Part shown: positions 1 through 44,853 of the stretch, one piece after another
Layout of the letters: each line of letters begins with the position of its first letter
How positions within the stretch are numbered: the stretch's first letter is position 1
IMG/VR virus record: IMGVR_UViG_2802429369_000001
DNA length: 44,853 nucleotides
Strand: one strand, 5' to 3'
Source: a virus
Notes under the pieces: generated by a model
The model's database searches: none
What the model was told of the DNA's origin: nothing
The model's input: the letters and a program-made list of their open reading frames with translations, nothing else
Made by a program: the position numbers and the translations under genes

Positions 1-99
1 CCACTTCATCTGCAAATACCACTGAAACGCAGCCACCTCTTGGTATTTGGCGGTTTCGTACCAGTGTTGGTGTGTTTCGGTCATTGTGGTGGCTCCGGA
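1..99. repeat. 99-bp exact direct repeat, identical to 44755-44853 (circular-assembly overlap or terminal redundancy)
   Basis: Read base by base. 1-99 (ccacttcatctgcaaatacc...ggtggctccgga) equals 44755-44853. Identity stops at base 100 and at base 44754. Confidence 0.95.
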
Positions 100-350
100 A
101 GTGGCATCCAGTGGGTAGGCTTAAAACAATCCCCGATTGGCTCATGGTGCGGATCGTATTCATGGTCGCCAATTTCTGTCCAGTGCTTCCATTGGTCATC
201 TTCAAATATGCAGTCTGTAAGCCTTTGATCATCACCATCTGTGAAATATTTTTCAAAGTATGCGTTATACCTGGGTACGGCTACTACCCATAAATCTACC
301 ATCGTTCCAGCAAGTGGCGCTGTATCAATCGGCTGCCATTCGCTCATCAT
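81..350 (-). CDS. DUF551-like small phage protein (about 89 aa)
   Basis: Track ORF 81..518, trimmed to the ATG pair at 350/347, which is preceded by GGAG. The N-terminus SEWQPIDTAP and C-terminus THWMPLPEPP resemble DUF551-type proteins. The stop overlaps the next ATG (ATGA). Confidence 0.5.
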   Translation of the reverse strand: MMSEWQPIDTAPLAGTMVDLWVVAVPRYNAYFEKYFTDGDDQRLTDCIFEDDQWKHWTEIGDHEYDPHHEPIGDCFKPTHWMPLPEPPQ

Positions 351-1728
351 ATTCTCCATTATCATCACCCAAATCATCCGCAGGCACCTCAGGCTCTGTA
401 AGCGCCTCCCACCCAATAATAGCCCGCAATTCGTCACCTGTCGCGATAATCTCCCCGGTGCCTGCCATATTTTTAACGGCTTCGGTAGCTGTCTTGAGCA
501 TCGCCAGCTTATCGGCAAGCGATGCGTCGTTCAGCTCCGACCACATGACCTCATATTCATCGCCCGGCACTGGCGGAATGATGCGGTATTCCATCAAGCG
601 GTCAATGAAGCGGCGAATATCGGTTGTTACATCCCCGACGCGGCGCGCTTGACAGCGGTTGTTCATATTAACCGCGTCTTCTGTGCTCGCCCTATCCCCC
701 TGCTGGTTCCCGATTAGCTCCTTATGAGGAATCTCCAACGATGCCGCGATGCACTGCACCTGCATCTCGAAGTGTTCTTTCGGCTGAGGAACGTTCGCTA
801 CCAGCGGGTTGATTTTGCCCCCGGTAGTAAATGCTGCCGCATCGATGCCCGAGTTTAGGTCGGCCATCATATCGTTAAGGCGCTCGTTCAGCTCGTCCAT
901 GCTGACGCCATACGACCGGGCAAGCTCTGGCAAGCTCTGTGAATCGCTATACTCAACACTTAGCTGCCGTGAAGCATTCTTCAAAAACCCTTCACCCGAG
1001 CCGCCAGTGATTTTAACCATGCTCACGAAGTCATTGTAGGCCGCTTCCAGCTCGCTCATACCTTCCCGGTAGTCGCCCACAATGACTACGCGGCTATGGT
1101 GGATCGTGACACTGCGCGCAGGCGGTGGCGTGTCAGCGGTCTGCACATTGCCTTCATTATAGCTCCATGTCGTGGGCTGTCCGTAGCGGGGGCTTTCAAT
1201 GTCTTCATCCCATGTGCTGGGCGTCAACTGGCCTTCCCATGCCGGGATAACCTCGATAAGGTCGCCGCCGGGCTGCAACTCCTCTTCCCATCGCGCATTG
1301 TCCGCGACACGCAAAATCAGCCCCGAGTACGCCCCCACCATCCGGCGGCGGTCAGCATCCTGGAATTTCTGCCAGACGTTCAGGCGCTTGAATAGCTTAC
1401 GAACGTCGCGTTCCCACGGTTTTTCAGTGGTTTTTTCGTCGGTCGTGTCGCCCTGGATAATCCAGGGGTTGTCCTGCCATGTTTTGCGGTTGATGCGGTT
1501 TATGCCCGCCTTGGCAAGTGAATTCCGCTGGAAGAGGTTTAAAAAATCGTAGAAGTTCAGCGTGTTGGGGAATCCGTAGTTTTCCCACGACTTTGGGCGC
1601 TTGGTGTCAATGCTGGCTGCATGGTTGCCGCCATACCCTATCGCCTGCCGCATTGACGCCAGCCGACGCTCACTCACGTATTGATTAACGGCCATCGTTA
1701 GCCGTGTTTCTTTGTCTTGCTGTGCCAT
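325..1728 (-). CDS. Portal protein
   Basis: 467 aa with an acidic C-terminus. It lies in the terminase/head block. The N-terminal region (YGFPNTLNFYDF, NRKTWQDNPWI) resembles DUF1073-type portals as I recall them. Confidence 0.8.
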   Translation of the reverse strand: MAQQDKETRLTMAVNQYVSERRLASMRQAIGYGGNHAASIDTKRPKSWENYGFPNTLNFYDFLNLFQRNSLAKAGINRINRKTWQDNPWIIQGDTTDEKTTEKPWERDVRKLFKRLNVWQKFQDADRRRMVGAYSGLILRVADNARWEEELQPGGDLIEVIPAWEGQLTPSTWDEDIESPRYGQPTTWSYNEGNVQTADTPPPARSVTIHHSRVVIVGDYREGMSELEAAYNDFVSMVKITGGSGEGFLKNASRQLSVEYSDSQSLPELARSYGVSMDELNERLNDMMADLNSGIDAAAFTTGGKINPLVANVPQPKEHFEMQVQCIAASLEIPHKELIGNQQGDRASTEDAVNMNNRCQARRVGDVTTDIRRFIDRLMEYRIIPPVPGDEYEVMWSELNDASLADKLAMLKTATEAVKNMAGTGEIIATGDELRAIIGWEALTEPEVPADDLGDDNGEYDERMAAD

Positions 1729-1754
1729 AAAAAAGCCCTCAGAGTTTGAGGGCT
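1729..1754 (-). terminator. Hairpin plus T6 abutting the portal start codon
   Basis: AGCCCTCA-aactc-TGAGGGCT, then TTTTTT and the ATG. Confidence 0.55.
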
Positions 1755-1763
1755 AGTTTAGCA
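1755..1763 (-). promoter_or_regulatory. TGCTAAACT motif (extended -10-like)
   Basis: Plus strand reads agtttagca. It is followed on the mRNA strand by a hairpin, T6 and the portal ATG. Confidence 0.4.
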
Positions 1764-1777
1764 TATCAACGAAAACC

Positions 1778-2149
1778 TTACTCTACACGAATGTCAACCG
1801 ATTCCGAGTAATAGCCATTGCTTGAACCTACCCAGCGCAGACTTACTGAACCTTTTGCTGTGCCTAGCTTGTAGTACGTCCATGTTTCGCTGTCGCCTAA
1901 CCCAGCCTGATCGCTAGCATCTCTCCAAGCCTCTTCAGCTTCAAGGATTGGCGACCCTACTAGGTAATCAAGCTCCCCGTCAATATCTTCAAGTGTTACG
2001 CTTTCGCAGCAATCTTGATCGTGATACATGATGACCTTTTTGCCGTCATCGCGGTGAAAATGCAATTCTTCTCCATTATCTACATTTTCAACTTTATTCA
2101 GCGTAAAACCTTTCAGCTCTTCAATAGTGCGCCATTGCAATTCGTTCAT
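1778..2149 (-). CDS. Hypothetical protein (123 aa)
   Basis: Clean ORF with GGAGAGAG upstream. It appears AT-richer than its neighbours by eye. I recognise no motif. Confidence 0.6.
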   Translation of the reverse strand: MNELQWRTIEELKGFTLNKVENVDNGEELHFHRDDGKKVIMYHDQDCCESVTLEDIDGELDYLVGSPILEAEEAWRDASDQAGLGDSETWTYYKLGTAKGSVSLRWVGSSNGYYSESVDIRVE

Positions 2150-2204
2150 TTCTCTCTCCTAAAGCCGCCTTTTCGAGCGGCTTGGTATTTAGTGCGCTGT
2201 GGCG

Positions 2205-3278
2205 TTATGGGCGGCGGACGAAGCGGAATAGATGCGCATAATTGGGTGTAATGTCCCCAGCGTCATCTTTTACAAAAGGGTCTCCATCTCTATCAATGTC
2301 AACGATGACGTATTCACCCTCTTTGGATATATCGCCACCATGATCTACAGCCATCAGGACGTCCCCCGCACGCCAATTCTCCGGATCATACATATCTTCC
2401 GCCGGCACCACCTCGCCATGAATCCTCGGATACGCGGCGCGATATTCTGCTTGCAGTCGGTCAACCTCGGATTGCGCCTGCTCCAGAGCTAATAACGCGG
2501 CTTCCAGTTGGTCGGCTAGATGTTGTTGTGGCATGTGTTGTTCCTCGGTTGTGGTGCCTGTTGTGGTTTCCATTTTGGTGTCGATTTCTTGGCGTCGGCG
2601 GTAGTGGGTGATAGCGGTATTTGCATCGAATAAACCCCAGCAGAATGCGGTTCTCGTCTTGTGGCTACCCGTGTGAATGCCCTCCAGCGCCGTAACCCCA
2701 ATATTCTCCACGCCGTCCCGATATCGAACATCAATGCGCGTGCCTTTCTCAACTGGGCAGGTTCCTGTGTTTTCGATCCAGCCGTCGCCGTCTTGCGTGC
2801 CGCTCTCCTCTGATTTATCCCCACCCGCATTCGTCGCGCCCAGGATTTGGGATAGGGTGAGTTGGCGTGGGCTGCCCTCAAAGGAATTAGGTGAATCCCA
2901 ATGCGCCAATCCATCATCTTCATCCCACCCAAATAGATCCCAACAATCCGGCATTATGTCGCCTTTGTCATATTCGTTTTCATCTGCCCCAGCCGCCCTA
3001 AACGCCCGCGCCACCGCGTGATAGTCATCTTCGGTTAGGTCTTTGGTGGCGATGTGATCTCCGGGTTGAAGGGTGATGGAAGGCGTAATTTTTGAAACGC
3101 TGTTTAAATAGCAATATTGGTCAAAGCTCTTGCGCTGGTGGTGGCAAAACAAGGGTCTATCTGTACCATCGTCTTCAATTAGGATAATTTTTTCACCCGG
3201 ATCGAATCCTGCTGCGCCACCTTCTCCTGCCAAAAATTCATCGCCAACTTTGTAGCCTAGCTTCTCACATGGTGTCAT
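2205..3278 (-). CDS. Hypothetical acidic multi-domain protein (357 aa)
   Basis: Track ORF 2205..3326 starts at a GTG inside a hairpin. I trimmed it to ATG 3278, which has GGAG 9 nt upstream. It contains a DGWIENTGTCPV segment similar to one in ORF 36453..37100. Confidence 0.6.
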   Translation of the reverse strand: MTPCEKLGYKVGDEFLAGEGGAAGFDPGEKIILIEDDGTDRPLFCHHQRKSFDQYCYLNSVSKITPSITLQPGDHIATKDLTEDDYHAVARAFRAAGADENEYDKGDIMPDCWDLFGWDEDDGLAHWDSPNSFEGSPRQLTLSQILGATNAGGDKSEESGTQDGDGWIENTGTCPVEKGTRIDVRYRDGVENIGVTALEGIHTGSHKTRTAFCWGLFDANTAITHYRRRQEIDTKMETTTGTTTEEQHMPQQHLADQLEAALLALEQAQSEVDRLQAEYRAAYPRIHGEVVPAEDMYDPENWRAGDVLMAVDHGGDISKEGEYVIVDIDRDGDPFVKDDAGDITPNYAHLFRFVRRP

Positions 3279-3310
3279 GGTGCTGATCTCCTCTTCGTTA
3301 TGTGTACACC

Positions 3311-3352
3311 ACAAACAATAAACCACCCATGACAGGGTGGCTAATTGTAATT
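3311..3352 (-). repeat. Family-2 intergenic element, copy 1
   Basis: mRNA sense is AATTACAATTAG-CCACCC-tgtcat-GGGTGG-TTTATTGTTTGT. Confidence 0.6.
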
Positions 3353-3386
3353 TCTAATGGTGTGTCGTGGTGGTGATAGGTTTTGT

Positions 3387-4652
3387 CTAACGCCGTTTTT
3401 TCAGTAGCACGGCGGGGCCGCTCCGCCCCTGAATCAAAGGCGCAAGCGCATAGCGCAGCGCGTCAATGTAGTGGTTAAACTTGTCGTCAATATCCGGCTT
3501 GATGTCGCCTGTCAGCCTATCTACCTTGTAGCTGTACATCCTGGCTTCACGAATAGTCTCTGTGCAACGCGGGTGAATATAGATCCGCCGATAGCTGCGC
3601 AAGTGTTGCACGCCATCCTCTACGCTTCCCGACCACTTTGGCGCGGCTTGGATGGCTGGCAGCCCTTGCTTGTCGCGCTTCAAATAGCTAATCGACTCGG
3701 GGCGTGCGCAATCAGCGCGCACCACGTATTTCTCAATGCCCGGTATTTTGGCGCGCATGTATGGCCCGGTATCGTCCAGCTCTAGCCCGACCTTGCCCGC
3801 CTCGTATTCAATGTACAGACATTCGTCATGCACCCAACACTTGATGCCCGCCGTAGGATCGTTAGCGAAACCCCAGTCCAGGCCAAAATATGGCCCATCC
3901 CATGTGCGCTCCGGCTCAAACTCGGCCACCTCGTACTTGCCAGCCAGCACTTGTTTATCTGAGTTCTCCAGGTACGCACCTTCCCACACCCATGCGTAGG
4001 TTTGCGGGTCAAGGCGTTGCTGGTCTGACTGCCGCTCCTGTTCTAATACGTCGGGGAACCATGGGTTGTCCCAATAGTTTACTTCTTCAATTCTACATTC
4101 AGTTGGTGGGTCTTTTCTGAATCTTTTATCTGTCGGGCTTCCATCTAGCTCTGGATTGTAAGAAACATATATCTCGGAGCCTTCTTCCCTAACCGTGGGC
4201 AAAAGCTTCATCCATGCGACATCGCTAACGTTTTCGGCTTCATCAACCCAGGCTAGTAGTATTCTGGCCTTTGATTTTATGCTGTCTAGGTTATGACGCA
4301 GCCCAGAAAAAACATAAGACACACGGCGGTTTTTGGTTCTGACATACTTCTCGCCAATTTCAAAATAATCAGACAGCCAGCCGACTGATATAATGGCCTG
4401 CTTAACCTCCTCAAGGCTAGATTCCTCAAGGCTATTCATGTACTCGCGAGCGCAAAGTATGACACCTGACTTGCCGCCTTCTGCTAATTGGTATGCCTTA
4501 ACAGCAGTCATTAACGCAAAAGACCTTGTTTTCCCGCTACCCCTTCCACCATAAGCAACTCTATACCTAGCGTCACCAGTGAATATTTTTATCATTTTTG
4601 GCGGTAGTTCTATTTGCGCGGTCGTCATATCAACTTCTGCCATGATTGTCAT
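3387..4652 (-). CDS. terL: Terminase large subunit
   Basis: Walker A GGRGSGKT and Walker B-like LLAWVDEAE are present, followed by a C-terminal nuclease-sized half. 421 aa, close to terS and the portal gene. Confidence 0.9.
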   Translation of the reverse strand: MTIMAEVDMTTAQIELPPKMIKIFTGDARYRVAYGGRGSGKTRSFALMTAVKAYQLAEGGKSGVILCAREYMNSLEESSLEEVKQAIISVGWLSDYFEIGEKYVRTKNRRVSYVFSGLRHNLDSIKSKARILLAWVDEAENVSDVAWMKLLPTVREEGSEIYVSYNPELDGSPTDKRFRKDPPTECRIEEVNYWDNPWFPDVLEQERQSDQQRLDPQTYAWVWEGAYLENSDKQVLAGKYEVAEFEPERTWDGPYFGLDWGFANDPTAGIKCWVHDECLYIEYEAGKVGLELDDTGPYMRAKIPGIEKYVVRADCARPESISYLKRDKQGLPAIQAAPKWSGSVEDGVQHLRSYRRIYIHPRCTETIREARMYSYKVDRLTGDIKPDIDDKFNHYIDALRYALAPLIQGRSGPAVLLKKRR

Positions 4653-5190
4653 GGAAACCTAGGTGCGACTCAAGCATCTCCCTTGCCTCTATTGCTTGGT
4701 CAAACGTTAAACCAGAACCTCCTGAATAGTATTTTCCATGACGCCAAGCCTGGACATACCAAGTCCCGTTCTTCTTGTTTTGATAGACCCCGTAATGACC
4801 CGATTTATTTTTACACCAAAGGCGCTTATTGCTCATATTACCCGTGGCATCAACTAGTCTTAGCTGGGATATACGGTTATCTGTGGTTGCACCATTAATA
4901 TGGTCAACTTCCATGCATTCGGGAATGTCGCCGTGCATAATCTTCCAAATAATCCGATGTACAAAATAAAGACGCTTATCCAGCCTAACCTTTAAATAAG
5001 CAGATCCATCTTTATTTTCTGATAGGCACCCTGCCTCTTTTCCAGCGCGCTGGGATGTATGAGTTCTCCATCCGCGTGTAGTTTTGAAGTGACTTGAAGG
5101 ACGTGGCGACCAGTAAAGCTTACCGCTTTTTAAGTCGTAATCGAAACATTCGCGAAGATACTGCTGAGAAGGAAGATTGCACATACTCAC
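4630..5190 (-). CDS. HNH endonuclease with AP2-like DNA-binding domain
   Basis: HNH core VDHINGATTDNRISQLR, followed by SGHYGVYQNKKNGTWYVQAWRHGKYY. It appears AT-richer than its neighbours by eye. It sits between terS and terL and overlaps the terL start by 23 nt. Confidence 0.8.
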   Translation of the reverse strand: MSMCNLPSQQYLRECFDYDLKSGKLYWSPRPSSHFKTTRGWRTHTSQRAGKEAGCLSENKDGSAYLKVRLDKRLYFVHRIIWKIMHGDIPECMEVDHINGATTDNRISQLRLVDATGNMSNKRLWCKNKSGHYGVYQNKKNGTWYVQAWRHGKYYSGGSGLTFDQAIEAREMLESHLGFHDNHGRS

Positions 5191-5281
5191 CTCATCATGG
5201 TGCCATCGCTAATTAGGGGGCGCGTGTCCGGCGATGAATCGGAACGAGGCCGCTAAACCTCTCACGCGCATAATAATTATC

Positions 5282-5701
5282 TCATTCTTTTTTGGATGGG
5301 GCGACCAATTCGATGCGGGTGGGCTTGGGCGTCATGCTGCCGTCATCGCTGGTATGATTGATATCTTGGCGCGAGCTATGCCGCTTAGGTGCCATACGCT
5401 CAGCGCCCCACTTCAGCGCATCAAGAATCACCTTGGCGCTTTGCGGGTCAAGGGTTCCTTCGCGCAATTCAAATCGTAATGACAATGCTTCATCGGCGTG
5501 CGCGTAGCCTGCCGCCTCACGACTCGCGTGATAATGCTCCGAAAACCCTTCGCGATCATTGACCACCCAAAGCAACACCGTGGACATGGCAGGCATGGCT
5601 TCATCGGCGCAAATAGACCGCAGACTTTCCCCCCCGGCTATCCGCGTGCATATCTCGTCTTTAATGTCTTCTGTGTATGCGGTTGGCCTAGCCATAATCA
5701 A
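5282..5701 (-). CDS. terS: Terminase small subunit (putative)
   Basis: 139 aa. N-terminal HTH-like segment RPTAYTEDIKDEICTRIAGGESLRSICADEAMP. It lies upstream of terL. Confidence 0.6.
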   Translation of the reverse strand: MIMARPTAYTEDIKDEICTRIAGGESLRSICADEAMPAMSTVLLWVVNDREGFSEHYHASREAAGYAHADEALSLRFELREGTLDPQSAKVILDALKWGAERMAPKRHSSRQDINHTSDDGSMTPKPTRIELVAPSKKE

Positions 5702-5883
5702 ATCCCATCGTTTTCGTCAGCATTGCGCGCCCAAATAGGCGTCTTGTTTAGCAGCTCGGCAAACGACTCACACTCAGCAGCGGGCTGACTAACAATCTTA
5801 TCAAATGCGGCAATTTGCTCATCATTTAGGTGATACGTGATATGGCCGTTTTCATCGACCGTTTGTGGAATCGGCATGTTCAT
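5698..5883 (-). CDS. Hypothetical protein (61 aa)
   Basis: GAGGAG lies 6 nt before the ATG, and the stop overlaps the terS start. Confidence 0.6.
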   Translation of the reverse strand: MNMPIPQTVDENGHITYHLNDEQIAAFDKIVSQPAAECESFAELLNKTPIWARNADENDGI

Positions 5884-5906
5884 CTCCTCTGGTTTCTATT
5901 GCGTCC

Positions 5907-5915
5907 ATACTAGCA
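5907..5915 (-). promoter_or_regulatory. TGCTAGTAT extended -10-like element after terminator 5917-5950
   Basis: mRNA sense is hairpin, T6, gTGcTAGTAT, about 15 nt, GAGGAG, then ATG 5883. Confidence 0.4.
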
Positions 5916-5916
5916 C

Positions 5917-5950
5917 AAAAAACCCCTCAGTACGCAGTGCGCAAGAGGGG
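5917..5950 (-). terminator. Intrinsic terminator
   Basis: CCCCTC...GAGGGG stem with an inner cgca/tgcg pairing, followed by T6. Confidence 0.65.
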
Positions 5951-5964
5951 CCGTGTTGGGGTGA

Positions 5965-6321
5965 TTATATCATGCCTAGCGCGAAACGAAACTCAGTGAA
6001 CTCTTTTTGGCTGCCTTCACAAATAGCAACCTTTCCATCGTTGAGCTTTATCACAAATGACGCTTTCTTTTTGTTGCCGCCGCATAGTAGTCCGGCCAAC
6101 GCGCCTAATTGGCCAAGCGCTACCAGTCCTGCCGTTCCCCAGCCTAACGTACCTAGCACAGACTTGGCATTGTCCTGCGAAAGCTCTTGGAACTCCTGAA
6201 TGTCGTCAAAGCTATATTTGCTTGTGGCAAACGCGCCCGTGTTTAGTGCGATAATCCGGCTGCGCTTGTTAAAGACACAGTAGCCTTTTTTGTAAAAATC
6301 GCCTTCTAGTATTTTAATCAT
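5965..6321 (-). CDS. Hypothetical protein with glycine-zipper hydrophobic segment (118 aa)
   Basis: Contains GTLGWGTAGLVALGQLGALAGLLCGG. It appears AT-richer than its neighbours by eye and is followed by a terminator at 5917-5950. Confidence 0.6.
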   Translation of the reverse strand: MIKILEGDFYKKGYCVFNKRSRIIALNTGAFATSKYSFDDIQEFQELSQDNAKSVLGTLGWGTAGLVALGQLGALAGLLCGGNKKKASFVIKLNDGKVAICEGSQKEFTEFRFALGMI

Positions 6322-6524
6322 TTCCCACCTCCCAAATTAGCCGACACCGGCCCCTCGTTTACATTACTCATCAGCGTATACCCGTCCCGCTGCAACGCGC
6401 AATAGTTGTTCATCGTCATGGCGTAGTACGCCACTTTTGCCCGTGCGAGCGTTTCAAACGTTAGATCATCCGTCATCGTGTCGCGGGTCTTGCCGTATAT
6501 CAGGGTGAAGGTTCTGGTGGTCAT
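6318..6524 (-). CDS. Hypothetical protein (68 aa)
   Basis: Overlaps both neighbours by 4 nt, consistent with translational coupling. Confidence 0.55.
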   Translation of the reverse strand: MTTRTFTLIYGKTRDTMTDDLTFETLARAKVAYYAMTMNNYCALQRDGYTLMSNVNEGPVSANLGGGK

Positions 6525-7063
6525 TCGGTTAGCTCCTGGGCGCGTTGGCGTAGTTCTGATGCAAACTGGCGAATAAGTTCAAATGCAGCGGCCCACCCGG
6601 CATCAAACGCATCCTCCTGCGGCGTATCTTCTTGCGGCCCTGACTGACAATTAACAAGCTCCAACGCTTCCGCCTGCTTAATCAGGTCGCGGCGGGTGAG
6701 GGCGTTTGTAGGCTCTTGCTTGCTCAAAGTTTCAATATTACCCATCACAGCGTCTGCGAAGCTTTGATAATCCGAAGCATTGTAATTTGAGGGAAAGGCC
6801 AACACTGCAGCGCAACGCTTCGCGTCAACGATGACGTAACTTAACTGCTCCACATGCGCCACCAGCGACGCCTCTCGCTCCATGGCGGCGTTTAGCTGCT
6901 GCAAGGCGTCACGCTCTCCCCGCTGCCGCAACGCAACCTGTAGCTCATCGCTTAACTGATACGCGTCGACATCCCGCTCTAACCTGATCACCATTAGCGC
7001 CAGCTCATGTGTGCCCATGGCGGTTAACTCGGCAAGTCGCTCTGCGTGCTCAAAATTGTTCAT
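6521..7063 (-). CDS. Hypothetical protein (180 aa)
   Basis: Coupled ORF in the operon. The protein looks helical and acidic, with no recognised motif. Confidence 0.6.
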   Translation of the reverse strand: MNNFEHAERLAELTAMGTHELALMVIRLERDVDAYQLSDELQVALRQRGERDALQQLNAAMEREASLVAHVEQLSYVIVDAKRCAAVLAFPSNYNASDYQSFADAVMGNIETLSKQEPTNALTRRDLIKQAEALELVNCQSGPQEDTPQEDAFDAGWAAAFELIRQFASELRQRAQELTE

Positions 7064-7347
7064 ACCTCCACCTCCAGTCGCTGTAGCTGATCAACAATCT
7101 CGGTTAGTTTTGCGACGGCATCGCACCATTCGGCATTCAGGTAGACGGTCTCGTAAAGCATCGGCTCCGGCCACGTTGAAGGTGGCGCGCTGTAATCCAT
7201 GCGGCAGTCATGCACGCGAATGGTCAATCCGCTCGTATGCGCCGCGTAATCCACAAACACATGGTAAGCCTCGCATTTTATCGCTGCGGCCTGTATGCGG
7301 GCGCATAGGGCACGCGCGGTGTCTGTTTGGATATTGGTTGTGGTCAT
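7060..7347 (-). CDS. Hypothetical protein (95 aa)
   Basis: Coupled ORF with 4-nt overlaps. Confidence 0.55.
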   Translation of the reverse strand: MTTTNIQTDTARALCARIQAAAIKCEAYHVFVDYAAHTSGLTIRVHDCRMDYSAPPSTWPEPMLYETVYLNAEWCDAVAKLTEIVDQLQRLEVEV

Positions 7348-7706
7348 AGGTTTAACTCCTTACTGTCAAGTAGGCCATTAACGTACATAGCCTTAGCTGT
7401 TTTATGATCTACCAGCATCCCGCCTACCGTATTGGCGTTTTCGCTTACCGGGGACTCCGGCTCATACCAGCCTGTTTCTTTTTCTTGGTTTGAAAGCTCT
7501 CTTGTATCCAAATAGCTGGCTTCGCTAGCGTGGCATTCTGTGCAGTAATACGGGCCACACTGAACCATACCAACACCAACATCTACATAATCTGCTTCGC
7601 AGCCGTCATAGCCACAGTAAGGGCATATTGCCTTCGGCGTGCTGTACGCACTGCGAGCGTATTCGTCACCACCTACAAACTTATGCCGTCCGATTCCTGT
7701 GCTCAT
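7344..7706 (-). CDS. Hypothetical zinc-ribbon protein (120 aa)
   Basis: Cysteine pairs CPYCGYDGC and CGPYYCTEC. GGAGGAGG lies upstream. It is the first gene after module A. Confidence 0.6.
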   Translation of the reverse strand: MSTGIGRHKFVGGDEYARSAYSTPKAICPYCGYDGCEADYVDVGVGMVQCGPYYCTECHASEASYLDTRELSNQEKETGWYEPESPVSENANTVGGMLVDHKTAKAMYVNGLLDSKELNL

Positions 7707-7845
7707 GCCCTGACCTCCTCCGTTGTGATACCCAAAGTATGAACCCGCCGTGGCGTGGTGGCTAATGAGTAATTTTTATGTGGTGGTTGGTGTTGGTAGG
7801 TTTTTGCTATTACTGAACCGCGCCCGGCTAGCCATGCCCCGCTAT

Positions 7846-7869
7846 CGTTACGCCCGTTACAGACGTTAC
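7846..7869. repeat. Three CGTTAC hexamers at exact 9-bp spacing (7846, 7855, 7864)
   Basis: The sequence reads cgttacgcccgttacagacgttac. Confidence 0.9.
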
Positions 7870-8027
7870 GCTCCTAATTAAACTTGTACCGCTAAAAAAT
7901 CCAGTAAAATCAAAGCTATGTGACAATAATAACAAAAATAACTAAAAAAGATTTAATTTAATAGAGAGGGGTAGATATTGTCATGCTGACCTATGAGTCT
8001 CTATCTCTATAGGTCTATCTATTGCCG

Positions 8028-8129
8028 CGTACCGTAACAAACGTAACGGTTGTATAAGTTATTGATATTTATCACAAAAACTGGATTTTTGACCGGTACG
8101 CACCGTTACAGCGGTACAGAAACGTAACG
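8028..8129. repeat. Distal hexamer cluster of module A
   Basis: CGTACC 8028, CGTAAC 8033 and 8042 (9-bp spacing), CGGTAC 8094, CGTTAC 8104, CGGTAC 8112, CGTAAC 8123. Confidence 0.85.
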
Positions 8130-8138
8130 GCTAGGCAT

Positions 8139-8161
8139 AAAAAAGCGCCCATTTGGGCGCT
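8139..8161 (-). terminator. Intrinsic terminator of the replication operon
   Basis: GCGCCC-aaat-GGGCGC followed by TTTTTT. Confidence 0.75.
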
Positions 8162-8182
8162 AATCTTGCATTTCCCACCACT

Positions 8183-10900
8183 TCACAAAAACGAATCCAG
8201 CGGCACACGTATAGCCCGCGTCTGTGATCCGGCGAACCGTTGCGGCGCTGGGCATACATCGGCACCCGGTAGCCGCGACAGTACCCGCCGCCAGCCAGCC
8301 GCCCACGGCGTATCACGAAGCATCCGTTTCAGCTCGTTGTGCGTGTTCGATATGACCAGCAGCCCGCCGTCTACAAACAGGCCATGCCGTGACAGCACCG
8401 CGTTGCAGTCATCGGCGTAGACGTCACCGCTAATTGCCTTCCTACCGCCCGCTGCCATGATGATCTCCGATACCGTGCGCTGGTAGCGGTGCCCGGCGGC
8501 GTCGAATGTGAGTTGTGTTTGCAGTATCGCGTTCAGGCACATGCCTTCGTCAGACACCTCCTCGGATTCTTTGGCTTCATCGAGGTTTATCTTCGATGTC
8601 CAGACACGCGCCTCCTCGATACTGATCTCTCTATCCATAGACAGGCTCACAGCCCCCGCCAGCAGCGTTCCGACCTGATCCCCTATACGTTGACTGCCTA
8701 GCGTCTCTGCAACGGCCTGCGCGAGCGTTTTGGCGTTTTTACGGATAACGGGAATCAGATGGTACGACCGCGCGCGAATCGCAGCGCAGCGCTCAGGCGT
8801 TAGCGTATTACCCACATGCAGCACGAACTCATTAAACCGGGCGATTTCGGCGGCAGTTTTGTCAGGCTGTTTTAGCGACACGACCGTAAACCGCGACTCG
8901 TCAGCGGCCTGACTCAGCGACACGTTCACACTCCCCAGCAGGAACATCGAGCGCATACGAAACGCCATGCCACCGCCACCGCTGGTGCCCTTCACGATTT
9001 CCGCGCTGCCATCGCTCGATGATTGTCGTGCTAGCTCGATAACCGATTTCATGCGTTTCTGCGCGCTGTGATCTTCGGATTCTGCCTCATCGAAAATCAC
9101 CGGGCGCGCATCCTGCTTGAGGTGCTGACGTATCCCGGCCTCAGTGGTGCCGCCCTGCACCATAAGCGCAGACTGCCCAAGCAGGGGCTGAATGATGTTT
9201 TCCTGCACCCACGATTTTCCCGCGCCACGCTGCGCCGTCAGCCATACGTGCGGACGCCACCCGAGCGCCCCGCATATCGGTGCTAGCACCGTCCATCCGG
9301 CCATCGCCCAGCCGTGAAACGGCGTTGACCAGTTGAGCTGCTGGAATAGCTTAAACACTTCGTTAGCCGCGTTATTATCGGCTGGCGGTGCGTCAATCGT
9401 GGACTCCATCGGCCCCTGACGTGTGTAAATAAACCGCGTGTCGTGATCCGCGATGCGCTTAGCCTCACCGTTGACAATCAACCGATCCCCAAGGTGCAGC
9501 ACACTGTTACCGCCGTCATACCACGCGCCGCGACCACGCACGTTACGCAGGCTGTACACGCCACGCGCCTCGCACGCACGCATACACGACGATGCCGCCG
9601 CCTGCCAGTCGGTGCCGGATTTATCCTTTGGGTACGCCATATCCCACCACTCGACGGGTGCCAGTGCCAGCATCTCGGCGGGCGACGTATGGCTGCCCCG
9701 GCGTATCTCGCAGACCTGCTCAGTGCCACGCGGCAAGTAGTAATACATCGCGCCATCAAATCCGAGCGCACGAAACGGCATGCTGGTTTTTTCTACGGCG
9801 GAGGCTGGCTCTGTATCGGGAAAATCGTCCGGCGCTGACGTATCGGCATCATCCGGGCTGCCAGCGGGCGGCAGGTCGTCGGGTGGCATATCAGGCGGTG
9901 GTGCCTCCAATGCAGCAGCCTGGGGTGATTTGACGCGCTCGCGCTTGATGCCGTATTCGTCCGCCAGCGCCTTGACCGCCTTGCCTGCATCGCCGCCGTG
10001 TTCAAATTGGCAAATCAGGTCAAATGCGTTAACCGGGCGACCTGTTTCCTCGCTGCACAGCGGGTCGCTCGCGTGGTGTATCCAGCACGACTGATCACCG
10101 TCGAACATAACAACACCGGGTAGCCCAGTGTTGCTATGCGGACTCAGAAAACGACGACGACCAACGGGCTTGTAGCCTAACCGCTGCAACGTGGCGCGCA
10201 AATCCTCACGACTCAGGCACTCGTCAATAACGCTGGCACCGTGGTGGTCGCGTGGTTCGCGTGGTGGTTTTGGTGGTGGTGTTTGTTCGCGCACCGCCCA
10301 TGGGCATGCGTCCTTAAATTGCGGCTTGAATTTGTCCCATGCTTCCCAGATAGCCAGCAGCCAGTCCGGTGGCGGTGGGAAGTCTTGTCCGGCGGCGGGT
10401 GGCTTGACTAGCCACTCGTAATTTTTCTGCGCCTGATCGTGCCAGCTTGGGGGTAGCACGTCCTGGCGTTGCTTGCCGTCACACGCAGCTCGTAGCTCGA
10501 ATACCGTAAACAGCGTGGCCGCGTCGCGCTTCGGCCAATTCAGCTTTGCATACGGCAACGCCATACCATCAGGCACGCGAAACATAACGCGACGGCCTTT
10601 AGCGCTGCCCTGAATCGTTGGGTAGTGATCCAGCGCGCTACGCGGTATACCGAACTCGTCCAGCACGGTGCCGAACGATTCAGAACAGTCAATATCCAGG
10701 CTGCACATGCGAGACGGCCCCAGCGCGAGGCCCATATTCCAGTCGGGATGCTCACGATAAAACACCTCGGCGGCATCCGGGTCGCTCAATACCTGGTTGC
10801 CCCAATCGTTCGCCGTGGGAAATTTGCGGCCCGGCTCTATTGGCACCAACTGGAAACCATAGCGCGACACGTACTCCCGCGCATATTCATTGATTGTCAT
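8183..10900 (-). CDS. Primase-helicase (prim-pol N-terminal domain plus P-loop SF3-type C-terminal domain)
   Basis: 905 aa. N-terminus YGFQLVPIEPGRKFP...CSLDIDC. Walker A QRGAGKSW and Walker B PVIFDEAE. A proline-rich linker separates the two halves. Confidence 0.8.
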   Translation of the reverse strand: MTINEYAREYVSRYGFQLVPIEPGRKFPTANDWGNQVLSDPDAAEVFYREHPDWNMGLALGPSRMCSLDIDCSESFGTVLDEFGIPRSALDHYPTIQGSAKGRRVMFRVPDGMALPYAKLNWPKRDAATLFTVFELRAACDGKQRQDVLPPSWHDQAQKNYEWLVKPPAAGQDFPPPPDWLLAIWEAWDKFKPQFKDACPWAVREQTPPPKPPREPRDHHGASVIDECLSREDLRATLQRLGYKPVGRRRFLSPHSNTGLPGVVMFDGDQSCWIHHASDPLCSEETGRPVNAFDLICQFEHGGDAGKAVKALADEYGIKRERVKSPQAAALEAPPPDMPPDDLPPAGSPDDADTSAPDDFPDTEPASAVEKTSMPFRALGFDGAMYYYLPRGTEQVCEIRRGSHTSPAEMLALAPVEWWDMAYPKDKSGTDWQAAASSCMRACEARGVYSLRNVRGRGAWYDGGNSVLHLGDRLIVNGEAKRIADHDTRFIYTRQGPMESTIDAPPADNNAANEVFKLFQQLNWSTPFHGWAMAGWTVLAPICGALGWRPHVWLTAQRGAGKSWVQENIIQPLLGQSALMVQGGTTEAGIRQHLKQDARPVIFDEAESEDHSAQKRMKSVIELARQSSSDGSAEIVKGTSGGGGMAFRMRSMFLLGSVNVSLSQAADESRFTVVSLKQPDKTAAEIARFNEFVLHVGNTLTPERCAAIRARSYHLIPVIRKNAKTLAQAVAETLGSQRIGDQVGTLLAGAVSLSMDREISIEEARVWTSKINLDEAKESEEVSDEGMCLNAILQTQLTFDAAGHRYQRTVSEIIMAAGGRKAISGDVYADDCNAVLSRHGLFVDGGLLVISNTHNELKRMLRDTPWAAGWRRVLSRLPGADVCPAPQRFAGSQTRAIRVPLDSFL

Positions 10901-11255
10901 GCAACCGCTCTCCTAGTTGTGTTAGCGCATCATCGGCACTGCGAGCCACGAATCCTATCCCGCCTGCACGGTTCACGGCAACGATGAAGTTTTGTTGTTC
11001 TTGTGTTACGCGGCCTGTTTTTGTTTTTACCTCTACTGCTAGAAACGCGCCGCCGGGGGCGATGCCAAGCACGTCTGAGCTGCCCTTGCACAATCCAAAA
11101 TGTACCGGACGGCATTGGCCTAGCGTTATCTGGTCGCGGGCCTTGTGAAGCTGCTTACCCTGCCATGCCTGCCCAGTGTTCTGCCGCCAAACTAGGCACC
11201 CGGCTTGCGAAAGCGCTAGCATGACTTCACGTTGTATTCTGGCTTCTGGTGTCAT
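10887..11255 (-). CDS. VRR-NUC family nuclease
   Basis: SSDVLGI...FLAVEVKTKTGRVTQEQ gives a D...EVK PD-(D/E)XK core. The start was trimmed to the ATG that overlaps the upstream stop (ATGA). Confidence 0.7.
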   Translation of the reverse strand: MTPEARIQREVMLALSQAGCLVWRQNTGQAWQGKQLHKARDQITLGQCRPVHFGLCKGSSDVLGIAPGGAFLAVEVKTKTGRVTQEQQNFIVAVNRAGGIGFVARSADDALTQLGERLHDNQ

Positions 11256-11524
11256 TTTTCCTCCTGTTTGATATTCGGCGCACGCCACCCGGCATCATCA
11301 CGAAACAGCGCCGCCAGTGCTTCTCGTGTGCCGTCGCAATCTGCAACCTTGACTTGGCAATGCTCAGGCTCTGAAAAACCCTCGACCATCGTTTTAAACG
11401 CATACGGCACGGGCACGGTGCAATAGGCCACTGGTTTTTTGGTGCCACCGTGACGGAGTAGCATGTATTTTCCGGGCACGGGGTCGGATGGTGTTATTTC
11501 CTGCTGGATTTTACCGTCCATCAA
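11252..11524 (-). CDS. Hypothetical protein (90 aa)
   Basis: Coupled ORF between the helicase and VRR-NUC genes. Confidence 0.55.
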   Translation of the reverse strand: MMDGKIQQEITPSDPVPGKYMLLRHGGTKKPVAYCTVPVPYAFKTMVEGFSEPEHCQVKVADCDGTREALAALFRDDAGWRAPNIKQEEK

Positions 11525-13017
11525 AACGCCTCCTCTTCACTACTACCACCCTGTTGAATCTCCAGCATCACACGCTTAGCCTCGGCAAAATCCTTCGCCG
11601 TGGGCTTGCGTCCTGCCCTGGCTGACAGCGTGATAGCTGCCCACTGCGAGGGCTTATTCATGCCGCGCCGCAATCCCAACTCTATCAGCTCCCGCAACGT
11701 GCGCGCCTGCCCCTGTTCCCGTTTGCGCTCCCGGCGAATTTGCGCCACGTCGATTTTTTCTAGTTCGCCGTCGACCACTTCAATTTCTGCGCGTGCTTTG
11801 CGTGGTAGTGGCTCGCCACACGATGGGCAACAATCCGGCCCCGCTTTGAATACGTGGTAACAATTCATGCACTGTTGAATTTGTAAATCTGGCTGTTCGT
11901 CTTCGTCTTTTTTGCGCTTGCCTTTTTTGCGGCCTTCTAGGCTCCATTCGCGGTCGTCGTCGGGTAGTCCGTGCTTCCATACACATCCAGCATGGTCAAG
12001 GATAACGGCGGGGCGGTTCTTTTTTCGTAGTGCCCTGAACACCATTTGCAGATAGCGCGCTAATGATTCAGTAGGCCTGAGCAGTATGCAACACTCTAGA
12101 GTAATGTCCCTGCCCACTTGCGCACTGAGGTCGAAACCTTCAATTACCAATTCGCAGTTACACAGGATTTTGTAGCGACCGTCTGCAAGCCCTTCGCATG
12201 CATCTTTTAGCTCGGCTGTGGTGGTGTCGGCGTCAACGTGTACGGCAGCTATGCCCGCCGCATTGAAAGCTGCCGCTGTATGCTTGCTGTGCGCAACATT
12301 CACGCAGTAGCAGACAGTTATCATGCCGTTGGCATATTTTCGCCAGTGACCGATGGCGTCACCAACGATGGTCTTGGTATCCATTACCGCTGCCAAGTCT
12401 TCACGGTTTAAATCGCCGCCTGACTTCCTGACGGTTGAAATGTCCGGCAGGTTGGGAGTGCTGTAAATTTCATATCTTGACAAACGGCCTTGATCTATCA
12501 GCCATCGCGTTGATTTTGCCTCAATCATTTTTTGGAAAATATCGAGTGGCTTACCATCTAGGCGCTGAGGGGTGCCAGTTAAACCTATGACTATTGAGCC
12601 TTGCTCAATTGCCCATGTGATAACCGTCTCAAACATCCGGCCCTTACCCAGGTGCGCCTCGTCAATAAACAATATCGTTGGTGCCTTCATGCTAGCGTAG
12701 CGCGAATGCACGGTGCCAATGGTGCCGACCTGAACAGGTAGCTCGCTTCTGCGCTTGCCGCTGGTAATTAAACCGTGCTCAATGCCAGCTTTCCAAAAGC
12801 TCTGGCTTGTTTGGCGCAGCAGGTTTTTTCGATGCACCAAAAACCAAACGCTACCGCCTGTTTTTTTCTTGGCCTCAGAGGTTATGTATCCCGCCACAAC
12901 AGTCTTGCCAAAGGCAGGTGACGCAACACCAAGTATTGACCTGAACCCCTCGCGCAAAGCATGACGAAGGTTATCAACAAACTCGTTTTGATCCTCAAAA
13001 AGGGTGAAGTTTTTCAT
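11521..13017 (-). CDS. DEAH-box (SF2) helicase with C-terminal zinc ribbon
   Basis: Motif I SPAFGKT and motif II LFIDEAHL. Cys4 segment CMNCYHVFKAGPDCCPSCGEP. Confidence 0.8.
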   Translation of the reverse strand: MKNFTLFEDQNEFVDNLRHALREGFRSILGVASPAFGKTVVAGYITSEAKKKTGGSVWFLVHRKNLLRQTSQSFWKAGIEHGLITSGKRRSELPVQVGTIGTVHSRYASMKAPTILFIDEAHLGKGRMFETVITWAIEQGSIVIGLTGTPQRLDGKPLDIFQKMIEAKSTRWLIDQGRLSRYEIYSTPNLPDISTVRKSGGDLNREDLAAVMDTKTIVGDAIGHWRKYANGMITVCYCVNVAHSKHTAAAFNAAGIAAVHVDADTTTAELKDACEGLADGRYKILCNCELVIEGFDLSAQVGRDITLECCILLRPTESLARYLQMVFRALRKKNRPAVILDHAGCVWKHGLPDDDREWSLEGRKKGKRKKDEDEQPDLQIQQCMNCYHVFKAGPDCCPSCGEPLPRKARAEIEVVDGELEKIDVAQIRRERKREQGQARTLRELIELGLRRGMNKPSQWAAITLSARAGRKPTAKDFAEAKRVMLEIQQGGSSEEEAF

Positions 13018-13019
13018 TC

Positions 13020-13199
13020 TTACCGCGCCTCCATTTCATCCAGCGCAGCACTCAGCTTTTCATACGTCACCACCTTCATGTTATGCACGCGCCCGGCGGC
13101 AATATCCGTCACATGGTCACGCGCCACATGGGCACGGCGGGCAATTTCAGATAGGTTTTTTCCCTGCATACGGGTAACTAACTGGTCGATTAGCTTCAT
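13020..13199 (-). CDS. Small HTH (Cro/XRE-like) regulator, 59 aa
   Basis: Not in the track. ATG 13199 is preceded by GGAGCG. Translation is MKLIDQLVTRMQGKNLSEIARRAHVARDHVTDIAAGRVHNMKVVTYEKLSAALDEMEAR. It ends 2 nt before the helicase ATG. Confidence 0.6.
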   Translation of the reverse strand: MKLIDQLVTRMQGKNLSEIARRAHVARDHVTDIAAGRVHNMKVVTYEKLSAALDEMEAR

Positions 13200-13221
13200 T
13201 TGTTGCGCTCCAATTTTGTGT

Positions 13222-13250
13222 TTGACATCGCAAAGTGTAGCCCCTATAGT
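13222..13250 (+). promoter_or_regulatory. Sigma70-type promoter of the plus-strand operon
   Basis: TTGACA (13222-13227), a 17-nt spacer, and TATAGT (13245-13250). It lies 44 nt before ATG 13294. Confidence 0.7.
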
Positions 13251-13263
13251 TTGTGGGCGTCAA
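13234..13263 (-). promoter_or_regulatory. Candidate divergent promoter for the HTH/replication operon, overlapping the plus-strand promoter
   Basis: On the minus strand: TTGACG (13258-13263), an 18-nt spacer, and TACACT (13234-13239). Confidence 0.4.
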
Positions 13264-13293
13264 CCGATAAAACACATGGCAAAGGAGAGCAGC

Positions 13294-13488
13294 ATGAAGC
13301 AACGCATACTAAGCCTGCTTGAAGAACTAGAAGATATTTCTAACATTCTTGAGCGCTGTATTGCGGACAAAGCAACGCATCAAGAATTATCAATGACACA
13401 GGATGAATCTAGTGGATTGCTTGACTATATCAATGACCAGATAAATGAAATCAACAACGCTATTGTAGATTTGGAGTGGGATAAATAA
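13294..13488 (+). CDS. Hypothetical protein (64 aa)
   Basis: AAGGAGAG lies 6 nt before ATG 13294. The longer track ORF 12961..13488 runs antisense through the helicase start and the HTH gene, so I rejected it. Confidence 0.6.
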   Translation: MKQRILSLLEELEDISNILERCIADKATHQELSMTQDESSGLLDYINDQINEINNAIVDLEWDK

Positions 13489-14342
13489 TGCACATCATCA
13501 ACTACTCAGACCTAACGCCAGAGCTAGCACGCCGGGGCGTCTTTGTGCGCAACATGCCGAACGCCGCCTACCACCAATATCCAGGCATCAGCAACAGCGG
13601 CCTGTCACTGGTCGCACGCAGCCCGGCACACTACGCCTACCGTAGCGGTTTTAAATCCACGCGAGCGATGGATATTGGCACCGCGTTTCACACGGCATTA
13701 CTTGAGCCGGAACGCTACGCATCTGAATACATGACCATTAAGGGCATAAATGACCGCCGCAAGTATGAATACCAGCAGGCCAAAAAAATCTATGGAGACC
13801 ATGCCACGCTGACTGACAACGAAGGCGCATCTGTTGACGTGATGGTAGAATCCGTGCGCAACAATCCAGACGCGAACGCCATCCTCAGCGAACCCGGCCA
13901 TGCAGAGCTATCGGCGTTTGCTGAAGACCCCGAAACTGGCGTATTGCTACGCTGCCGTTATGACTGGATCACCGACACGCAGCGCGTTATCGACGTTAAG
14001 AAAACGCAGGATTGCCGACAGCGCGCGTTCAGTCGCAGCGTGTTTGCATACCGTTATTACGTGCAAGAGGCTATGTATCGCCATATTTTTGAGCTAATCA
14101 TGGGTACGCAGCTAGATAGCTACCAGTTCCTAGCCATTGAGGAGCACCCGCCGTGCGCCAACGTTCTGTACACGCTTGATGACATGGCGAAGATGAAAGG
14201 CCACCAGGAATACCGCGAGGCGCTGCTAGCCTATGCCGAGGCAGAGCATAAAAACGAATGGCCCGCCTACGGCTTGCACAGCGACATTTGCAGCCTGCCG
14301 GACTGGGTGATGATGGATATGCTAGACGAAGAGCTAACCTAA
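13488..14342 (+). CDS. PD-(D/E)XK exonuclease (RecE/exonuclease VIII-like)
   Basis: Contains GTAFHTALLEP, RCRYDW and VIDVKKTQD (a D..(D/E)xK core), plus YYVQEAMY. It precedes SSB. Confidence 0.7.
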   Translation: MHIINYSDLTPELARRGVFVRNMPNAAYHQYPGISNSGLSLVARSPAHYAYRSGFKSTRAMDIGTAFHTALLEPERYASEYMTIKGINDRRKYEYQQAKKIYGDHATLTDNEGASVDVMVESVRNNPDANAILSEPGHAELSAFAEDPETGVLLRCRYDWITDTQRVIDVKKTQDCRQRAFSRSVFAYRYYVQEAMYRHIFELIMGTQLDSYQFLAIEEHPPCANVLYTLDDMAKMKGHQEYREALLAYAEAEHKNEWPAYGLHSDICSLPDWVMMDMLDEELT

Positions 14343-14355
14343 CAGGAGAACGACC

Positions 14356-15006
14356 ATGGCCGATATTAGCCAAGCAATGCAAGCGAAGAGCGATCAGCTC
14401 AACAGCCTGGATATCATCGGTTCGCCGTTGATTATCAAAATCAGAGGCGTTGATTACAAACAAGGCCGCGAACAGCCAGTATGGGTGTATTTTGATGGCG
14501 ACAATCAGCGGCCATGGAAGCCCAGCAAAGGTATGATCCGCATCTTGTGCGGCGCGTGGGGCACCGAAACAGACGCATGGATTGGGCGCTATGCGCGCCT
14601 TGAGTACGAGCCAAGTGTCATGTACGCAGGTAAAGAGGTGGGCGGCATTTGGGTTAAGGCCATGAGCGACATTCCGGCGAAGGGCATGATGTTCTCGCTC
14701 GCGATCAATCGCAGCAAGCGCATTCCGTTTCCGGTCGAACACCTGAGCGTAGAGCCCACGATGTACCCACAGGAAAAATTCGACGCCGTTAAACAAGCCA
14801 TGATCGACGCTATGCAGTCCGGAAAGATGACGCTGCCGCAGGTTATTGCGCAATGCCAGAAGACCGGTCAGCTCACGCCTGAGCAGATCAAGGTACTTGA
14901 GCAAAACGCGCCCATCGAGGATGAAGGGCATCCCGATGAGCCGCAACTAAACCAGCAGCCCGCAGCGGGCACTGATAACCAACCCACTAAGCATGAAGGA
15001 ATTTGA
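14356..15006 (+). CDS. Hypothetical protein (216 aa) in the position usually held by a single-strand annealing protein
   Basis: AGGAGA lies upstream and I recognise no motif. It sits between the exonuclease and SSB genes. Confidence 0.6.
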   Translation: MADISQAMQAKSDQLNSLDIIGSPLIIKIRGVDYKQGREQPVWVYFDGDNQRPWKPSKGMIRILCGAWGTETDAWIGRYARLEYEPSVMYAGKEVGGIWVKAMSDIPAKGMMFSLAINRSKRIPFPVEHLSVEPTMYPQEKFDAVKQAMIDAMQSGKMTLPQVIAQCQKTGQLTPEQIKVLEQNAPIEDEGHPDEPQLNQQPAAGTDNQPTKHEGI

Positions 15007-15008
15007 GC

Positions 15009-15407
15009 ATGAATGTACTAAGCGCCACAGGCAACCTGGGCAGCGATTGCCGTATCAACCAAGTATCTGGCACCACTGTATGCAATTTTAGCGTTGCTAT
15101 GAAGTCAGGCTATGGCGACCGCGCTCAAACGCTATGGCTCGACTGTGCGCTATGGGGCAAACAGGCAGAGTCCCGGCTGCCTGAGTTTCTGAAAAAAGGC
15201 CAACAAGTAGCGGTATCCGGCGAACTATCCACACGCGAGCATGAAGGAAAAACGTACTTACAGTTGCGTTGCAATAGCGTTGATCTGGTGGGTGGTAAGC
15301 AGGAAGGCGGAAGCGGTGGAAATGCGCAACCAGCGGCGCAGAGTCAGCCGCAGCAGGCAGCGCCGCAGTCTTCGGCTAGCGATATGGATGACTCGATTCC
15401 GTTTTGA
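15009..15407 (+). CDS. ssb: Single-stranded DNA-binding protein
   Basis: OB-fold-like N-terminus, a Gly/Gln/Pro-rich linker, and the acidic tip DMDDSIPF. ATG 15009 is preferred over the TTG used by the track. Confidence 0.85.
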   Translation: MNVLSATGNLGSDCRINQVSGTTVCNFSVAMKSGYGDRAQTLWLDCALWGKQAESRLPEFLKKGQQVAVSGELSTREHEGKTYLQLRCNSVDLVGGKQEGGSGGNAQPAAQSQPQQAAPQSSASDMDDSIPF

Positions 15408-15440
15408 TGCTAACTATCAAAATCCAATAACCCATAAACA

Positions 15441-15480
15441 AAATCAATTAGCCACCCCGCGCTAGAGGTGGCAGTATTTG
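15441..15480 (+). repeat. Family-2-like element on the plus strand, between ssb and the methyltransferase gene
   Basis: AAATCAATTAG-CCACC-ccgcgctaga-GGTGG-CAGTATTTG. TGCTAACTA lies at 15408-15416. Confidence 0.4.
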
Positions 15481-15510
15481 AGACGCAACACGACACCACT
15501 GGATAAGCAC

Positions 15511-16482
15511 ATGAAAGTAATAGACCAAAAAATCACAGAGCAGTACGCTCTGTACCACGCTGATACTGTAGAAGTGGCGCAGCACTTACCATCTGATAGC
15601 GTTGGATTTTCCTGTTTTAGTCCTCCTTTTGAGACGTTGTTCACATATTCCAACTCCGACCGCGACATGGGCAACGCCAAAAACAGCAGCGAGTTTTGGC
15701 AGCAATATCAATATCTGATTGCCGAGCAGTTCCGCGTTATGATGCCGGGGCGTTTGGTAGCTATTCATTGCATGAACCTGCCCACCAGCAAAGTGAACGA
15801 CGGCTACATTGGCATCCGCGACTTCCGTGGCGAGATCATCCGCGCTTATCAAGATGCCGGGTTTATCTATCATTCCGAAGTCGTCATTTGGAAAGACCCT
15901 GTAACGGCAATGCAGCGCACCAAAGCTATGGGACTGCTTCACAAGACCATTAAGAAAGATAGCAGCATGAGCCGCCAAGGTATCCCTGACACCATGGTCA
16001 TCATGCGCAAGCCCGGACAAAACGAAGTGCCGATTGAAGGCGCGTTGACGCACTACACTGGCGATGCGCCGCCCGCTGGATTCAAGCAAATTGAATATGA
16101 CGATAACCGCTGCGCTTACGTGCCACACGCAGACCACAACACGCCTATTGACATTTGGCAGCGATATGCCAGCCCGGTATGGATGGATATTGACCAAGGC
16201 GATACGCTCAATTTCCGCGAAGGTCGCGCCAGCGACGATGAACGCCACATTTGCCCGTTGCAGTTGGGTGTTATTGAGCGCTGCCTGCAACTATGGTCAA
16301 TGCCCGGCGATACCGTATGGAGTCCGTTTGCGGGTATTGGCAGCGAAGGCTATGTATCCATCCGCATGGGTCGCAAGTTTATAGGTGCCGAACTGAAAGA
16401 GTCCTACTACAAGCTAGCGCTGCGCAATCTTGAGCAAGCAGGCAAGGGTCAAGACGACCTATTTGGCGGGGGTGCGGTATGA
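15511..16482 (+). CDS. DNA methyltransferase, beta-class amino-MTase (N6-adenine or N4-cytosine)
   Basis: Motif IV SPPF (FSCFSPPF) precedes motif I FAGIGSEG. No cognate nuclease is present. Start trimmed from TTG 15478 to ATG 15511. Confidence 0.8.
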   Translation: MKVIDQKITEQYALYHADTVEVAQHLPSDSVGFSCFSPPFETLFTYSNSDRDMGNAKNSSEFWQQYQYLIAEQFRVMMPGRLVAIHCMNLPTSKVNDGYIGIRDFRGEIIRAYQDAGFIYHSEVVIWKDPVTAMQRTKAMGLLHKTIKKDSSMSRQGIPDTMVIMRKPGQNEVPIEGALTHYTGDAPPAGFKQIEYDDNRCAYVPHADHNTPIDIWQRYASPVWMDIDQGDTLNFREGRASDDERHICPLQLGVIERCLQLWSMPGDTVWSPFAGIGSEGYVSIRMGRKFIGAELKESYYKLALRNLEQAGKGQDDLFGGGAV

Positions 16483-17885
16483 GCAGCTATCAGGATTTTA
16501 TCGAGTCAAAAGAACTGAAAACTATCCCTGTTGGATTTGAGCCTAACGATGCGCTATGGCCCGCTGATATGTTCCATCACCAGCAATCGGTAGCGGCATG
16601 GGCTTGTCGTAAGGGACGTGCTGGCGTGTTCTTTGATACCGGGCTAGGCAAGACCATCACGCAGCTAGCATGGGCGCAGCAGGTGCAAGCCAAAGACAAT
16701 GGCTACGTGCTGATACTGACGCCGCTAGCCGTTGCAAAACAGACTGAACGCGAAGCCGTGAAGTTTGGCATGGTCGCTACGTTTGTTGAAAATGGCGACG
16801 CCATTGGCGATCCGGGAATCTACATCACGAACTATGAAAAGCTGCATCATTTCGATACGTCAATTTTCGCGGGCGTGGTGCTAGACGAATCCAGTATTCT
16901 CAAGGGCATGATGGGCAAAGTGCGTCAGCAAATTACCGACGCATTTGGCGCAACGCCTTATCGTCTTTCATGCACCGCGACTCCAAGCCCTAACGATTTT
17001 ATGGAGCTGGGTACGCAGTCTGAGTTTCTGGGCATCATGAGTCAGACAGAAATGCTGGCCATGTTTTTCATCCACGACACGGGTGGAGGAACTGGCGATT
17101 GGCGGCTAAAGCATCACGGCAAAGCGAAGTTTTGGAAGTGGCTATCGACGTGGTGCGTATTCCTGCGCAGCCCTGCCGATATGGGTTTTGATGCTGATGG
17201 GTACGACCTGCCGCCAGTCGACTATTATCAGCATACGATTGAAACGCAGGCGACCGACGGACTGTTTGTAGAGCCTGCGCAGTCATTGCAAGAGCGCAAC
17301 ACGGCACGGCGCGAAACGGTCGAACAGCGCTGCCAGCGCGCCGCCGATATTGTCAATGGGATGGATGCGCCATGCGTGGTATGGTGCAACCTGAATGCTG
17401 AGTCCGAATTGCTCACAAAGCTAATTGATGGCGCGGTTGAAGTGAAGGGCAGCGATAAAGACCAGCACAAAAGCGAGTCACTGTTAGCGTTCGCGGATGG
17501 CAAGATTAAATGCCTGGTCAGTAAGCCAAAAATCGCAGGATTCGGCATGAACTGGCAGTCAACTTACAATTGTGTGTTTGTCGGACTATCCGATAGCTGG
17601 GAATCGTACTATCAAGCGATTCGCCGCCAATGGCGCTTTGGTCAAAAGCACGCCGTTCAGTGCCACATTGTCAGCGCGGACGTTGAAGGCCTGGTGGTCG
17701 AAAACATCCGACGCAAAGACGCACAGCATGAAGAGCTAAGCTCGGCGATGATGACGCACATGAAAGCGTTTATGCAGGCCGAAGTGTTCGGCAGTAAGGC
17801 GGAAAAAACCGACTACCTGCCCAGCGTTGATATGCACATACCGGAGTGGCTAACATGCACCAAAGCACATACTACAAACGCCTAG
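16479..17885 (+). CDS. SNF2/DEAD-like helicase
   Basis: Motif I DTGLGKT, motif II VLDESS, and motif III-like CTATPSPN. The ATG overlaps the MTase stop (ATGA). Confidence 0.75.
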   Translation: MSSYQDFIESKELKTIPVGFEPNDALWPADMFHHQQSVAAWACRKGRAGVFFDTGLGKTITQLAWAQQVQAKDNGYVLILTPLAVAKQTEREAVKFGMVATFVENGDAIGDPGIYITNYEKLHHFDTSIFAGVVLDESSILKGMMGKVRQQITDAFGATPYRLSCTATPSPNDFMELGTQSEFLGIMSQTEMLAMFFIHDTGGGTGDWRLKHHGKAKFWKWLSTWCVFLRSPADMGFDADGYDLPPVDYYQHTIETQATDGLFVEPAQSLQERNTARRETVEQRCQRAADIVNGMDAPCVVWCNLNAESELLTKLIDGAVEVKGSDKDQHKSESLLAFADGKIKCLVSKPKIAGFGMNWQSTYNCVFVGLSDSWESYYQAIRRQWRFGQKHAVQCHIVSADVEGLVVENIRRKDAQHEELSSAMMTHMKAFMQAEVFGSKAEKTDYLPSVDMHIPEWLTCTKAHTTNA

Positions 17886-18184
17886 CCGCTGGCTACGACC
17901 ACGAACAGGCGCACACGCTACCCAAACACTGCCCGCGCTGGATGCGGGCAATTGAAGAACAGGAAGGCCAGCCGTTGCGCGAAATACTGGCAGCGGCAGC
18001 CAAAGCAGCACCACAAACGGGCTATACCTGCGCTGACTTAGCGCGTGAATGGGGTATCAAAAAGGACACGCTAGGCCACTGGTGCCGAAAGTGGGATATA
18101 CGGTTCCCTACTGGTGCCAGCGCTCGGCAAAAAGAGGCCGCCAAGTCTACGATTGATAGGGTTAATCGGAGGAAGCGAAAATGA
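17855..18184 (+). CDS. Hypothetical protein, possible HTH (109 aa)
   Basis: GGAG lies 9 nt before ATG 17855. Contains the segment CADLAREWGIKKDTLGHWCRKW. It overlaps the 3' end of the helicase gene. Confidence 0.5.
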   Translation: MHQSTYYKRLAAGYDHEQAHTLPKHCPRWMRAIEEQEGQPLREILAAAAKAAPQTGYTCADLAREWGIKKDTLGHWCRKWDIRFPTGASARQKEAAKSTIDRVNRRKRK

Positions 18185-18342
18185 TTACCGTAAAAATCAC
18201 AAAAACGCAGCGCATTGACGACCGCGCGGTTACTGACACAACCGAGCTAAAGGGCGATGCAGGAGAAGTGCTTGCATTTCTTGACGAGCTGGGCCATACC
18301 GTACCGATGCAGGATGATGAAAAGACCGATACTGTTCATTGA
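18181..18342 (+). CDS. Hypothetical protein (53 aa)
   Basis: Not in the track. ATGA overlap with the upstream stop. The reading frame is open as MITVKITKTQRIDDRAVTDTTELKGDAGEVLAFLDELGHTVPMQDDEKTDTVH. Confidence 0.45.
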   Translation: MITVKITKTQRIDDRAVTDTTELKGDAGEVLAFLDELGHTVPMQDDEKTDTVH

Positions 18343-18351
18343 GGAAAAACC

Positions 18352-18774
18352 ATGAGCGCCATTCAGTTTAAACGACTAACCAAAAACGCCACCATCCCAA
18401 CGCGCGCCACTGACGGCAGTGGTGGATTCGACCTGTACTGCACTGAGCGCGTCGACCTACCGCCAGGGCAGCGGATGTTATTGCCAACGGGCATTGCCAT
18501 GGCGTTACCGCATGGCACCTGCGCGATGGTATGGCCCCGCAGCGGGCTAGCAGCCAATCGCGGCATTGATCGGTTGGCAGGGTTCATCGACGCTGACTAC
18601 CGGGGCGAGCTACATGTATCGCTGATTAACCACGGCCTAGACGTTGTGGAGTTCCGTCCCGGTGACCGGATTGCGCAGCTTGTGGTGACGTATTGCCTGA
18701 CTGACTCAGTAGAGGTCGATGAGCTAGACGACACTGAGCGCGGCGCGGGTGGATTCGGTAGCTCTGGTCGATAG
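18352..18774 (+). CDS. dut: dUTPase
   Basis: Contains GSGGFDL, PRSGLA, GFIDADYRGE, RIAQLV and the C-terminal RGAGGFGSSG. Confidence 0.9.
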   Translation: MSAIQFKRLTKNATIPTRATDGSGGFDLYCTERVDLPPGQRMLLPTGIAMALPHGTCAMVWPRSGLAANRGIDRLAGFIDADYRGELHVSLINHGLDVVEFRPGDRIAQLVVTYCLTDSVEVDELDDTERGAGGFGSSGR

Positions 18775-18883
18775 CCAAAACCTAACGAATCACCGAATCG
18801 TATAGAGAATTACAATTATAAATTCAGCCTAAAAACCTCTAATATCATCTCATACATAAAGCGAAGCATTAAGGAGAAAGGCA

Positions 18884-19096
18884 ATGAACAACGCTAAACG
18901 AGTTGATGATTGGCACGAAGAGGGCGACGTTTCCGGCAAGTTCGTAAAGCGCGGTGGCAAGGTTATTTATACGGATATAGGTGGATGCACGGGCAACGGA
19001 AAAGTTCGTGCCATTGGTTATCGCGCAGATGATATTTTAGAGACGCGCCGCACTTATTACATCAATTGGAGCGACAAGCTAGTGAAGGTTGCATAA
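18884..19096 (+). CDS. Hypothetical protein (70 aa)
   Basis: AAGGAGAAAGG lies upstream of the ATG. Confidence 0.55.
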   Translation: MNNAKRVDDWHEEGDVSGKFVKRGGKVIYTDIGGCTGNGKVRAIGYRADDILETRRTYYINWSDKLVKVA

Positions 19097-19153
19097 CACT
19101 AACACCAACACGCCCCGCACAGCGCGGGGCTGCTAAACAACAGGAGAAAAACC

Positions 19154-19321
19154 ATGCAAGCCATCCTATCTTTCACCATCGCCATGACGTTCATTGCATC
19201 CTGGCTAACGCACATCGTGACATGCCTTCAAGACGGCTCTTGGGGCTTCCTGATCGCTGGCGCGCTTATGTTCCCCATCGCCATAATCCACGGCTTTGGC
19301 ATCTGGATAGGAGTATTTTAA
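19154..19321 (+). CDS. Small membrane protein, two predicted TM segments (55 aa)
   Basis: Not in the track as such. CAGGAGAAAAACC precedes the ATG. Translation is MQAILSFTIAMTFIASWLTHIV...FLIAGALMFPIAIIHGFGIWIGVF. Confidence 0.55.
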   Translation: MQAILSFTIAMTFIASWLTHIVTCLQDGSWGFLIAGALMFPIAIIHGFGIWIGVF

Positions 19322-19498
19322 ATGGAAAATAACACAGTGAAGTTAAACCCCGACATCGTAATCGGCAACGCCACCGTAGTCGGCACCGAATCAGGCTGGG
19401 CACTCCCCGGCGGTCGCATTGTCCGCGACAAGACGCAAGCCCGCATGTATGCGCGGCGGATGGCTAATTTGATGACTGGATTGGAGGTGGTGAAGTGA
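19322..19498 (+). CDS. Hypothetical protein (58 aa)
   Basis: Not in the track. The ATG directly follows the previous stop. It ends in GTGA, overlapping the next start. Confidence 0.45.
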   Translation: MENNTVKLNPDIVIGNATVVGTESGWALPGGRIVRDKTQARMYARRMANLMTGLEVVK

Positions 19499-19779
19499 AA
19501 ACCGTACCCGACTACATGCTGGACGACATCGACGCAGACGCCCGCGACGCCCGCGACCTTGAGCTAGAAGCGAAGCGCCAAGCCGCATGGGATGAAATGC
19601 TGAGCGATGACGGCGACATCAGCGAGGTGCTAGAGCGGCTAACCGAGCATCCGCTTGAAGCGCTCAACCTACTGCGCGACTATCACCACCTCGGCAACGA
19701 CCTGCGCACGGCCGGGTATGAGCTGGCAGCGCGGTTGCATGAACTGGCGGATGGAGTTATCGAGGAGCGTATCGGATGA
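19495..19779 (+). CDS. Hypothetical acidic protein (94 aa)
   Basis: Track ORF with a GTG start, coupled to both neighbours. Confidence 0.5.
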   Translation: MKTVPDYMLDDIDADARDARDLELEAKRQAAWDEMLSDDGDISEVLERLTEHPLEALNLLRDYHHLGNDLRTAGYELAARLHELADGVIEERIG

Positions 19780-19952
19780 ACAGCTTTAACCCGCTACAGA
19801 GCATTACCAACGCCATCATGGCCCATGTGCCCGATACCATTTTCGGGCAAGGGCTGGCGATTGGTGCAGGACTGTTAATTTGCATTGGTGCGGTGCTGTT
19901 TATTGCCGCGCTGGGTGTTTGGATTGCTGAGAAGATGGGGTATTTGAAATGA
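19776..19952 (+). CDS. Small membrane protein, one TM segment (58 aa)
   Basis: Not in the track. ATGA overlaps at both ends. Hydrophobic segment GLAIGAGLLICIGAVLFIAALGVWI. Confidence 0.5.
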   Translation: MNSFNPLQSITNAIMAHVPDTIFGQGLAIGAGLLICIGAVLFIAALGVWIAEKMGYLK

Positions 19953-20758
19953 ATCAGAATGATAAAGATCAGGCGCTGACCAAGTGTGCCATGCAGGTTG
20001 AGCCAGCGCTCTGGGGCTACGATAAAATCAAAGCCTTTTGCGGCGTGATAATCCAATGGGATGATTACCAGCAACGCCGCACCGAACTCATCAACGAACC
20101 AGATGACGCGGAAGCGCCTGAGTGGGCACGGTGGAAGGCGCAGGATGGGGATGGAGAATGGTACTGGCATGAAGCCCAGCCGCACAGCGATGAGCATACG
20201 TGGGACATGTATTGCCCTAACGATGAAAATCAAATGATTGCATCGTATGGAAAAATCCCCGCAGGCCACGACTGGCGAAAAACACTAAAACCAGTGAATC
20301 AATATATGAGCAATAATGAGCCAGTTAAGAGCCGGAATGAGCCGCACGGCATAACAGGCGTAAAGCATCGCGTTGACCGCCAGCTAAACCCAAACACCAG
20401 CAGCTTGACCGACTCTCAGGCGCGTGAATATGCTGAAGAATTAAAAACCTGCAGTGACGGACAACCATGCGGGCAGGAGGATTATTGCGACGACTGCCCC
20501 AACGCGCCACATGCTCAGGATGCGCGGCGGTTGGATGAGCAATTGCGCGACGCGATAAACCCCGGCCATTACCGCCAAGGGGGCATTGAGTGCATCGACG
20601 CACTAAAAGCGGCCACGGTAGGCAAAACAGGCATCGAGGCCGTGTGCGTCGCCAATGTCATCAAGTACCTCTGGCGATATGAAGAAAAAAATGGTGTCGA
20701 AGATGTCGAAAAAGCGCTATGGTATCTCAATCGACTGCACGACGAACTGCACGATTAA
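19949..20758 (+). CDS. Protein with C-terminal DUF3310-like domain (269 aa)
   Basis: The C-terminus INPGHYRQGGIECIDALKAA...NVIKYLWRYEEKNGVEDVEKALWYLNRL matches my recollection of DUF3310. Confidence 0.65.
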   Translation: MNQNDKDQALTKCAMQVEPALWGYDKIKAFCGVIIQWDDYQQRRTELINEPDDAEAPEWARWKAQDGDGEWYWHEAQPHSDEHTWDMYCPNDENQMIASYGKIPAGHDWRKTLKPVNQYMSNNEPVKSRNEPHGITGVKHRVDRQLNPNTSSLTDSQAREYAEELKTCSDGQPCGQEDYCDDCPNAPHAQDARRLDEQLRDAINPGHYRQGGIECIDALKAATVGKTGIEAVCVANVIKYLWRYEEKNGVEDVEKALWYLNRLHDELHD

Positions 20759-20916
20759 AGCGCCAGCCCTGGGGCGCTATGCAATACCAGGGCTTACCCA
20801 GCGGCGGCCAACCCTAACGGGTGAAGTGGGGCAGAATAACGCCGCCAGTGGTCACGCACCGACCTCCTCCGTTTCGACGGCACTGCTTATGCAGTAGGTG
20901 TGGGAAACCACCGTTT

Positions 20917-20941
20917 GCCCCTACGAGACAGGGGCTTTTTT
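20917..20941 (+). terminator. Intrinsic terminator
   Basis: GCCCCT-acgagac-AGGGGC followed by TTTTTT. Confidence 0.7.
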
Positions 20942-20966
20942 ATGACTATCACAACAGGGGCGCAAC

Positions 20967-21200
20967 ATGCGACTGAGCAAATACGAACAGCAGCTATTTG
21001 AGGAAAAATGCAAACAGGCCATGGCGTTGCGCGCCGTGTCAGGCGCAAAGTCAATCAAACGTCAGATACGCGAATATCCAGGACGCGTGGTCAATGTCGT
21101 GACTGCCGAACAGCGCATACGGTACCAAGGCGCGTCGCTGCACGACGCCTGCACGCAGCCCGTGGGGGCATATCGGCATTTGCAGGGGGCGCGGCAATGA
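20967..21200 (+). CDS. Hypothetical protein (77 aa)
   Basis: First ORF after terminator 20917-20941. Confidence 0.5.
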   Translation: MRLSKYEQQLFEEKCKQAMALRAVSGAKSIKRQIREYPGRVVNVVTAEQRIRYQGASLHDACTQPVGAYRHLQGARQ

Positions 21201-21577
21201 GACAGCTCGACAGTACGGATATTGCGTTTATCAGCGAGACCTACCCGGCGTACACGAAAGCTGAAGTGTGCAACAAGCTGGGCATATCGGGGCGCGAATA
21301 CAGCGCGGCCCTACGCGGCCTTGGGTTGACCGACACACGTCTACAAGGCGTGCGATGCCCGCGCTTAGATTGGCCTAGCGTCTGGTACGCTTACACACGA
21401 TGCGGCGATGTTATCAACACGGCGCTGGCCACCGGATACTCACGCGAAGCGGTGCGCTATGCGCTGGAATCCATGCTCAACATGCCCACAACTCGACGCG
21501 CTGCGTACTGGAACCGCTGGGCGCACAAAAATGGGCGGGATGAGTATACCGATGAGGATTTAGCGGTTATAGTTTGA
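21197..21577 (+). CDS. Hypothetical protein, possible HTH (126 aa)
   Basis: Track ORF 21008..21577, trimmed to the ATG that overlaps the upstream stop (ATGA). Contains the segment TKAEVCNKLGISGREYSAALRGLG. Confidence 0.5.
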   Translation: MRQLDSTDIAFISETYPAYTKAEVCNKLGISGREYSAALRGLGLTDTRLQGVRCPRLDWPSVWYAYTRCGDVINTALATGYSREAVRYALESMLNMPTTRRAAYWNRWAHKNGRDEYTDEDLAVIV

Positions 21578-21625
21578 TTGTCGTCAAACCTTTCCTAAAG
21601 CGCAACTACTACCACCGCTACAACC

Positions 21626-21653
21626 AGCCCTGCCACCAATCGGGGCTTTTTTT
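21626..21653 (+). terminator. Intrinsic terminator at the convergent junction
   Basis: AGCCCTG-ccaccaat-CGGGGCT (one G-U pair) followed by T7. It lies 1 nt from the HNH gene stop. Confidence 0.65.
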
Positions 21654-21654
21654 A

Positions 21655-22224
21655 TTACTTCCAATATGCACCAGAAAGGACTTTTTTTACTGTTGCTACA
21701 GATACGCCGTATTTTTCAGCCATATCTTCACGGCTGTAACCTGACCCCCTGCCATTTTTTGCTCTTCTTGGTAGTGATCGCATTTCATCGGCTTTTTCTT
21801 TTGTCAGCTTAACGCATCGCCTATTTCTTCCTTGCTCCACACTGGTTGCCCATTTGCAGTTATGTGGATTATACCCCTTGTTATTGTCAATTCTTTCAAT
21901 GCTAGTGTTTTCTGGCCTTTCGCCCATATCTTTCTTAAATTGAAAAAAGTCATTTCGCCAAGATTCGCAAACATGAATTCCTCTTTTTCCGTAGTGTTTA
22001 TATGCTTTGCACTTTGGGTTATGACACCTATCAATCATGTGGCTCCATGTTTTAAAAAGCTCTTCCCCCCACGCTCCGTGCTTATATCTTGAAGAATCCT
22101 TACCTCTCCTGGGCTCAGGAAAATGCAGGGGATCGCCATGCTTTTTCCATCGGAGGTAATGCGCGCGGCAAAGGTTATGCTTTTTAACATGAACTGAATT
22201 TGAGCAATTTTCTATTTTACACAT
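21655..22224 (-). CDS. HNH endonuclease (HNH_3-like) with C-terminal HTH
   Basis: Contains CKIENCSNSVHVKKHNLCRAHYLRW and IERIDNNKGYNPHNCKWAT. It appears AT-richer than its neighbours by eye. It is the last gene of the minus-strand block. Confidence 0.8.
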   Translation of the reverse strand: MCKIENCSNSVHVKKHNLCRAHYLRWKKHGDPLHFPEPRRGKDSSRYKHGAWGEELFKTWSHMIDRCHNPKCKAYKHYGKRGIHVCESWRNDFFQFKKDMGERPENTSIERIDNNKGYNPHNCKWATSVEQGRNRRCVKLTKEKADEMRSLPRRAKNGRGSGYSREDMAEKYGVSVATVKKVLSGAYWK

Positions 22225-22253
22225 TTTAATCCCCTATAGATCCCTAGGTGGAT

Positions 22254-22262
22254 ATAGTAGCA
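22254..22262 (-). promoter_or_regulatory. TGCTACTAT extended -10-like element upstream of the second HNH gene
   Basis: Plus strand reads atagtagca. It lies 30 nt before ATG 22224. Confidence 0.35.
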
Positions 22263-22279
22263 GCAAATAGAAAATAATT

Positions 22280-22810
22280 CTATCGTTTTAGCACCCTGTC
22301 AATAAAGCTTGGAGCCACACCTACCTGCTTGTCGTCACTACGCTTCTTAACGTTAATCCCCAGCGCTGCGCCCATTGTAACAAACAGCCATACCAACATA
22401 CCTGTAAACTCGCCATCGCTTACAACGGTGGGGTCTTTGACAATAGTGAATGCCATTGAACCTGCCAGCGTGCCGAGCGATAGCGTAAATACCCACCCGA
22501 GCGCTGGCCGCCACCCTGATTTAAACCACCCATCTTGCTGGGACTCAACGCGCATTGTCTCATTGACCATGCGCTGCCTATCCAGGTCTGCGTTAATGCG
22601 TGCGCGCTCCATTTCGGCTTCCAGCTCACGCAGCTTTAGCGCGGATTGCGGGTCTTGCTGTAGCGCGGCTTGAACTGCCTCCGGGCTGTCCTCAACGCCC
22701 AACAGCTTAGCGATACCGCTACCAACTGCGTAACCAGCGCCACCGTATAGAGCACCGCCCAAAGCTGGCGCAGCTTTCGCCACCGTTTCTGCGACATCTC
22801 TCCAGTTCAT
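22280..22810 (-). CDS. Holin-like protein with glycine-rich N-terminus, coiled coil and C-terminal TM segments (GTA-type 3TM holin-like)
   Basis: Glycine-rich N-terminus ALGGALYGGAGYAVGSGIAKLLG, coiled coil LKLRELEAEMERARINADLDRQ, and two or three C-terminal TM segments. It lies directly after the endolysin gene. Confidence 0.55.
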   Translation of the reverse strand: MNWRDVAETVAKAAPALGGALYGGAGYAVGSGIAKLLGVEDSPEAVQAALQQDPQSALKLRELEAEMERARINADLDRQRMVNETMRVESQQDGWFKSGWRPALGWVFTLSLGTLAGSMAFTIVKDPTVVSDGEFTGMLVWLFVTMGAALGINVKKRSDDKQVGVAPSFIDRVLKR

Positions 22811-23430
22811 CCAAGCACCTCAATGCAGCGCTCATAGCGCCGCTGTCTGTCATCTAATCCATTCGTGCCGCCGTTAATGCGCCGCGTAGCGGTCACAATG
22901 TCAGCGCCAACGGGAACGTTGGTCACGTAAAACCAGCATGCCGCAAGCGCTCCAATGCCCGGCTCTAACAGCGAATCAGGATACAGCACTGGCTCTCTGC
23001 TGTTGATCGCGTCAGCAAACCGGGTGTAATTGTAGCGCCCTGTTAACTGAATAGGGCCACGGCCACGGAATAGCCACCCATCGCCGTCTTTATCGTTACC
23101 CATGCGCCCGCCGTACACGTTATTGGCGAGCGCCTCGGGATTGCGCGCGTACTGCGATGCGATGCGGTCGTTGGGGAATCGTGACGGCCACACCTGCATC
23201 AACCGCCTTGCGCTGTACGATAGGTTTTCTTCCAGCGTATTTAGGTCTCGGCTTTCATGACCAACCTGGGCAAACAACATGGCCCGGTCATCACGTCGCA
23301 CGTCGAAAAACTCAATAGCGTCATCGAATGCCACCGCCCACCGTGTAGGATTGGGGCATCCGGGCATGCACGCGGCTAGTTGCTCGGGGGTGATATGGCG
23401 GTAGGTTTCTGCGTTTTCGTAGATGCTCAT
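22807..23430 (-). CDS. Endolysin, glycoside hydrolase family 19 type
   Basis: Contains QVGHESRDLNTLEENLSYS and FRGRGPIQLTGRYNY. Confidence 0.85.
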   Translation of the reverse strand: MSIYENAETYRHITPEQLAACMPGCPNPTRWAVAFDDAIEFFDVRRDDRAMLFAQVGHESRDLNTLEENLSYSARRLMQVWPSRFPNDRIASQYARNPEALANNVYGGRMGNDKDGDGWLFRGRGPIQLTGRYNYTRFADAINSREPVLYPDSLLEPGIGALAACWFYVTNVPVGADIVTATRRINGGTNGLDDRQRRYERCIEVLG

Positions 23431-23633
23431 TCGTCAAACCACTCCTTAATGCCGCCGTGGTTGCTGCAAGCGCCGCGCCGTGTATCAGTAGTGGTAAACA
23501 TGCCATCAACACACAATCCTGATACGCCAATTACACGTTCACGCACCAACGCATCAATGTCGCGATCACGCATACTCGACAACGCAAGCAAGACAACAGC
23601 AACAGCAGCAACGGCTAGACAGACGTTTTTCAT
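23427..23633 (-). CDS. Small exported or membrane-anchored protein with DUF3761-like Cys motif (68 aa)
   Basis: N-terminal hydrophobic segment VCLAVAAVAVVLLALSS with no lipobox cysteine. Contains CVDG...GACSNHGGI. Confidence 0.55.
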   Translation of the reverse strand: MKNVCLAVAAVAVVLLALSSMRDRDIDALVRERVIGVSGLCVDGMFTTTDTRRGACSNHGGIKEWFDE

Positions 23634-23968
23634 AGCTTGTCAATCCTCTGGTTAATGAGGCGCATCGCCATTTGCTTAACCGCATGACTGCCAATAAAGC
23701 CTAGCATGCCGCCGATAAAGATTTGCCAGCCCGGCTGCGCACCGAGTGCCGCAATTACCGAGCTGCACGTTAGCGATAGCGCGCCACAGATCATGGCCTC
23801 TAGTGCGATACGCACGGATGATGTTTCCTCGTTGTCGTAAATGACGCGCAACACCGCTATCACGACTGCCATTAGAGCGCCCCCTAGCCATGGTGGCAGA
23901 TTCTGCAACGCCCTCATCCAATCATCTGGGTTATCAGACATTCTGCCGCCCTTTTTGCGTAGTTTCAT
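23630..23968 (-). CDS. Holin (lambda-like class) with possible dual start
   Basis: Three hydrophobic segments. There are two in-frame ATGs at 23968 and 23941, separated by the basic peptide KLRKKGGR. Confidence 0.7.
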   Translation of the reverse strand: MKLRKKGGRMSDNPDDWMRALQNLPPWLGGALMAVVIAVLRVIYDNEETSSVRIALEAMICGALSLTCSSVIAALGAQPGWQIFIGGMLGFIGSHAVKQMAMRLINQRIDKL

Positions 23969-24010
23969 AGTGCATTTGCTAGCTCAAATTAATGTTCTCA
24001 GTGGCTTGAC

Positions 24011-24019
24011 AGTATAGCA
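24011..24019 (-). promoter_or_regulatory. TGCTATACT motif, just after terminator 24019-24040 and upstream of the lysis genes
   Basis: Plus strand reads agtatagca. Confidence 0.45.
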
Positions 24020-24040
24020 AAAAAGCGCCACGAGGGCGCT
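24019..24040 (-). terminator. Intrinsic terminator after the fibre genes
   Basis: AGCGCC-ctcgt-GGCGCT followed by T6. Confidence 0.7.
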
Positions 24041-24046
24041 TTGTGG

Positions 24047-24640
24047 CTACCATGATATGGCGTTTAGGCCGTCAATCGAGGTGGCTGCGCTAATTTCATC
24101 CTCCATCGCCTGCCGCTTGCCTGTGGCAGCACCGCTTAGCGATACCCAGGCGTCGGCCTTGGCGATGATGCGCGTTGCCAGCTCGGCCTTGTCCATGCTG
24201 CGGCCAGCGGCCAGCGCGTCGATGTACGGTGTGGCAACGGTGTTATCCGCCTGCCATGCCCGCGCCTCGCGCTCCTGCTTATCCCAGGTCAACGTCTCGG
24301 CCTGCGGGTATGCGTTCAGGATAGCCCCCATCTCCGCCTCATAGCCAACGTTGATACGCTGCATGGCGTCGCTCTTGGCACGCTCCAACGCTTCGGCACG
24401 CTCGGCATCGGTGTAGGGGCGCGTGTTCCACACCTGACGCCAAGTGCCGTCTGTCTGCTTCTCTGGTTGTCCCTCGGTTACTACGTCGCCAGTGGGGCGC
24501 TCTGTGGGTTGCACGGTGGCAAAGCCCAGTGCGTTTAGCGTGGCCTCGCCAGGTTTTTTAGGCAGACTGACATTAGGCACCGCTTGTCGCACTTGGCGTA
24601 GCGTCAGCGGGTATTCTAGGGTTTGGGTGTTGATGTACAT
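24047..24640 (-). CDS. DUF4376-like tail fibre-associated protein (197 aa)
   Basis: The C-terminal half (LTWDKQEREARAW...AKADAW...GKRQAMEDEI) resembles DUF4376. It is the last gene of the fibre cluster. Confidence 0.55.
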   Translation of the reverse strand: MYINTQTLEYPLTLRQVRQAVPNVSLPKKPGEATLNALGFATVQPTERPTGDVVTEGQPEKQTDGTWRQVWNTRPYTDAERAEALERAKSDAMQRINVGYEAEMGAILNAYPQAETLTWDKQEREARAWQADNTVATPYIDALAAGRSMDKAELATRIIAKADAWVSLSGAATGKRQAMEDEISAATSIDGLNAISW

Positions 24641-24665
24641 AGTGTCTCCTTATCTTGGATTGGCA

Positions 24666-25232
24666 TTAGAAGTAAACCCGCCGGACGGACCGAACGTAGA
24701 TGTTGCTCGTCTTAAAGCCCAGGTTCTCGCCGCCGCCATCAATGTACACGCGCCACGCGCTGCTGCCCGACTCCGTGGCCGACCAGTAGTAGCTCGTGAC
24801 GAACGCCTCGCTACCGCCTTCTTGAAACCCTGTCAGCGCGGTTTGAGCAGGGTTGCCGCTAGTGTAGTTGCTGAGCGGTGGATCTACGCGGTCAGTCGCG
24901 CCGTAGCTAGTATCGTTACTTTCAGTCGTCGGCTTAAAGGCGCGGTACAAAATCCGCATCTCGTCCAAATCAGGCAGCTTCCAGTCTGTGTAACCGCCGA
25001 TATTCAAACCGGCTGCATAGCTAATCGCGCTGTCCCATGCGGCCGTGTTTCCGCTGTTCGATCCCTCCGCTTTCGGGCTGACAACCAGCGCGTAACGCTG
25101 CCCACCACCAGCCGCCTCGGTGTACATAATCCCAGAAAAATACCCGCCTTCGGATTCAACATAAGTCCCGATTGGCATGTTTTCCCAGTCTATACCTTTA
25201 CTTCCCGCCGCCATCAGCATTGCTTCAATCAT
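24666..25232 (-). CDS. DUF1566 (Lcl C-terminal-like) domain protein, probable receptor-binding accessory
   Basis: Contains GGYTDWKLPDLDEMRILY and YWSATESGSSAWRV. Start trimmed to the ATGA overlap at 25232. Confidence 0.6.
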   Translation of the reverse strand: MIEAMLMAAGSKGIDWENMPIGTYVESEGGYFSGIMYTEAAGGGQRYALVVSPKAEGSNSGNTAAWDSAISYAAGLNIGGYTDWKLPDLDEMRILYRAFKPTTESNDTSYGATDRVDPPLSNYTSGNPAQTALTGFQEGGSEAFVTSYYWSATESGSSAWRVYIDGGGENLGFKTSNIYVRSVRRVYF

Positions 25233-26341
25233 GCGCTTGCTCCCAGCACTCCCGACCAATTAGCACCATCGTAATTCAGCACCACGATTGTCCATGTAGC
25301 TCCAAGCTCCGGCGCGGTCGCATCATGCCAGCGAATACCAGGAGGCCATGTGATAGCCGACGCGCCTGTGATTGACAACACAACGGTCATTGAGCGGCCA
25401 GCGGGTACGTTAGCGAATGTCAGTGTGCGAGCAACACTAGCGTCAACAGTAAACTCATTGCCTGTCGCTAGATCAAGCGTGGCAGTGGTCGAGATACTGG
25501 CGAGGTCGTAGCGCGGAAATGATGTGTCAGTGAGGTCGCGTTTTAATTCTAGTTCAGAATTGGTTTTTTGAGATGACCAGACGGACGTTGCTGATGTCGT
25601 GCTATCGTTAATTTCAGCCTTAGCATCTAATTCCGTGCTAATCTTAGAACTTGACCACGTTGTCAGCGCACTCGTTTGACCGTCATCAATCACGCCCTCG
25701 GAAACAACTTCACCCGCTTGTCCCGCCCAGTATTTAGCGCTGTATTGTCCAGGCTCAACTTCTGTTTCTGACTCAGCCCATTCAGCCGCTTTTTGTTCGC
25801 TAGCTAGTGCGGCGTCAGCGTTATTGCCACTGGTGACAACATCCTGCTCGGTTTGCACGCGGTCTTGCTCGGTTGCGATCCTGTCAAGCGCTGTTTGTTC
25901 AGCGTCGTCGCTTGCTGACTGAGCGCTATTAGCTGCCGCTGTTTCGCTATTGCTAGCGTTAACAGCACTCGAATTAGCGTCTTGGGCATACCCGCGAGCG
26001 CCCTTTAAGCCGCCACTGACTCCGGTGGTTGATGTCGCCCAGCGTTTCGCAGATTCAGCCGTGGTGCCTTGCGCCCATTCTTTTGCCGCATAGTCAGTAG
26101 CCGCTACTAGCGCGCCGGTAGTCGTCGCCCACTCTTCAGACAGCGCAGCCGATGCCAGCGATTCAGCGGCTTTCGTTTCAGCCGTACCCGCGTTGGCTTC
26201 CGCCTCCGTTGCCAAGGCGTTAAGCTCTGGCTGTAATGTATTCGCTTGAAATAAATTCCACGTTACTGCCTTCGGGTCAAACACCTCCGGCGCATCCGTT
26301 AATAACGGTACGGGAGGAAACGCGCTGATCTGCTGTGCCAT
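25229..26341 (-). CDS. Tail fibre protein
   Basis: Ala/Ser/Glu-rich repeats plus the YSAKYWA motif typical of fibre shafts. TAATG overlap with the upstream gene. Confidence 0.7.
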   Translation of the reverse strand: MAQQISAFPPVPLLTDAPEVFDPKAVTWNLFQANTLQPELNALATEAEANAGTAETKAAESLASAALSEEWATTTGALVAATDYAAKEWAQGTTAESAKRWATSTTGVSGGLKGARGYAQDANSSAVNASNSETAAANSAQSASDDAEQTALDRIATEQDRVQTEQDVVTSGNNADAALASEQKAAEWAESETEVEPGQYSAKYWAGQAGEVVSEGVIDDGQTSALTTWSSSKISTELDAKAEINDSTTSATSVWSSQKTNSELELKRDLTDTSFPRYDLASISTTATLDLATGNEFTVDASVARTLTFANVPAGRSMTVVLSITGASAITWPPGIRWHDATAPELGATWTIVVLNYDGANWSGVLGASA

Positions 26342-27270
26342 TATACTAAACCCTCAATTTTAAATTGTGCCTGCACTACCTTATAGGTGTTGTGCGCGGG
26401 AATGAAGTCACTATAAAACCCGTAAATAATACCACTGGCGTATTTGTCGGCAATCCACACGACTTTTTGTGACGCTAGCGATTGGATTTTATCAAATACG
26501 GTATCGGCGCGGCTTTCGTCAATCATCGTTGTGATGCTTAACCGCCGCCGTGTTTGGCGAACGACTAGCACATTATAGCCGAACGTGGCATTAAATTCGT
26601 TGGTTGAATAGTCCTTAATGCGCGGCTCCATGCCTAGCACATCTTCGCCAATCACGAACTCTTTACCGAACACTAGCTCGCCTATCATTGCTTGCCCGCT
26701 AGCGGCTGCCACGGTCACAGTGACCACCATATCTGGATACGGAGGGATACCGAAAAACTGGAACCGCGTGCGAACCGATACGCCACCAAAGTAGAAATTC
26801 CAGTAACCTGGGCCACGATTTCCTAGCGACTGCTGCGTTTCGTTGTACACCTCGCCGCCACCCAAAACACTGGTAACAGTGACGTTCACCGACGACCCCA
26901 GCACGTTAAATAGTGCCAGCGCGTTAATCGCGGTGCCTGGGGTGTAGGTCACAACAATATCCGCTTCATCGGTGCTAGGACTACCGACGCTGCCGTCGAA
27001 CATGGCCCAACGGTTTGTTGATCCTGTCGCTAGCCAGTAAGGCTGCCCCGCACTGGGGTCGCCTTCCGGCGCTATCGGGTCGGTCGTCGGGTCTTCGCCC
27101 GTGCTAGCAATCAATGCCTCATAAGTGCGATAAGCGCCATCGTAAAAAGCGCGAACCACATCGCCTACGGCATACGCGGTGCCGGAATCCCACACGGGCA
27201 ACGTTGATTCAGCCAATGACGACGCCGTGAGCGTCGTCAGATTGGGCTGTAGCGGCTCAATAATCTTCAT
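26341..27270 (-). CDS. Tail tip/distal tail protein (putative, 309 aa)
   Basis: Lies immediately after the tape measure gene with an ATGA overlap at 27270. The call rests on position only. Confidence 0.5.
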   Translation of the reverse strand: MKIIEPLQPNLTTLTASSLAESTLPVWDSGTAYAVGDVVRAFYDGAYRTYEALIASTGEDPTTDPIAPEGDPSAGQPYWLATGSTNRWAMFDGSVGSPSTDEADIVVTYTPGTAINALALFNVLGSSVNVTVTSVLGGGEVYNETQQSLGNRGPGYWNFYFGGVSVRTRFQFFGIPPYPDMVVTVTVAAASGQAMIGELVFGKEFVIGEDVLGMEPRIKDYSTNEFNATFGYNVLVVRQTRRRLSITTMIDESRADTVFDKIQSLASQKVVWIADKYASGIIYGFYSDFIPAHNTYKVVQAQFKIEGLV

Positions 27271-30200
27271 GCAGTTACATTCCTCTCGCCCGGCTGTCCC
27301 AGCGTATCCCAATCATCCATAATAGATGCAGTCTCCTGACTAGCTTCAAGTATACCACGCAGCACGGCCTCAAGGTTTTGGTTCATTCGGTCAACAGACT
27401 CTTTGACCTGCGAATTATCCATCAGCGAGCGCGTGTCGCTGTTGCTCATGATGCGGCTCGGGCCGGTGTATTCAAGCTCCGGGCCACGCTCACCGACCAT
27501 GCGCCAGCCGCCAGCGTGTGCGCCGCCATTGGCGAATCCTGGGATGTTTTCAAACTGGCCGTAGCGTTCGTAATGCTCCTCTAGCGTCAGCCCAGCGTCA
27601 GCGATAGCTTGCGCAGTTTGGTCTATCGTCCAGTTGCTGCGACCGCCCTGCTCAATTCTGTTTAGCTGCTGTGTTTTTGCTTCAAGGTAGCTCGTCGATG
27701 CGTTAGCGCTACCCGCGTTAGCGGCATCATCCTGAGCCGATGCCAGGGCGGAAACAGATGACCTCAGCGAGCCAATGGCGCTAGAGATGCTCATTACGCT
27801 GCCATTAATTTGCTGCAACCAGCTTAGCTGCCCAAACTGTGCTTCTAGCGACGCTGCCTCGCTGTCGATAATTGCATCTAGCCGCGCAATCTCATTATCG
27901 TACAGCGACTGGGCTTGTTCCATTTGCGCTTGCAATTGCGTTAGCTGAGATTCGTAACCTACGCGGATAGCGTCCGCGTTCTCAGCATTAGCCGTTAAGA
28001 ACTCGGCATGCCGCTGATTAGACGCGGCAATCTGTTCATCAATCTTAGAGAGCGCGGCTTCGTACTGCGAACGGGCATCTTCAGCTTGCTGGTTGAGCGC
28101 CTCCAGCGCCTGTTCTTCGGTGCTTAGCTGTGATGATGCGCGTTGCTCAAGGTCGCTAATCACACCAGCGGTTGACCAGAAGTCGCGCTGGTAATCTTCA
28201 AGCGTGGAGAATAACCCCTCACTTGGCTCGGACACGACAGAAAGCGCCTTCTCTAGCAAACGCTGGTCGCCCAATCCGCCGCTTTGCTGAACGCCGCGCA
28301 GATATTTTTGAGCGTTAGCCCGCTGCATAGCCTGCGCAGTGCCGCTTGCGATCATGCTATCTAGCGCACTGCGTAGCGAATCACTCGCGCGCTCAGTATC
28401 ACGCATAGTATCGCTTAGCGTGCCGATGTTTTCATTTATTGTGCTTAGCGTTGAGTCTAGTAGTTCAGACAGCGATTCTCGCTCAGCATTCGCTGCGTCT
28501 CGCTCATCCTGCATCATCCAAATTCGCTCGAGAAGCGCCCGATTACCCTCGTGGGTAGCGTCTAGCTCACGCTGTCTGAGTGTTGCAGTATCGCCCAGCA
28601 TGTTTAGTATTTCTGTTTCTAGTGAAACGAACTCGCTGCTAAATGACTGCATAGCGGATTGTGTGGCGCTAATAGAGTCCGCAATATCCGCACTTGTCCG
28701 CTGAAACTCATCTGTGACGGCCTGCTGCTCTGACTGCACTGCGCTAACAAGCGACTGGAACGCAGATTGTAGTGCGCTCTGCGCATTCTGTTCAGCCGCT
28801 TGCGCTGCCTGTAGCCGCGCTGCTTGCGCCTGAGCTGCCGCTCGGCTGAATGCCGCCTCATCCTGTAGCTGCCACAGTCGCTCTTTTAGCGCTCGATTGG
28901 CGGGGGCGATTGCCGCTAGCTCTAACTGACGTTGCGCTGTTACGTCATTCTGTATAGCCAGTAGTTGCTGCTCAATTTTACTGCGCTCTTGTGCAATTGC
29001 CGCCTCATCTTGCAGTTGCCAGACACGGTATTGTAGCTGCGCGAGGTTGTATTCTTCTGCGCCTGCGAGTTCACGTAGTTGCGCAATTTCTCGTTCGCGC
29101 TGAGTATAAACATCGCCCGTAATATTCAAGATTTCACGCTCTAACGATTCGCGTACACGGATAGCCTCACTAAAATCAGTGACAGACTGCGCAGCCTCCT
29201 GCGTGACGGGCACTAGCTCACTAAACGCACCGGATACTTGCAGCAACGCCGCGTAATTCCGCTGGCCTGATTCGGTTGCGAGGTCTTGCGCTTCTACTAG
29301 CGCTCGGAATCCTTCGCGGGTTTCCGGTAGCGTCATGCCTAATTGCCCAAGCGTGCTAGTAAGGTCGGCTTGCAGATTAGCCGTGCGCTCAGCATCCGAG
29401 AAATACTGCTGGTAATACGACTCTTGCAGCGCCGCTAGCTGCTGCACACCGCCCACTTGGCTGGCGATAGCATCGGCATAACGCAGCGCACCCTCCGCGC
29501 CCGCATCCCATTGTAGGTTGAGTCGCTCGGCCACTGCGTTGAGCGTCTGCATGGCAGCGTTAGCGGTCACAAACCGCTGGGTAATTTGCTCGGCAGTGGC
29601 CCCTGCGTCAACTAGCGATTGGGTAAACTCTGCGTCGATAACGTTAGCGGCGGCAATCGTGCGTTTTGCTAACTGATCATGAATGCCAGCGGCGTCGTTA
29701 GCGTTGAGGCGAACGGCTTGCACAGCATTGGCCATGGCATTCAGCTCTTGTTCGCTGCCTGCCACGCCTGCCAGGGCGTTATCCATGGCGGTAATTTGAT
29801 TAAGGAAAGCAGTGGCATTCTCAAATCCGCCAAAGGTTTCTTCTAGTCGCGCCGTGCCGGGATCGGCAAAACCAACGGTACCAAACGCGCCACGGCTGAA
29901 CACGCCCTCCCCGTAGTTTTCAAATAATCCGTGGCGCATGGGGTCAACGCCTTGACCGACGGTAGCCAGCTCAAATTTAGGGGCTGTTTTTCCGCCGCCA
30001 AATAGGCCGCTAACCGCACCCACAATGCCATCAACAATGCCCAGCCCCAGCACGTTATCAATCAGTGCGCCACCTGCTAGCCATGGCATGGCGCTGCTCA
30101 TGGCAGACATAAAACCACCGCCACTAACGGCGCTTCCGGTTAGCGCATTGCCGTATAAACCACCCTGCACCGCACCCGTAGCGGCTCCGCTGTATAGTCC

Positions 30201-32318
30201 GCCAGCTGCTGCGCTGCCAGTTAGTGCATTGGCATAAAGCCCGCCGCTTGTTGCTGCGCTGCCGAAACCTAATGCCGACCTAGCTCTGCCGAATAGCTGC
30301 CCGGCACCGCTCAGCATTGTGCCGATTCCGCCGCCATTCTGGCTGAACAGGTCGCCAACTCCACCCGACATCGGCCCGCTAGTGCCCATGCCCAACTGAA
30401 TCTTGATCTCGTTCTTAACGGCAGCGTAGGCCAATTCAGCCATCAGGTTTTCAAACGCGCCCTTGAGTTGGTCGGCAAAACTATCGAAGCTATCAAGCGC
30501 GCCTTTGAACGCATCTTTGAACGTTTCATCGACCGAATTACCGAAGCGTTGCCATTCGCGGCTCATTTCCTCAGTAGCCGTTTCCGTTGCATCTTCGACG
30601 TTGTACAACTCTTCTTGCAGCGCCACCATGGCGCGCTGGTAGTCGCCAAAATTCAGCGTCCCCGTGGCAAGCGCGGTGTTTAGCAAGCCAACGCCCTGAG
30701 CGTATGCCTGTGTGCGAGCGCGAGCTGGGTCTAGGCGGTTGAGGAGGGTGTTGAGTGAGTCAGACAGGTTGCCAAAGTTGCCCGTTGATGTTTCAGCCGT
30801 GTCGTTCAGTGATTTAGTGGCATCATCGGCTAGCGCTGTTTCTTCCCGCGTGCGCTCTAATCGGTCGGCATACACAACAAACGCATTGGCGTTATCTTCA
30901 ATTCGCTGCGCAGTTTCTTCTCGGGCTACGTTGATTTTCTGATTCAATTCAACGATGCGCTCTTGGGCCTCTGCTACGGCGTTCATGCCGCGCACCTCTG
31001 CCCCTACCTGCCCAGCGCCAAATCCTAACGCGCCACTACCCCGGTTCTCGCTGCGTAGCTGTGCCAGCTCTTCGCGCGCCGTGGCGGCCTTAACAGTGGC
31101 CGCATCTAGCGCGGTATTCAGCGACGACAGCGACTGACTCAGATCATCTTGCGACATTTCCGCCATTTCGTCGCGCAAATCTGCAATTTGATCCTCGGTT
31201 AGCCCGGCGCGATGCCCGGTTAGGTTTAGTTCGTCGCGGAATACGTATAGTAGCCCGCCCGCGCCGATAAGTAGTCCTAGTGGGCCGCCTAGTGCCATCA
31301 TTGCGCCACGCAGTACTCCCGCAACGGTAACAGCGCCGCTCATAGCGGTGGTGGCAGCCACCATGCCCGATACAAAACGCCCCGCATAAAGAGCAGCGGC
31401 CACCTGACCCACTTTTACCATGGCGTCCAGGTTGTTGGACAGGAATACAACAGACTCACCCAATACTGTCAGCGCGCCTTGCACTTCATCGCTAGTGCCT
31501 ATCCACTGGGTCAGGTTCGTTCGCGCCACTTCCATTTGCTGCCCGAACGTCGCGACGGTTTTGCCAAAATCGTTAGCGATGGTATCGGATGCCTGTTGTA
31601 GGGCACTAACAACAATCTCGGCGGTAATGCCACCCGTTGCGGCAAACTCGCGAAGCTCGCCAATGTTCATATTGAGCGATTCAGCCACGGCGCGTAGAAT
31701 GCCTGGGGCTTGCTCTGCCACCGAGTTAAATTCATCGCCACGCAATGCGCCGGATGCCAAGCCTTGGGATAGCTGAGTGATGGCGTTACTGGCTTCCTCG
31801 GCTGTCGCGCCGCTAGCCGCAAACGATTGGTTAATCGTGGTCGTTAGGTCGAGGAGGTTTTGTTGCGACAGCCCCAGCTCAGTGGTAGAGCGTGCCAAGC
31901 GAGCATACAGGTTCGCCGTAGCCTCGAAATTAGAGCGGGTATCGCGCGCTACGTTTACTAGCGATTGCTGCGCACGGGTTAGCTCTTGGGTGCCCGTCGT
32001 TACCTGCCGTAATTGGTTAGCGGCATTATTCCAGGCGTCTGAGTAACGGATAATCTCACGAACGCCCAGCGCGCCTACCAGCCCTGTGACAGCGTTTTTT
32101 AGTGCATCGGTGGCGCGCGACGTTGAGCGCATATCGCTTTGCATACGCTCGCTAGCTGTGCGTGTTTTTCGCGCCGCCTGCGTAGTGCTGTTTCCAAACT
32201 GGTCAACACCACGGCGCGCCCCTTCCGCCGCCTCCCGCGTACCATCCATCTCACGCTCGGCGCGTGATAAATCAGAGGTATCTACTTCAACCGACCAATT
32301 TAATGTGCCTAAATCCAT
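27267..32318 (-). CDS. Tape measure protein (1683 aa)
   Basis: Very large and rich in coiled coil. It has hydrophobic and Gly-rich central segments and the C-terminal motif GGWRMVGERGPEL. It follows the chaperone gene pair. Confidence 0.9.
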   Translation of the reverse strand: MDLGTLNWSVEVDTSDLSRAEREMDGTREAAEGARRGVDQFGNSTTQAARKTRTASERMQSDMRSTSRATDALKNAVTGLVGALGVREIIRYSDAWNNAANQLRQVTTGTQELTRAQQSLVNVARDTRSNFEATANLYARLARSTTELGLSQQNLLDLTTTINQSFAASGATAEEASNAITQLSQGLASGALRGDEFNSVAEQAPGILRAVAESLNMNIGELREFAATGGITAEIVVSALQQASDTIANDFGKTVATFGQQMEVARTNLTQWIGTSDEVQGALTVLGESVVFLSNNLDAMVKVGQVAAALYAGRFVSGMVAATTAMSGAVTVAGVLRGAMMALGGPLGLLIGAGGLLYVFRDELNLTGHRAGLTEDQIADLRDEMAEMSQDDLSQSLSSLNTALDAATVKAATAREELAQLRSENRGSGALGFGAGQVGAEVRGMNAVAEAQERIVELNQKINVAREETAQRIEDNANAFVVYADRLERTREETALADDATKSLNDTAETSTGNFGNLSDSLNTLLNRLDPARARTQAYAQGVGLLNTALATGTLNFGDYQRAMVALQEELYNVEDATETATEEMSREWQRFGNSVDETFKDAFKGALDSFDSFADQLKGAFENLMAELAYAAVKNEIKIQLGMGTSGPMSGGVGDLFSQNGGGIGTMLSGAGQLFGRARSALGFGSAATSGGLYANALTGSAAAGGLYSGAATGAVQGGLYGNALTGSAVSGGGFMSAMSSAMPWLAGGALIDNVLGLGIVDGIVGAVSGLFGGGKTAPKFELATVGQGVDPMRHGLFENYGEGVFSRGAFGTVGFADPGTARLEETFGGFENATAFLNQITAMDNALAGVAGSEQELNAMANAVQAVRLNANDAAGIHDQLAKRTIAAANVIDAEFTQSLVDAGATAEQITQRFVTANAAMQTLNAVAERLNLQWDAGAEGALRYADAIASQVGGVQQLAALQESYYQQYFSDAERTANLQADLTSTLGQLGMTLPETREGFRALVEAQDLATESGQRNYAALLQVSGAFSELVPVTQEAAQSVTDFSEAIRVRESLEREILNITGDVYTQREREIAQLRELAGAEEYNLAQLQYRVWQLQDEAAIAQERSKIEQQLLAIQNDVTAQRQLELAAIAPANRALKERLWQLQDEAAFSRAAAQAQAARLQAAQAAEQNAQSALQSAFQSLVSAVQSEQQAVTDEFQRTSADIADSISATQSAMQSFSSEFVSLETEILNMLGDTATLRQRELDATHEGNRALLERIWMMQDERDAANAERESLSELLDSTLSTINENIGTLSDTMRDTERASDSLRSALDSMIASGTAQAMQRANAQKYLRGVQQSGGLGDQRLLEKALSVVSEPSEGLFSTLEDYQRDFWSTAGVISDLEQRASSQLSTEEQALEALNQQAEDARSQYEAALSKIDEQIAASNQRHAEFLTANAENADAIRVGYESQLTQLQAQMEQAQSLYDNEIARLDAIIDSEAASLEAQFGQLSWLQQINGSVMSISSAIGSLRSSVSALASAQDDAANAGSANASTSYLEAKTQQLNRIEQGGRSNWTIDQTAQAIADAGLTLEEHYERYGQFENIPGFANGGAHAGGWRMVGERGPELEYTGPSRIMSNSDTRSLMDNSQVKESVDRMNQNLEAVLRGILEASQETASIMDDWDTLGQPGERNVTA

Positions 32319-32326
32319 AGATACCC

Positions 32327-32734
32327 CTACTTTTTATCGCGTTTTGCGCTGATTTTACCCAGCAAACCGCGCATACCCTTGGCGATAGCCTCTTTGTCAA
32401 ATCCCTGAATCGGCGTCCACGGTTGCGGGTGTTGCGGTTTTCTTGCGGCGTGATGCTCTGCCACGTATTCGTCGGATAGGCGCTTTAGCATCGACGCTTC
32501 CCAGCTTGTTAACGCCACGCCCACCATCCGCATCCATGCTTCTATTTCGCTGAACGTCAACGGTACAAGCCCTTGCCCGGTGTTTAGCGCTGGCCCTACT
32601 TCTTGCAGGTATCCAATGACATGCTCGCCAAACTCTATTTCCGGCATGGGCGGCGGCCCATGGTTGCGGTTGACGTAATCCTTGTACCGCGTTTCGTTGC
32701 GCTTATCAGGGGTGGCCGATAGCCACCCCATCAT
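32327..32734 (-). CDS. Tail assembly chaperone, frameshift extension (T-like part; probably made only as a -1 fusion with 32761..33159)
   Basis: It lies in the -1 frame relative to the upstream ORF, with no stop in between. Its own ATG has no SD. Confidence 0.65.
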   Translation of the reverse strand: MMGWLSATPDKRNETRYKDYVNRNHGPPPMPEIEFGEHVIGYLQEVGPALNTGQGLVPLTFSEIEAWMRMVGVALTSWEASMLKRLSDEYVAEHHAARKPQHPQPWTPIQGFDKEAIAKGMRGLLGKISAKRDKK

Positions 32735-32738
32735 GCGA

Positions 32739-32776
32739 GCGTAGAGGACTAAATCATCCTCTACGCACTGAAAAAA
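32739..32776 (-). promoter_or_regulatory. Programmed -1 ribosomal frameshift signal (slippery heptamer plus stem-loop)
   Basis: mRNA sense is AA[T TTT TTC] AGT, then GCGTAGAGGA-tgatttag-TCCTCTACGC. That is a 10-bp stem (32757-32766 with 32739-32748) and an 8-nt loop. The -1 frame runs open into ATG 32734. Confidence 0.7.
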
Positions 32777-33159
32777 TTACGGCGGTCGCCTACAAACTCG
32801 TCGAGCTGCTCGCGGATGCTGCGATATTTGAGCAGGAATTGCTCAGCGTTTTTGGGTGTCATCTCGTCGTCGCCAAATTGCATGTTGTGGCAACGCACCA
32901 CGCACGCGGCTAACAGCTCAGCACCTTCCTGTTCTGCTTTTTCCAGCGTGGGGTTTTTCTGACGCTTACCCATCTTGCGGTTCGCCATTTGCGATACTTT
33001 GCGGCGATATTGCGCGCTGTCCACGCCTACCGCGTCAATGCCAATGGCTTTACCGTCTTCGGTGTAGAGCTTCTCGCCAGTGACCGGATGTTCAAGGTGC
33101 AGGAATGCGCCTTTATCGGCACCAGTTTCTAAGTCAAATACGTTCGTTAAATCAGTCAT
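32761..33159 (-). CDS. Tail assembly chaperone (G-like)
   Basis: 132 aa and acidic, between the major tail and tape measure genes. It ends just after the slippery T_TTT_TTC. Confidence 0.7.
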   Translation of the reverse strand: MTDLTNVFDLETGADKGAFLHLEHPVTGEKLYTEDGKAIGIDAVGVDSAQYRRKVSQMANRKMGKRQKNPTLEKAEQEGAELLAACVVRCHNMQFGDDEMTPKNAEQFLLKYRSIREQLDEFVGDRRNFFSA

Positions 33160-33184
33160 GCTAGGTGCTCCGCCAGTTAAGTAT

Positions 33185-33235
33185 CCCCGCCAGTCTTTGG
33201 TTTAACGTCCGGGCGCTGGCGGGGCCACCCGGACG
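33185..33235 (-). other. Two interleaved GC-rich stems (pseudoknot topology or alternative hairpins)
   Basis: ccccgccag (33185-93) pairs with ctggcgggg (33216-24). cgtccggg (33206-13) pairs with cccggacg (33228-35). Confidence 0.55.
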
Positions 33236-33256
33236 GCTTAGCCGAAGCTATGCGCG

Positions 33257-33712
33257 TTAAACGGCGTCTACCGACACCACTTTGGAATCAATCTCAACCA
33301 TCGCTTCGGCGGACAGAATAGAGTCCACGCCATCGCCAGCGGTGGTGAAGGACATTACCAGAGCGGTGAAATACTCAACGCCGCCGTCTGGGTATTCGAC
33401 CTTAGCACTCACCACTTCGTCTATTTGGGTGCCATCGGCATGGTCGCGCATAATATCTTGACCAGCATCGGCAGTGTCCAGCGCCATGGGGATAGTCAAT
33501 GAGCCGTAGTTAACGGAGCCCTTGAGCTTGCGCGTTACGCGGTCTGCTAGCGGGTTATGCGTTACCAGGGCGTACTCTGCACCGTGAGAAGGAACGCTGG
33601 TCACTTCGCCAACGGTGGTGTAAGCCAGCGCCTCAAAGCCTGCCGCGTCAAACGTAACCGGCGCGCCCGATGCAACGCTAAATACCGTACCTGCTGCTGT
33701 GTAATAGGCCAT
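33257..33712 (-). CDS. Major tail (tube) protein
   Basis: 151 aa, located upstream of the chaperones. Its composition looks beta-rich. Confidence 0.65.
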   Translation of the reverse strand: MAYYTAAGTVFSVASGAPVTFDAAGFEALAYTTVGEVTSVPSHGAEYALVTHNPLADRVTRKLKGSVNYGSLTIPMALDTADAGQDIMRDHADGTQIDEVVSAKVEYPDGGVEYFTALVMSFTTAGDGVDSILSAEAMVEIDSKVVSVDAV

Positions 33713-33723
33713 TTTTAACCCCC

Positions 33724-34053
33724 TTAAACGGTAATGGCTGCGACAGTGACAGAAGTCACGCCGTCATAAGTGATTTGAACATTGCCATCGGCATCGCGGA
33801 AACCGTCTCGGGTCAGGCCACCGATAATAGCCTCCTCGCCAGCGGCGACCGTAACTGCAACGTCAGTTGGTGTCAGTCCGGGCCGGGCAGTGTATTGTGA
33901 TGCGATAGTGACGGTGTGCGGGCTGGCGTCGCCGTTCTTCACGTAGAGAACGGTCTGTTGTGCCCATGGGAACTCGTCACCGCCAGCGCTAGCAGCGGAA
34001 AAGACAGGCGTTAATCCGTCAAAATCCGCCCGCTGTGGAGTCAGTGTAGCCAT
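33724..34053 (-). CDS. Hypothetical structural protein (109 aa)
   Basis: GAGG lies upstream and it is preceded by a strong sigma70-type promoter. Confidence 0.55.
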   Translation of the reverse strand: MATLTPQRADFDGLTPVFSAASAGGDEFPWAQQTVLYVKNGDASPHTVTIASQYTARPGLTPTDVAVTVAAGEEAIIGGLTRDGFRDADGNVQITYDGVTSVTVAAITV

Positions 34054-34090
34054 TGCGTTACCTCAATTTGGTTGGATATATCCGCCCACT

Positions 34091-34119
34091 ATTATAGGTT
34101 AAAACAATGGCACTGTCGA
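34091..34119 (-). promoter_or_regulatory. Sigma70-type promoter inside the tail module
   Basis: On the minus strand: TCGACA (34114-34119), a 17-nt spacer, and TATAAT (34091-34096). It lies 38 nt before ATG 34053. Confidence 0.6.
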
Positions 34120-34143
34120 TTGTTATAGGTAATTACAATTTGA

Positions 34144-34542
34144 CTAGGCGGTAGTGATTATTCCCGTGATGCGGATTCGCGCCGTACTGCGGTTAATCGT
34201 TTGGCCTGTCTGTTTGCCGCCAATGAGCGGGATAGCCTCACAGAACGCATCAAAAGACAACGTGGTGCCGTCCTCTAGCGTTAGCACGCATGGCTCTACT
34301 GTGCGTGTGGCCTGAGATTGCGCCATGCGCTGCTGCCCTGGGTCGGCATGGTTTCGGTATATCTGTAACGTAGCGGTGCCGTAGTCCGGCTGTGCGGGTA
34401 GGTATTCACGCGCTGGGGCAGATAGCGACTGATGGCGGATCACGGTGGGCGAGCCGTTGAAAAACTGGTATTGGTAGACGCCGCCCACTGTTTCGCCGCC
34501 AAACGTTAGCGTGGCGCTTTGGCCGTCGATTATTTCGCTCAT
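34144..34542 (-). CDS. Hypothetical tail/neck protein (132 aa)
   Basis: Start trimmed to the TAATG overlap at 34542. Confidence 0.5.
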   Translation of the reverse strand: MSEIIDGQSATLTFGGETVGGVYQYQFFNGSPTVIRHQSLSAPAREYLPAQPDYGTATLQIYRNHADPGQQRMAQSQATRTVEPCVLTLEDGTTLSFDAFCEAIPLIGGKQTGQTINRSTARIRITGIITTA

Positions 34543-34727
34543 TAGTCCACCCATCCCGCTAAATGTAGCGACACAGTGGCGCTAGTTATCTCGCCAACCT
34601 CATTGCCAACAACAACGCTATACTGCCCCTGTATCGTTTCTCCATCTTTTTTGCACAGCAGGATATTCCCATCTTCATCGCGCTTGATATATAGCGCGCT
34701 ACCGTTATCTTCGATAAAAATAGCCAT
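34542..34727 (-). CDS. Hypothetical protein (61 aa)
   Basis: Trimmed to ATG 34727, which lies 1 nt after the upstream stop. Confidence 0.45.
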   Translation of the reverse strand: MAIFIEDNGSALYIKRDEDGNILLCKKDGETIQGQYSVVVGNEVGEITSATVSLHLAGWVD

Positions 34728-34728
34728 A

Positions 34729-35109
34729 TCAATTCCCCTCCGTATAACACCTAACATCCATCACCCACACCGGGCGACCGTTTTCAAGATACATTGGCCC
34801 CGCAGGCTCTGAAAGCACCTCAAAACGTAGCACACTACCTTGCCCACCGCCTTCGCGGATACGCCGCGCAATCGCTGCCATCGTGTCGTGACCGGATACC
34901 GCGCCCGTGGGTCGCTGCACCAGGGTTAGCAGTACGTCAATGCGCTGCAATAGCGGGTCGCTGTTGCCGCTACCGGGAAAGCGCATCATGACAAACGGGC
35001 CTTCGCTTGATTCGTCTGCATCTGTCCACCGGAAATACTTCACCGCATAACCCGGTATCAGGTCGTCAATATAGGCGCGCAGGTCGGTTAATATCGTGCG
35101 TGTCGTCAC
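34729..35109 (-). CDS. Tail completion/terminator-like protein (putative)
   Basis: 126 aa. The call rests on its position after the gp10-like gene. Confidence 0.45.
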   Translation of the reverse strand: MTTRTILTDLRAYIDDLIPGYAVKYFRWTDADESSEGPFVMMRFPGSGNSDPLLQRIDVLLTLVQRPTGAVSGHDTMAAIARRIREGGGQGSVLRFEVLSEPAGPMYLENGRPVWVMDVRCYTEGN

Positions 35110-35492
35110 TCGCTATACTCCTCGCGCAGAATTTGTGGCAGAAGCGGGATGGTGGCCTCGATGCCTTTTTCTAGGAACTTAGGTTCGCCACCCGGTGCCC
35201 AGTACGTGCCTCGGTTCTTCGGCCTGGGTTTCCCAGCTAGTTTGCCCGATGCTTCATGCACAGCAACGGCATAGCGCGCGCCGTAGCCCGTTTCACCTTT
35301 CCACCCGCTAGGCGTTTGCTCGATGCGCCTAAACTGGCTGTTAATCAGAAACGACGTATCCCGTGGTGTTAACGCGGCTGACTGAGTGCTGACTGAAAAC
35401 AGGATCTTAGTCACCGCCCGCTCACTATCACGCACACCAATACCGCGCAACGCCTCCTTGAACCGCTGGTTAATGTCGTCAAACGTACTCAC
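35106..35492 (-). CDS. HK97 gp10-like head-tail joining protein
   Basis: Contains LTPRDTSFLINSQ...YGARYAVAVHE...FLEKG, resembling the HK97 gp10 family. Confidence 0.6.
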   Translation of the reverse strand: MSTFDDINQRFKEALRGIGVRDSERAVTKILFSVSTQSAALTPRDTSFLINSQFRRIEQTPSGWKGETGYGARYAVAVHEASGKLAGKPRPKNRGTYWAPGGEPKFLEKGIEATIPLLPQILREEYSE

Positions 35493-35854
35493 GTCATCAC
35501 CTCAAAATCAGGCAATCCGCCCGGTTCCAGCTCGTCAATCGGCCAAAAGCGGATGGCGCGGATACGCTCGGCAGTAGCGGGCGCGGCGGTTAGGTCGGTG
35601 TGGTCGCCCAACTGAATGTACCACTCGCGCTCTGGCACTAGTGGCGAATCTAGCGCGGCTTCAAAGCGAAACGTCTGACGCGGCGTAAACTCGGTGTTGG
35701 TGTCATCACGCGCCACATCGCCGCCGCCTTCATAGCCAACGCGGGGAATAATGTAAGGCGCACCGCCAACGGGCTGCCCCCATTCATCGGTGCCACCGCT
35801 GGGCCAGACCGTTGCAGGGCCATGCTCATACGACCAGCTCGCTATGTTCGACAT
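35489..35854 (-). CDS. Head-tail adaptor (putative)
   Basis: 121 aa. The call rests on position. It is preceded by a motif-hairpin-T-run cassette. Confidence 0.45.
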   Translation of the reverse strand: MSNIASWSYEHGPATVWPSGGTDEWGQPVGGAPYIIPRVGYEGGGDVARDDTNTEFTPRQTFRFEAALDSPLVPEREWYIQLGDHTDLTAAPATAERIRAIRFWPIDELEPGGLPDFEVMT

Positions 35855-35882
35855 AAAAAAAGCCCCATAAAAGATATGGGGC
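35855..35882 (-). terminator. Hairpin plus T7 abutting ATG 35854
   Basis: GCCCCATA-tcttt-TATGGGGC followed by T7. Confidence 0.6.
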
Positions 35883-35884
35883 TT

Positions 35885-35893
35885 AGTATAGCA
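35885..35893 (-). promoter_or_regulatory. TGCTATACT motif
   Basis: Plus strand reads agtatagca. It is followed by a hairpin, T7 and ATG 35854. Confidence 0.4.
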
Positions 35894-35917
35894 TGGTGTG
35901 GCGAGGTGTGTTATGGG

Positions 35918-36184
35918 CTAGGCGGCTAACTCAACCTCATTAACCCGCTTGTAATACACCTTGCCCTTGCACAGCAAATAAACGGTCTCGATAATCAGCG
36001 CTAACCCGATCATCATACCTAGCTCCGGAATACCGCTCGCCACGCTGACGATGGTGCAAAACAGGTAGGCGAATCCGGCGGCATGGCTGCCCAGGTAGAA
36101 ACGATGCACGCCAAGACTGCCGATGAAGAAACAGAGCAAAACGGCAGCGGTTTTTGATTTGTGCGTTACGATGTTGTGGGTCAT
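35918..36184 (-). CDS. TM2-domain membrane protein (88 aa)
   Basis: LLCFFIGSLGVHRFYLG is a TM2-domain signature. Two TM segments are predicted. Confidence 0.7.
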   Translation of the reverse strand: MTHNIVTHKSKTAAVLLCFFIGSLGVHRFYLGSHAAGFAYLFCTIVSVASGIPELGMMIGLALIIETVYLLCKGKVYYKRVNEVELAA

Positions 36185-36456
36185 TGTGTTTTCTCCTTGC
36201 TATGAATGCGAATATCAGCAAATGGCTCTCCATTATTGGTGATGTTGATATCGTAGGTTCCTTCGTCGTCATCAATCCAAGTGAGATAGCCTGGGAACAC
36301 ACAATGATCGCCCCACCCAATCTGGTCATGTAGCTCCTGAAGATATCGGCCATGAACCAAGCCTTCGGCTAACTCCGCCATGCAGAGTTTAATTCGGTCT
36401 TTGGGTACGTTTTTGAAAACGTCCATTAAGGTTTCGATGCGGTATTCTTTGCTCAT
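36181..36456 (-). CDS. Hypothetical protein (91 aa)
   Basis: Coupled ORF in the accessory island. Confidence 0.55.
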   Translation of the reverse strand: MSKEYRIETLMDVFKNVPKDRIKLCMAELAEGLVHGRYLQELHDQIGWGDHCVFPGYLTWIDDDEGTYDINITNNGEPFADIRIHSKEKTQ

Positions 36457-37100
36457 TGTGTTTTCTCAGGCAATGGTAGTTCGCCGTTGGCTATGGCGTC
36501 GTGGATAATTTCTAACCCTGTTTTTCCGTTTAATGACCCCTTTATCGCTTTTCGGGCTGCCTCAACCCACTGCTCGCGAGGTGAGGGTAGTTGTCTAATA
36601 CCACCGGCAACAGCCCACTTGTAACCGTGATCCGTTGTTGCTGGGTCGCGATAAACAACACCTCCGTCGTCATGCGCGACCACTTCAACAGCCAGCCAGT
36701 CGTTGTCGTTTTTCCGTACCAAAATCTTTTCGCCCACAGGCGGCAACCCATCATGCGGCCCACTCCACTCCTTCGGCTCCTCACTGGCGGGCTGGGGGAG
36801 GATTGGTCGGTAGGCGATGATGTCGCCACTTAGGTTTTCATGCGTCCATCTGAGATGGCCTGCCAGCTCGGTATGAAAAATATCGCTATTTGGCGTGAAC
36901 CGCATGATATGCTCACACTTTTGATGCTTGGGCAAAGGACACTCGCCACCAGTCCACTCAATCCACCCATCGGCGTCGGCTTGGATGTAATCCCACCCTT
37001 TACCAAGGTTTGGATTGCGGCACGGAAGTCGCATTCCACCCGAATACCGCTCTTCAACCACCCGATGTTCTTTAGTTAGCCTATTCACTGCATAAATCAT
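36453..37100 (-). CDS. Hypothetical protein (215 aa)
   Basis: Coupled ORF. Its DGWIEWTGGECPLP segment resembles one in ORF 2205..3278. Confidence 0.55.
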   Translation of the reverse strand: MIYAVNRLTKEHRVVEERYSGGMRLPCRNPNLGKGWDYIQADADGWIEWTGGECPLPKHQKCEHIMRFTPNSDIFHTELAGHLRWTHENLSGDIIAYRPILPQPASEEPKEWSGPHDGLPPVGEKILVRKNDNDWLAVEVVAHDDGGVVYRDPATTDHGYKWAVAGGIRQLPSPREQWVEAARKAIKGSLNGKTGLEIIHDAIANGELPLPEKTQ

Positions 37101-37303
37101 GGTTGATTCTCCTCATTCCAAATAACACGAAACAGCGTCTGTTCCGCAAATGTAGCTCCGACATCCCCAGTGGTAATGTCGATCAAGCGGGTTTTATCAA
37201 TACCCGTGCGCTCGCTCAATGCAGGCCATGTGCTGCGTTGTTTTAGCGCTATCAGCAATGCGCGGGCGCGTGACTCGTCGTGATGGTGTTGGGCGTGGGT
37301 CAT
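37097..37303 (-). CDS. Hypothetical protein (68 aa)
   Basis: Coupled ORF. Confidence 0.5.
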   Translation of the reverse strand: MTHAQHHHDESRARALLIALKQRSTWPALSERTGIDKTRLIDITTGDVGATFAEQTLFRVIWNEENQP

Positions 37304-37443
37304 TCGTCAGCCTGCTGAGTGTCAGGCCCAGTCACGTTTACCACCACAGTAACGTAATGGCCGTCGACCCACATGGTAAATGCACGCTCATCGTGTCCAT
37401 CCGTGATCATTTGACGCGCTTTTTTCTCAATTTCTTCAAACAT
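37300..37443 (-). CDS. Hypothetical protein (47 aa)
   Basis: Not in the track. AAGGAGAG lies 6 nt before ATG 37443. Translation is MFEEIEKKARQMITDGHDERAFTMWVDGHYVTVVVNVTGPDTQQADE. ATGA overlap with the next gene. Confidence 0.5.
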   Translation of the reverse strand: MFEEIEKKARQMITDGHDERAFTMWVDGHYVTVVVNVTGPDTQQADE

Positions 37444-37465
37444 TTTCACTCTCCTTTTTTGGTGT

Positions 37466-37512
37466 CACCAAACAATAGCCCACCCCACCACCTACCCGCT
37501 AATGGTATTTTT
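37466..37512 (-). repeat. Family-2 intergenic element, copy 3 (centre is not a hairpin)
   Basis: mRNA sense is AAAAATACCATTAG-CGGGTAGGTGGTGGGGTGGGC-TATTGTTTGGTG. Confidence 0.55.
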
Positions 37513-37617
37513 CTATCGACTCACGCCACCCGATAGCAACCACCTATAAACGGCAACGCCCCGATGTTTGCCGGGGCGTCTAGTATGCGGGTGTCGCTTA
37601 ACAGCGCCGCACCCTTT

Positions 37618-37659
37618 GGTAGATAGGATCACCTCCTAGGCGGCGTGGCCGTATCTACC
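37618..37659 (-). other. Hairpin displaying an orphan Shine-Dalgarno-like sequence in its loop
   Basis: The stem is GGTAGATA/TATCTACC. The loop contains AGGAGGTGATCC (plus strand ggatcacctcct, 37626-37637), with no start codon at SD distance. Confidence 0.6.
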
Positions 37660-37662
37660 ACC

Positions 37663-37671
37663 AGTATAGCA
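37663..37671 (-). promoter_or_regulatory. TGCTATACT motif, just after terminator 37675-37701
   Basis: Plus strand reads agtatagca. Confidence 0.45.
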
Positions 37672-37674
37672 CCC

Positions 37675-37701
37675 AAAAAAAAGACCGCCAGAAAGGCGGC
37701 C
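37675..37701 (-). terminator. Intrinsic terminator
   Basis: GCCGCC-tttct-GGCGG(tc) followed by T8. Confidence 0.6.
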
Positions 37702-37753
37702 AATAGGATGAGCAACACACAACACAACAAGGAGTGGGTAGAGTATGGCAGCG

Positions 37754-37942
37754 TTAGGCCGTGGTGTCTAGTTTTTGCGTCACCTCGCCGAACTCAATAG
37801 TCATGCAGTTATCAGCCAGCCATGAAGCGGCTTTGCGGCAATCCATCCCAAGCATTACTGCTAGCTTGGCGACGCACAAGCAGGGCCAGAAATTCCAGCG
37901 GCGTTTAACTTTGATGTTTACCGATAGCGAGCAAATAGCCAT
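37754..37942 (-). CDS. Hypothetical Cys-rich protein (62 aa)
   Basis: Track ORF trimmed to ATG 37942, which lies 1 nt after the upstream stop. It is followed by a terminator. Confidence 0.45.
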   Translation of the reverse strand: MAICSLSVNIKVKRRWNFWPCLCVAKLAVMLGMDCRKAASWLADNCMTIEFGEVTQKLDTTA

Positions 37943-37943
37943 A

Positions 37944-38327
37944 TCAACACCTCGTTCCCTTAACCACCATAAACCCCGTCGAGCCACCAGGCTTGGCAGG
38001 CGTCAGCGGTACAGCGCAGCCGTACTTATCAACGACGCTAAGCGACCCTAGCAACTGGTCGTATAAGTCGCCTAGGTCGCTGTATTCGAACGACTGAGAC
38101 GCACCGGACGGCGCGGCTTGTGATTTAACACGACGACCACCGCCGGAAATAGCCAACAGCCCCACCAAGTAGTAATAAATCAGCGCTTGGTCGGTGGCGT
38201 CTACGCCGTTGGCGTCCAGGCAGTCTTGAATGCCTTGGGATTTTGCAACCACCAGCGACAGCAGTGGGGCGGGCATTGTGATGCCTAGCTCGCGTAGGTA
38301 GGCTGTGGCTTCCTCAGTCGTTATCAT
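37944..38327 (-). CDS. Head-tail connector-like protein (putative)
   Basis: 127 aa, downstream of the capsid gene. The call rests on position only. Confidence 0.4.
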   Translation of the reverse strand: MITTEEATAYLRELGITMPAPLLSLVVAKSQGIQDCLDANGVDATDQALIYYYLVGLLAISGGGRRVKSQAAPSGASQSFEYSDLGDLYDQLLGSLSVVDKYGCAVPLTPAKPGGSTGFMVVKGTRC

Positions 38328-38583
38328 CAGGCTCGGCCTCAGTGTCTAGGCTAGGCTGTTCCGGCTCTTGTTCCTGCCTAGGATGTCGTTTCTTGCGTGG
38401 GCGCTTTGGGGTAGCGACTTCTAGGGTTTTGCCTTCATCGCTGCTAACCTCAATCCACTTGCCCGGCCAGCCGTTAAAGTCGTTCGGCACCTGAAGTTGC
38501 GTGCCCACGGCTACCATGTCCTTGCCGTTACGAAATACGCCGGGGCGTGTGATTTGAATCGTTTTCATCAAAAAATGCTCCAT
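38314..38583 (-). CDS. Hypothetical protein with basic/acidic tail (89 aa)
   Basis: Its ATG abuts the T-run of a cassette, as at two other loci. Confidence 0.5.
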   Translation of the reverse strand: MEHFLMKTIQITRPGVFRNGKDMVAVGTQLQVPNDFNGWPGKWIEVSSDEGKTLEVATPKRPRKKRHPRQEQEPEQPSLDTEAEPDDND

Positions 38584-38612
38584 AAAAAAACGGGAACCCG
38601 TAGGCTCCCGTT
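38584..38612 (-). terminator. Intrinsic terminator after the major capsid gene
   Basis: AACGGGAGCC-tac-GGGTTCCCGTT followed by T7. Confidence 0.7.
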
Positions 38613-38621
38613 AGTTTAGCA
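38613..38621 (-). promoter_or_regulatory. TGCTAAACT motif
   Basis: Plus strand reads agtttagca. It is followed by a hairpin, T7 and ATG 38583. Confidence 0.4.
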
Positions 38622-38630
38622 TATTATGCC

Positions 38631-39692
38631 TTACGCTTCCGCTGCGTACAGCACGCCAGAGCGGCCCGCGCTGTCAGCTTTGATTTGCAGGCCAGCAGCC
38701 GTCCATACCAAGGAGTTCCAGTCTGCGTACGGTGTCAGGCGTTGCATGGGCGTTGTGGTCATACCCATGCCCACAACGGGCTGAATGTACTGACCAGACG
38801 CCGCCATCGCAATGAACTCGTTGCCATTCAGCGCGTTAGTGCCGTTGGTCTTGATGATATTCGCAACACCGGGCACGTTACGCAGTGACTCGATGAACGT
38901 CTGCCAGCCGTTCTCATTGGTACCACGGCGCAGCAGATTGAACCAAATGTCAGAGCTGACCATAAACGTGATGTCCATTTCCACGTTGTTGGCCGCGCCT
39001 TGCAGGACTTGCAGAGCATTGATAAAAACCTTCTCAATATCTTCATAAGTGGTGGTTGATGCGGTTAGGTCAACGTTCAGGCCACCTACACCAAGGTCAA
39101 GCGCCTGGGTGTTGGGGCTGTTCTTGATGCCGAACGACTCTTGGCCCTTGTACACGGTGCCTGGGCTACCGTTCAGGAAGTTATCAACCAACTGGCGACG
39201 CACGGCACGCACGGCGGCGGCTTGGTCGTCTACCAGAGCGTCAAAATCTTCCGAACGCATGGCTTCCAGCTCGCGCCATTCACGACCAACGGCGGCATCG
39301 TGGATCAGTACCAGCGCGCCGTCGTAGTCGTAAGTGACCTTATCCATCGGCTTACGATGCTGACCGGAAATAGACGACTGCGCTTCGGATGCGTCAGACA
39401 CGCGGCGGTATTCTGACACGATTTTGCCAATCGGCACCGAACGCGCCAACGGTAACAGCGCGTTCAGGATCACGCCGCCCTCGTCACCCGTCATTAGCTG
39501 CTTGGTCTGGCTGTCGAAGTCACGGTATACGTCTTGCGGAATACGCGCAGCCGCATTGACCTGCATGCCGTGAATATGGCCGAAGTGCGCCTCGTTGGTC
39601 TCAAACGCCTTGCGGCGTAGCTTCACTTCGTCAAACTGACTCTTCGCGTTGCGAGAGTTAGCGACAATTTGCTTATCAAGATAAAAAGCCAT
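38631..39692 (-). CDS. Major capsid protein
   Basis: 353 aa. It follows the scaffold and decoration-like genes and is followed by a strong terminator. It resembles the DUF2184-type capsid family as I recall it. Confidence 0.75.
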   Translation of the reverse strand: MAFYLDKQIVANSRNAKSQFDEVKLRRKAFETNEAHFGHIHGMQVNAAARIPQDVYRDFDSQTKQLMTGDEGGVILNALLPLARSVPIGKIVSEYRRVSDASEAQSSISGQHRKPMDKVTYDYDGALVLIHDAAVGREWRELEAMRSEDFDALVDDQAAAVRAVRRQLVDNFLNGSPGTVYKGQESFGIKNSPNTQALDLGVGGLNVDLTASTTTYEDIEKVFINALQVLQGAANNVEMDITFMVSSDIWFNLLRRGTNENGWQTFIESLRNVPGVANIIKTNGTNALNGNEFIAMAASGQYIQPVVGMGMTTTPMQRLTPYADWNSLVWTAAGLQIKADSAGRSGVLYAAEA

Positions 39693-39704
39693 TTGCTAGC
39701 TCCC

Positions 39705-40151
39705 TTATTTGAATTTAACGCGAACAGGCGTAGTGGCGGTAGTTGTCACGGATTCATCTGCATAACAGACAGCAACCTCAGGGGTAGCGGCGGCAGGGTC
39801 GAGCACGCGCAACAGGCCCGCTCCATTCGATACCAGAGGTGAATCGCGCAAAACCGTCTGTCCAGTGGCAACCAGCATACGGAACATTAGGCCGGACTCT
39901 GGAATGTACGCCTGGGCAGTATCGCCAGCGGCATAATCGGTGTCTAGGCCGCCGTTGCCGTCAAACGTAGCGGTTAGCTCTTTGGCGACGTACACAAAGC
40001 CGCCCGTGCCCGCCGTGCCATGCGGGACTAGCTCGCCAGCGGTTGACAATGCCAGCATGCCGGGGGTAAGGGTAGCGCCTGCCGGGGCTTCGTATTGCTC
40101 CGGCTGGTTATGATGCACGCTGCCCAAGAAAGTGCGATTTGCGGTAGTCAT
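39705..40151 (-). CDS. Head decoration/structural protein (putative, DUF2190-like position)
   Basis: 148 aa, between the scaffold and capsid genes. Confidence 0.4.
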   Translation of the reverse strand: MTTANRTFLGSVHHNQPEQYEAPAGATLTPGMLALSTAGELVPHGTAGTGGFVYVAKELTATFDGNGGLDTDYAAGDTAQAYIPESGLMFRMLVATGQTVLRDSPLVSNGAGLLRVLDPAAATPEVAVCYADESVTTTATTPVRVKFK

Positions 40152-40166
40152 ATTATTTGGCTCCTA

Positions 40167-41453
40167 TTAATCTGGCAGCGTATCGAACTTGGAATCGTCG
40201 GCGCTGTTCGTGGCATCAAGACGCCCACCATTAAGCGCATGGTCAGCCGCTTTAGGCGTTTTGCAGTTACGCGCCATGATGCGCAGTGCGTTAACGTCGA
40301 GCGCTTTGGCTTCGTCTTCGGTCGCCAGCTTGGCCTCTACCACGGTTTCTACCAGGGTGGTTTTTTCAGCTTCGGCAGCGGCTTCTTTCTCGGCGTTAAT
40401 CGCGTCGAGCTTGTCTTGCAGGGGTTTAACTGCATCAGCAATGGCTTGCGCCTGATTCGCTTGCAGTGTTTCGGCCTGCTTGTCGAGCATGGCCTGTAGC
40501 TCTTCAGTCGTCATTTGCGGTTCCTCGGTAGACGTTTGAGAGTTGGTTTGCAGGCCAGCGGCCTCGTGTGGTTTGCCCGGCGTGTTGCCGAACATTTTAG
40601 AAAGCGTGTTTCGAATGGTATTGGTGACGGCTTCCCAGGAAGTCTGGCGTTGAACTTCTTGGCGTGTATCGGAAAGCGTGATAACGCCATCAATAACGCC
40701 ATAGCCGATTTTGTACGCCTTGTTGGTATCCATCTCGAAAAAGATTATCGAGTCAGCATTAAAATCGTCTACATAGCCTTCGCCGTATTTATCTCTAGCA
40801 ACGCGCTGAAGCTCTTGGCGCATATTATCAACGCTGCCGGGTAGCTCTTCGTTAAGCACCAGCTCTGAGTTGACGACTTCGACTTGCTCGCCAGCGGAGT
40901 TGACCATCATGCCAACACCGTCAGCTGTGCTAATGGCGGGCGTCTCGGAAATCAGGATGGCATCGTGATCGAATGCAAAGCTATTGCCCACCCACTCATA
41001 GTCAGCGCCTTCGGGTGCTGGTTCGCGCTGCATCAGCAATCCGGTACTGGTACTAATCGGCTTGCCTTCGTCAATCGCCGCCAGCAGCTTGCGACCGTTC
41101 TCGCTGTTCTGGGCAAACTCAACGTCGATAACCTTATCGGCAAAAACGCGGTCGCCTTCGATGCGTGGGTTGGTATTCCACGCGCCTGCCCAGAAGCCGT
41201 TAATGGCCTCTGGCGTGCGTGCGCTAACAAACTGGTTATTCACCACCGGGTGCCCAAGCGGCGCGGGCAAACCTTCCAACTGCTGGTAGCTAGCCTCTAG
41301 CTCAGCGCGTGGGTAGAAAATGTTGTTTAACACCGTGTCGAACTTTGCCACAGCGCTAGGCACCACAATCACCTCACGGCCATTGCGCTGTTCGCGCTTG
41401 ATGGCAGCGTTGTTGACGCGGTGCTTGATGTTGACGCGGATTTGGTTGGTCAT
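40167..41453 (-). CDS. Scaffold / prohead protease-like protein (DUF2213-like N-terminus, coiled-coil C-terminus)
   Basis: Trimmed to ATG 41453, which has GAGG 4 nt upstream. The C-terminal Ala/Glu/Lys-rich helix is TEELQAMLDKQAETLQANQAQAIADAVKPLQDKLDAINAEKEAAAEAEK. Confidence 0.55.
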   Translation of the reverse strand: MTNQIRVNIKHRVNNAAIKREQRNGREVIVVPSAVAKFDTVLNNIFYPRAELEASYQQLEGLPAPLGHPVVNNQFVSARTPEAINGFWAGAWNTNPRIEGDRVFADKVIDVEFAQNSENGRKLLAAIDEGKPISTSTGLLMQREPAPEGADYEWVGNSFAFDHDAILISETPAISTADGVGMMVNSAGEQVEVVNSELVLNEELPGSVDNMRQELQRVARDKYGEGYVDDFNADSIIFFEMDTNKAYKIGYGVIDGVITLSDTRQEVQRQTSWEAVTNTIRNTLSKMFGNTPGKPHEAAGLQTNSQTSTEEPQMTTEELQAMLDKQAETLQANQAQAIADAVKPLQDKLDAINAEKEAAAEAEKTTLVETVVEAKLATEDEAKALDVNALRIMARNCKTPKAADHALNGGRLDATNSADDSKFDTLPD

Positions 41454-41481
41454 AGCCTCAACCCATAAAATCAATGCCCAC

Positions 41482-41490
41482 AGTATAGCA
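41482..41490 (-). promoter_or_regulatory. TGCTATACT motif, 28 nt before the scaffold gene ATG in module B
   Basis: Plus strand reads agtatagca. The homologous TTCATACT in module A lies at 7736-7743. Confidence 0.5.
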
Positions 41491-41540
41491 CGGCTATCAC
41501 GTCGCGCAAAGCGGTGCAAGCGGCATGGCTCGCCGAGGTG

Positions 41541-41587
41541 CGTTACGCCGAAAAACAGGGTGCCGTTACAAACGTTACAAACGTTAC
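41541..41587. repeat. CGTTAC at 41541, plus three at exact 9-bp spacing (41564, 41573, 41582)
   Basis: The sequence reads ccgttacaaacgttacaaacgttac. Confidence 0.9.
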
Positions 41588-41743
41588 AGCCCTAAGTAAA
41601 CTTGTACCGGTTAAAAATCCAATGGATTCAAAGGCTTGTGACATATATAACAATAATTACAGAAAATAGATATATATATAGAGGTCTGACTCTCTAAGTG
41701 ACTGCTAGTGTTTATGTATATGTGACTATCGTTCGCAAAACAG

Positions 41744-41864
41744 CGTAACAAACGTACCGTTTGTATAAGTATATGATATTTAAAAGAAAACACCCGTTAC
41801 GCTGCAATTTTTAAGCGTTACGCACTTTTGAAACGTAACGCTTGGCCGTTGACGTAAGCGTAAG
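41744..41864. repeat. Distal hexamer cluster of module B
   Basis: CGTAAC 41744 and CGTACC 41753 (9-bp spacing), CGTTAC 41795 and 41816, CGTAAC 41834, CGTAAG 41853 and 41859. Confidence 0.85.
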
Positions 41865-41884
41865 CTGTGCGTATTTCCGCACAC

Positions 41885-41907
41885 AAAAAACCCGCCAGGG
41901 TGGCGGG
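41885..41907 (-). terminator. Intrinsic terminator preceding module B
   Basis: CCCGCC-accct-GGCGGG followed by T6. Confidence 0.75.
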
Positions 41908-41930
41908 TTGGGTGCACGAATGGTGTGCCG

Positions 41931-42146
41931 CTATTCGCTATCCAGCCACACCGCATGCTCAATCGCACTCTGAATTTGCTCGGCCAGCGTGCCATCAACG
42001 CACTCTGGCAACTCAATATCGCTGCCGTCCGGCCCATACGTATTGACCCATGCCGCGCCGCTCTCGACATTAACTTCAATCACGTACCCCTCTGGCAGGC
42101 TCTCTGCCGCTTCTTCAATCGCTTGATCTACGCTAAGTTTACTCAT
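41931..42146 (-). CDS. Hypothetical acidic protein (71 aa)
   Basis: ATGA overlap at 42146. It is followed by terminator 41885-41907. Confidence 0.5.
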   Translation of the reverse strand: MSKLSVDQAIEEAAESLPEGYVIEVNVESGAAWVNTYGPDGSDIELPECVDGTLAEQIQSAIEHAVWLDSE

Positions 42147-42574
42147 CCCAAACACTCCATCAGAAACAGCCTATCCCAAACATACCGCCCATTAGCGGTG
42201 CGCTCCAAGTTCGCCATTATCGCATCCCTAGCTTCTTGCAGCTCGCTGATTATCATTTGCTGACCTACCTCGGCCTCAGCCTCGCGTGTCTCATGGCTGC
42301 CGTCATCGTAGCGCAGCACTAGGCGGGCAACGATGCGCCACCGCATCGGGGCGTGCGTGGCATAGGTGGCAATGTCCTGCTGCTTGCTCACAGGCACATG
42401 CGCCGGAAACGTCCACTCGCCCTCAAACTCCCCACCGATATGCCGCCCGGTGGCGCGCAATCCTACACACCATCGCCTAGCGTTCGTCTGGTAGTGCTGG
42501 TATTGCTTCTTGCTTACCAGCCGCTTACGGCGCTTAATCTCGCCTGCCTGGGCGCGTTTCTGGGCGCGGTTCAT
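42143..42574 (-). CDS. Hypothetical protein with very basic N-terminus (143 aa)
   Basis: N-terminus MNRAQKRAQAGEIKRRKRLVSKK. Coupled ORF. Confidence 0.55.
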   Translation of the reverse strand: MNRAQKRAQAGEIKRRKRLVSKKQYQHYQTNARRWCVGLRATGRHIGGEFEGEWTFPAHVPVSKQQDIATYATHAPMRWRIVARLVLRYDDGSHETREAEAEVGQQMIISELQEARDAIMANLERTANGRYVWDRLFLMECLG

Positions 42575-42834
42575 TGGTCGCCCTCCGGTGCATAAACAAC
42601 CGCCGCATGTATTGCCGCGCGCATATCGCCAAACGGCATGTAAGACTCACTGGCAGCGTCTACCATCTCCTCAGTTGGTTCGACGGGCACGCATTTGTAC
42701 CCCTCCGGGCACCGCGCCTGCCATGCGGCCCAAGCCTCATCCGCTGCCGTATGGTAATAACTTCCGTCCACCATTACGCCCAAACCCATGTTTCGGCTCT
42801 GCGCCCATGCCTCAAACCGCTCTCTCTCAGTCAT
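42571..42834 (-). CDS. Hypothetical protein (87 aa)
   Basis: Coupled ORF. Confidence 0.5.
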   Translation of the reverse strand: MTERERFEAWAQSRNMGLGVMVDGSYYHTAADEAWAAWQARCPEGYKCVPVEPTEEMVDAASESYMPFGDMRAAIHAAVVYAPEGDQ

Positions 42835-43015
42835 AACTCCACTCCTTCAATTCACGCTCCAGCGCCATCTCTTCTAGCCGCCTGTCGATGAGTGGCCGCT
42901 TGGCGTAGTGTTTTTCGGTCGCGTACACGTCGTTACGGATGCGCGATTGGTGTTTGGTTTCGGATAATCCGCCTTGGATTTTGCCGGTGAAGCTGGGGAT
43001 TGTGTATGTAGTCAT
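42827..43015 (-). CDS. Hypothetical protein (62 aa)
   Basis: Trimmed to the ATGA overlap at 43015. Confidence 0.45.
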   Translation of the reverse strand: MTTYTIPSFTGKIQGGLSETKHQSRIRNDVYATEKHYAKRPLIDRRLEEMALERELKEWSYD

Positions 43016-43290
43016 AATGACCTCCGGTTCCAATCATCAACAAACCGACTAACCATGGACGCCCATAATCTATAATCCGCCGCCTTAAAATCATTGCAGA
43101 AAAATAGATCATTCCTGCCCATGCCCATCACCGAACAGCATCGCTCCTGGCTAACAAAGTGGCCTATCGAACCATGCGCTGAATACTCACTGTCTACATG
43201 TGCGCTAACATTAGGGGTTTTTGCGCAAAACGGGCAGGGCTTCATCCTGGCTAGTTTTCGGCGAACTTTCTTTTCATATTTATTCATCAT
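43012..43290 (-). CDS. Lar-like (restriction alleviation family) small Cys protein, tentative
   Basis: The N-terminus KPCPFCAKTP, followed by further Cys residues, resembles the Lar family signature as I recall it. Confidence 0.4.
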   Translation of the reverse strand: MMNKYEKKVRRKLARMKPCPFCAKTPNVSAHVDSEYSAHGSIGHFVSQERCCSVMGMGRNDLFFCNDFKAADYRLWASMVSRFVDDWNRRSL

Positions 43291-43326
43291 TCCCTCCTAA
43301 ATGCCCGCGCTAGGCGGGCGGTTGTG

Positions 43327-43542
43327 TTAGAAAGCAACAATCATGTATAGCGTTTTGAAGATTGTGATTACCGCCCCAAGCGCCGTGATGCAAATTAGAG
43401 AAAAAATCATTCCGGCAAAAATGCTGGCAGGCATTGACATGCAGCGAGCATCAGCTTCATCACTCGCCATCATTTTTCGATACATTCTTTTGTAACCCAT
43501 ATAGAACGTTGCAGCCATAAATGCCAAATATGCGATGCCCAT
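43327..43542 (-). CDS. Small membrane protein, two TM segments (71 aa)
   Basis: GGGAG lies upstream. Hydrophobic segments IAYLAFMAATFYMGY and IFAGMIFSLICITALGAVITIF. It appears AT-richer than its neighbours by eye. Confidence 0.6.
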   Translation of the reverse strand: MGIAYLAFMAATFYMGYKRMYRKMMASDEADARCMSMPASIFAGMIFSLICITALGAVITIFKTLYMIVAF

Positions 43543-43572
43543 GTTTATTCCACTCCCGTTGCGTTATCGATA

Positions 43573-43620
43573 CCCAAACAATAAACCCCAGCTGCTGCCG
43601 GGGCTAATGGTATTTTTTTA
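43573..43620 (-). repeat. Family-2 intergenic element, copy 2
   Basis: mRNA sense is AAAAAAATACCATTAG-CCCCGGCAGCAGCTGGGG-TTTATTGTTTGGG. Confidence 0.6.
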
Positions 43621-43644
43621 TCGTGTAGCGGCGGGTGATAGGCG

Positions 43645-44604
43645 CTATCTATCAGGCTCAAACGCGGCGCGCTGTTTTTCAAGCCTCGCCTCTAACGGCC
43701 CAAGGATGGGCTTTCCATCATCGCCAATCAAAACACTGACTTGTGAGCACTTGCAGTTCACCGATTCACCCCCCTGGCTATAAAACTCCGCCACATCTTG
43801 AGCGGTTAGCACCTGCGAGTGCTTGCGTGCATGGCTCGCTCGGGTAGTTGGACTCAATGCGCTCAGCCACAAGAGCTGCGTGTTAATGCCTAGTCGTTCG
43901 CGTGCGTCTTGGTTTTCATCTCTAGTGGCGCGCCTTAATGCGCTACCTATCTCAGTCCGCGCAATGGTCTCTGCCCTACGCTCAGCAATCCCAAACCGCG
44001 CACGTATATCCTTCGCCACCGTACGCGGATTCAATCCATCCTCAACGCCCTGGCTAAGCACGCGCCCCAAATCGGTAGCCGTGTCGCCGTTGAATGATTC
44101 CATCTGCTCGAAGACACGCGACCGCACCAACGCCACCCGCCGCTGCCACGGCTCCGACGCCAGCACCTGGGTGATCTCCCGCGTGTAGTCATCTGTCAGC
44201 GCCGCAAGTTGCGCGACTGCGGTTCCGGTACCTGCTTCGTAGGCAAGCACCGTTTGCGCGGCCATATAATCCGGTGGCACCTCGATACCCAGTCGGCGGC
44301 GTATCTCCTCGATAATAAGGCGCAGCTCCTCGACGCTAATCAGGTAGTCGTAGCGCGTTTCGTTGACCAAATAGCCCGGCACGCTAGCATTAATCGTAAT
44401 CTCGCGCTTAGGTATCTCTTCGAAACGCTTAAGCACCCATCGGCGAACATCACGCAAGCCGCGTTTTAGGCGGCTGACGGTTTGTTGCTGCAGTCGGGCA
44501 CCGCCAACGGGGTTCTCTGTGTTGCGGGGTAGGGTGGGGTATTTAGGCATTCCGACCACCACACTTGCGCCCACGCTCAGCATCAGCACATAAATAGCGG
44601 TCAT
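43645..44604 (-). CDS. Minor head protein (phage Mu F / SPP1 gp7 family)
   Basis: Contains RRAETIARTEIGSALRRAT and the C-terminal NCKCS motif. The start is uncertain (44604 or 44550). Confidence 0.7.
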   Translation of the reverse strand: MTAIYVLMLSVGASVVVGMPKYPTLPRNTENPVGGARLQQQTVSRLKRGLRDVRRWVLKRFEEIPKREITINASVPGYLVNETRYDYLISVEELRLIIEEIRRRLGIEVPPDYMAAQTVLAYEAGTGTAVAQLAALTDDYTREITQVLASEPWQRRVALVRSRVFEQMESFNGDTATDLGRVLSQGVEDGLNPRTVAKDIRARFGIAERRAETIARTEIGSALRRATRDENQDARERLGINTQLLWLSALSPTTRASHARKHSQVLTAQDVAEFYSQGGESVNCKCSQVSVLIGDDGKPILGPLEARLEKQRAAFEPDR

Positions 44605-44728
44605 GCCACACTAGGCCAGCGCATCGGCAGCCTAGTGGGCTGTTCTCGCTGGGCAGTCGAGCGGCTAGATACCACTTATCCAGCGTTGCGGTTGCGGCTA
44701 CCCATCGCCATGTTTGTAGAATGTTCAT
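44543..44728 (-). CDS. Doubtful small ORF (61 aa)
   Basis: ATGA-coupled to the junction-spanning ORF, but it overlaps the minor head gene by 62 nt and has an odd composition. Confidence 0.25.
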   Translation of the reverse strand: MNILQTWRWVAATATLDKWYLAARLPSENSPLGCRCAGLVWHDRYLCADAERGRKCGGRNA

Positions 44729-44838
44729 ACCATCCCCTTAGGCCGCATATCCAGCCACTTCATCTGCAAATACCACTGAAACGCAGCCACCTCTTGGTAT
44801 TTGGCGGTTTCGTACCAGTGTTGGTGTGTTTCGGTCAT
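44725..44838 (-). CDS. Small ORF (37 aa) lying mostly in the terminal repeat and spanning the circular junction
   Basis: The same ATG occurs at 84 in the left repeat copy, where it overlaps the stop of the DUF551-like gene (ATGA). Translation is MTETHQHWYETAKYQEVAAFQWYLQMKWLDMRPKGMV. Confidence 0.4.
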   Translation of the reverse strand: MTETHQHWYETAKYQEVAAFQWYLQMKWLDMRPKGMV

Positions 44839-44853
44839 TGTGGTGGCTCCGGA
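44755..44853. repeat. Second copy of the 99-bp terminal repeat
   Basis: Identical to 1-99. Confidence 0.95.

Follow-up and report, generated by a model that had tools for sequence, protein, structure and literature searches.

The phage genome considered here contains a stretch, positions 7707–8182, for which no credible gene can be proposed, and which lies between the end of the replication operon and the start of the next one. This raises the question of what such a stretch is for. The sequence analysed (44,853 nt, hereafter the window) is a circularly assembled genome in which bases 1–99 are repeated as 44755–44853, giving a unit of 44,754 bp. A sequence-only reading of the window had described the locus as short hexamers on both sides of an AT-rich core, with two conserved blocks, a terminator, a match to the IHF consensus and a –10-like element, and had proposed, without deciding between them, three designs that would fit it: a replication origin, a pac site or an enhancer-type regulated promoter. 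All of the hexamers, blocks and signals that it listed were found again where it had placed them, and its statement that the region holds no credible ORF holds as well, the longest within 7707–8130 not exceeding 43 aa. Sequence comparison with metagenomic relatives leads us to consider it likely that the region (Module A) is an iteron-type replication origin served by the adjacent 905-aa Prim-Pol/helicase, and that a second region of the genome (Module B) is a diverged, cognate copy of it. The two modules are the two largest non-coding stretches of the genome.

Identical genomes are present in several marine metagenome assemblies (Tara, ENA), and the MAG bins in which this genome is found bear three different genus names. 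Samples that contain it include ERZ909115 and ERZ2772631. The portal protein is at most 42% identical to that of any isolate, which indicates that no cultured relative exists. The BLASTN comparison suggested earlier for assessing the conservation of the hexamer positions, run on 50,697 phage records, matched Klebsiella phages only, through a coding fragment; the positions are nevertheless kept in metagenomic relatives, as described below. Near-identical genomes show zero polymorphism in either module, so that no footprint can be read from them. There is no Rfam match anywhere in the window and no DnaA box in Module A or Module B, and a sigma-70 scan gave only chance-level sites inside the modules. 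Cumulative GC skew has no inflection at either module; it is dominated by gene orientation and uninformative here.

Anatomy of Module A and of its second copy

Module A proper, the presumed origin, spans approximately positions 7840–8135 and is described here along the transcribed (minus) strand. The stop codon of the 905-aa protein is at 8183, and the replication operon ends with an intrinsic terminator at 8134–8161 (minus strand; stem at 8144–8161, then a T run), an equivalent of which is found in the relatives. The first iteron is located at 8129, within a distal cluster composed of CGGTAC (8094), CGTTAC (8104), CGGTAC (8112) and CGTAACG (8123–8129), the positions of which are kept in an alignment of 10 modules. 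The cluster is followed by a predicted IHF-consensus site, TATCAATAACTTA (8055–8067, minus strand), one of only two matches to WATCAANNNNTTR in the whole window, and by a core-proximal pair of iterons (8029–8048) in which CGTAAC occurs at 8033 and 8042, with a spacing of 9 bp, overlapping a GTACCG at 8029. The sequence ccGTTACGtttGttACG, from the region of this pair, is the best-conserved block across the 10 related modules. The AT-rich core (7905–7985), which has a low duplex stability and is the presumed DNA-unwinding element, contains a motif found family-wide (CTCTCTATTAAATTAAATC...TTGTTATTATTGTCACA on the minus strand), as well as a GTGAC at 7920, within TGTGACA. The core motif CTCTATATATATATCTATTT is kept behind primase genes with differing iteron words. 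On the other side of the core, a conserved block at 7873–7903 carries a CGGTAC-type iteron (7886–7891) and an A/T tract, and forms a 20-nt inverted repeat with 8080–8099 (90% complementary). The module ends with three phased iterons at 7846–7869, with CGTTAC at 7846, 7855 and 7864 on the plus strand (YGTAACG on the minus strand) in exact 9-bp phase, an arrangement that is kept in both A-type and B-type relatives. The orientation of the words is ambiguous, as they are inverted according to their central base and direct according to their flanks. When folded as single-stranded DNA, the modules are moderately more stable than shuffled sequences (z of –3.3 for Module A and –2.3 for Module B); the centroid structures consist mostly of local hairpins of inverted iterons, and the better fold of Module A is due to the 20-nt inverted repeat that brackets its core.

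The promoter and leader of the downstream operon (TTAGCC-N18-CATACT, 7716–7806, minus strand) form one of four genomic copies of an element of about 70 nt, which is kept in relatives whatever type of module lies upstream. The –10-like sequence noted earlier, AGTATGAA at 7736–7743, is the reverse complement of TTCATACT and belongs to this element, which on the basis of this comparison is not part of the origin.

The enrichment in repeated words is purely local. The clustering of GTNAC described in the sequence-only reading is real (8 within 7840–8135 against 0.71 expected, P ~9e-7), and becomes sharper when restricted to GTWAC, with 7 occurrences in these ~296 bp against 0.31 expected (P ~4e-8); Module B has 8, against 0.32 expected (P ~2e-9). 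Over the genome as a whole, GTNAC is not enriched (125 observed, 133 expected), while 32 CGTTAC are found for 21 expected. The test against randomised genomes which that reading had called for thus bears out the cluster but no genome-wide excess: the highest number of CGKWAC per 300 nt is 15, compared to a top value of 8 in 300 simulated first-order Markov genomes. The 60-mer at 7905–7964 is both the most AT-rich of the genome (83%) and the least stable, with –63.1 kcal/mol for a genome-wide mean of –88.3 kcal/mol (sd 5.7). The core of Module B ranks second on both counts (41621–41680 by AT content, 78%; 41643–41702 by stability, –64.1 kcal/mol). Both cores are thus more than 4 sd below the mean, and each is flanked by repeats on both sides.

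Module B (approximately 41541–41840) is a colinear paralogue of Module A in the same orientation, located in the late region about 11 kb from the initiator gene. The two are 75% identical over the full intergenic alignment (~476–496 nt) and colinear across the ~290 nt of the module, so that the 39-nt and 31-nt blocks previously reported as conserved are so relative to a second copy of the entire module. The indels between the copies are not multiples of three, which makes a conserved small ORF unlikely. Module B has distal iterons at 41795, 41816 and 41835, a predicted IHF-like site with one mismatch to the consensus, a proximal pair at 41744/41754, an AT-rich core at 41621–41702, a CGGTAC at 41604 and a phased triple at 41564/41573/41582, with a further iteron at 41541. 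The IHF consensus is thus imperfect in this copy, and close relatives lack it in their B modules. On the transcribed strand, each module comes after an intrinsic terminator and before the start of an operon. For Module B, these are a terminator at 41889–41909 (minus strand) and the promoter of the head operon, read from the sequence as TTTGCG-N17-TGcTATACT (41482–41510, minus strand). The promoters preceded by Modules A and B are of two different types, and a 24-nt indel makes the spacing between triple and promoter unequal in the two.

Module type and initiator gene among relatives

Using the primase as bait, 79 viral contigs were fetched. TerL as bait missed close relatives, as the terminases have been swapped, and a scan for the CGTTAC-triple pattern returned mostly noise from tandem coding repeats, along with three true relatives. 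Many contigs whose primase is only 35–60% identical have the same ordered anatomy just 3′ of the stop codon: a terminator, a few short repeats, a ATCAAnnnnTTA-type site, a repeat pair, a CTCTATATATAT core and a phased set of three or four repeats. This layout is found 3′ of the helicase gene in dozens of metagenomic phage contigs, while the words themselves vary by lineage (GTWAC, GTSAC, GTAGTC/GTAGAC, GTCAAC, TGCAAAC, TGCATAC and GCGCACG). In relatives with a primase 79–82% identical, the spacers drift, while the TATATA core is conserved and so is the placing of the iterons. The exact IHF consensus is enriched about 34-fold in the modules, with 14 occurrences in 13.5 kb against 7 in 227 kb of flanking DNA. 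The GTCACGTTTGTCACG word forms modules just 3′ of helicase genes of the AAA_25 and DUF3987 kinds as well. In the wider family, what stays constant beside the module is the upstream helicase gene and not what lies downstream.

The close relatives, whose portal proteins are 88–93% identical, are mosaics, which allows the module to be compared with the genes around it. The window combines the 905-aa protein (P905) and a GTWAC module at the A site with a Terminase_3 and an Sf6-type TerS. L290 has a P905 (97% identical) and an identical GTWAC module (100%), with a Terminase_6. L292 has a terminase 99% identical to that of L290, but its initiator is a 763-aa protein (Prim-Pol, PriCT_2 and DUF3987) and its A module consists of GCTATCCTGC/CTAAGCAGC repeats around a ATATATAAAAATATATATA core. 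L294 has a 763-aa initiator and the same A module as L292, with a Terminase_3 and a gp3-type TerS. In L296, a 665-aa initiator (Prim-Pol, PriCT_2 and AAA_25) is associated with AAATCACCG repeats and a terminase that is probably Terminase_3-like, judging by the same weak TerL match as in L294. The 763-aa initiator is unrelated to the 905-aa protein (BLASTP E=2), as is the 665-aa one, and at the A site of the genome each of them comes with iterons of its own. Identical modules thus occur with different terminases (window and L290) and different modules with nearly identical TerL (L290 and L292), and in these sequences the type of module goes with the initiator gene rather than with the packaging genes, which argues against a pac site. 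In principle, the association might instead come from linkage to some other replication-cassette gene.

The B site shows more variation. In three contigs with the 763-aa initiator it also bears a module, of the TATCCTGC type, and these are old paralogues, about 65–70% identical to the A modules of the same contigs. In L305, a P905-type relative with a primase 82% identical, a second module, also GTWAC, precedes terS-terL. Module pairs are thus maintained separately in at least two classes of different specificity, GTWAC and TATCCTGC, and this independent maintenance hints at a two-site mechanism. Two relatives, 3300030392_000429 and 3300022693_000380 (L294/L120 and L296/L130), have a GTWAC module at the B site and a non-GTWAC module at the A site, and no P905-type gene is found in the parts of these genomes that were examined. 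In L123, the module is absent from the B site, where the terminator runs directly into the promoter (CTTTGCAC...TGCTATACT). The head-operon promoter is kept in all relatives, including L123, and is consequently independent of the module. The two unmatched B modules and the relative without one indicate that Module B is dispensable and, as judged from these sequences, may be at odds with the initiator present, at least in genomes that recombined recently.

The presumed initiator and comparison with known origins

The sequence-only reading had left the protein that reads the hexamers unnamed, and had suggested TerS and the small HTH proteins of the phage as candidates for binding experiments. 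These are not backed by any co-variation found here, and the first point is largely answered, the most probable reader being the adjacent 905-aa protein. Its gene (8183–10900, minus strand) codes for an N-terminal Prim-Pol (Pfam PF09250, aa 7–180) and a C-terminal SF3/D5/Cch-like helicase of 580 aa (phrog_35358, “DNA primase”, aa 326–905). A PDB sequence search gave no match. An AlphaFold2 model of residues 327–905 (pLDDT 84) was compared with known structures using Foldseek, and the top matches were SCCmec Cch (5dgk, E 6e-7), AsfvPrimPol, MPXV E5 / vaccinia D5 and the C-terminal region of NrS-1. The model thus supports a fold similar to that of self-loading SF3 helicases for the C-terminal 580 aa. 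The last 156 aa (aa 750–905, pLDDT 90) are modelled as a tandem helix-helix-helix-beta-hairpin with a winged-helix-like topology. When this segment was used alone, Foldseek returned nothing significant (best E 0.33), with the winged-helix proteins TcpK and ScpB among the weak matches, and its assignment as a winged helix is only topological. Sliding identity between same-word and different-word primases revealed no segment that tracks word specificity. The P905 family has no C-terminal domain in common with those AAA_25 helicases whose word is likewise GTCAC, and the similarity between them is limited to a mid-protein segment after the Prim-Pol (approximately aa 190–420, depending on the protein).

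A close published counterpart in layout is the SaPI ori, in which 6–12 penta- or hexanucleotide iterons with an AT-rich centre directly follow rep on its downstream side; they are recognised by the winged helix at the C-terminus of Rep or of the fusion protein PriRep5 (PMC9371898). As in Module A, the iterons are 3′ of a primase-helicase gene, on both sides of an AT-rich centre, and their words are initiator-specific. The initiator is likewise a self-loading helicase, in some cases joined to a primase in one protein, and the best match of the P905 model is SCCmec Cch. The two systems differ in that no sequence homology to Rep is detectable and that the phage studied here is a marine phage of lytic type from a different phylum, not a satellite. 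It also has an IHF-type site, a conserved CTCTATATATAT core and a second copy 11 kb away, and the C-terminal winged helix of its presumed initiator is a matter of topology only.

The paired arrangement resembles that of SPP1, which has two similarly built origins, one of which, oriR, lies in the late region with transcription signals on either side (PMC6316719). According to one proposal, the initiator bound there stalls forks and so sets off the synthesis of concatemers (PMC6316719, PMC3485210). [quoted passage not shown] The same layout is seen here for Module B, between its terminator and the head-operon promoter, and pairs also exist in the TATCCTGC-type relatives and in L305. The similarity in words suggests that a single initiator reads both modules. 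SPP1 differs in that oriL is inside gene 38 and not after it, in its unrelated repeats, and in that gp38 is a separate origin-binding protein requiring a loader and a DnaB-type helicase.

A third relevant case is that of pRN1 ORF904, the origin of which is found just 3′ of the Prim-Pol/SF3 gene, after the terminator, and something similar has been suggested for Bordetella phage BIP-1 (PMC4234260). A Prim-Pol with an SF3 helicase, joined in those replicons by a winged helix, and an origin located 3′ of the gene are as in our phage, where the winged helix is a matter of topology only. What has been described there is a stem-loop of about 100 nt without iterons, while short iterons dominate here.

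In the core origins of SV40 and papillomaviruses, pentanucleotides on both sides of a centre near an A/T tract are read by an SF3 helicase-initiator. These are eukaryotic viruses for which no homology to the phage has been shown, and the comparison is an analogy only. In P4, iterons at ori and crr are read by the C-terminal origin-binding domain of the alpha protein, and are octamers (TGTTCACC). Like the presumed initiator, alpha is a single multifunctional primase-helicase with short iterons at two separate genome sites. The primase of P4 is of the Toprim type and its crr is made of direct 120-bp repeats, while here the Prim-Pol is archaeo-eukaryotic and the two sites are full paralogous modules. 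The alpha protein and its winged helix have been described elsewhere (PMC4234260). Published iteron origins of self-loading initiators agree with Module A in anatomy, in position, in the co-variation of words with the initiator and in the helicase fold, and Module A is for this reason read as the primary origin. The design itself is known, but had not previously been described in this phage group.

Alternative functions, proposed mechanism and significance

Of the three designs initially considered, the origin is the one sustained by the position next to the helicase gene, the recurring architecture, the co-variation of the words, the least stable core and the enrichment in IHF sites. A pac site of the P1 or SPP1 type, in which TerS would bind the repeat clusters flanking a cut region with the aid of IHF, was suggested by the resemblance to the P1 pac of hexamer clusters placed around a centre with an IHF site, and by the fact that Module A heads the operon containing terS and terL. 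We consider it very improbable: the genome has two colinear copies of the module, 2 kb and about 9 kb from terS along the transcribed strand, the words have no GATC, the swaps between terminases and modules go against it in both directions, and the module stays with helicase genes even where the packaging genes of the contigs are unrelated. The third design, an enhancer-type promoter, is not supported as a primary role, given the promoter without a module in L123 and the two promoter types. In its more general form, a phage protein bound to the GTWAC words together with an IHF bend would switch the downstream late operons on or off. Both modules are indeed located between a terminator and an operon start, as is the second module of L305 ahead of terS-terL, and looped activation typically involves an IHF-type site placed between clusters of repeats. 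Such a regulatory array is nonetheless unlikely. In addition to the L123 promoter and the different promoter types, the spacing between triple and promoter is not kept between A and B, the neighbour that is constant family-wide is the upstream helicase gene, and a repeat-flanked stretch of minimal stability of 60–80 bp is unusual for activator sites.

An explanation closer to the preferred one is that the modules bind the initiator without firing, either as an autoregulatory or handcuffing array or, for Module B, as a programmed fork barrier for the switch from theta replication to concatemers. In P4, crr is a second iteron site that is needed in cis. SPP1 gp38 at oriR has been proposed to stall forks (PMC3485210, PMC6316719), and the variable occupancy of the B site among relatives is as expected of an accessory site. 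This possibility also appears improbable to us, as both modules keep a full origin anatomy, including a low-stability core that would be superfluous for a pure binding array, and as the position and family-wide conservation of Module A fit a primary origin.

If Module A is an origin, the initiator would recognise the GTWAC/CGKWAC words on each side of the core, that is, the two and the three at 9-bp spacing as well as the outlying sites, and a host IHF-type protein would bend the arm bearing TATCAATAACTTA. The helicase would assemble on each side and melt the AT-rich core at 7905–7964, and the first primers would be made by the Prim-Pol domain. The upstream terminator would keep read-through from the operon out of the module, while the promoter, which fires away from it, may aid opening via negative supercoiling. 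By analogy with SPP1 oriR and P4 crr, Module B may be an accessory second origin or an initiator-binding site.

It is conceivable, although we only put this forward tentatively, that Module A typifies a very large and so far undescribed class of phage origins. This class would be served by a Pfam-less clade of D5/Cch-like helicases found as fusions with primase domains of three or more kinds, and would use pentamers that are easily reprogrammed (GTWAC, GTSAC, GTAGAC, GTCAAC, TGCAAAC). In the late region, selection would have kept another cognate copy, either as a fork-arrest or theta-to-sigma switch or as a device coupling replication to late expression.

In this common marine phage, the two largest non-coding stretches now have a probable function and the initiator a probable identity, and a false lead is removed, since the region is unlikely to be a pac site. 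The present analysis also provides a simple rule for annotating origins in metagenomic phages, which would be sought as short words flanking the least stable DNA, just 3′ of genes for Prim-Pol/SF3-type or AAA_25/DUF3987-type helicases. The natural series of word changes among related initiators would be a ready system for studying the evolution of origin-binding specificity, and the paired modules may represent a Gram-negative counterpart to SPP1 oriL/oriR. The value of the finding lies mainly in its breadth across metagenomic phages and in this paired arrangement of modules.

Genome ends and provenance

The first and last 99 nt of the window are identical (1-99 and 44755-44853) and are the overlap of a circular assembly with a unit of 44,754 bp. 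Genomes identical to the window are found in Tara/ENA marine assemblies. The MAG bins that contain its primase carry three different genus labels (Herbaspirillum, Methylophaga and Halomonas), so that the host of the phage is uncertain.

Exchange in the terminase region

Among the window and its close, mosaic relatives L290, L292, L294 and L296, at least three terminase cassettes have been swapped (at approximately 5,000-9,000 in each relative), namely Terminase_3 with an Sf6 TerS, Terminase_6, and Terminase_3 with a gp3 TerS. The portal and flanking genes of the phages exchanging them are 88-93% identical. The window has an HNH_3 endonuclease ORF between terS and terL (4630-5190, minus strand), and relatives have a GIY-YIG endonuclease gene just upstream of the large-terminase gene (6413-7138 in L290), which suggests that homing endonucleases are present in this region of the phage and its relatives.

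The primase helicase and repeat modules in other contigs

Residues 326-905 of the 905-aa primase (8183-9922) form a 580-aa helicase module without a Pfam family. Its homologues nevertheless number more than 1,000, and the module is found joined to an N-terminus of the Prim-Pol, zf-CHC2/DUF6371 or Zn_Ribbon_Prim type. Using the pair GTCACGTTTGTCACG, modules rich in the repeat word GTSAC were found directly 3' of AAA_25 (RepA/DnaB-like) or DUF3987 helicase genes in five contigs (L388 1000-1650, L393 200-900, L354 3100-3700, L353 4550-5200 and L400 1450-2050). BLASTP finds no similarity between these helicases and the helicase portion at the C-terminus of the 905-aa protein. In two relatives (L136 5610-6150 and L137 5742-6190), the primase gene is separated from the GTSAC-type module by an additional gene on the minus strand together with clustered TGCACA/GTGCAC repeats; this stretch may be a repressor-operator insert.

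A repeated element at operon starts

An element of approximately 70 nt occurs in four copies at the starts of operons, all on the minus strand (3295-3385, 7716-7806, 37470-37560 and 43558-43648). The second includes TTCATACT, which the sequence-only reading had flagged as -10-like ahead of the packaging operon. A 28-nt inverted repeat (82% complementary) has one arm (7563-7590) inside the first gene past Module A, the putative replication origin, and the other (7776-7803) just upstream of the putative promoter element of that gene. The layout of the four-copy element is CCTAYCAcC...ATAAAAAWWTACyCATTAGCC, followed by a GC-rich hairpin of approximately 17 nt and then TTTATTGTTTGGGTATCA. The four copies could represent a family of phage promoters (TTAGCC-N18-TATTGT/CATACT), or else junctions between a terminator and a promoter.

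Follow-up and report, generated by a model that had tools for sequence, protein, structure and literature searches.

Short composite cassettes in which a promoter is combined with a stem-loop, the PeSL (promoter-early stem-loop) cassettes, were described in T4-type myoviruses by Arbiol et al. 2010 (PMC2839356) and Comeau et al. 2014 (PMC4122927). Promoter and terminator activity have both been demonstrated for these cassettes, and one of their five subclasses carries the stem-loop downstream of the -10 (PMC2839356). Two further systems come close in one respect each: the middle and late genes of Thermus phage P23-45 are read from extended -10 promoters without a -35 (PMC5758890), and T7 class II terminators double as sigma-70 extended TGn promoters (bioRxiv 10.64898/2026.02.12.705533). 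Here we analyzed one stretch of viral DNA (IMG/VR record IMGVR_UViG_2802429369_000001; 44,853 nucleotides, hereafter the window) in which an 11-mer, a GC hairpin, a T-run and an ATG are joined at three junctions of the late region. The resulting cassette is a compact relative of the T4-type PeSL cassettes, not a new kind of element.

Genome context

The genome is siphovirus-like and 44.7 kb in length, and encodes a tape-measure protein and a major tail protein; no sheath gene was detected in the window ORFs. None of the ORFs scanned was recognized as a phage RNA polymerase, and no tRNAs were found in the window. Rfam searches gave no family at gathering thresholds for the whole window and chance-level matches only for positions 37280-37780. 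Pfam assigned no function to the genes flanking the cassettes, only DUF7448 and DUF7370 being matched. Megablast of positions 35000-40000 against GenBank phages returned no match; the nearest cultured relatives by capsid protein (55-57% identical) are Pseudomonas phage MR14 and Alteromonas phage XX1924, and a terminator scan of both genomes revealed no cassette-type site. The early region contains promoter-like sites near position 13.2 kb with canonical -35/-10 boxes, and many of the small early ORFs have no family match.

Anatomy of the three cassettes

The order ATGCTAWACTA, GC hairpin, T6-7 and ATG occurs in three copies, all on the minus strand of the window and located in the head, neck and tail module (late structural region); the exact 11-mer has three occurrences in the window. 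A sequence-only reading of this DNA had placed three such cassettes in front of structural genes, and all three were recovered, with the span of site 2 shifted by one base and without the extra A that it had put between ACTA and GCCC, which is absent at site 1. The features are as follows.

1764-1754, minus strand: cassette 1 motif ATGCTAAACTA, with the extended -10 TGCTAAACT at 1763-1755; invariant in relatives while the adjoining stem changes
1754-1734, minus strand: cassette 1 hairpin AGCCCTCA-aactc-TGAGGGCT (-13.1 kcal/mol, z -3.5)
1748-1746 (about), minus strand: cassette 1 predicted start site, 6-9 nt past the -10
1740-1736, minus strand: cassette 1 GAGGG, the sole Shine-Dalgarno-like sequence, in the 3' arm
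1734-1729, minus strand: cassette 1 T6, directly after the hairpin
1728-1726, minus strand: portal ATG, adjoining the T-run (ORF 325-1728, phrog_146; same start in 11 relatives)
38622-38612, minus strand: cassette 2 motif ATGCTAAACTA, with the extended -10 TGCTAAACT at 38621-38613; 9 nt past the capsid stop codon
38612-38589, minus strand: cassette 2 hairpin AACGGGAGCC-uacg-GGUUCCCGUU (-17.7 kcal/mol, z -5.1)
A38606 (about; 38607-38605), minus strand: cassette 2 predicted start site, 6-9 nt past the -10
38590-38584, minus strand: cassette 2 T7, directly after the hairpin
38583-38581, minus strand: cassette 2 first ATG, abutting the T-run, within ATGGAGCATTTTTTGATG (38583-38566)
38581-38578, minus strand: cassette 2 GGAG Shine-Dalgarno, supplied by ATGGAG, downstream of the T-run
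38568-38566, minus strand: cassette 2 second in-frame ATG (MKTIQITRPG), the likely start
18 bp upstream of the -10, minus strand: cassette 3 -35-like ATAACA
35894-35884, minus strand: cassette 3 motif ATGCTATACTA, with the extended -10 TGCTATACT at 35893-35885
35884-35860, minus strand: cassette 3 hairpin AAGCCCCATA-tcttt-TATGGGGCTT (-15.9 kcal/mol)
35878-35877 (about; 35878-35876), minus strand: cassette 3 predicted start site, 6-9 nt past the -10
35866-35863, minus strand: cassette 3 GGGG, the sole Shine-Dalgarno-like sequence, in the 3' arm
35861-35855, minus strand: cassette 3 T7, directly after the hairpin
35854-35852, minus strand: ATG of the phrog_797 gene (function unknown), upstream of the Neck1-like gene; GTG in some relatives

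With stems of 8-10 bp, loops of 4-5 nt and T6-7 directly after the hairpin, the three cassettes have the anatomy of intrinsic terminators, and their folding energies range from -13.1 to -17.7 kcal/mol (z -3.5 to -5.1 versus shuffles). In the motif, TGn directly precedes a TAnnnT hexamer with A-11 and T-7, as in extended -10 promoters. The hexamer of sites 1 and 2, TAAACT, matches TATAAT at 4 of 6 positions and is accompanied by no recognisable -35. Upstream regions of the cassettes are not AT-rich, and the discriminator is GC-rich (GCCCTC, ACGGGA), which could make melting costlier and the promoters weak or factor-dependent.

A start codon abutting the T-run had been claimed for all three sites and is found for the portal and phrog_797 genes, the latter being all that can be said of what had been called an adaptor gene. 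At site 2 the homologue N-termini (MKILITKPG, MLIEITRRG or MAKFRLTRP; relatives L003, L004 and L021) align with the second ATG, and the abutting ATG is probably not a start codon but part of the GGAG Shine-Dalgarno.

The motif elsewhere in the window

The 9-mer TGCTAWACT is present in six copies, all on the minus (late-gene) strand, all intergenic and all within the structural and lysis region, against an expectation of 0.56 for both strands together and a maximum of 4 in 300 Markov-1 simulations, so that the motif recurs beyond chance. The copies outside the cassettes, and a degraded cassette, are located as follows.

37701-37683, minus strand: terminator GGCCGCCtttctGGCGGTC-T8, followed by TGCTATACT at 37671-37663, which is the ordinary order; kept in L021, L109, L129 and L017
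24042-24022, minus strand: terminator AAAGCGCCctcgtGGCGCTTT, its T-run leading into TGCTATACT at 24019-24011; upstream of the holin and endolysin genes
41482-41490, minus strand: putative stand-alone TGCTATACT promoter with no adjoining hairpin, before the phrog_760, head-decoration and capsid genes; kept in L003, L007, L017 and L021
2150-2215, minus strand: degraded cassette upstream of the 123-aa DUF7448 gene, its promoter half cccataacgccacagcgcactaa intact

As these three copies follow terminators or stand alone, the motif is an element in its own right. Five of the seven strong terminators on the minus strand have a motif partner, located before the hairpin in three and after it in two. 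The motif is best read as a predicted extended -10 promoter with little or no -35, an identification that had been proposed for TGnTAWACT and that agrees with its enrichment, its strand-specific and intergenic placement and its occurrence after terminators as well. Part of the identity of the 11-mer within the window could stem from recent recombination instead of selection.

In the degraded cassette a decayed -10, ATACCAA, precedes the hairpin AAGCCGC/GCGGCTT, which has no more than three T behind it, then AGGAGAG and ATG; the cassette is 93-96% identical to positions -62 to -35 of the L134 and L136 portal cassettes. The site at 37556-37589 (minus strand), which had been suggested as a looser fourth copy, was rejected: its box, CATACT, is without TG and is not conserved (CAACACT and GTACCA in relatives), its T-run is interrupted and no start codon follows. 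Its hairpin, GACGCCCCGG/CCGGGGCGT, is part of a non-coding stretch that is conserved and structured.

Conservation and stem replacement in relatives

Homologues of the portal and adaptor genes, not the motif, were used to sample relatives, and every close relative (at least 79% amino acid identity) carries the cassette at the portal and adaptor junctions. The MAFFT alignment of the cassettes was out of register for pair counting, and stems were therefore folded one by one. Stable hairpins were obtained for 9 of the 10 cassettes folded (window plus relatives), the L051 variant being weak (-6.5 kcal/mol). Four unrelated stems are found at the portal and adaptor junctions (GCCCTCA/TGAGGGC, GCCCCTAT/ATAGGGGC, AGCCCCATA/TATGGGGCT and AAGCCCCAAGA/TCTTCGGGGCTT), and between the GCCCTCA and GCCCCTAT stems the paired bases differ on both sides. 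These comparisons indicate that the predicted terminator pairing persists at orthologous junctions through replacement of entire stems, in support of the earlier assignment of hairpin and T-run as an intrinsic terminator.

The -10 box of the relatives is TAAACT, TATACT or TACAAT, with TG, A-11 and T-7 invariant, and the extended -10 sequences TGCTACAAT and TGCTAAAAT are used as well. Throughout the 13 distinct clade cassettes the spacing from -10 to stem is zero, with the first paired base at -6. Promoter halves and stems assort independently: L141 combines the promoter half of L134 with the stem of L132, and the promoter half of cassette 3, from GCCGCC..CATAACACAC onward, recurs behind three different upstream genes. 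Homology breakpoints relative to the relatives lie at -10, -36 or -62 from the start codon, which are the cassette edges. At the post-capsid junction of L017, L021 and L003, a terminator is followed by TGCTAAAAT or TGCTACAAT and then by a Shine-Dalgarno, both elements being retained in reversed order.

Occurrence in other phages and in bacteria

The pattern ATGCTAWACTA-N16-28-T6ATG was searched in IMG/VR and retrieved 52 stretches representing 36 distinct sequences, 29 of which contain a hairpin of -8 kcal/mol or stronger; a composition-matched scrambled motif retrieved 6 stretches. Recurrence of the cassette, which the earlier reading had proposed to look for in related phages, is observed among relatives and in IMG/VR. 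Of the first 120 matches listed for bacterial genomes, only 12 have a hairpin, and the form with a hairpin is enriched in phages. Pairing begins at -6 in 26 of the 29 hairpin cassettes from IMG/VR; in this set the 5' arms end between -1 and +5, and 15 of the 29 have a Shine-Dalgarno-like sequence in the 3' arm. In several unrelated IMG/VR phage contigs that carry the cassette, TTGACA precedes the motif by 17 bp, which also favors the extended -10 assignment. Cultured carriers are Acinetobacter phage XC1, with minus-strand sites at about 12407, 11218 and 3921, and Synechococcus (cyano)phage ACG-2014a (T4-like), in which the cassette precedes purC. Outside the clade, the pattern ATAACACA-N12-16-TGCTAWACT gave mostly chance matches and was used as a no-hairpin control.

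Proposed mechanism

We consider it probable, on the geometry of the elements, that the cassette is a composite punctuation of the late transcription unit, which terminates incoming transcription and restarts it within the 5' arm. The phage would rely on host RNA polymerase for the late unit. Incoming RNA from upstream would fold the 8-10 bp GC hairpin and be released at the T-run, while the DNA immediately 5' of the hairpin would act as an extended -10 promoter (TGnTAWACT) with a weak or absent -35. Initiation 6-9 nt past the hexamer would fall on the final few bases of the 5' arm or within the loop, a placement that follows from the first paired base lying at -6 and that agrees with the start about 7 nt past the hexamer proposed earlier. 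In computed folds the hairpin forms in read-through RNAs but not in those that start 6-9 nt past the -10, as had been anticipated; RNA born at the cassette, being without the 5' arm, would form no terminator and would continue into the next gene.

At sites 1 and 3 the 3' arm (GAGGG, GGGG) would serve as ribosome-binding site and the T-run as a 7-8 nt spacer to the start, so that read-through RNA would hide the ribosome-binding site and RNA initiated at the cassette would expose it. The proposed gating of translation by the 3' arm fits these two sites and fails at site 2, where Shine-Dalgarno and likely start are downstream of the T-run and where only the termination and restart steps apply. 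As cassettes share about 10-60 nt, they may also be crossover points for module exchange between related phages. We infer promoter activity, termination efficiency, start-site position and translational effect from sequence, and literature searches on start sites mapped to terminator stems or on Acinetobacter phage transcript maps returned nothing usable. Against the model, the cassette order leaves the promoter unshielded from upstream polymerases, unlike the terminator-then-promoter order.

If the model is true, about 40 nt hold four signals (terminator, promoter, ribosome-binding site and spacer to the start codon), and upstream RNA is ended with its ribosome-binding site masked while cassette-born RNA is translated. 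It would explain how small phages without antitermination factors dose portal, capsid and neck/tail blocks independently, and why inserted ORFan modules are tolerated between essential structural genes. With its mechanism as predicted, the cassette would be a ready-made, compact insulator part for synthetic biology.

Alternative explanations

The motif may instead mark late promoters that need a phage factor (an activator or a remodeller of sigma region 4), making it a timing signal with terminate-restart otherwise the same; we regard this as unlikely. Confinement of all six motif copies to the structural and lysis region, the canonical -35/-10 sites of the early region and the P23-45 precedent speak for it, but no candidate factor was identified among the window ORFs, the motif alone is a good extended -10, and other phages carry it with a TTGACA -35.

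That the cassettes are terminators only, with ATGCTAWACTA a recombination scar, a linker or a phage-regulator site and the downstream genes expressed by read-through, seems to us rather unlikely. The weak -10 of sites 1 and 2, with no -35 and a GC-rich discriminator, would suit this explanation, and as breakpoints cluster at cassette edges, recombination could maintain the shared sequence. However, the same 9-mer is found behind terminators and ahead of the capsid operon, where a promoter would classically be expected, variation in the box always retains TG, A-11 and T-7, and TTGACA is found at 17 bp in unrelated cassette contigs. Without restart, moreover, hairpins of -13 to -16 kcal/mol hiding the ribosome-binding sites of the portal and neck genes would keep expression of these genes low, and the zero stem spacing in the 13 distinct clade cassettes would be left unexplained.

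A further alternative, which we hold to be doubtful, is that the flush overlap serves to terminate and reinitiate in place: the host polymerase, its RNA released at the T-run, would stay on the DNA ~25 bp from the -10, slide back and restart. Post-termination sliding and restart of polymerase are possible according to single-molecule work (PMC6978380, PMC10372574). If slide-back is true, polymerase flux would be kept, each structural segment would get a fresh 5' end with its ribosome-binding site unmasked, and translation would depend on the birthplace of the RNA; it might be a general phage strategy, given that viral contigs are enriched in the architecture and bacterial genomes seldom have it.

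A role at the RNA level only is very improbable. In that case the hairpin would stabilise 3' ends or mark a processing boundary and RNase E-type cleavage would occur in the AU-rich AUGCUAAACUA, giving segmental mRNA stability (capsid high, downstream lower) without new initiation, with RNase III processing as a variant. A stable stem adjoined by an AU-rich single-stranded stretch and the location of site 2 immediately behind the major capsid gene, a place at which differential expression would be expected, are consistent with it. RNase III requires about two helical turns (~20 bp or more) of largely double-stranded RNA, and the stems of 8-10 bp are too short, which also disposes of the earlier comparison with RNase III processing hairpins. 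Also against the RNA-level explanation, the motif occurs downstream of terminators and without any hairpin, its variable positions obey promoter rules and not a cleavage consensus, and unrelated carriers have -35 boxes.

A leader attenuator of the cassette's own promoter, in which transcripts start upstream of the hairpin and terminate early unless prevented, like the 5'UTR-resident terminators reported for Pseudomonas phages, would agree with promoter-proximal downstream terminators being common in phage transcriptomes (PMC10914365), but we reject it as scarcely probable, since pairing begins at -6 throughout the clade and in 26 of the 29 IMG/VR cassettes and a sigma-70 start site cannot precede such a stem.

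Comparison with known systems

The likeness to PeSL cassettes noted in the sequence-only reading is apt. Both are short composites of a host-type promoter and a stem-loop terminator that end in a Shine-Dalgarno and start codon, both are present in several copies per genome and tied to insertions, deletions and replacements between close relatives, and both leave degraded copies near indels (here 2150-2215). The subclass with the stem-loop downstream of the -10 (PMC2839356) is the nearest counterpart, the stem here being flush with the -10, and the present architecture also occurs in a T4-like cyanophage. The differences are in setting and in build. The host phage is siphovirus-like and of 44.7 kb, and the cassettes are in its late structural region, not in the early hyperplastic regions of a T4-like myovirus. 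PeSL promoters have -35/-10 boxes and AT-rich upstream sequence, whereas here the -10 is extended, the -35 is weak or absent and there is no AT-rich element. In every case the stem adjoins the -10 without a gap and extends across the predicted start site, a full T-run doubles as the Shine-Dalgarno-to-start spacer, and the Shine-Dalgarno is inside the 3' arm at two of three sites. Mini-circle formation and both activities have been demonstrated for PeSL cassettes, and the activities of the present ones are predicted. PeSL-type cassettes, previously described only in early regions of T4-like myoviruses, are thereby extended to late operons of an unrelated, siphovirus-like lineage and to Obolenskvirus.

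Ordinary terminator-then-promoter punctuation consists of the same pair of elements and is predicted to lead likewise to stop, restart and independent dosage of gene blocks; it occurs here at 37701-37663, at 24042-24011 and at the post-capsid junction of relatives. In the cassette, by contrast, the order is inverted, the elements overlap, the promoter is unshielded and the restart RNA would be a truncated version of the terminator.

As in P23-45, the host RNA polymerase is predicted to transcribe late genes from -10 promoters that have the TG extension and lack a -35. The RNA polymerase-binding proteins gp39 and gp76 enforce the switch in P23-45 and no such protein was identified here; P23-45, unlike the present cassettes, is without a described terminator overlap (PMC5758890). 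T7 class II terminators, like the cassettes with their predicted activities, combine a terminator and an extended -10 promoter in one short, context-dependent sequence. They are, however, hairpin-independent and act on T7 RNA polymerase, and their dual activity was found by chance in constructs, whereas the cassette is a conserved genomic architecture.

Three minus-strand cassettes in the structural gene series

A single construction, ATGCTAWACTA followed by a hairpin, a T-run and a start codon (the cassette), had been read from the sequence at three junctions of the window, and the minus-strand sequence at these sites was as stated:

1764-1754, minus strand: site 1, 11-mer ATGCTAAACTA
1754-1734, minus strand: site 1, hairpin AGCCCTCA-aactc-TGAGGGCT, then T6 and ATG 1728-1726
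38622-38612, minus strand: site 2, 11-mer ATGCTAAACTA
38612-38589, minus strand: site 2, hairpin AACGGGAGCC-tacg-GGTTCCCGTT, then T7 and ATG 38583-38581
35894-35884, minus strand: site 3, 11-mer ATGCTATACTA
35884-35860, minus strand: site 3, hairpin AAGCCCCATA-tcttt-TATGGGGCTT, then T7 and ATG 35854-35852

Folding energies were -13.1 (site 1), -17.7 (site 2) and -15.9 kcal/mol (site 3), and no more than 1 of 200 shuffles reached the same stability. The window contains three copies of the exact 11-mer and six of the 9-mer TGCTAWACT, the latter all on the minus strand, versus 0.56 expected for both strands combined.

Bases 1-86 of the window are identical to bases 44755-44840, which indicates a complete genome of ~44.75 kb, circularly closed (or terminally redundant); genes that come after the portal gene cross the junction of the ends. 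Gene order along the minus strand was taken from PHROG matches:

4652-3387, minus strand: large terminase, then two ORFs of unknown function, cassette 1 and the portal gene
after the portal gene, minus strand: head-morphogenesis protein, small ORFs, phrog_760 gene, head-decoration-like protein
39692-38631, minus strand: major capsid protein, then cassette 2
after cassette 2: three small ORFs, a non-coding stretch, four small ORFs, cassette 3
after cassette 3: phrog_797 ("adaptor") gene, Neck1-like protein, major tail protein, tape measure, tail fibre, holin, endolysin

The primase and helicases are encoded outside this series. The ORFs scanned in the window yielded no RNA polymerase, so phage transcription should rely on the host enzyme. 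The nearest cultured phages are distant (capsid 55-57% amino acid identity to Pseudomonas phage MR14 and Alteromonas phage XX1924). A paralogous gene pair (2205-3326 and 36453-37100, minus strand), both members matching phrog_9174 and phrog_26870 and neither matching Pfam, sits in the small-ORF blocks just 5' of a cassette, the first in the terminase-portal interval, the second between head and neck genes; these genes may be inserted accessory or selfish modules.

The motif as a putative late promoter

The motif is built like an extended -10 promoter (TGn plus TAnnnT). An upstream -35 match is absent at sites 1 and 2 and weak at site 3 (ATAACA, 18 bp spacing). The remaining three TGCTATACT copies in the window have no hairpin after them, which argues that the motif is an independent element. 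Two of them, at 37671 and 24019, lie just 3' of strong terminators (37701-37683 and 24042-24022), in the textbook order of terminator then promoter, and the third, at 41490, is solitary ahead of the capsid operon. Of the seven strong intergenic terminators on the minus strand, five are paired with the motif (before the hairpin in three, after it in two). Since all six copies fall within the structural and lysis region, the motif looks like a late promoter class independent of a -35 element, a strategy with a precedent in Thermus phage P23-45 (PMC5758890). GC-rich discriminators and TAAACT boxes may make two of the cassette promoters weak. Where the replication genes diverge, promoter-like sites of canonical form lie back to back:

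13222-13263, plus strand: TTGACA-17-TATAGT
13222-13263, minus strand: TTGACG-18-TACACT

These are probably early promoters, in contrast to the -35-less late motif.

A looser fourth copy proposed at 37556-37589 was not upheld: its -10-like box lacks the TG and is not conserved, and its hairpin is part of a conserved, structured non-coding region (37420-37660, minus strand). That region lies inside the ORF-free stretch 37303-37754, just 3' of the putative promoter at 37671, and its conservation exceeds that of the flanking genes in four compared sequences (L021, L109, L129 and L017). In its first hairpin (GGTAGATA...TATCTACC) pairs are changed on both sides, and the loop holds AGGAGGTGATC, complementary over 11 nt to the 3' tail of 16S rRNA; no start codon lies where a Shine-Dalgarno sequence would require one. 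Two more conserved hairpins come after this first one. Rfam returned no family match for 37420-37660, a region that may encode a small RNA of the phage or act as a DNA site.

Predicted start sites and ribosome-binding sites

If the final base of the hexamer is numbered T-7, pairing in the window cassettes begins at -6 and the 5' arm reaches +2 to +4. A start 6-9 nt past the hexamer is predicted at ~1748-1746 (site 1), 38607-38605 (site 2) and 35878-35876 (site 3). In computed folds, read-through RNAs form the full hairpin, and RNAs begun at the predicted starts lose the terminator and retain no more than 2-4 weak pairs; geometry and folding thus support a predicted start within the 5' arm, as first suggested. 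The 3' arm of sites 1 and 3 contains their sole Shine-Dalgarno-like sequence (GAGGG, GGGG), spaced 7-8 nt from the ATG, so that this sequence is predicted to be masked by pairing in read-through RNA and free in cassette-initiated RNA. The proposed gating of translation by the 3' arm does not extend to site 2, where the abutting ATG is part of TATGGAG and the GGAG Shine-Dalgarno sequence lies 3' of the T-run. Homologue N-termini at this site align with a second in-frame ATG (38568-38566), which is probably the start codon in place of the abutting 38583-38581. After the primase gene, a strong terminator (AGCGCCCaaatGGGCGCT-T6; 8144-8161, minus strand), whose stem overlaps the stop codon, is followed by an ATG that opens no ORF (ATGCCTAG); a T-run plus ATG is therefore no evidence by itself of a start codon.

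Orthologous junctions in relatives

Orthologous junctions were fetched from IMG/VR by portal and phrog_797 homologues, blind to the motif. In every close relative (79-100% amino acid identity) both junctions contain the cassette (11 portal and 9 adaptor loci); with window site 2 this gives 13 distinct cassette sequences. The -10 box is TAAACT, TATACT or TACAAT, with TG, A-11 and T-7 invariant; the T-run is T6, T7, T5AA or T5ATT, and the start codon ATG or GTG. The stem is replaced wholesale between relatives, four stems being present at the portal and adaptor junctions (GCCCTCA/TGAGGGC, GCCCCTAT/ATAGGGGC, AGCCCCATA/TATGGGGCT and AAGCCCCAAGA/TCTTCGGGGCTT). Among the ten cassettes folded (window and relatives), nine hairpins are stable and all ten stems start on the first base past the hexamer; the L051 hairpin is weak (-6.5 kcal/mol, 16 of 200 shuffles folding as well).

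The cassette is absent in distant relatives (52-55% amino acid identity): L128 has the terminator first and the promoter second, and L127 has TGTTATAAT, then a short stem overlapping the Shine-Dalgarno sequence, without a T-run. The post-capsid junction of L017, L021 and L003 keeps both elements in reversed order (terminator, TGCTAAAAT or TGCTACAAT, Shine-Dalgarno sequence, ATG). Together, the relatives' junctions argue that terminator and promoter are both under selection and that their flush overlap is a maintained architecture. Two parts of the sequence-only reading gain support: the hairpin and T-run as an intrinsic terminator, from folding against shuffles and stem replacement, and TGnTAWACT as an extended -10, from its strand-specific excess, the copies in promoter position and the invariant TG, A-11 and T-7.

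Pairwise comparison of relatives over the 1.5 kb preceding the portal and adaptor genes placed homology breakpoints at -10/-11 (after the stem), -36/-38 (first base of the 11-mer) and -62/-65 (first base of the promoter half). At least three different upstream genes precede the promoter half GCCGCC..CATAACAC... at the adaptor junction; the portal cassettes of L131, L134, L136 and L141 are fused to a half of this type, and L141 combines the L134 promoter half with the L132 stem. A further copy is degraded:

2215-2150, minus strand: degraded cassette upstream of the DUF7448 gene, which separates it from cassette 1

Its promoter half is intact (93-96% identical to the L134 and L136 portal cassettes), its -10 has decayed to ATACCAA, its stem is shorter and only three T remain. 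The arrangement suggests that the DUF7448 gene and a fresh cassette arrived in one insertion ahead of the portal gene.

Occurrence in other phages

IMG/VR was surveyed with ATGCTAWACTA-N16-28-TTTTTTATG, a pattern seeded from one strong version of the motif and requiring no hairpin. It matched 52 stretches (36 distinct sequences), and 29 of the 36 fold into a hairpin at or below -8 kcal/mol. Scrambling the motif at constant composition left only 6 matching stretches, with a hairpin in two distinct sequences, not abutting the motif, and chance matches to ...TGCTAWACT outside the clade of close relatives have no hairpin after them. In bacterial and archaeal genomes the pattern was mostly, among the matches listed, an ordinary promoter with a Shine-Dalgarno leader, and 12 of the first 120 matches listed had a hairpin. 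Pairing begins at -6 in 26 of the 29 viral hairpin cassettes, and their 5' arms end at -1 to +5; 15 of the 29 have a Shine-Dalgarno-like sequence in the 3' arm and 7 have one in the 5' arm. The promoter reading gains support from several matching contigs in which TTGACA or TTGGCT stands exactly 17 bp 5' of the hexamer.

Relatives of Acinetobacter Obolenskvirus phages and of T4-like cyanophages are among the contigs that carry the architecture. The cultured Obolenskvirus Acinetobacter phage XC1 (OQ547903.1) has three such sites in its structural region, one with TGCTAAAAT and one with a GTG start:

~12407, 11218 and 3921, minus strand of XC1: -10, flush hairpin, T-run, start codon

Synechococcus phage ACG-2014a (KJ019116.1) carries TGATATAATA-CGAGGGT-taaac-ACCCTCT-T7-ATG at 400-440, the hairpin being flush and the ATG the annotated purC start. 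In this T4-like cyanophage the upstream gene's stop is the TGA of TGATATAAT, and homology with metagenomic contig L032 (5520) starts exactly at cassette base 1.

Interpretation and comparison with known elements

The comparisons largely support a cassette made of a terminator and a putative extended -10 promoter, with a start site that would lie inside the arm. Polymerase recycling after intrinsic termination has a basis in earlier single-molecule work (PMC6978380, PMC10372574); a cassette at which polymerase, once released at the T-run, restarts from the overlapping promoter is an improbable reading. Dependence of the cassette promoters on a phage-encoded factor is a low-probability reading that fits everything observed. 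If the hairpins merely terminated and the motif had no promoter role, the independent copies in promoter position, the box variation obeying promoter rules and the zero spacing between -10 and stem would be unexplained. RNA processing alone is a weak explanation, and the RNase III parallel once drawn for the hairpins was wrong, the 8-10 bp stems being unsuitable. A leader attenuator is ruled out by geometry (first paired base -6).

The promoter-early stem-loop cassettes (PeSLs) of T4-type phages, to which the sequence-only reading likened the cassettes, are composites of a sigma-70 promoter and a stem-loop ending in a Shine-Dalgarno sequence and ATG, with promoter and terminator activity demonstrated in reporters (PMC2839356); intact and "half" elements occur at indel boundaries (PMC4122927). 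The likeness holds for the principle, which the cassettes appear to share, and for the recombination signature, the window and its relatives showing the same pattern of intact and degraded copies. It fails for two defining features that the cassettes lack, the canonical -35 with AT-rich upstream region and the setting in hyperplastic early regions of T4-like myoviruses. Three features are peculiar to the cassettes: the strictly flush position of the stem against the -10, the use of a full T-run as Shine-Dalgarno spacer, and a location between essential late genes. These differences set the cassettes apart as a variant of PeSLs and not as members of them.

Follow-up and report, generated by a model that had tools for sequence, protein, structure and literature searches.

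A phage genome that carries one non-coding architecture twice, the second time among its head genes, raises the question of what the two copies are for. The window, by which we mean the whole stretch of DNA analyzed (44,853 nucleotides; IMG/VR record IMGVR_UViG_2802429369_000001), represents a phage genome of ~44.75 kb in a circular or terminally redundant assembly, with positions 1-99 identical to 44755-44853. The look-alike modules, each ~0.4 kb in length, are module A (7730-8160) and module B (41454-41930), with B a further copy of the A cassette that has the same orientation. Because the two ends coincide, the modules lie ~11 kb apart on the circular map when measured across the junction, besides 33.7 kb the other way.

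Both modules belong to a long leftward unit. It starts with genes for a DEAD helicase, a VRR-NUC nuclease, and a Prim-Pol-helicase (8183-10900, minus strand), followed by module A and then by small genes, the small terminase, an HNH gene, the large terminase, and the portal. After the portal come a head morphogenesis gene of the Mu F/SPP1 gp7 family (43645-44604, minus strand; assigned from annotation and from the JGI names of homologues), further small genes, and module B. The first gene downstream of B encodes a 428-aa protein of PHROG 760 in the scaffold/protease position (40167-41453, minus strand) and is followed by head decoration, DUF6260 capsid, and tail genes; module B is therefore flanked by the gp7-family gene, with its small ORFs, on one side and the scaffold-like gene on the other. 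In a rightward unit lie genes for a PD-(D/E)XK exonuclease, SSB, a methylase, an SNF2-type helicase, a dUTPase, and other proteins. Besides the Prim-Pol-helicase, neither the ORF list nor the annotation of the genome contains an ORF of the size of a replicative DNA polymerase.

In the direction of transcription, an intrinsic terminator comes first in each module, followed by clustered repeats of the CGTWAC(G) type that occur in both orientations. Then come a block holding an IHF consensus and two GTTAC spaced 9 bp apart, an AT-rich core of ~150 bp, a conserved block, and three GTAACG in 9-bp phase; the promoter region of the next operon begins 60-100 nt beyond these last repeats. In module A, the terminator of the primase operon forms the left edge (8134-8161, minus strand; AGCGCCCAAATGGGCGCT then TTTTTATG, with the hairpin and T-run at 8161-8144). 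The terminator-proximal cluster (8094-8129, minus strand) comprises CGGTAC at 8094 and 8112, CGTTAC at 8104, and CGTAAC at 8123. It is followed by a 39-nt block (8033-8071, minus strand) that holds the two GTTAC and a perfect IHF consensus (WATCAANNNNTTR, 8055-8067), by the AT-rich core (7874-8023), and by the promoter-proximal element (7846-7903, minus strand), in which CGTTAC at 7846, 7855, and 7864 accompanies a 31-nt block (7873-7903). A promoter-like element common to all cassette types described below (7728-7784, minus strand) is made up of an A-rich tract, ATTAGCC, a dyad spacer, and CATACT.

Module B follows the same plan. Its terminator (41879-41909, minus strand; AACCCGCCACCCTGGCGGGTT then TTTTGTGTGC, hairpin and T-run at 41909-41889) marks the left, upstream edge. 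The terminator-proximal cluster (41795-41864, minus strand) contains CGTTAC at 41795 and 41816, CGTAAC at 41834, and CGTAAG at 41853 and 41859, as well as the palindrome AGCGTTACG...CGTAACGCT. Next come the 39-nt block (41744-41782, minus strand), identical to its counterpart in A at 34 of 39 positions and with an IHF-like site that has one mismatch (41766-41778, minus strand), the AT-rich core (41640-41789), and the promoter-proximal element (41541-41621, minus strand), with CGTTAC at 41564, 41573, and 41582 in 9-bp phase, one more at 41541, and a 31-nt block (41591-41621) that matches A at 28 of 31 positions. The sigma-70-type promoter of the head operon, read from the sequence, lies at 41474-41509 (minus strand). 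It has the form TTGCGC, 16 nt, TG-n-TATACT (TTGCGC-16 nt-TGCTATACT) and is near consensus with an extended -10. The first-pass annotation had drawn B in much this way, and our reanalysis recovers each of the elements that it named, including the terminator hairpin with its T-run, the hexamers, both shared blocks, the IHF-like site, three GTGAC (41638, 41698, and 41722), a total of 11 GTNAC, and the -10-like sequence TGCTATACTGTGGGCAT at 41474-41490 on the minus strand. A further CGTAAC is found in module B at 41744.

The resemblance of the two modules reflects homology, as had been claimed. MAFFT aligns A and B at ~73% identity over a core of ~300 bp, and their local alignment score of 83 compares with a maximum of 17 in 300 shuffles and a maximum of 14 against every other 400-bp segment of the genome. 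The repeats are concentrated here: the genome has 32 CGTTAC/GTAACG sites, of which 13 fall within the two modules (637 bp), so that the modules are enriched 47-fold (Poisson P = 6e-18). They are also preferentially conserved, since across five B orthologues 59 of 76 hexamer positions are invariant, against 159 of 258 positions elsewhere (p = 0.0095); the earlier suggestion that blocks and repeats have been selectively retained is thereby supported.

The AT-rich cores stand out equally by their physical properties. Nearest-neighbor calculations in windows of 60, 100, and 150 bp rank the core of A as the least stable duplex segment of the genome (z = 4.3-4.5) and the core of B as the second least stable, and both are candidate DNA unwinding elements. 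IHF-consensus sites occur at homologous positions in A and B. Repeat arrays flanking an easily melted core, combined with IHF sites, make up by analogy the anatomy of an iteron-type origin; the 9-bp phase of the repeats, which is shorter than one helical turn, counts against this reading.

Module A begins directly after the terminator of the gene for the 905-aa Prim-Pol-helicase, the presumed origin-binding initiator, in which Pfam places Prim-Pol at residues 7-180 and PHROG a "DNA primase" at 326-905. The protein has 827 homologues, many of them on phage contigs of 40-46 kb. Mosaic relatives, whose flanking genes are 74-98% identical, carry at position A one of three unrelated repeat families, each beside a different, non-homologous Prim-Pol-helicase. 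Type 1, that of the window phage, combines CGTWAC repeats with the 905-aa protein. Type 2 combines GGATAGCA / CTAAGCAG repeats with a protein of 763 aa (Prim-Pol, PriCT_2, and DUF3987), and type 3 combines GGTGATTTT repeats with a protein of 665 aa (Prim-Pol, PriCT_2, and AAA_25) that is RSF1010-RepA-like (E = 2e-6). Beyond the Prim-Pol/PriCT Pfam domains, no similarity is detectable among the three helicase types. When a type-2 genome is compared with a type-3 genome, the non-homologous block consists of exactly the endonuclease-like gene, the helicase gene, and the repeat module, with homology on both sides. The Prim-Pol-helicase gene and this neighboring endonuclease-like gene are the only genes that co-vary with the cassette.

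Within type 1, the repeats change along with the helicase, as expected of the co-evolution of an initiator with its iterons at an origin. Orthologues of the 905-aa protein with 76-79% identity retain CGTWAC/GGTAC-type repeats, whereas those with 51-62% identity have GGGACG (L198), GGAACG (L199), or GCGGGC/CCGCAA (L200) in place of CGTWAC; the order of terminator, repeats, AT core, and repeats directly after the gene is kept in this more divergent group. Among 24 more distant genomic relatives, approximately 11 show an over-represented hexamer in the 500 bp after the gene, most commonly GGTAAC. Helicase residues 761-840 diverge most in the orthologues with changed hexamers. A sequence search of the helicase C terminus against the PDB was empty, and AF2 models of the C-terminal 190 aa and 100 aa (pLDDT 93) gave no significant Foldseek match to a winged-helix or other DNA-binding fold; the best PDB matches were ScpB, the DNA-binding domains of IRF/HSF, and RepE, all with E > 0.5 and TM <= 0.41.

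How regularly does the second copy occur? A homotypic type-1 copy is present in the window phage, in L158 (a very abundant lineage), in L234 (90.5% identical to the window phage in A and 93% in B), in L193 (helicase 79% and portal 56% identical to those of the window phage), and in L196, where it lies elsewhere, upstream of the terminase genes. A homotypic type-2 second copy occurs in L160/L165 and L169, so that two unrelated cassette families, types 1 and 2, have each put a copy into the same slot. The full architecture, including the unstable core, is present in every B. Concerted evolution of A and B is seen within genomes. L193-A has its nearest match in L193-B (67% overall and 78% in the variable core), with only 58% identity to A of the window phage; the two L193 modules share lineage-specific changes, such as GTTACGAACGGTACG where the window phage has GTTACGTTTGTTACG; and L004-B contains a core segment like that of A in the window phage. 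These patterns would point to gene conversion, to a common binding partner, or to both.

Matching of the two copies is not strict, and their pairing is not universal. Heterotypic genomes are known with a type-2 cassette at A and a type-1 cassette at B (A2/B1; three assemblies, L162, L178, and L194) and with type 3 at A and type 1 at B (A3/B1; L164), and they rule out a rule of strict A/B type matching. Taken alone, the association of A types with B types lacks statistical significance at approximately seven independent genomes. The gene after B in the A2/B1 hybrid has a product 95% identical to its counterpart in the window phage, which suggests recent recombination. Among the hybrid genomes are IMGVR_UViG_3300030392_000429 and TARA_R100000306_G_C4382503_1. 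If B serves the resident initiator, such mismatches are unexpected, save where B can be dispensed with or the genomes are recent recombinants. That every phage of this kind has two copies is ruled out by L232 and L200/L233: L232, whose helicase is 77% identical to that of the window phage, carries A, but its B slot is empty and 21 kb of its sequence contain no second copy, and the L200 genome has none in the 30 kb seen. L166 likewise has no cassette at B. Absence and mismatch together point to dispensability, and B is apparently an accessory element rather than an indispensable one.

The exchange of cassettes also defines where they end. Relatives with flanking genes in the same range of identity sometimes hold a different cassette in the same slots, and blastn homology with L012, L016, and L149, which have a type-2 cassette at B, stops at 41525 and restarts at 41883. 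The exchangeable cassette of module B therefore spans 41526-41882 (minus strand) and is replaced in type-2 relatives by a non-homologous cassette of the same architecture; its boundaries fall just after the T-run of the terminator and ~55 nt upstream of the -10. In the B-less relatives L010/L166 and L232, the promoter (…GATAGCC..TGCTATACT/TATAAT) is kept directly behind the terminator. Position A gives the same picture: homology ends at 7779, which leaves the promoter-like element at 7728-7784 outside the exchangeable cassette (boundary 7779/7780). The downstream promoter does not travel with the repeat array and apparently does not depend on it, being conserved without the array in L010/L166 and L232. 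Since the promoter is retained where the module is missing, and since the edges of the cassette exclude it, the repeats are unlikely to be control sites for these promoters.

This bears directly on the interpretation preferred in the first-pass annotation, in which the modules are upstream control regions, arrays for an activator or repressor, through which one phage transcription factor co-regulates two late operons. Part of it is sound: each module does have an intrinsic terminator on one side and the opening gene of the next operon on the other, both combine clustered short repeats with IHF-like sites, and the assumption of one sequence-specific factor for the pair is reasonable. In principle, binding of an initiator to B could influence the neighboring promoter as well. 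As an account of the modules, transcriptional control is nevertheless weak, and we regard it as improbable. The promoter at B is close to consensus and unchanged in relatives that lack the module, the cassette boundaries leave it out, the cassette co-varies with a replication gene and its endonuclease-like neighbor alone, the second copy in L196 precedes a different operon, and ~13 sites with a 150-bp AT core would be atypical of a promoter UAS. A role as packaging (pac) or partition/centromere-like sites might be suggested by the position of A upstream of the terminase region and by the likeness to P1 parS, in which repeat arrays are likewise combined with an IHF site. Yet the same cassette occurs with different terminases and the same terminase with different cassettes (the large terminases of L158 and L160 are 100% identical, with a type 1 and a type 2 cassette, respectively), and the annotated ORFs include no ParA/ParB-like gene; we give this reading very little credence. 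It is just as hard to believe in small non-coding RNAs or a short peptide as products of the modules. They do contain conserved non-coding blocks and, at 41611-41793, an ORF of 60 codons, and module A folds as single-stranded DNA better than its shuffles (z = -3.8). Module B, however, folds no better than shuffles (z = -1.5), neither the window nor four related loci contain an Rfam family or tRNA/tmRNA, the internal sigma-70 promoters amount to single weak matches that are not conserved between A and B, and the sequences of type-2 and type-3 cassettes are unrelated. As a coding sequence the ORF itself is ruled out, because indels of 5 nt and 2 nt in the core leave A and B no common reading frame.

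The remaining alternatives accept A as an origin and differ in what they make of B. It may be a functionless passenger, a duplicated origin fragment that settled in a permissive intergenic slot and is shuffled by homologous recombination at the terminator and promoter flanks. The heavy mosaicism of these genomes, the absence of B from some relatives and its mismatch in others, and the 95% protein identity at the B1 flank of the hybrid are all compatible with such a history. We nonetheless consider it unlikely: unrelated cassettes of types 1 and 2 occupy the same slot, a third lineage (L196) has its copy elsewhere, the hexamers of B are preferentially conserved, lineage-specific changes are common to A and B, and no B has lost the architecture or the unstable core. 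A mismatched B (A2/B1 or A3/B1) might instead be a decoy that titrates the initiator of a rival phage and so serves as a weapon in competition between phages; decoys would in that case arise by recombination from homotypic copies as the ancestral state. Plasmid-borne "Per" origin decoys are known from dairy phages. The decoy reading rests on these phages recombining and evidently co-infecting, and we think it distinctly improbable. In a milder version, B could be a programmed, initiator-bound fork barrier that sets the switch from theta replication to concatemer synthesis; if true, this would extend the SPP1 model to Prim-Pol-helicase phages.

We favor the reading in which A is an iteron-type origin and B an accessory origin-like site for the same initiator, and give it a probability of roughly 0.62. 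Very probably, the Prim-Pol-helicase has its cognate replication origin in the adjacent module A; in module B the same initiator most likely has a second site, which would serve as an auxiliary origin or as a fork barrier. The first-pass annotation had thought two origin-like copies the more unusual possibility, but it is this possibility that fits best, and it has a precedent in oriL and oriR of phage SPP1 (PMC6316719). In the proposed scheme, the two CGTWAC(G) clusters of A, flanking the AT-rich unwinding element with its IHF-like sites, would be specific to the 905-aa Prim-Pol-helicase. This enzyme would attach to the repeats, open the AT core, and prime synthesis. Recruitment of the host replisome would follow, a step that we propose because the phage has no further gene of the size of a replicative DNA polymerase. 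B, inserted between the terminator and the promoter of the scaffold/capsid operon, would provide a second landing site for the initiator. Service as an auxiliary origin is one option; alternatively, as proposed for SPP1 oriR, the initiator-bound site may stall a fork arriving from A and so lead to recombination-dependent concatemer synthesis. A matching toolkit is encoded in the genome, namely the PD-(D/E)XK exonuclease, SSB, and the VRR-NUC resolvase-like nuclease. The identity of the repeat-binding protein, the firing of either site, and the function of B are points that we infer from comparative sequence data.

A twin-origin arrangement is already known from SPP1, so this is not a new kind of system. 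In SPP1, oriL and oriR are ~13 kb apart on the circular map, and each comprises direct repeats together with an AT-rich unwinding element (PMC6316719, PMC3485210); oriL is located at the initiator gene, and oriR in a segment that interrupts the head-assembly genes and has transcription signals on either side (PMC6316719). In the proposed model, fork stalling by the oriR-bound initiator brings about recombination-dependent rolling-circle synthesis, a switch in which an exonuclease, an annealing protein, SSB, and a resolvase take part (PMC6316719, PMC3485210). The parallels are close. Both phages are pac-type siphoviruses of ~44 kb, the paired regions are 11 kb apart here and ~13 kb apart in SPP1, the second site of the window phage follows the gp7 (Mu F) gene among the head genes, between the terminator at 41879-41909 and the promoter at 41474-41509, and both phages encode an exonuclease, SSB, and a resolvase or resolvase-like nuclease. 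The differences are equally clear. SPP1 oriL lies inside gene 38, whereas module A is intergenic and downstream of its gene; SPP1 uses the gp38 initiator with a separate loader and a DnaB-type helicase, and the window phage would rely on one polypeptide, the Prim-Pol-helicase; there is no relationship in sequence, and the host here is presumably Gram-negative/marine; and the second copy is demonstrably optional and exchangeable in the phages studied here. Because the initiator is a Prim-Pol-helicase and A is intergenic, we regard the window phage as analogous to the SPP1 replicon family and not as a member of it.

Three further systems share parts of the arrangement. Classical iteron origins, such as lambda ori and those of plasmids RK2, R6K, and F, have clustered initiator-binding repeats beside an AT-rich unwinding element with IHF sites. 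As there, the repeats in our phages co-evolve with the initiator and the pair is exchanged as a module. The units themselves differ, being hexamers at 9-bp spacing instead of iterons of 17-22 bp at helical phase, and the candidate initiator is not a winged-helix protein of the Rep/O type. Satellite phage P4 carries crr, a second repeat-bearing cis element located kilobases from ori and required in cis. Its alpha protein binds the origin repeats (PMC2777425, PMC4234260). P4 therefore resembles the window phage in combining a single multifunctional primase-helicase initiator (putative in our case) with a distant second repeat element. Alpha, however, has a Toprim (DnaG-type) primase where the window phage has Prim-Pol, a winged-helix domain could not be demonstrated in the helicase studied here, and crr is needed in cis, whereas B is dispensable in relatives (L232 lacks it and has a helicase of the same family). 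The origin of plasmid pRN1 has been defined experimentally within 166 bp downstream of the prim-pol-helicase gene (PMC4234260). This ORF904-type system and the window phage have in common the fusion of Prim-Pol to a helicase and a cis element, essential in pRN1 and putatively module A here, that is placed in non-coding DNA right after the gene and its terminator (PMC4234260). The pRN1 element is a stem-loop of ~100 nt without iterons, in contrast to the iteron arrays and AT core described here, and folding would support a comparably long stem-loop in A only (z = -3.8, against -1.5 for B).

To our knowledge, annotation of uncultured phages hardly ever includes their replication origins. The features assembled here suggest a recipe for finding them from sequence, namely a repeat array and the least stable duplex immediately behind a Prim-Pol-helicase gene, the repeat and the protein having evolved together. 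If our preferred reading of A and B holds, a peculiarity of SPP1, the second origin-like site among head genes, is repeated in marine phages that are unrelated to it and have another class of initiator, and this recurrence would suggest that such sites have a general function, for example in timing the switch to concatemer synthesis. The homotypic, heterotypic, and B-less genomes form a natural comparative series on the role of the second origin. Initiator/origin cassettes flanked by homing-endonuclease-like genes are, in addition, an example of the exchange of replication modules between phages.

Neither module has a blastn match among 50,697 GenBank phages, an exact-pattern scan of species-representative genomes found nothing, and the window phage is absent from the bacterial genomes searched. 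A locus search seeded with the large terminase was uninformative, close relatives having different terminases, and a search with the 16-nt pattern CGTAACAAACGTAMCG returned mostly chance matches, which were filtered by repeat counts. The relatives come from marine metagenomes, many of them from Tara Oceans, whose samples include L188-L192 and L234, and identical or near-identical proteins carry the labels Herbaspirillum sp. and Methylophaga sp. MAG.

On sequence comparison, the phages related to the window are extremely mosaic. Two relatives, L158 and L160, carry unrelated replication modules (types 1 and 2, respectively, of the origin-type cassettes, each of which comes with its own Prim-Pol-helicase) while sharing 100% identity in the large terminase and neighboring genes. 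The capsid and decoration genes of the window are only 33 to 37% identical to the versions in relatives with which it shares 90% identical portals. Directly upstream of the type 2 and type 3 Prim-Pol-helicase genes, the exchanged block contains an endonuclease-like gene, either HNH or T5orf172/GIY-YIG-like (L160, 828 through 1526; L162, 1455 through 1994; L164, 803 through 1294); this location suggests that swapping of the initiator/origin cassette is assisted by a homing endonuclease. In the window itself, the small and large terminase genes are separated by an HNH endonuclease gene (4630 through 5190, minus strand) that overlaps the start of the large terminase open reading frame; in relatives, this position is occupied by a GIY-YIG gene or left empty. 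An N6/N4 DNA methyltransferase is also phage-encoded (15478 through 16482, plus strand).

The ends of the window overlap exactly over 99 bp (1 through 99 = 44755 through 44853); the assembly is therefore circular or terminally redundant, with a length of about 44,754 bp, and the homologous noncoding modules A (7730 through 8160) and B (41454 through 41930) lie ∼11 kb apart when measured across the junction.

Intergenic elements with a common layout occur on the minus strand at 3312 through 3363, 7733 through 7784, and 43575 through 43626 (and at 37498 through 37547); each runs from an A-rich tract through ATTAGCC, an 18-nt GC-rich dyad, and TATTGT/CATACT to TTGGGTAT. We read these as promoter-like sites, in which TTAGCC would be the −35 element, separated from the −10 element by an 18-nt hairpin-forming spacer. 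They overlap terminator-like hairpins, and the TTCATACTTTGGGTAT of module A cited in the first-pass annotation is a member of this family. The module B promoter (41474 through 41509, minus strand) falls outside it, being of a different, near-consensus extended −10 type. Just past the terminator upstream of module B is a second small hairpin, TGTGCG-GAAATA-CGCACA (41866 through 41883, minus strand); the stem change in L009 gives a G-U pair on the transcribed strand only, which hints at a structure at the RNA level.

Other sites were found in the relatives. The more distant L237 has about 13 copies of AAGCGAGCCA at a spacing of roughly 37 nt (about 1900 through 2400), within an 868-bp gap preceding a 316-aa gene; this array, possibly a binding array of a different type, goes unreported by Tandem Repeats Finder because the spacers differ. 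A 620-bp intergenic gap in L196 contains a tRNA-like sequence (16952 through 17023) scoring 27.6 bits against Rfam RF00005, below the gathering score of 29, and ARAGORN calls no tRNA there. In L200, TTATCCACA (7470 through 7480) matches the Escherichia coli-type DnaA box consensus; it is flanked by the repeat cluster on one side and the AT-rich core on the other, within an A-type, origin-like region with GCGGGC-type repeats.
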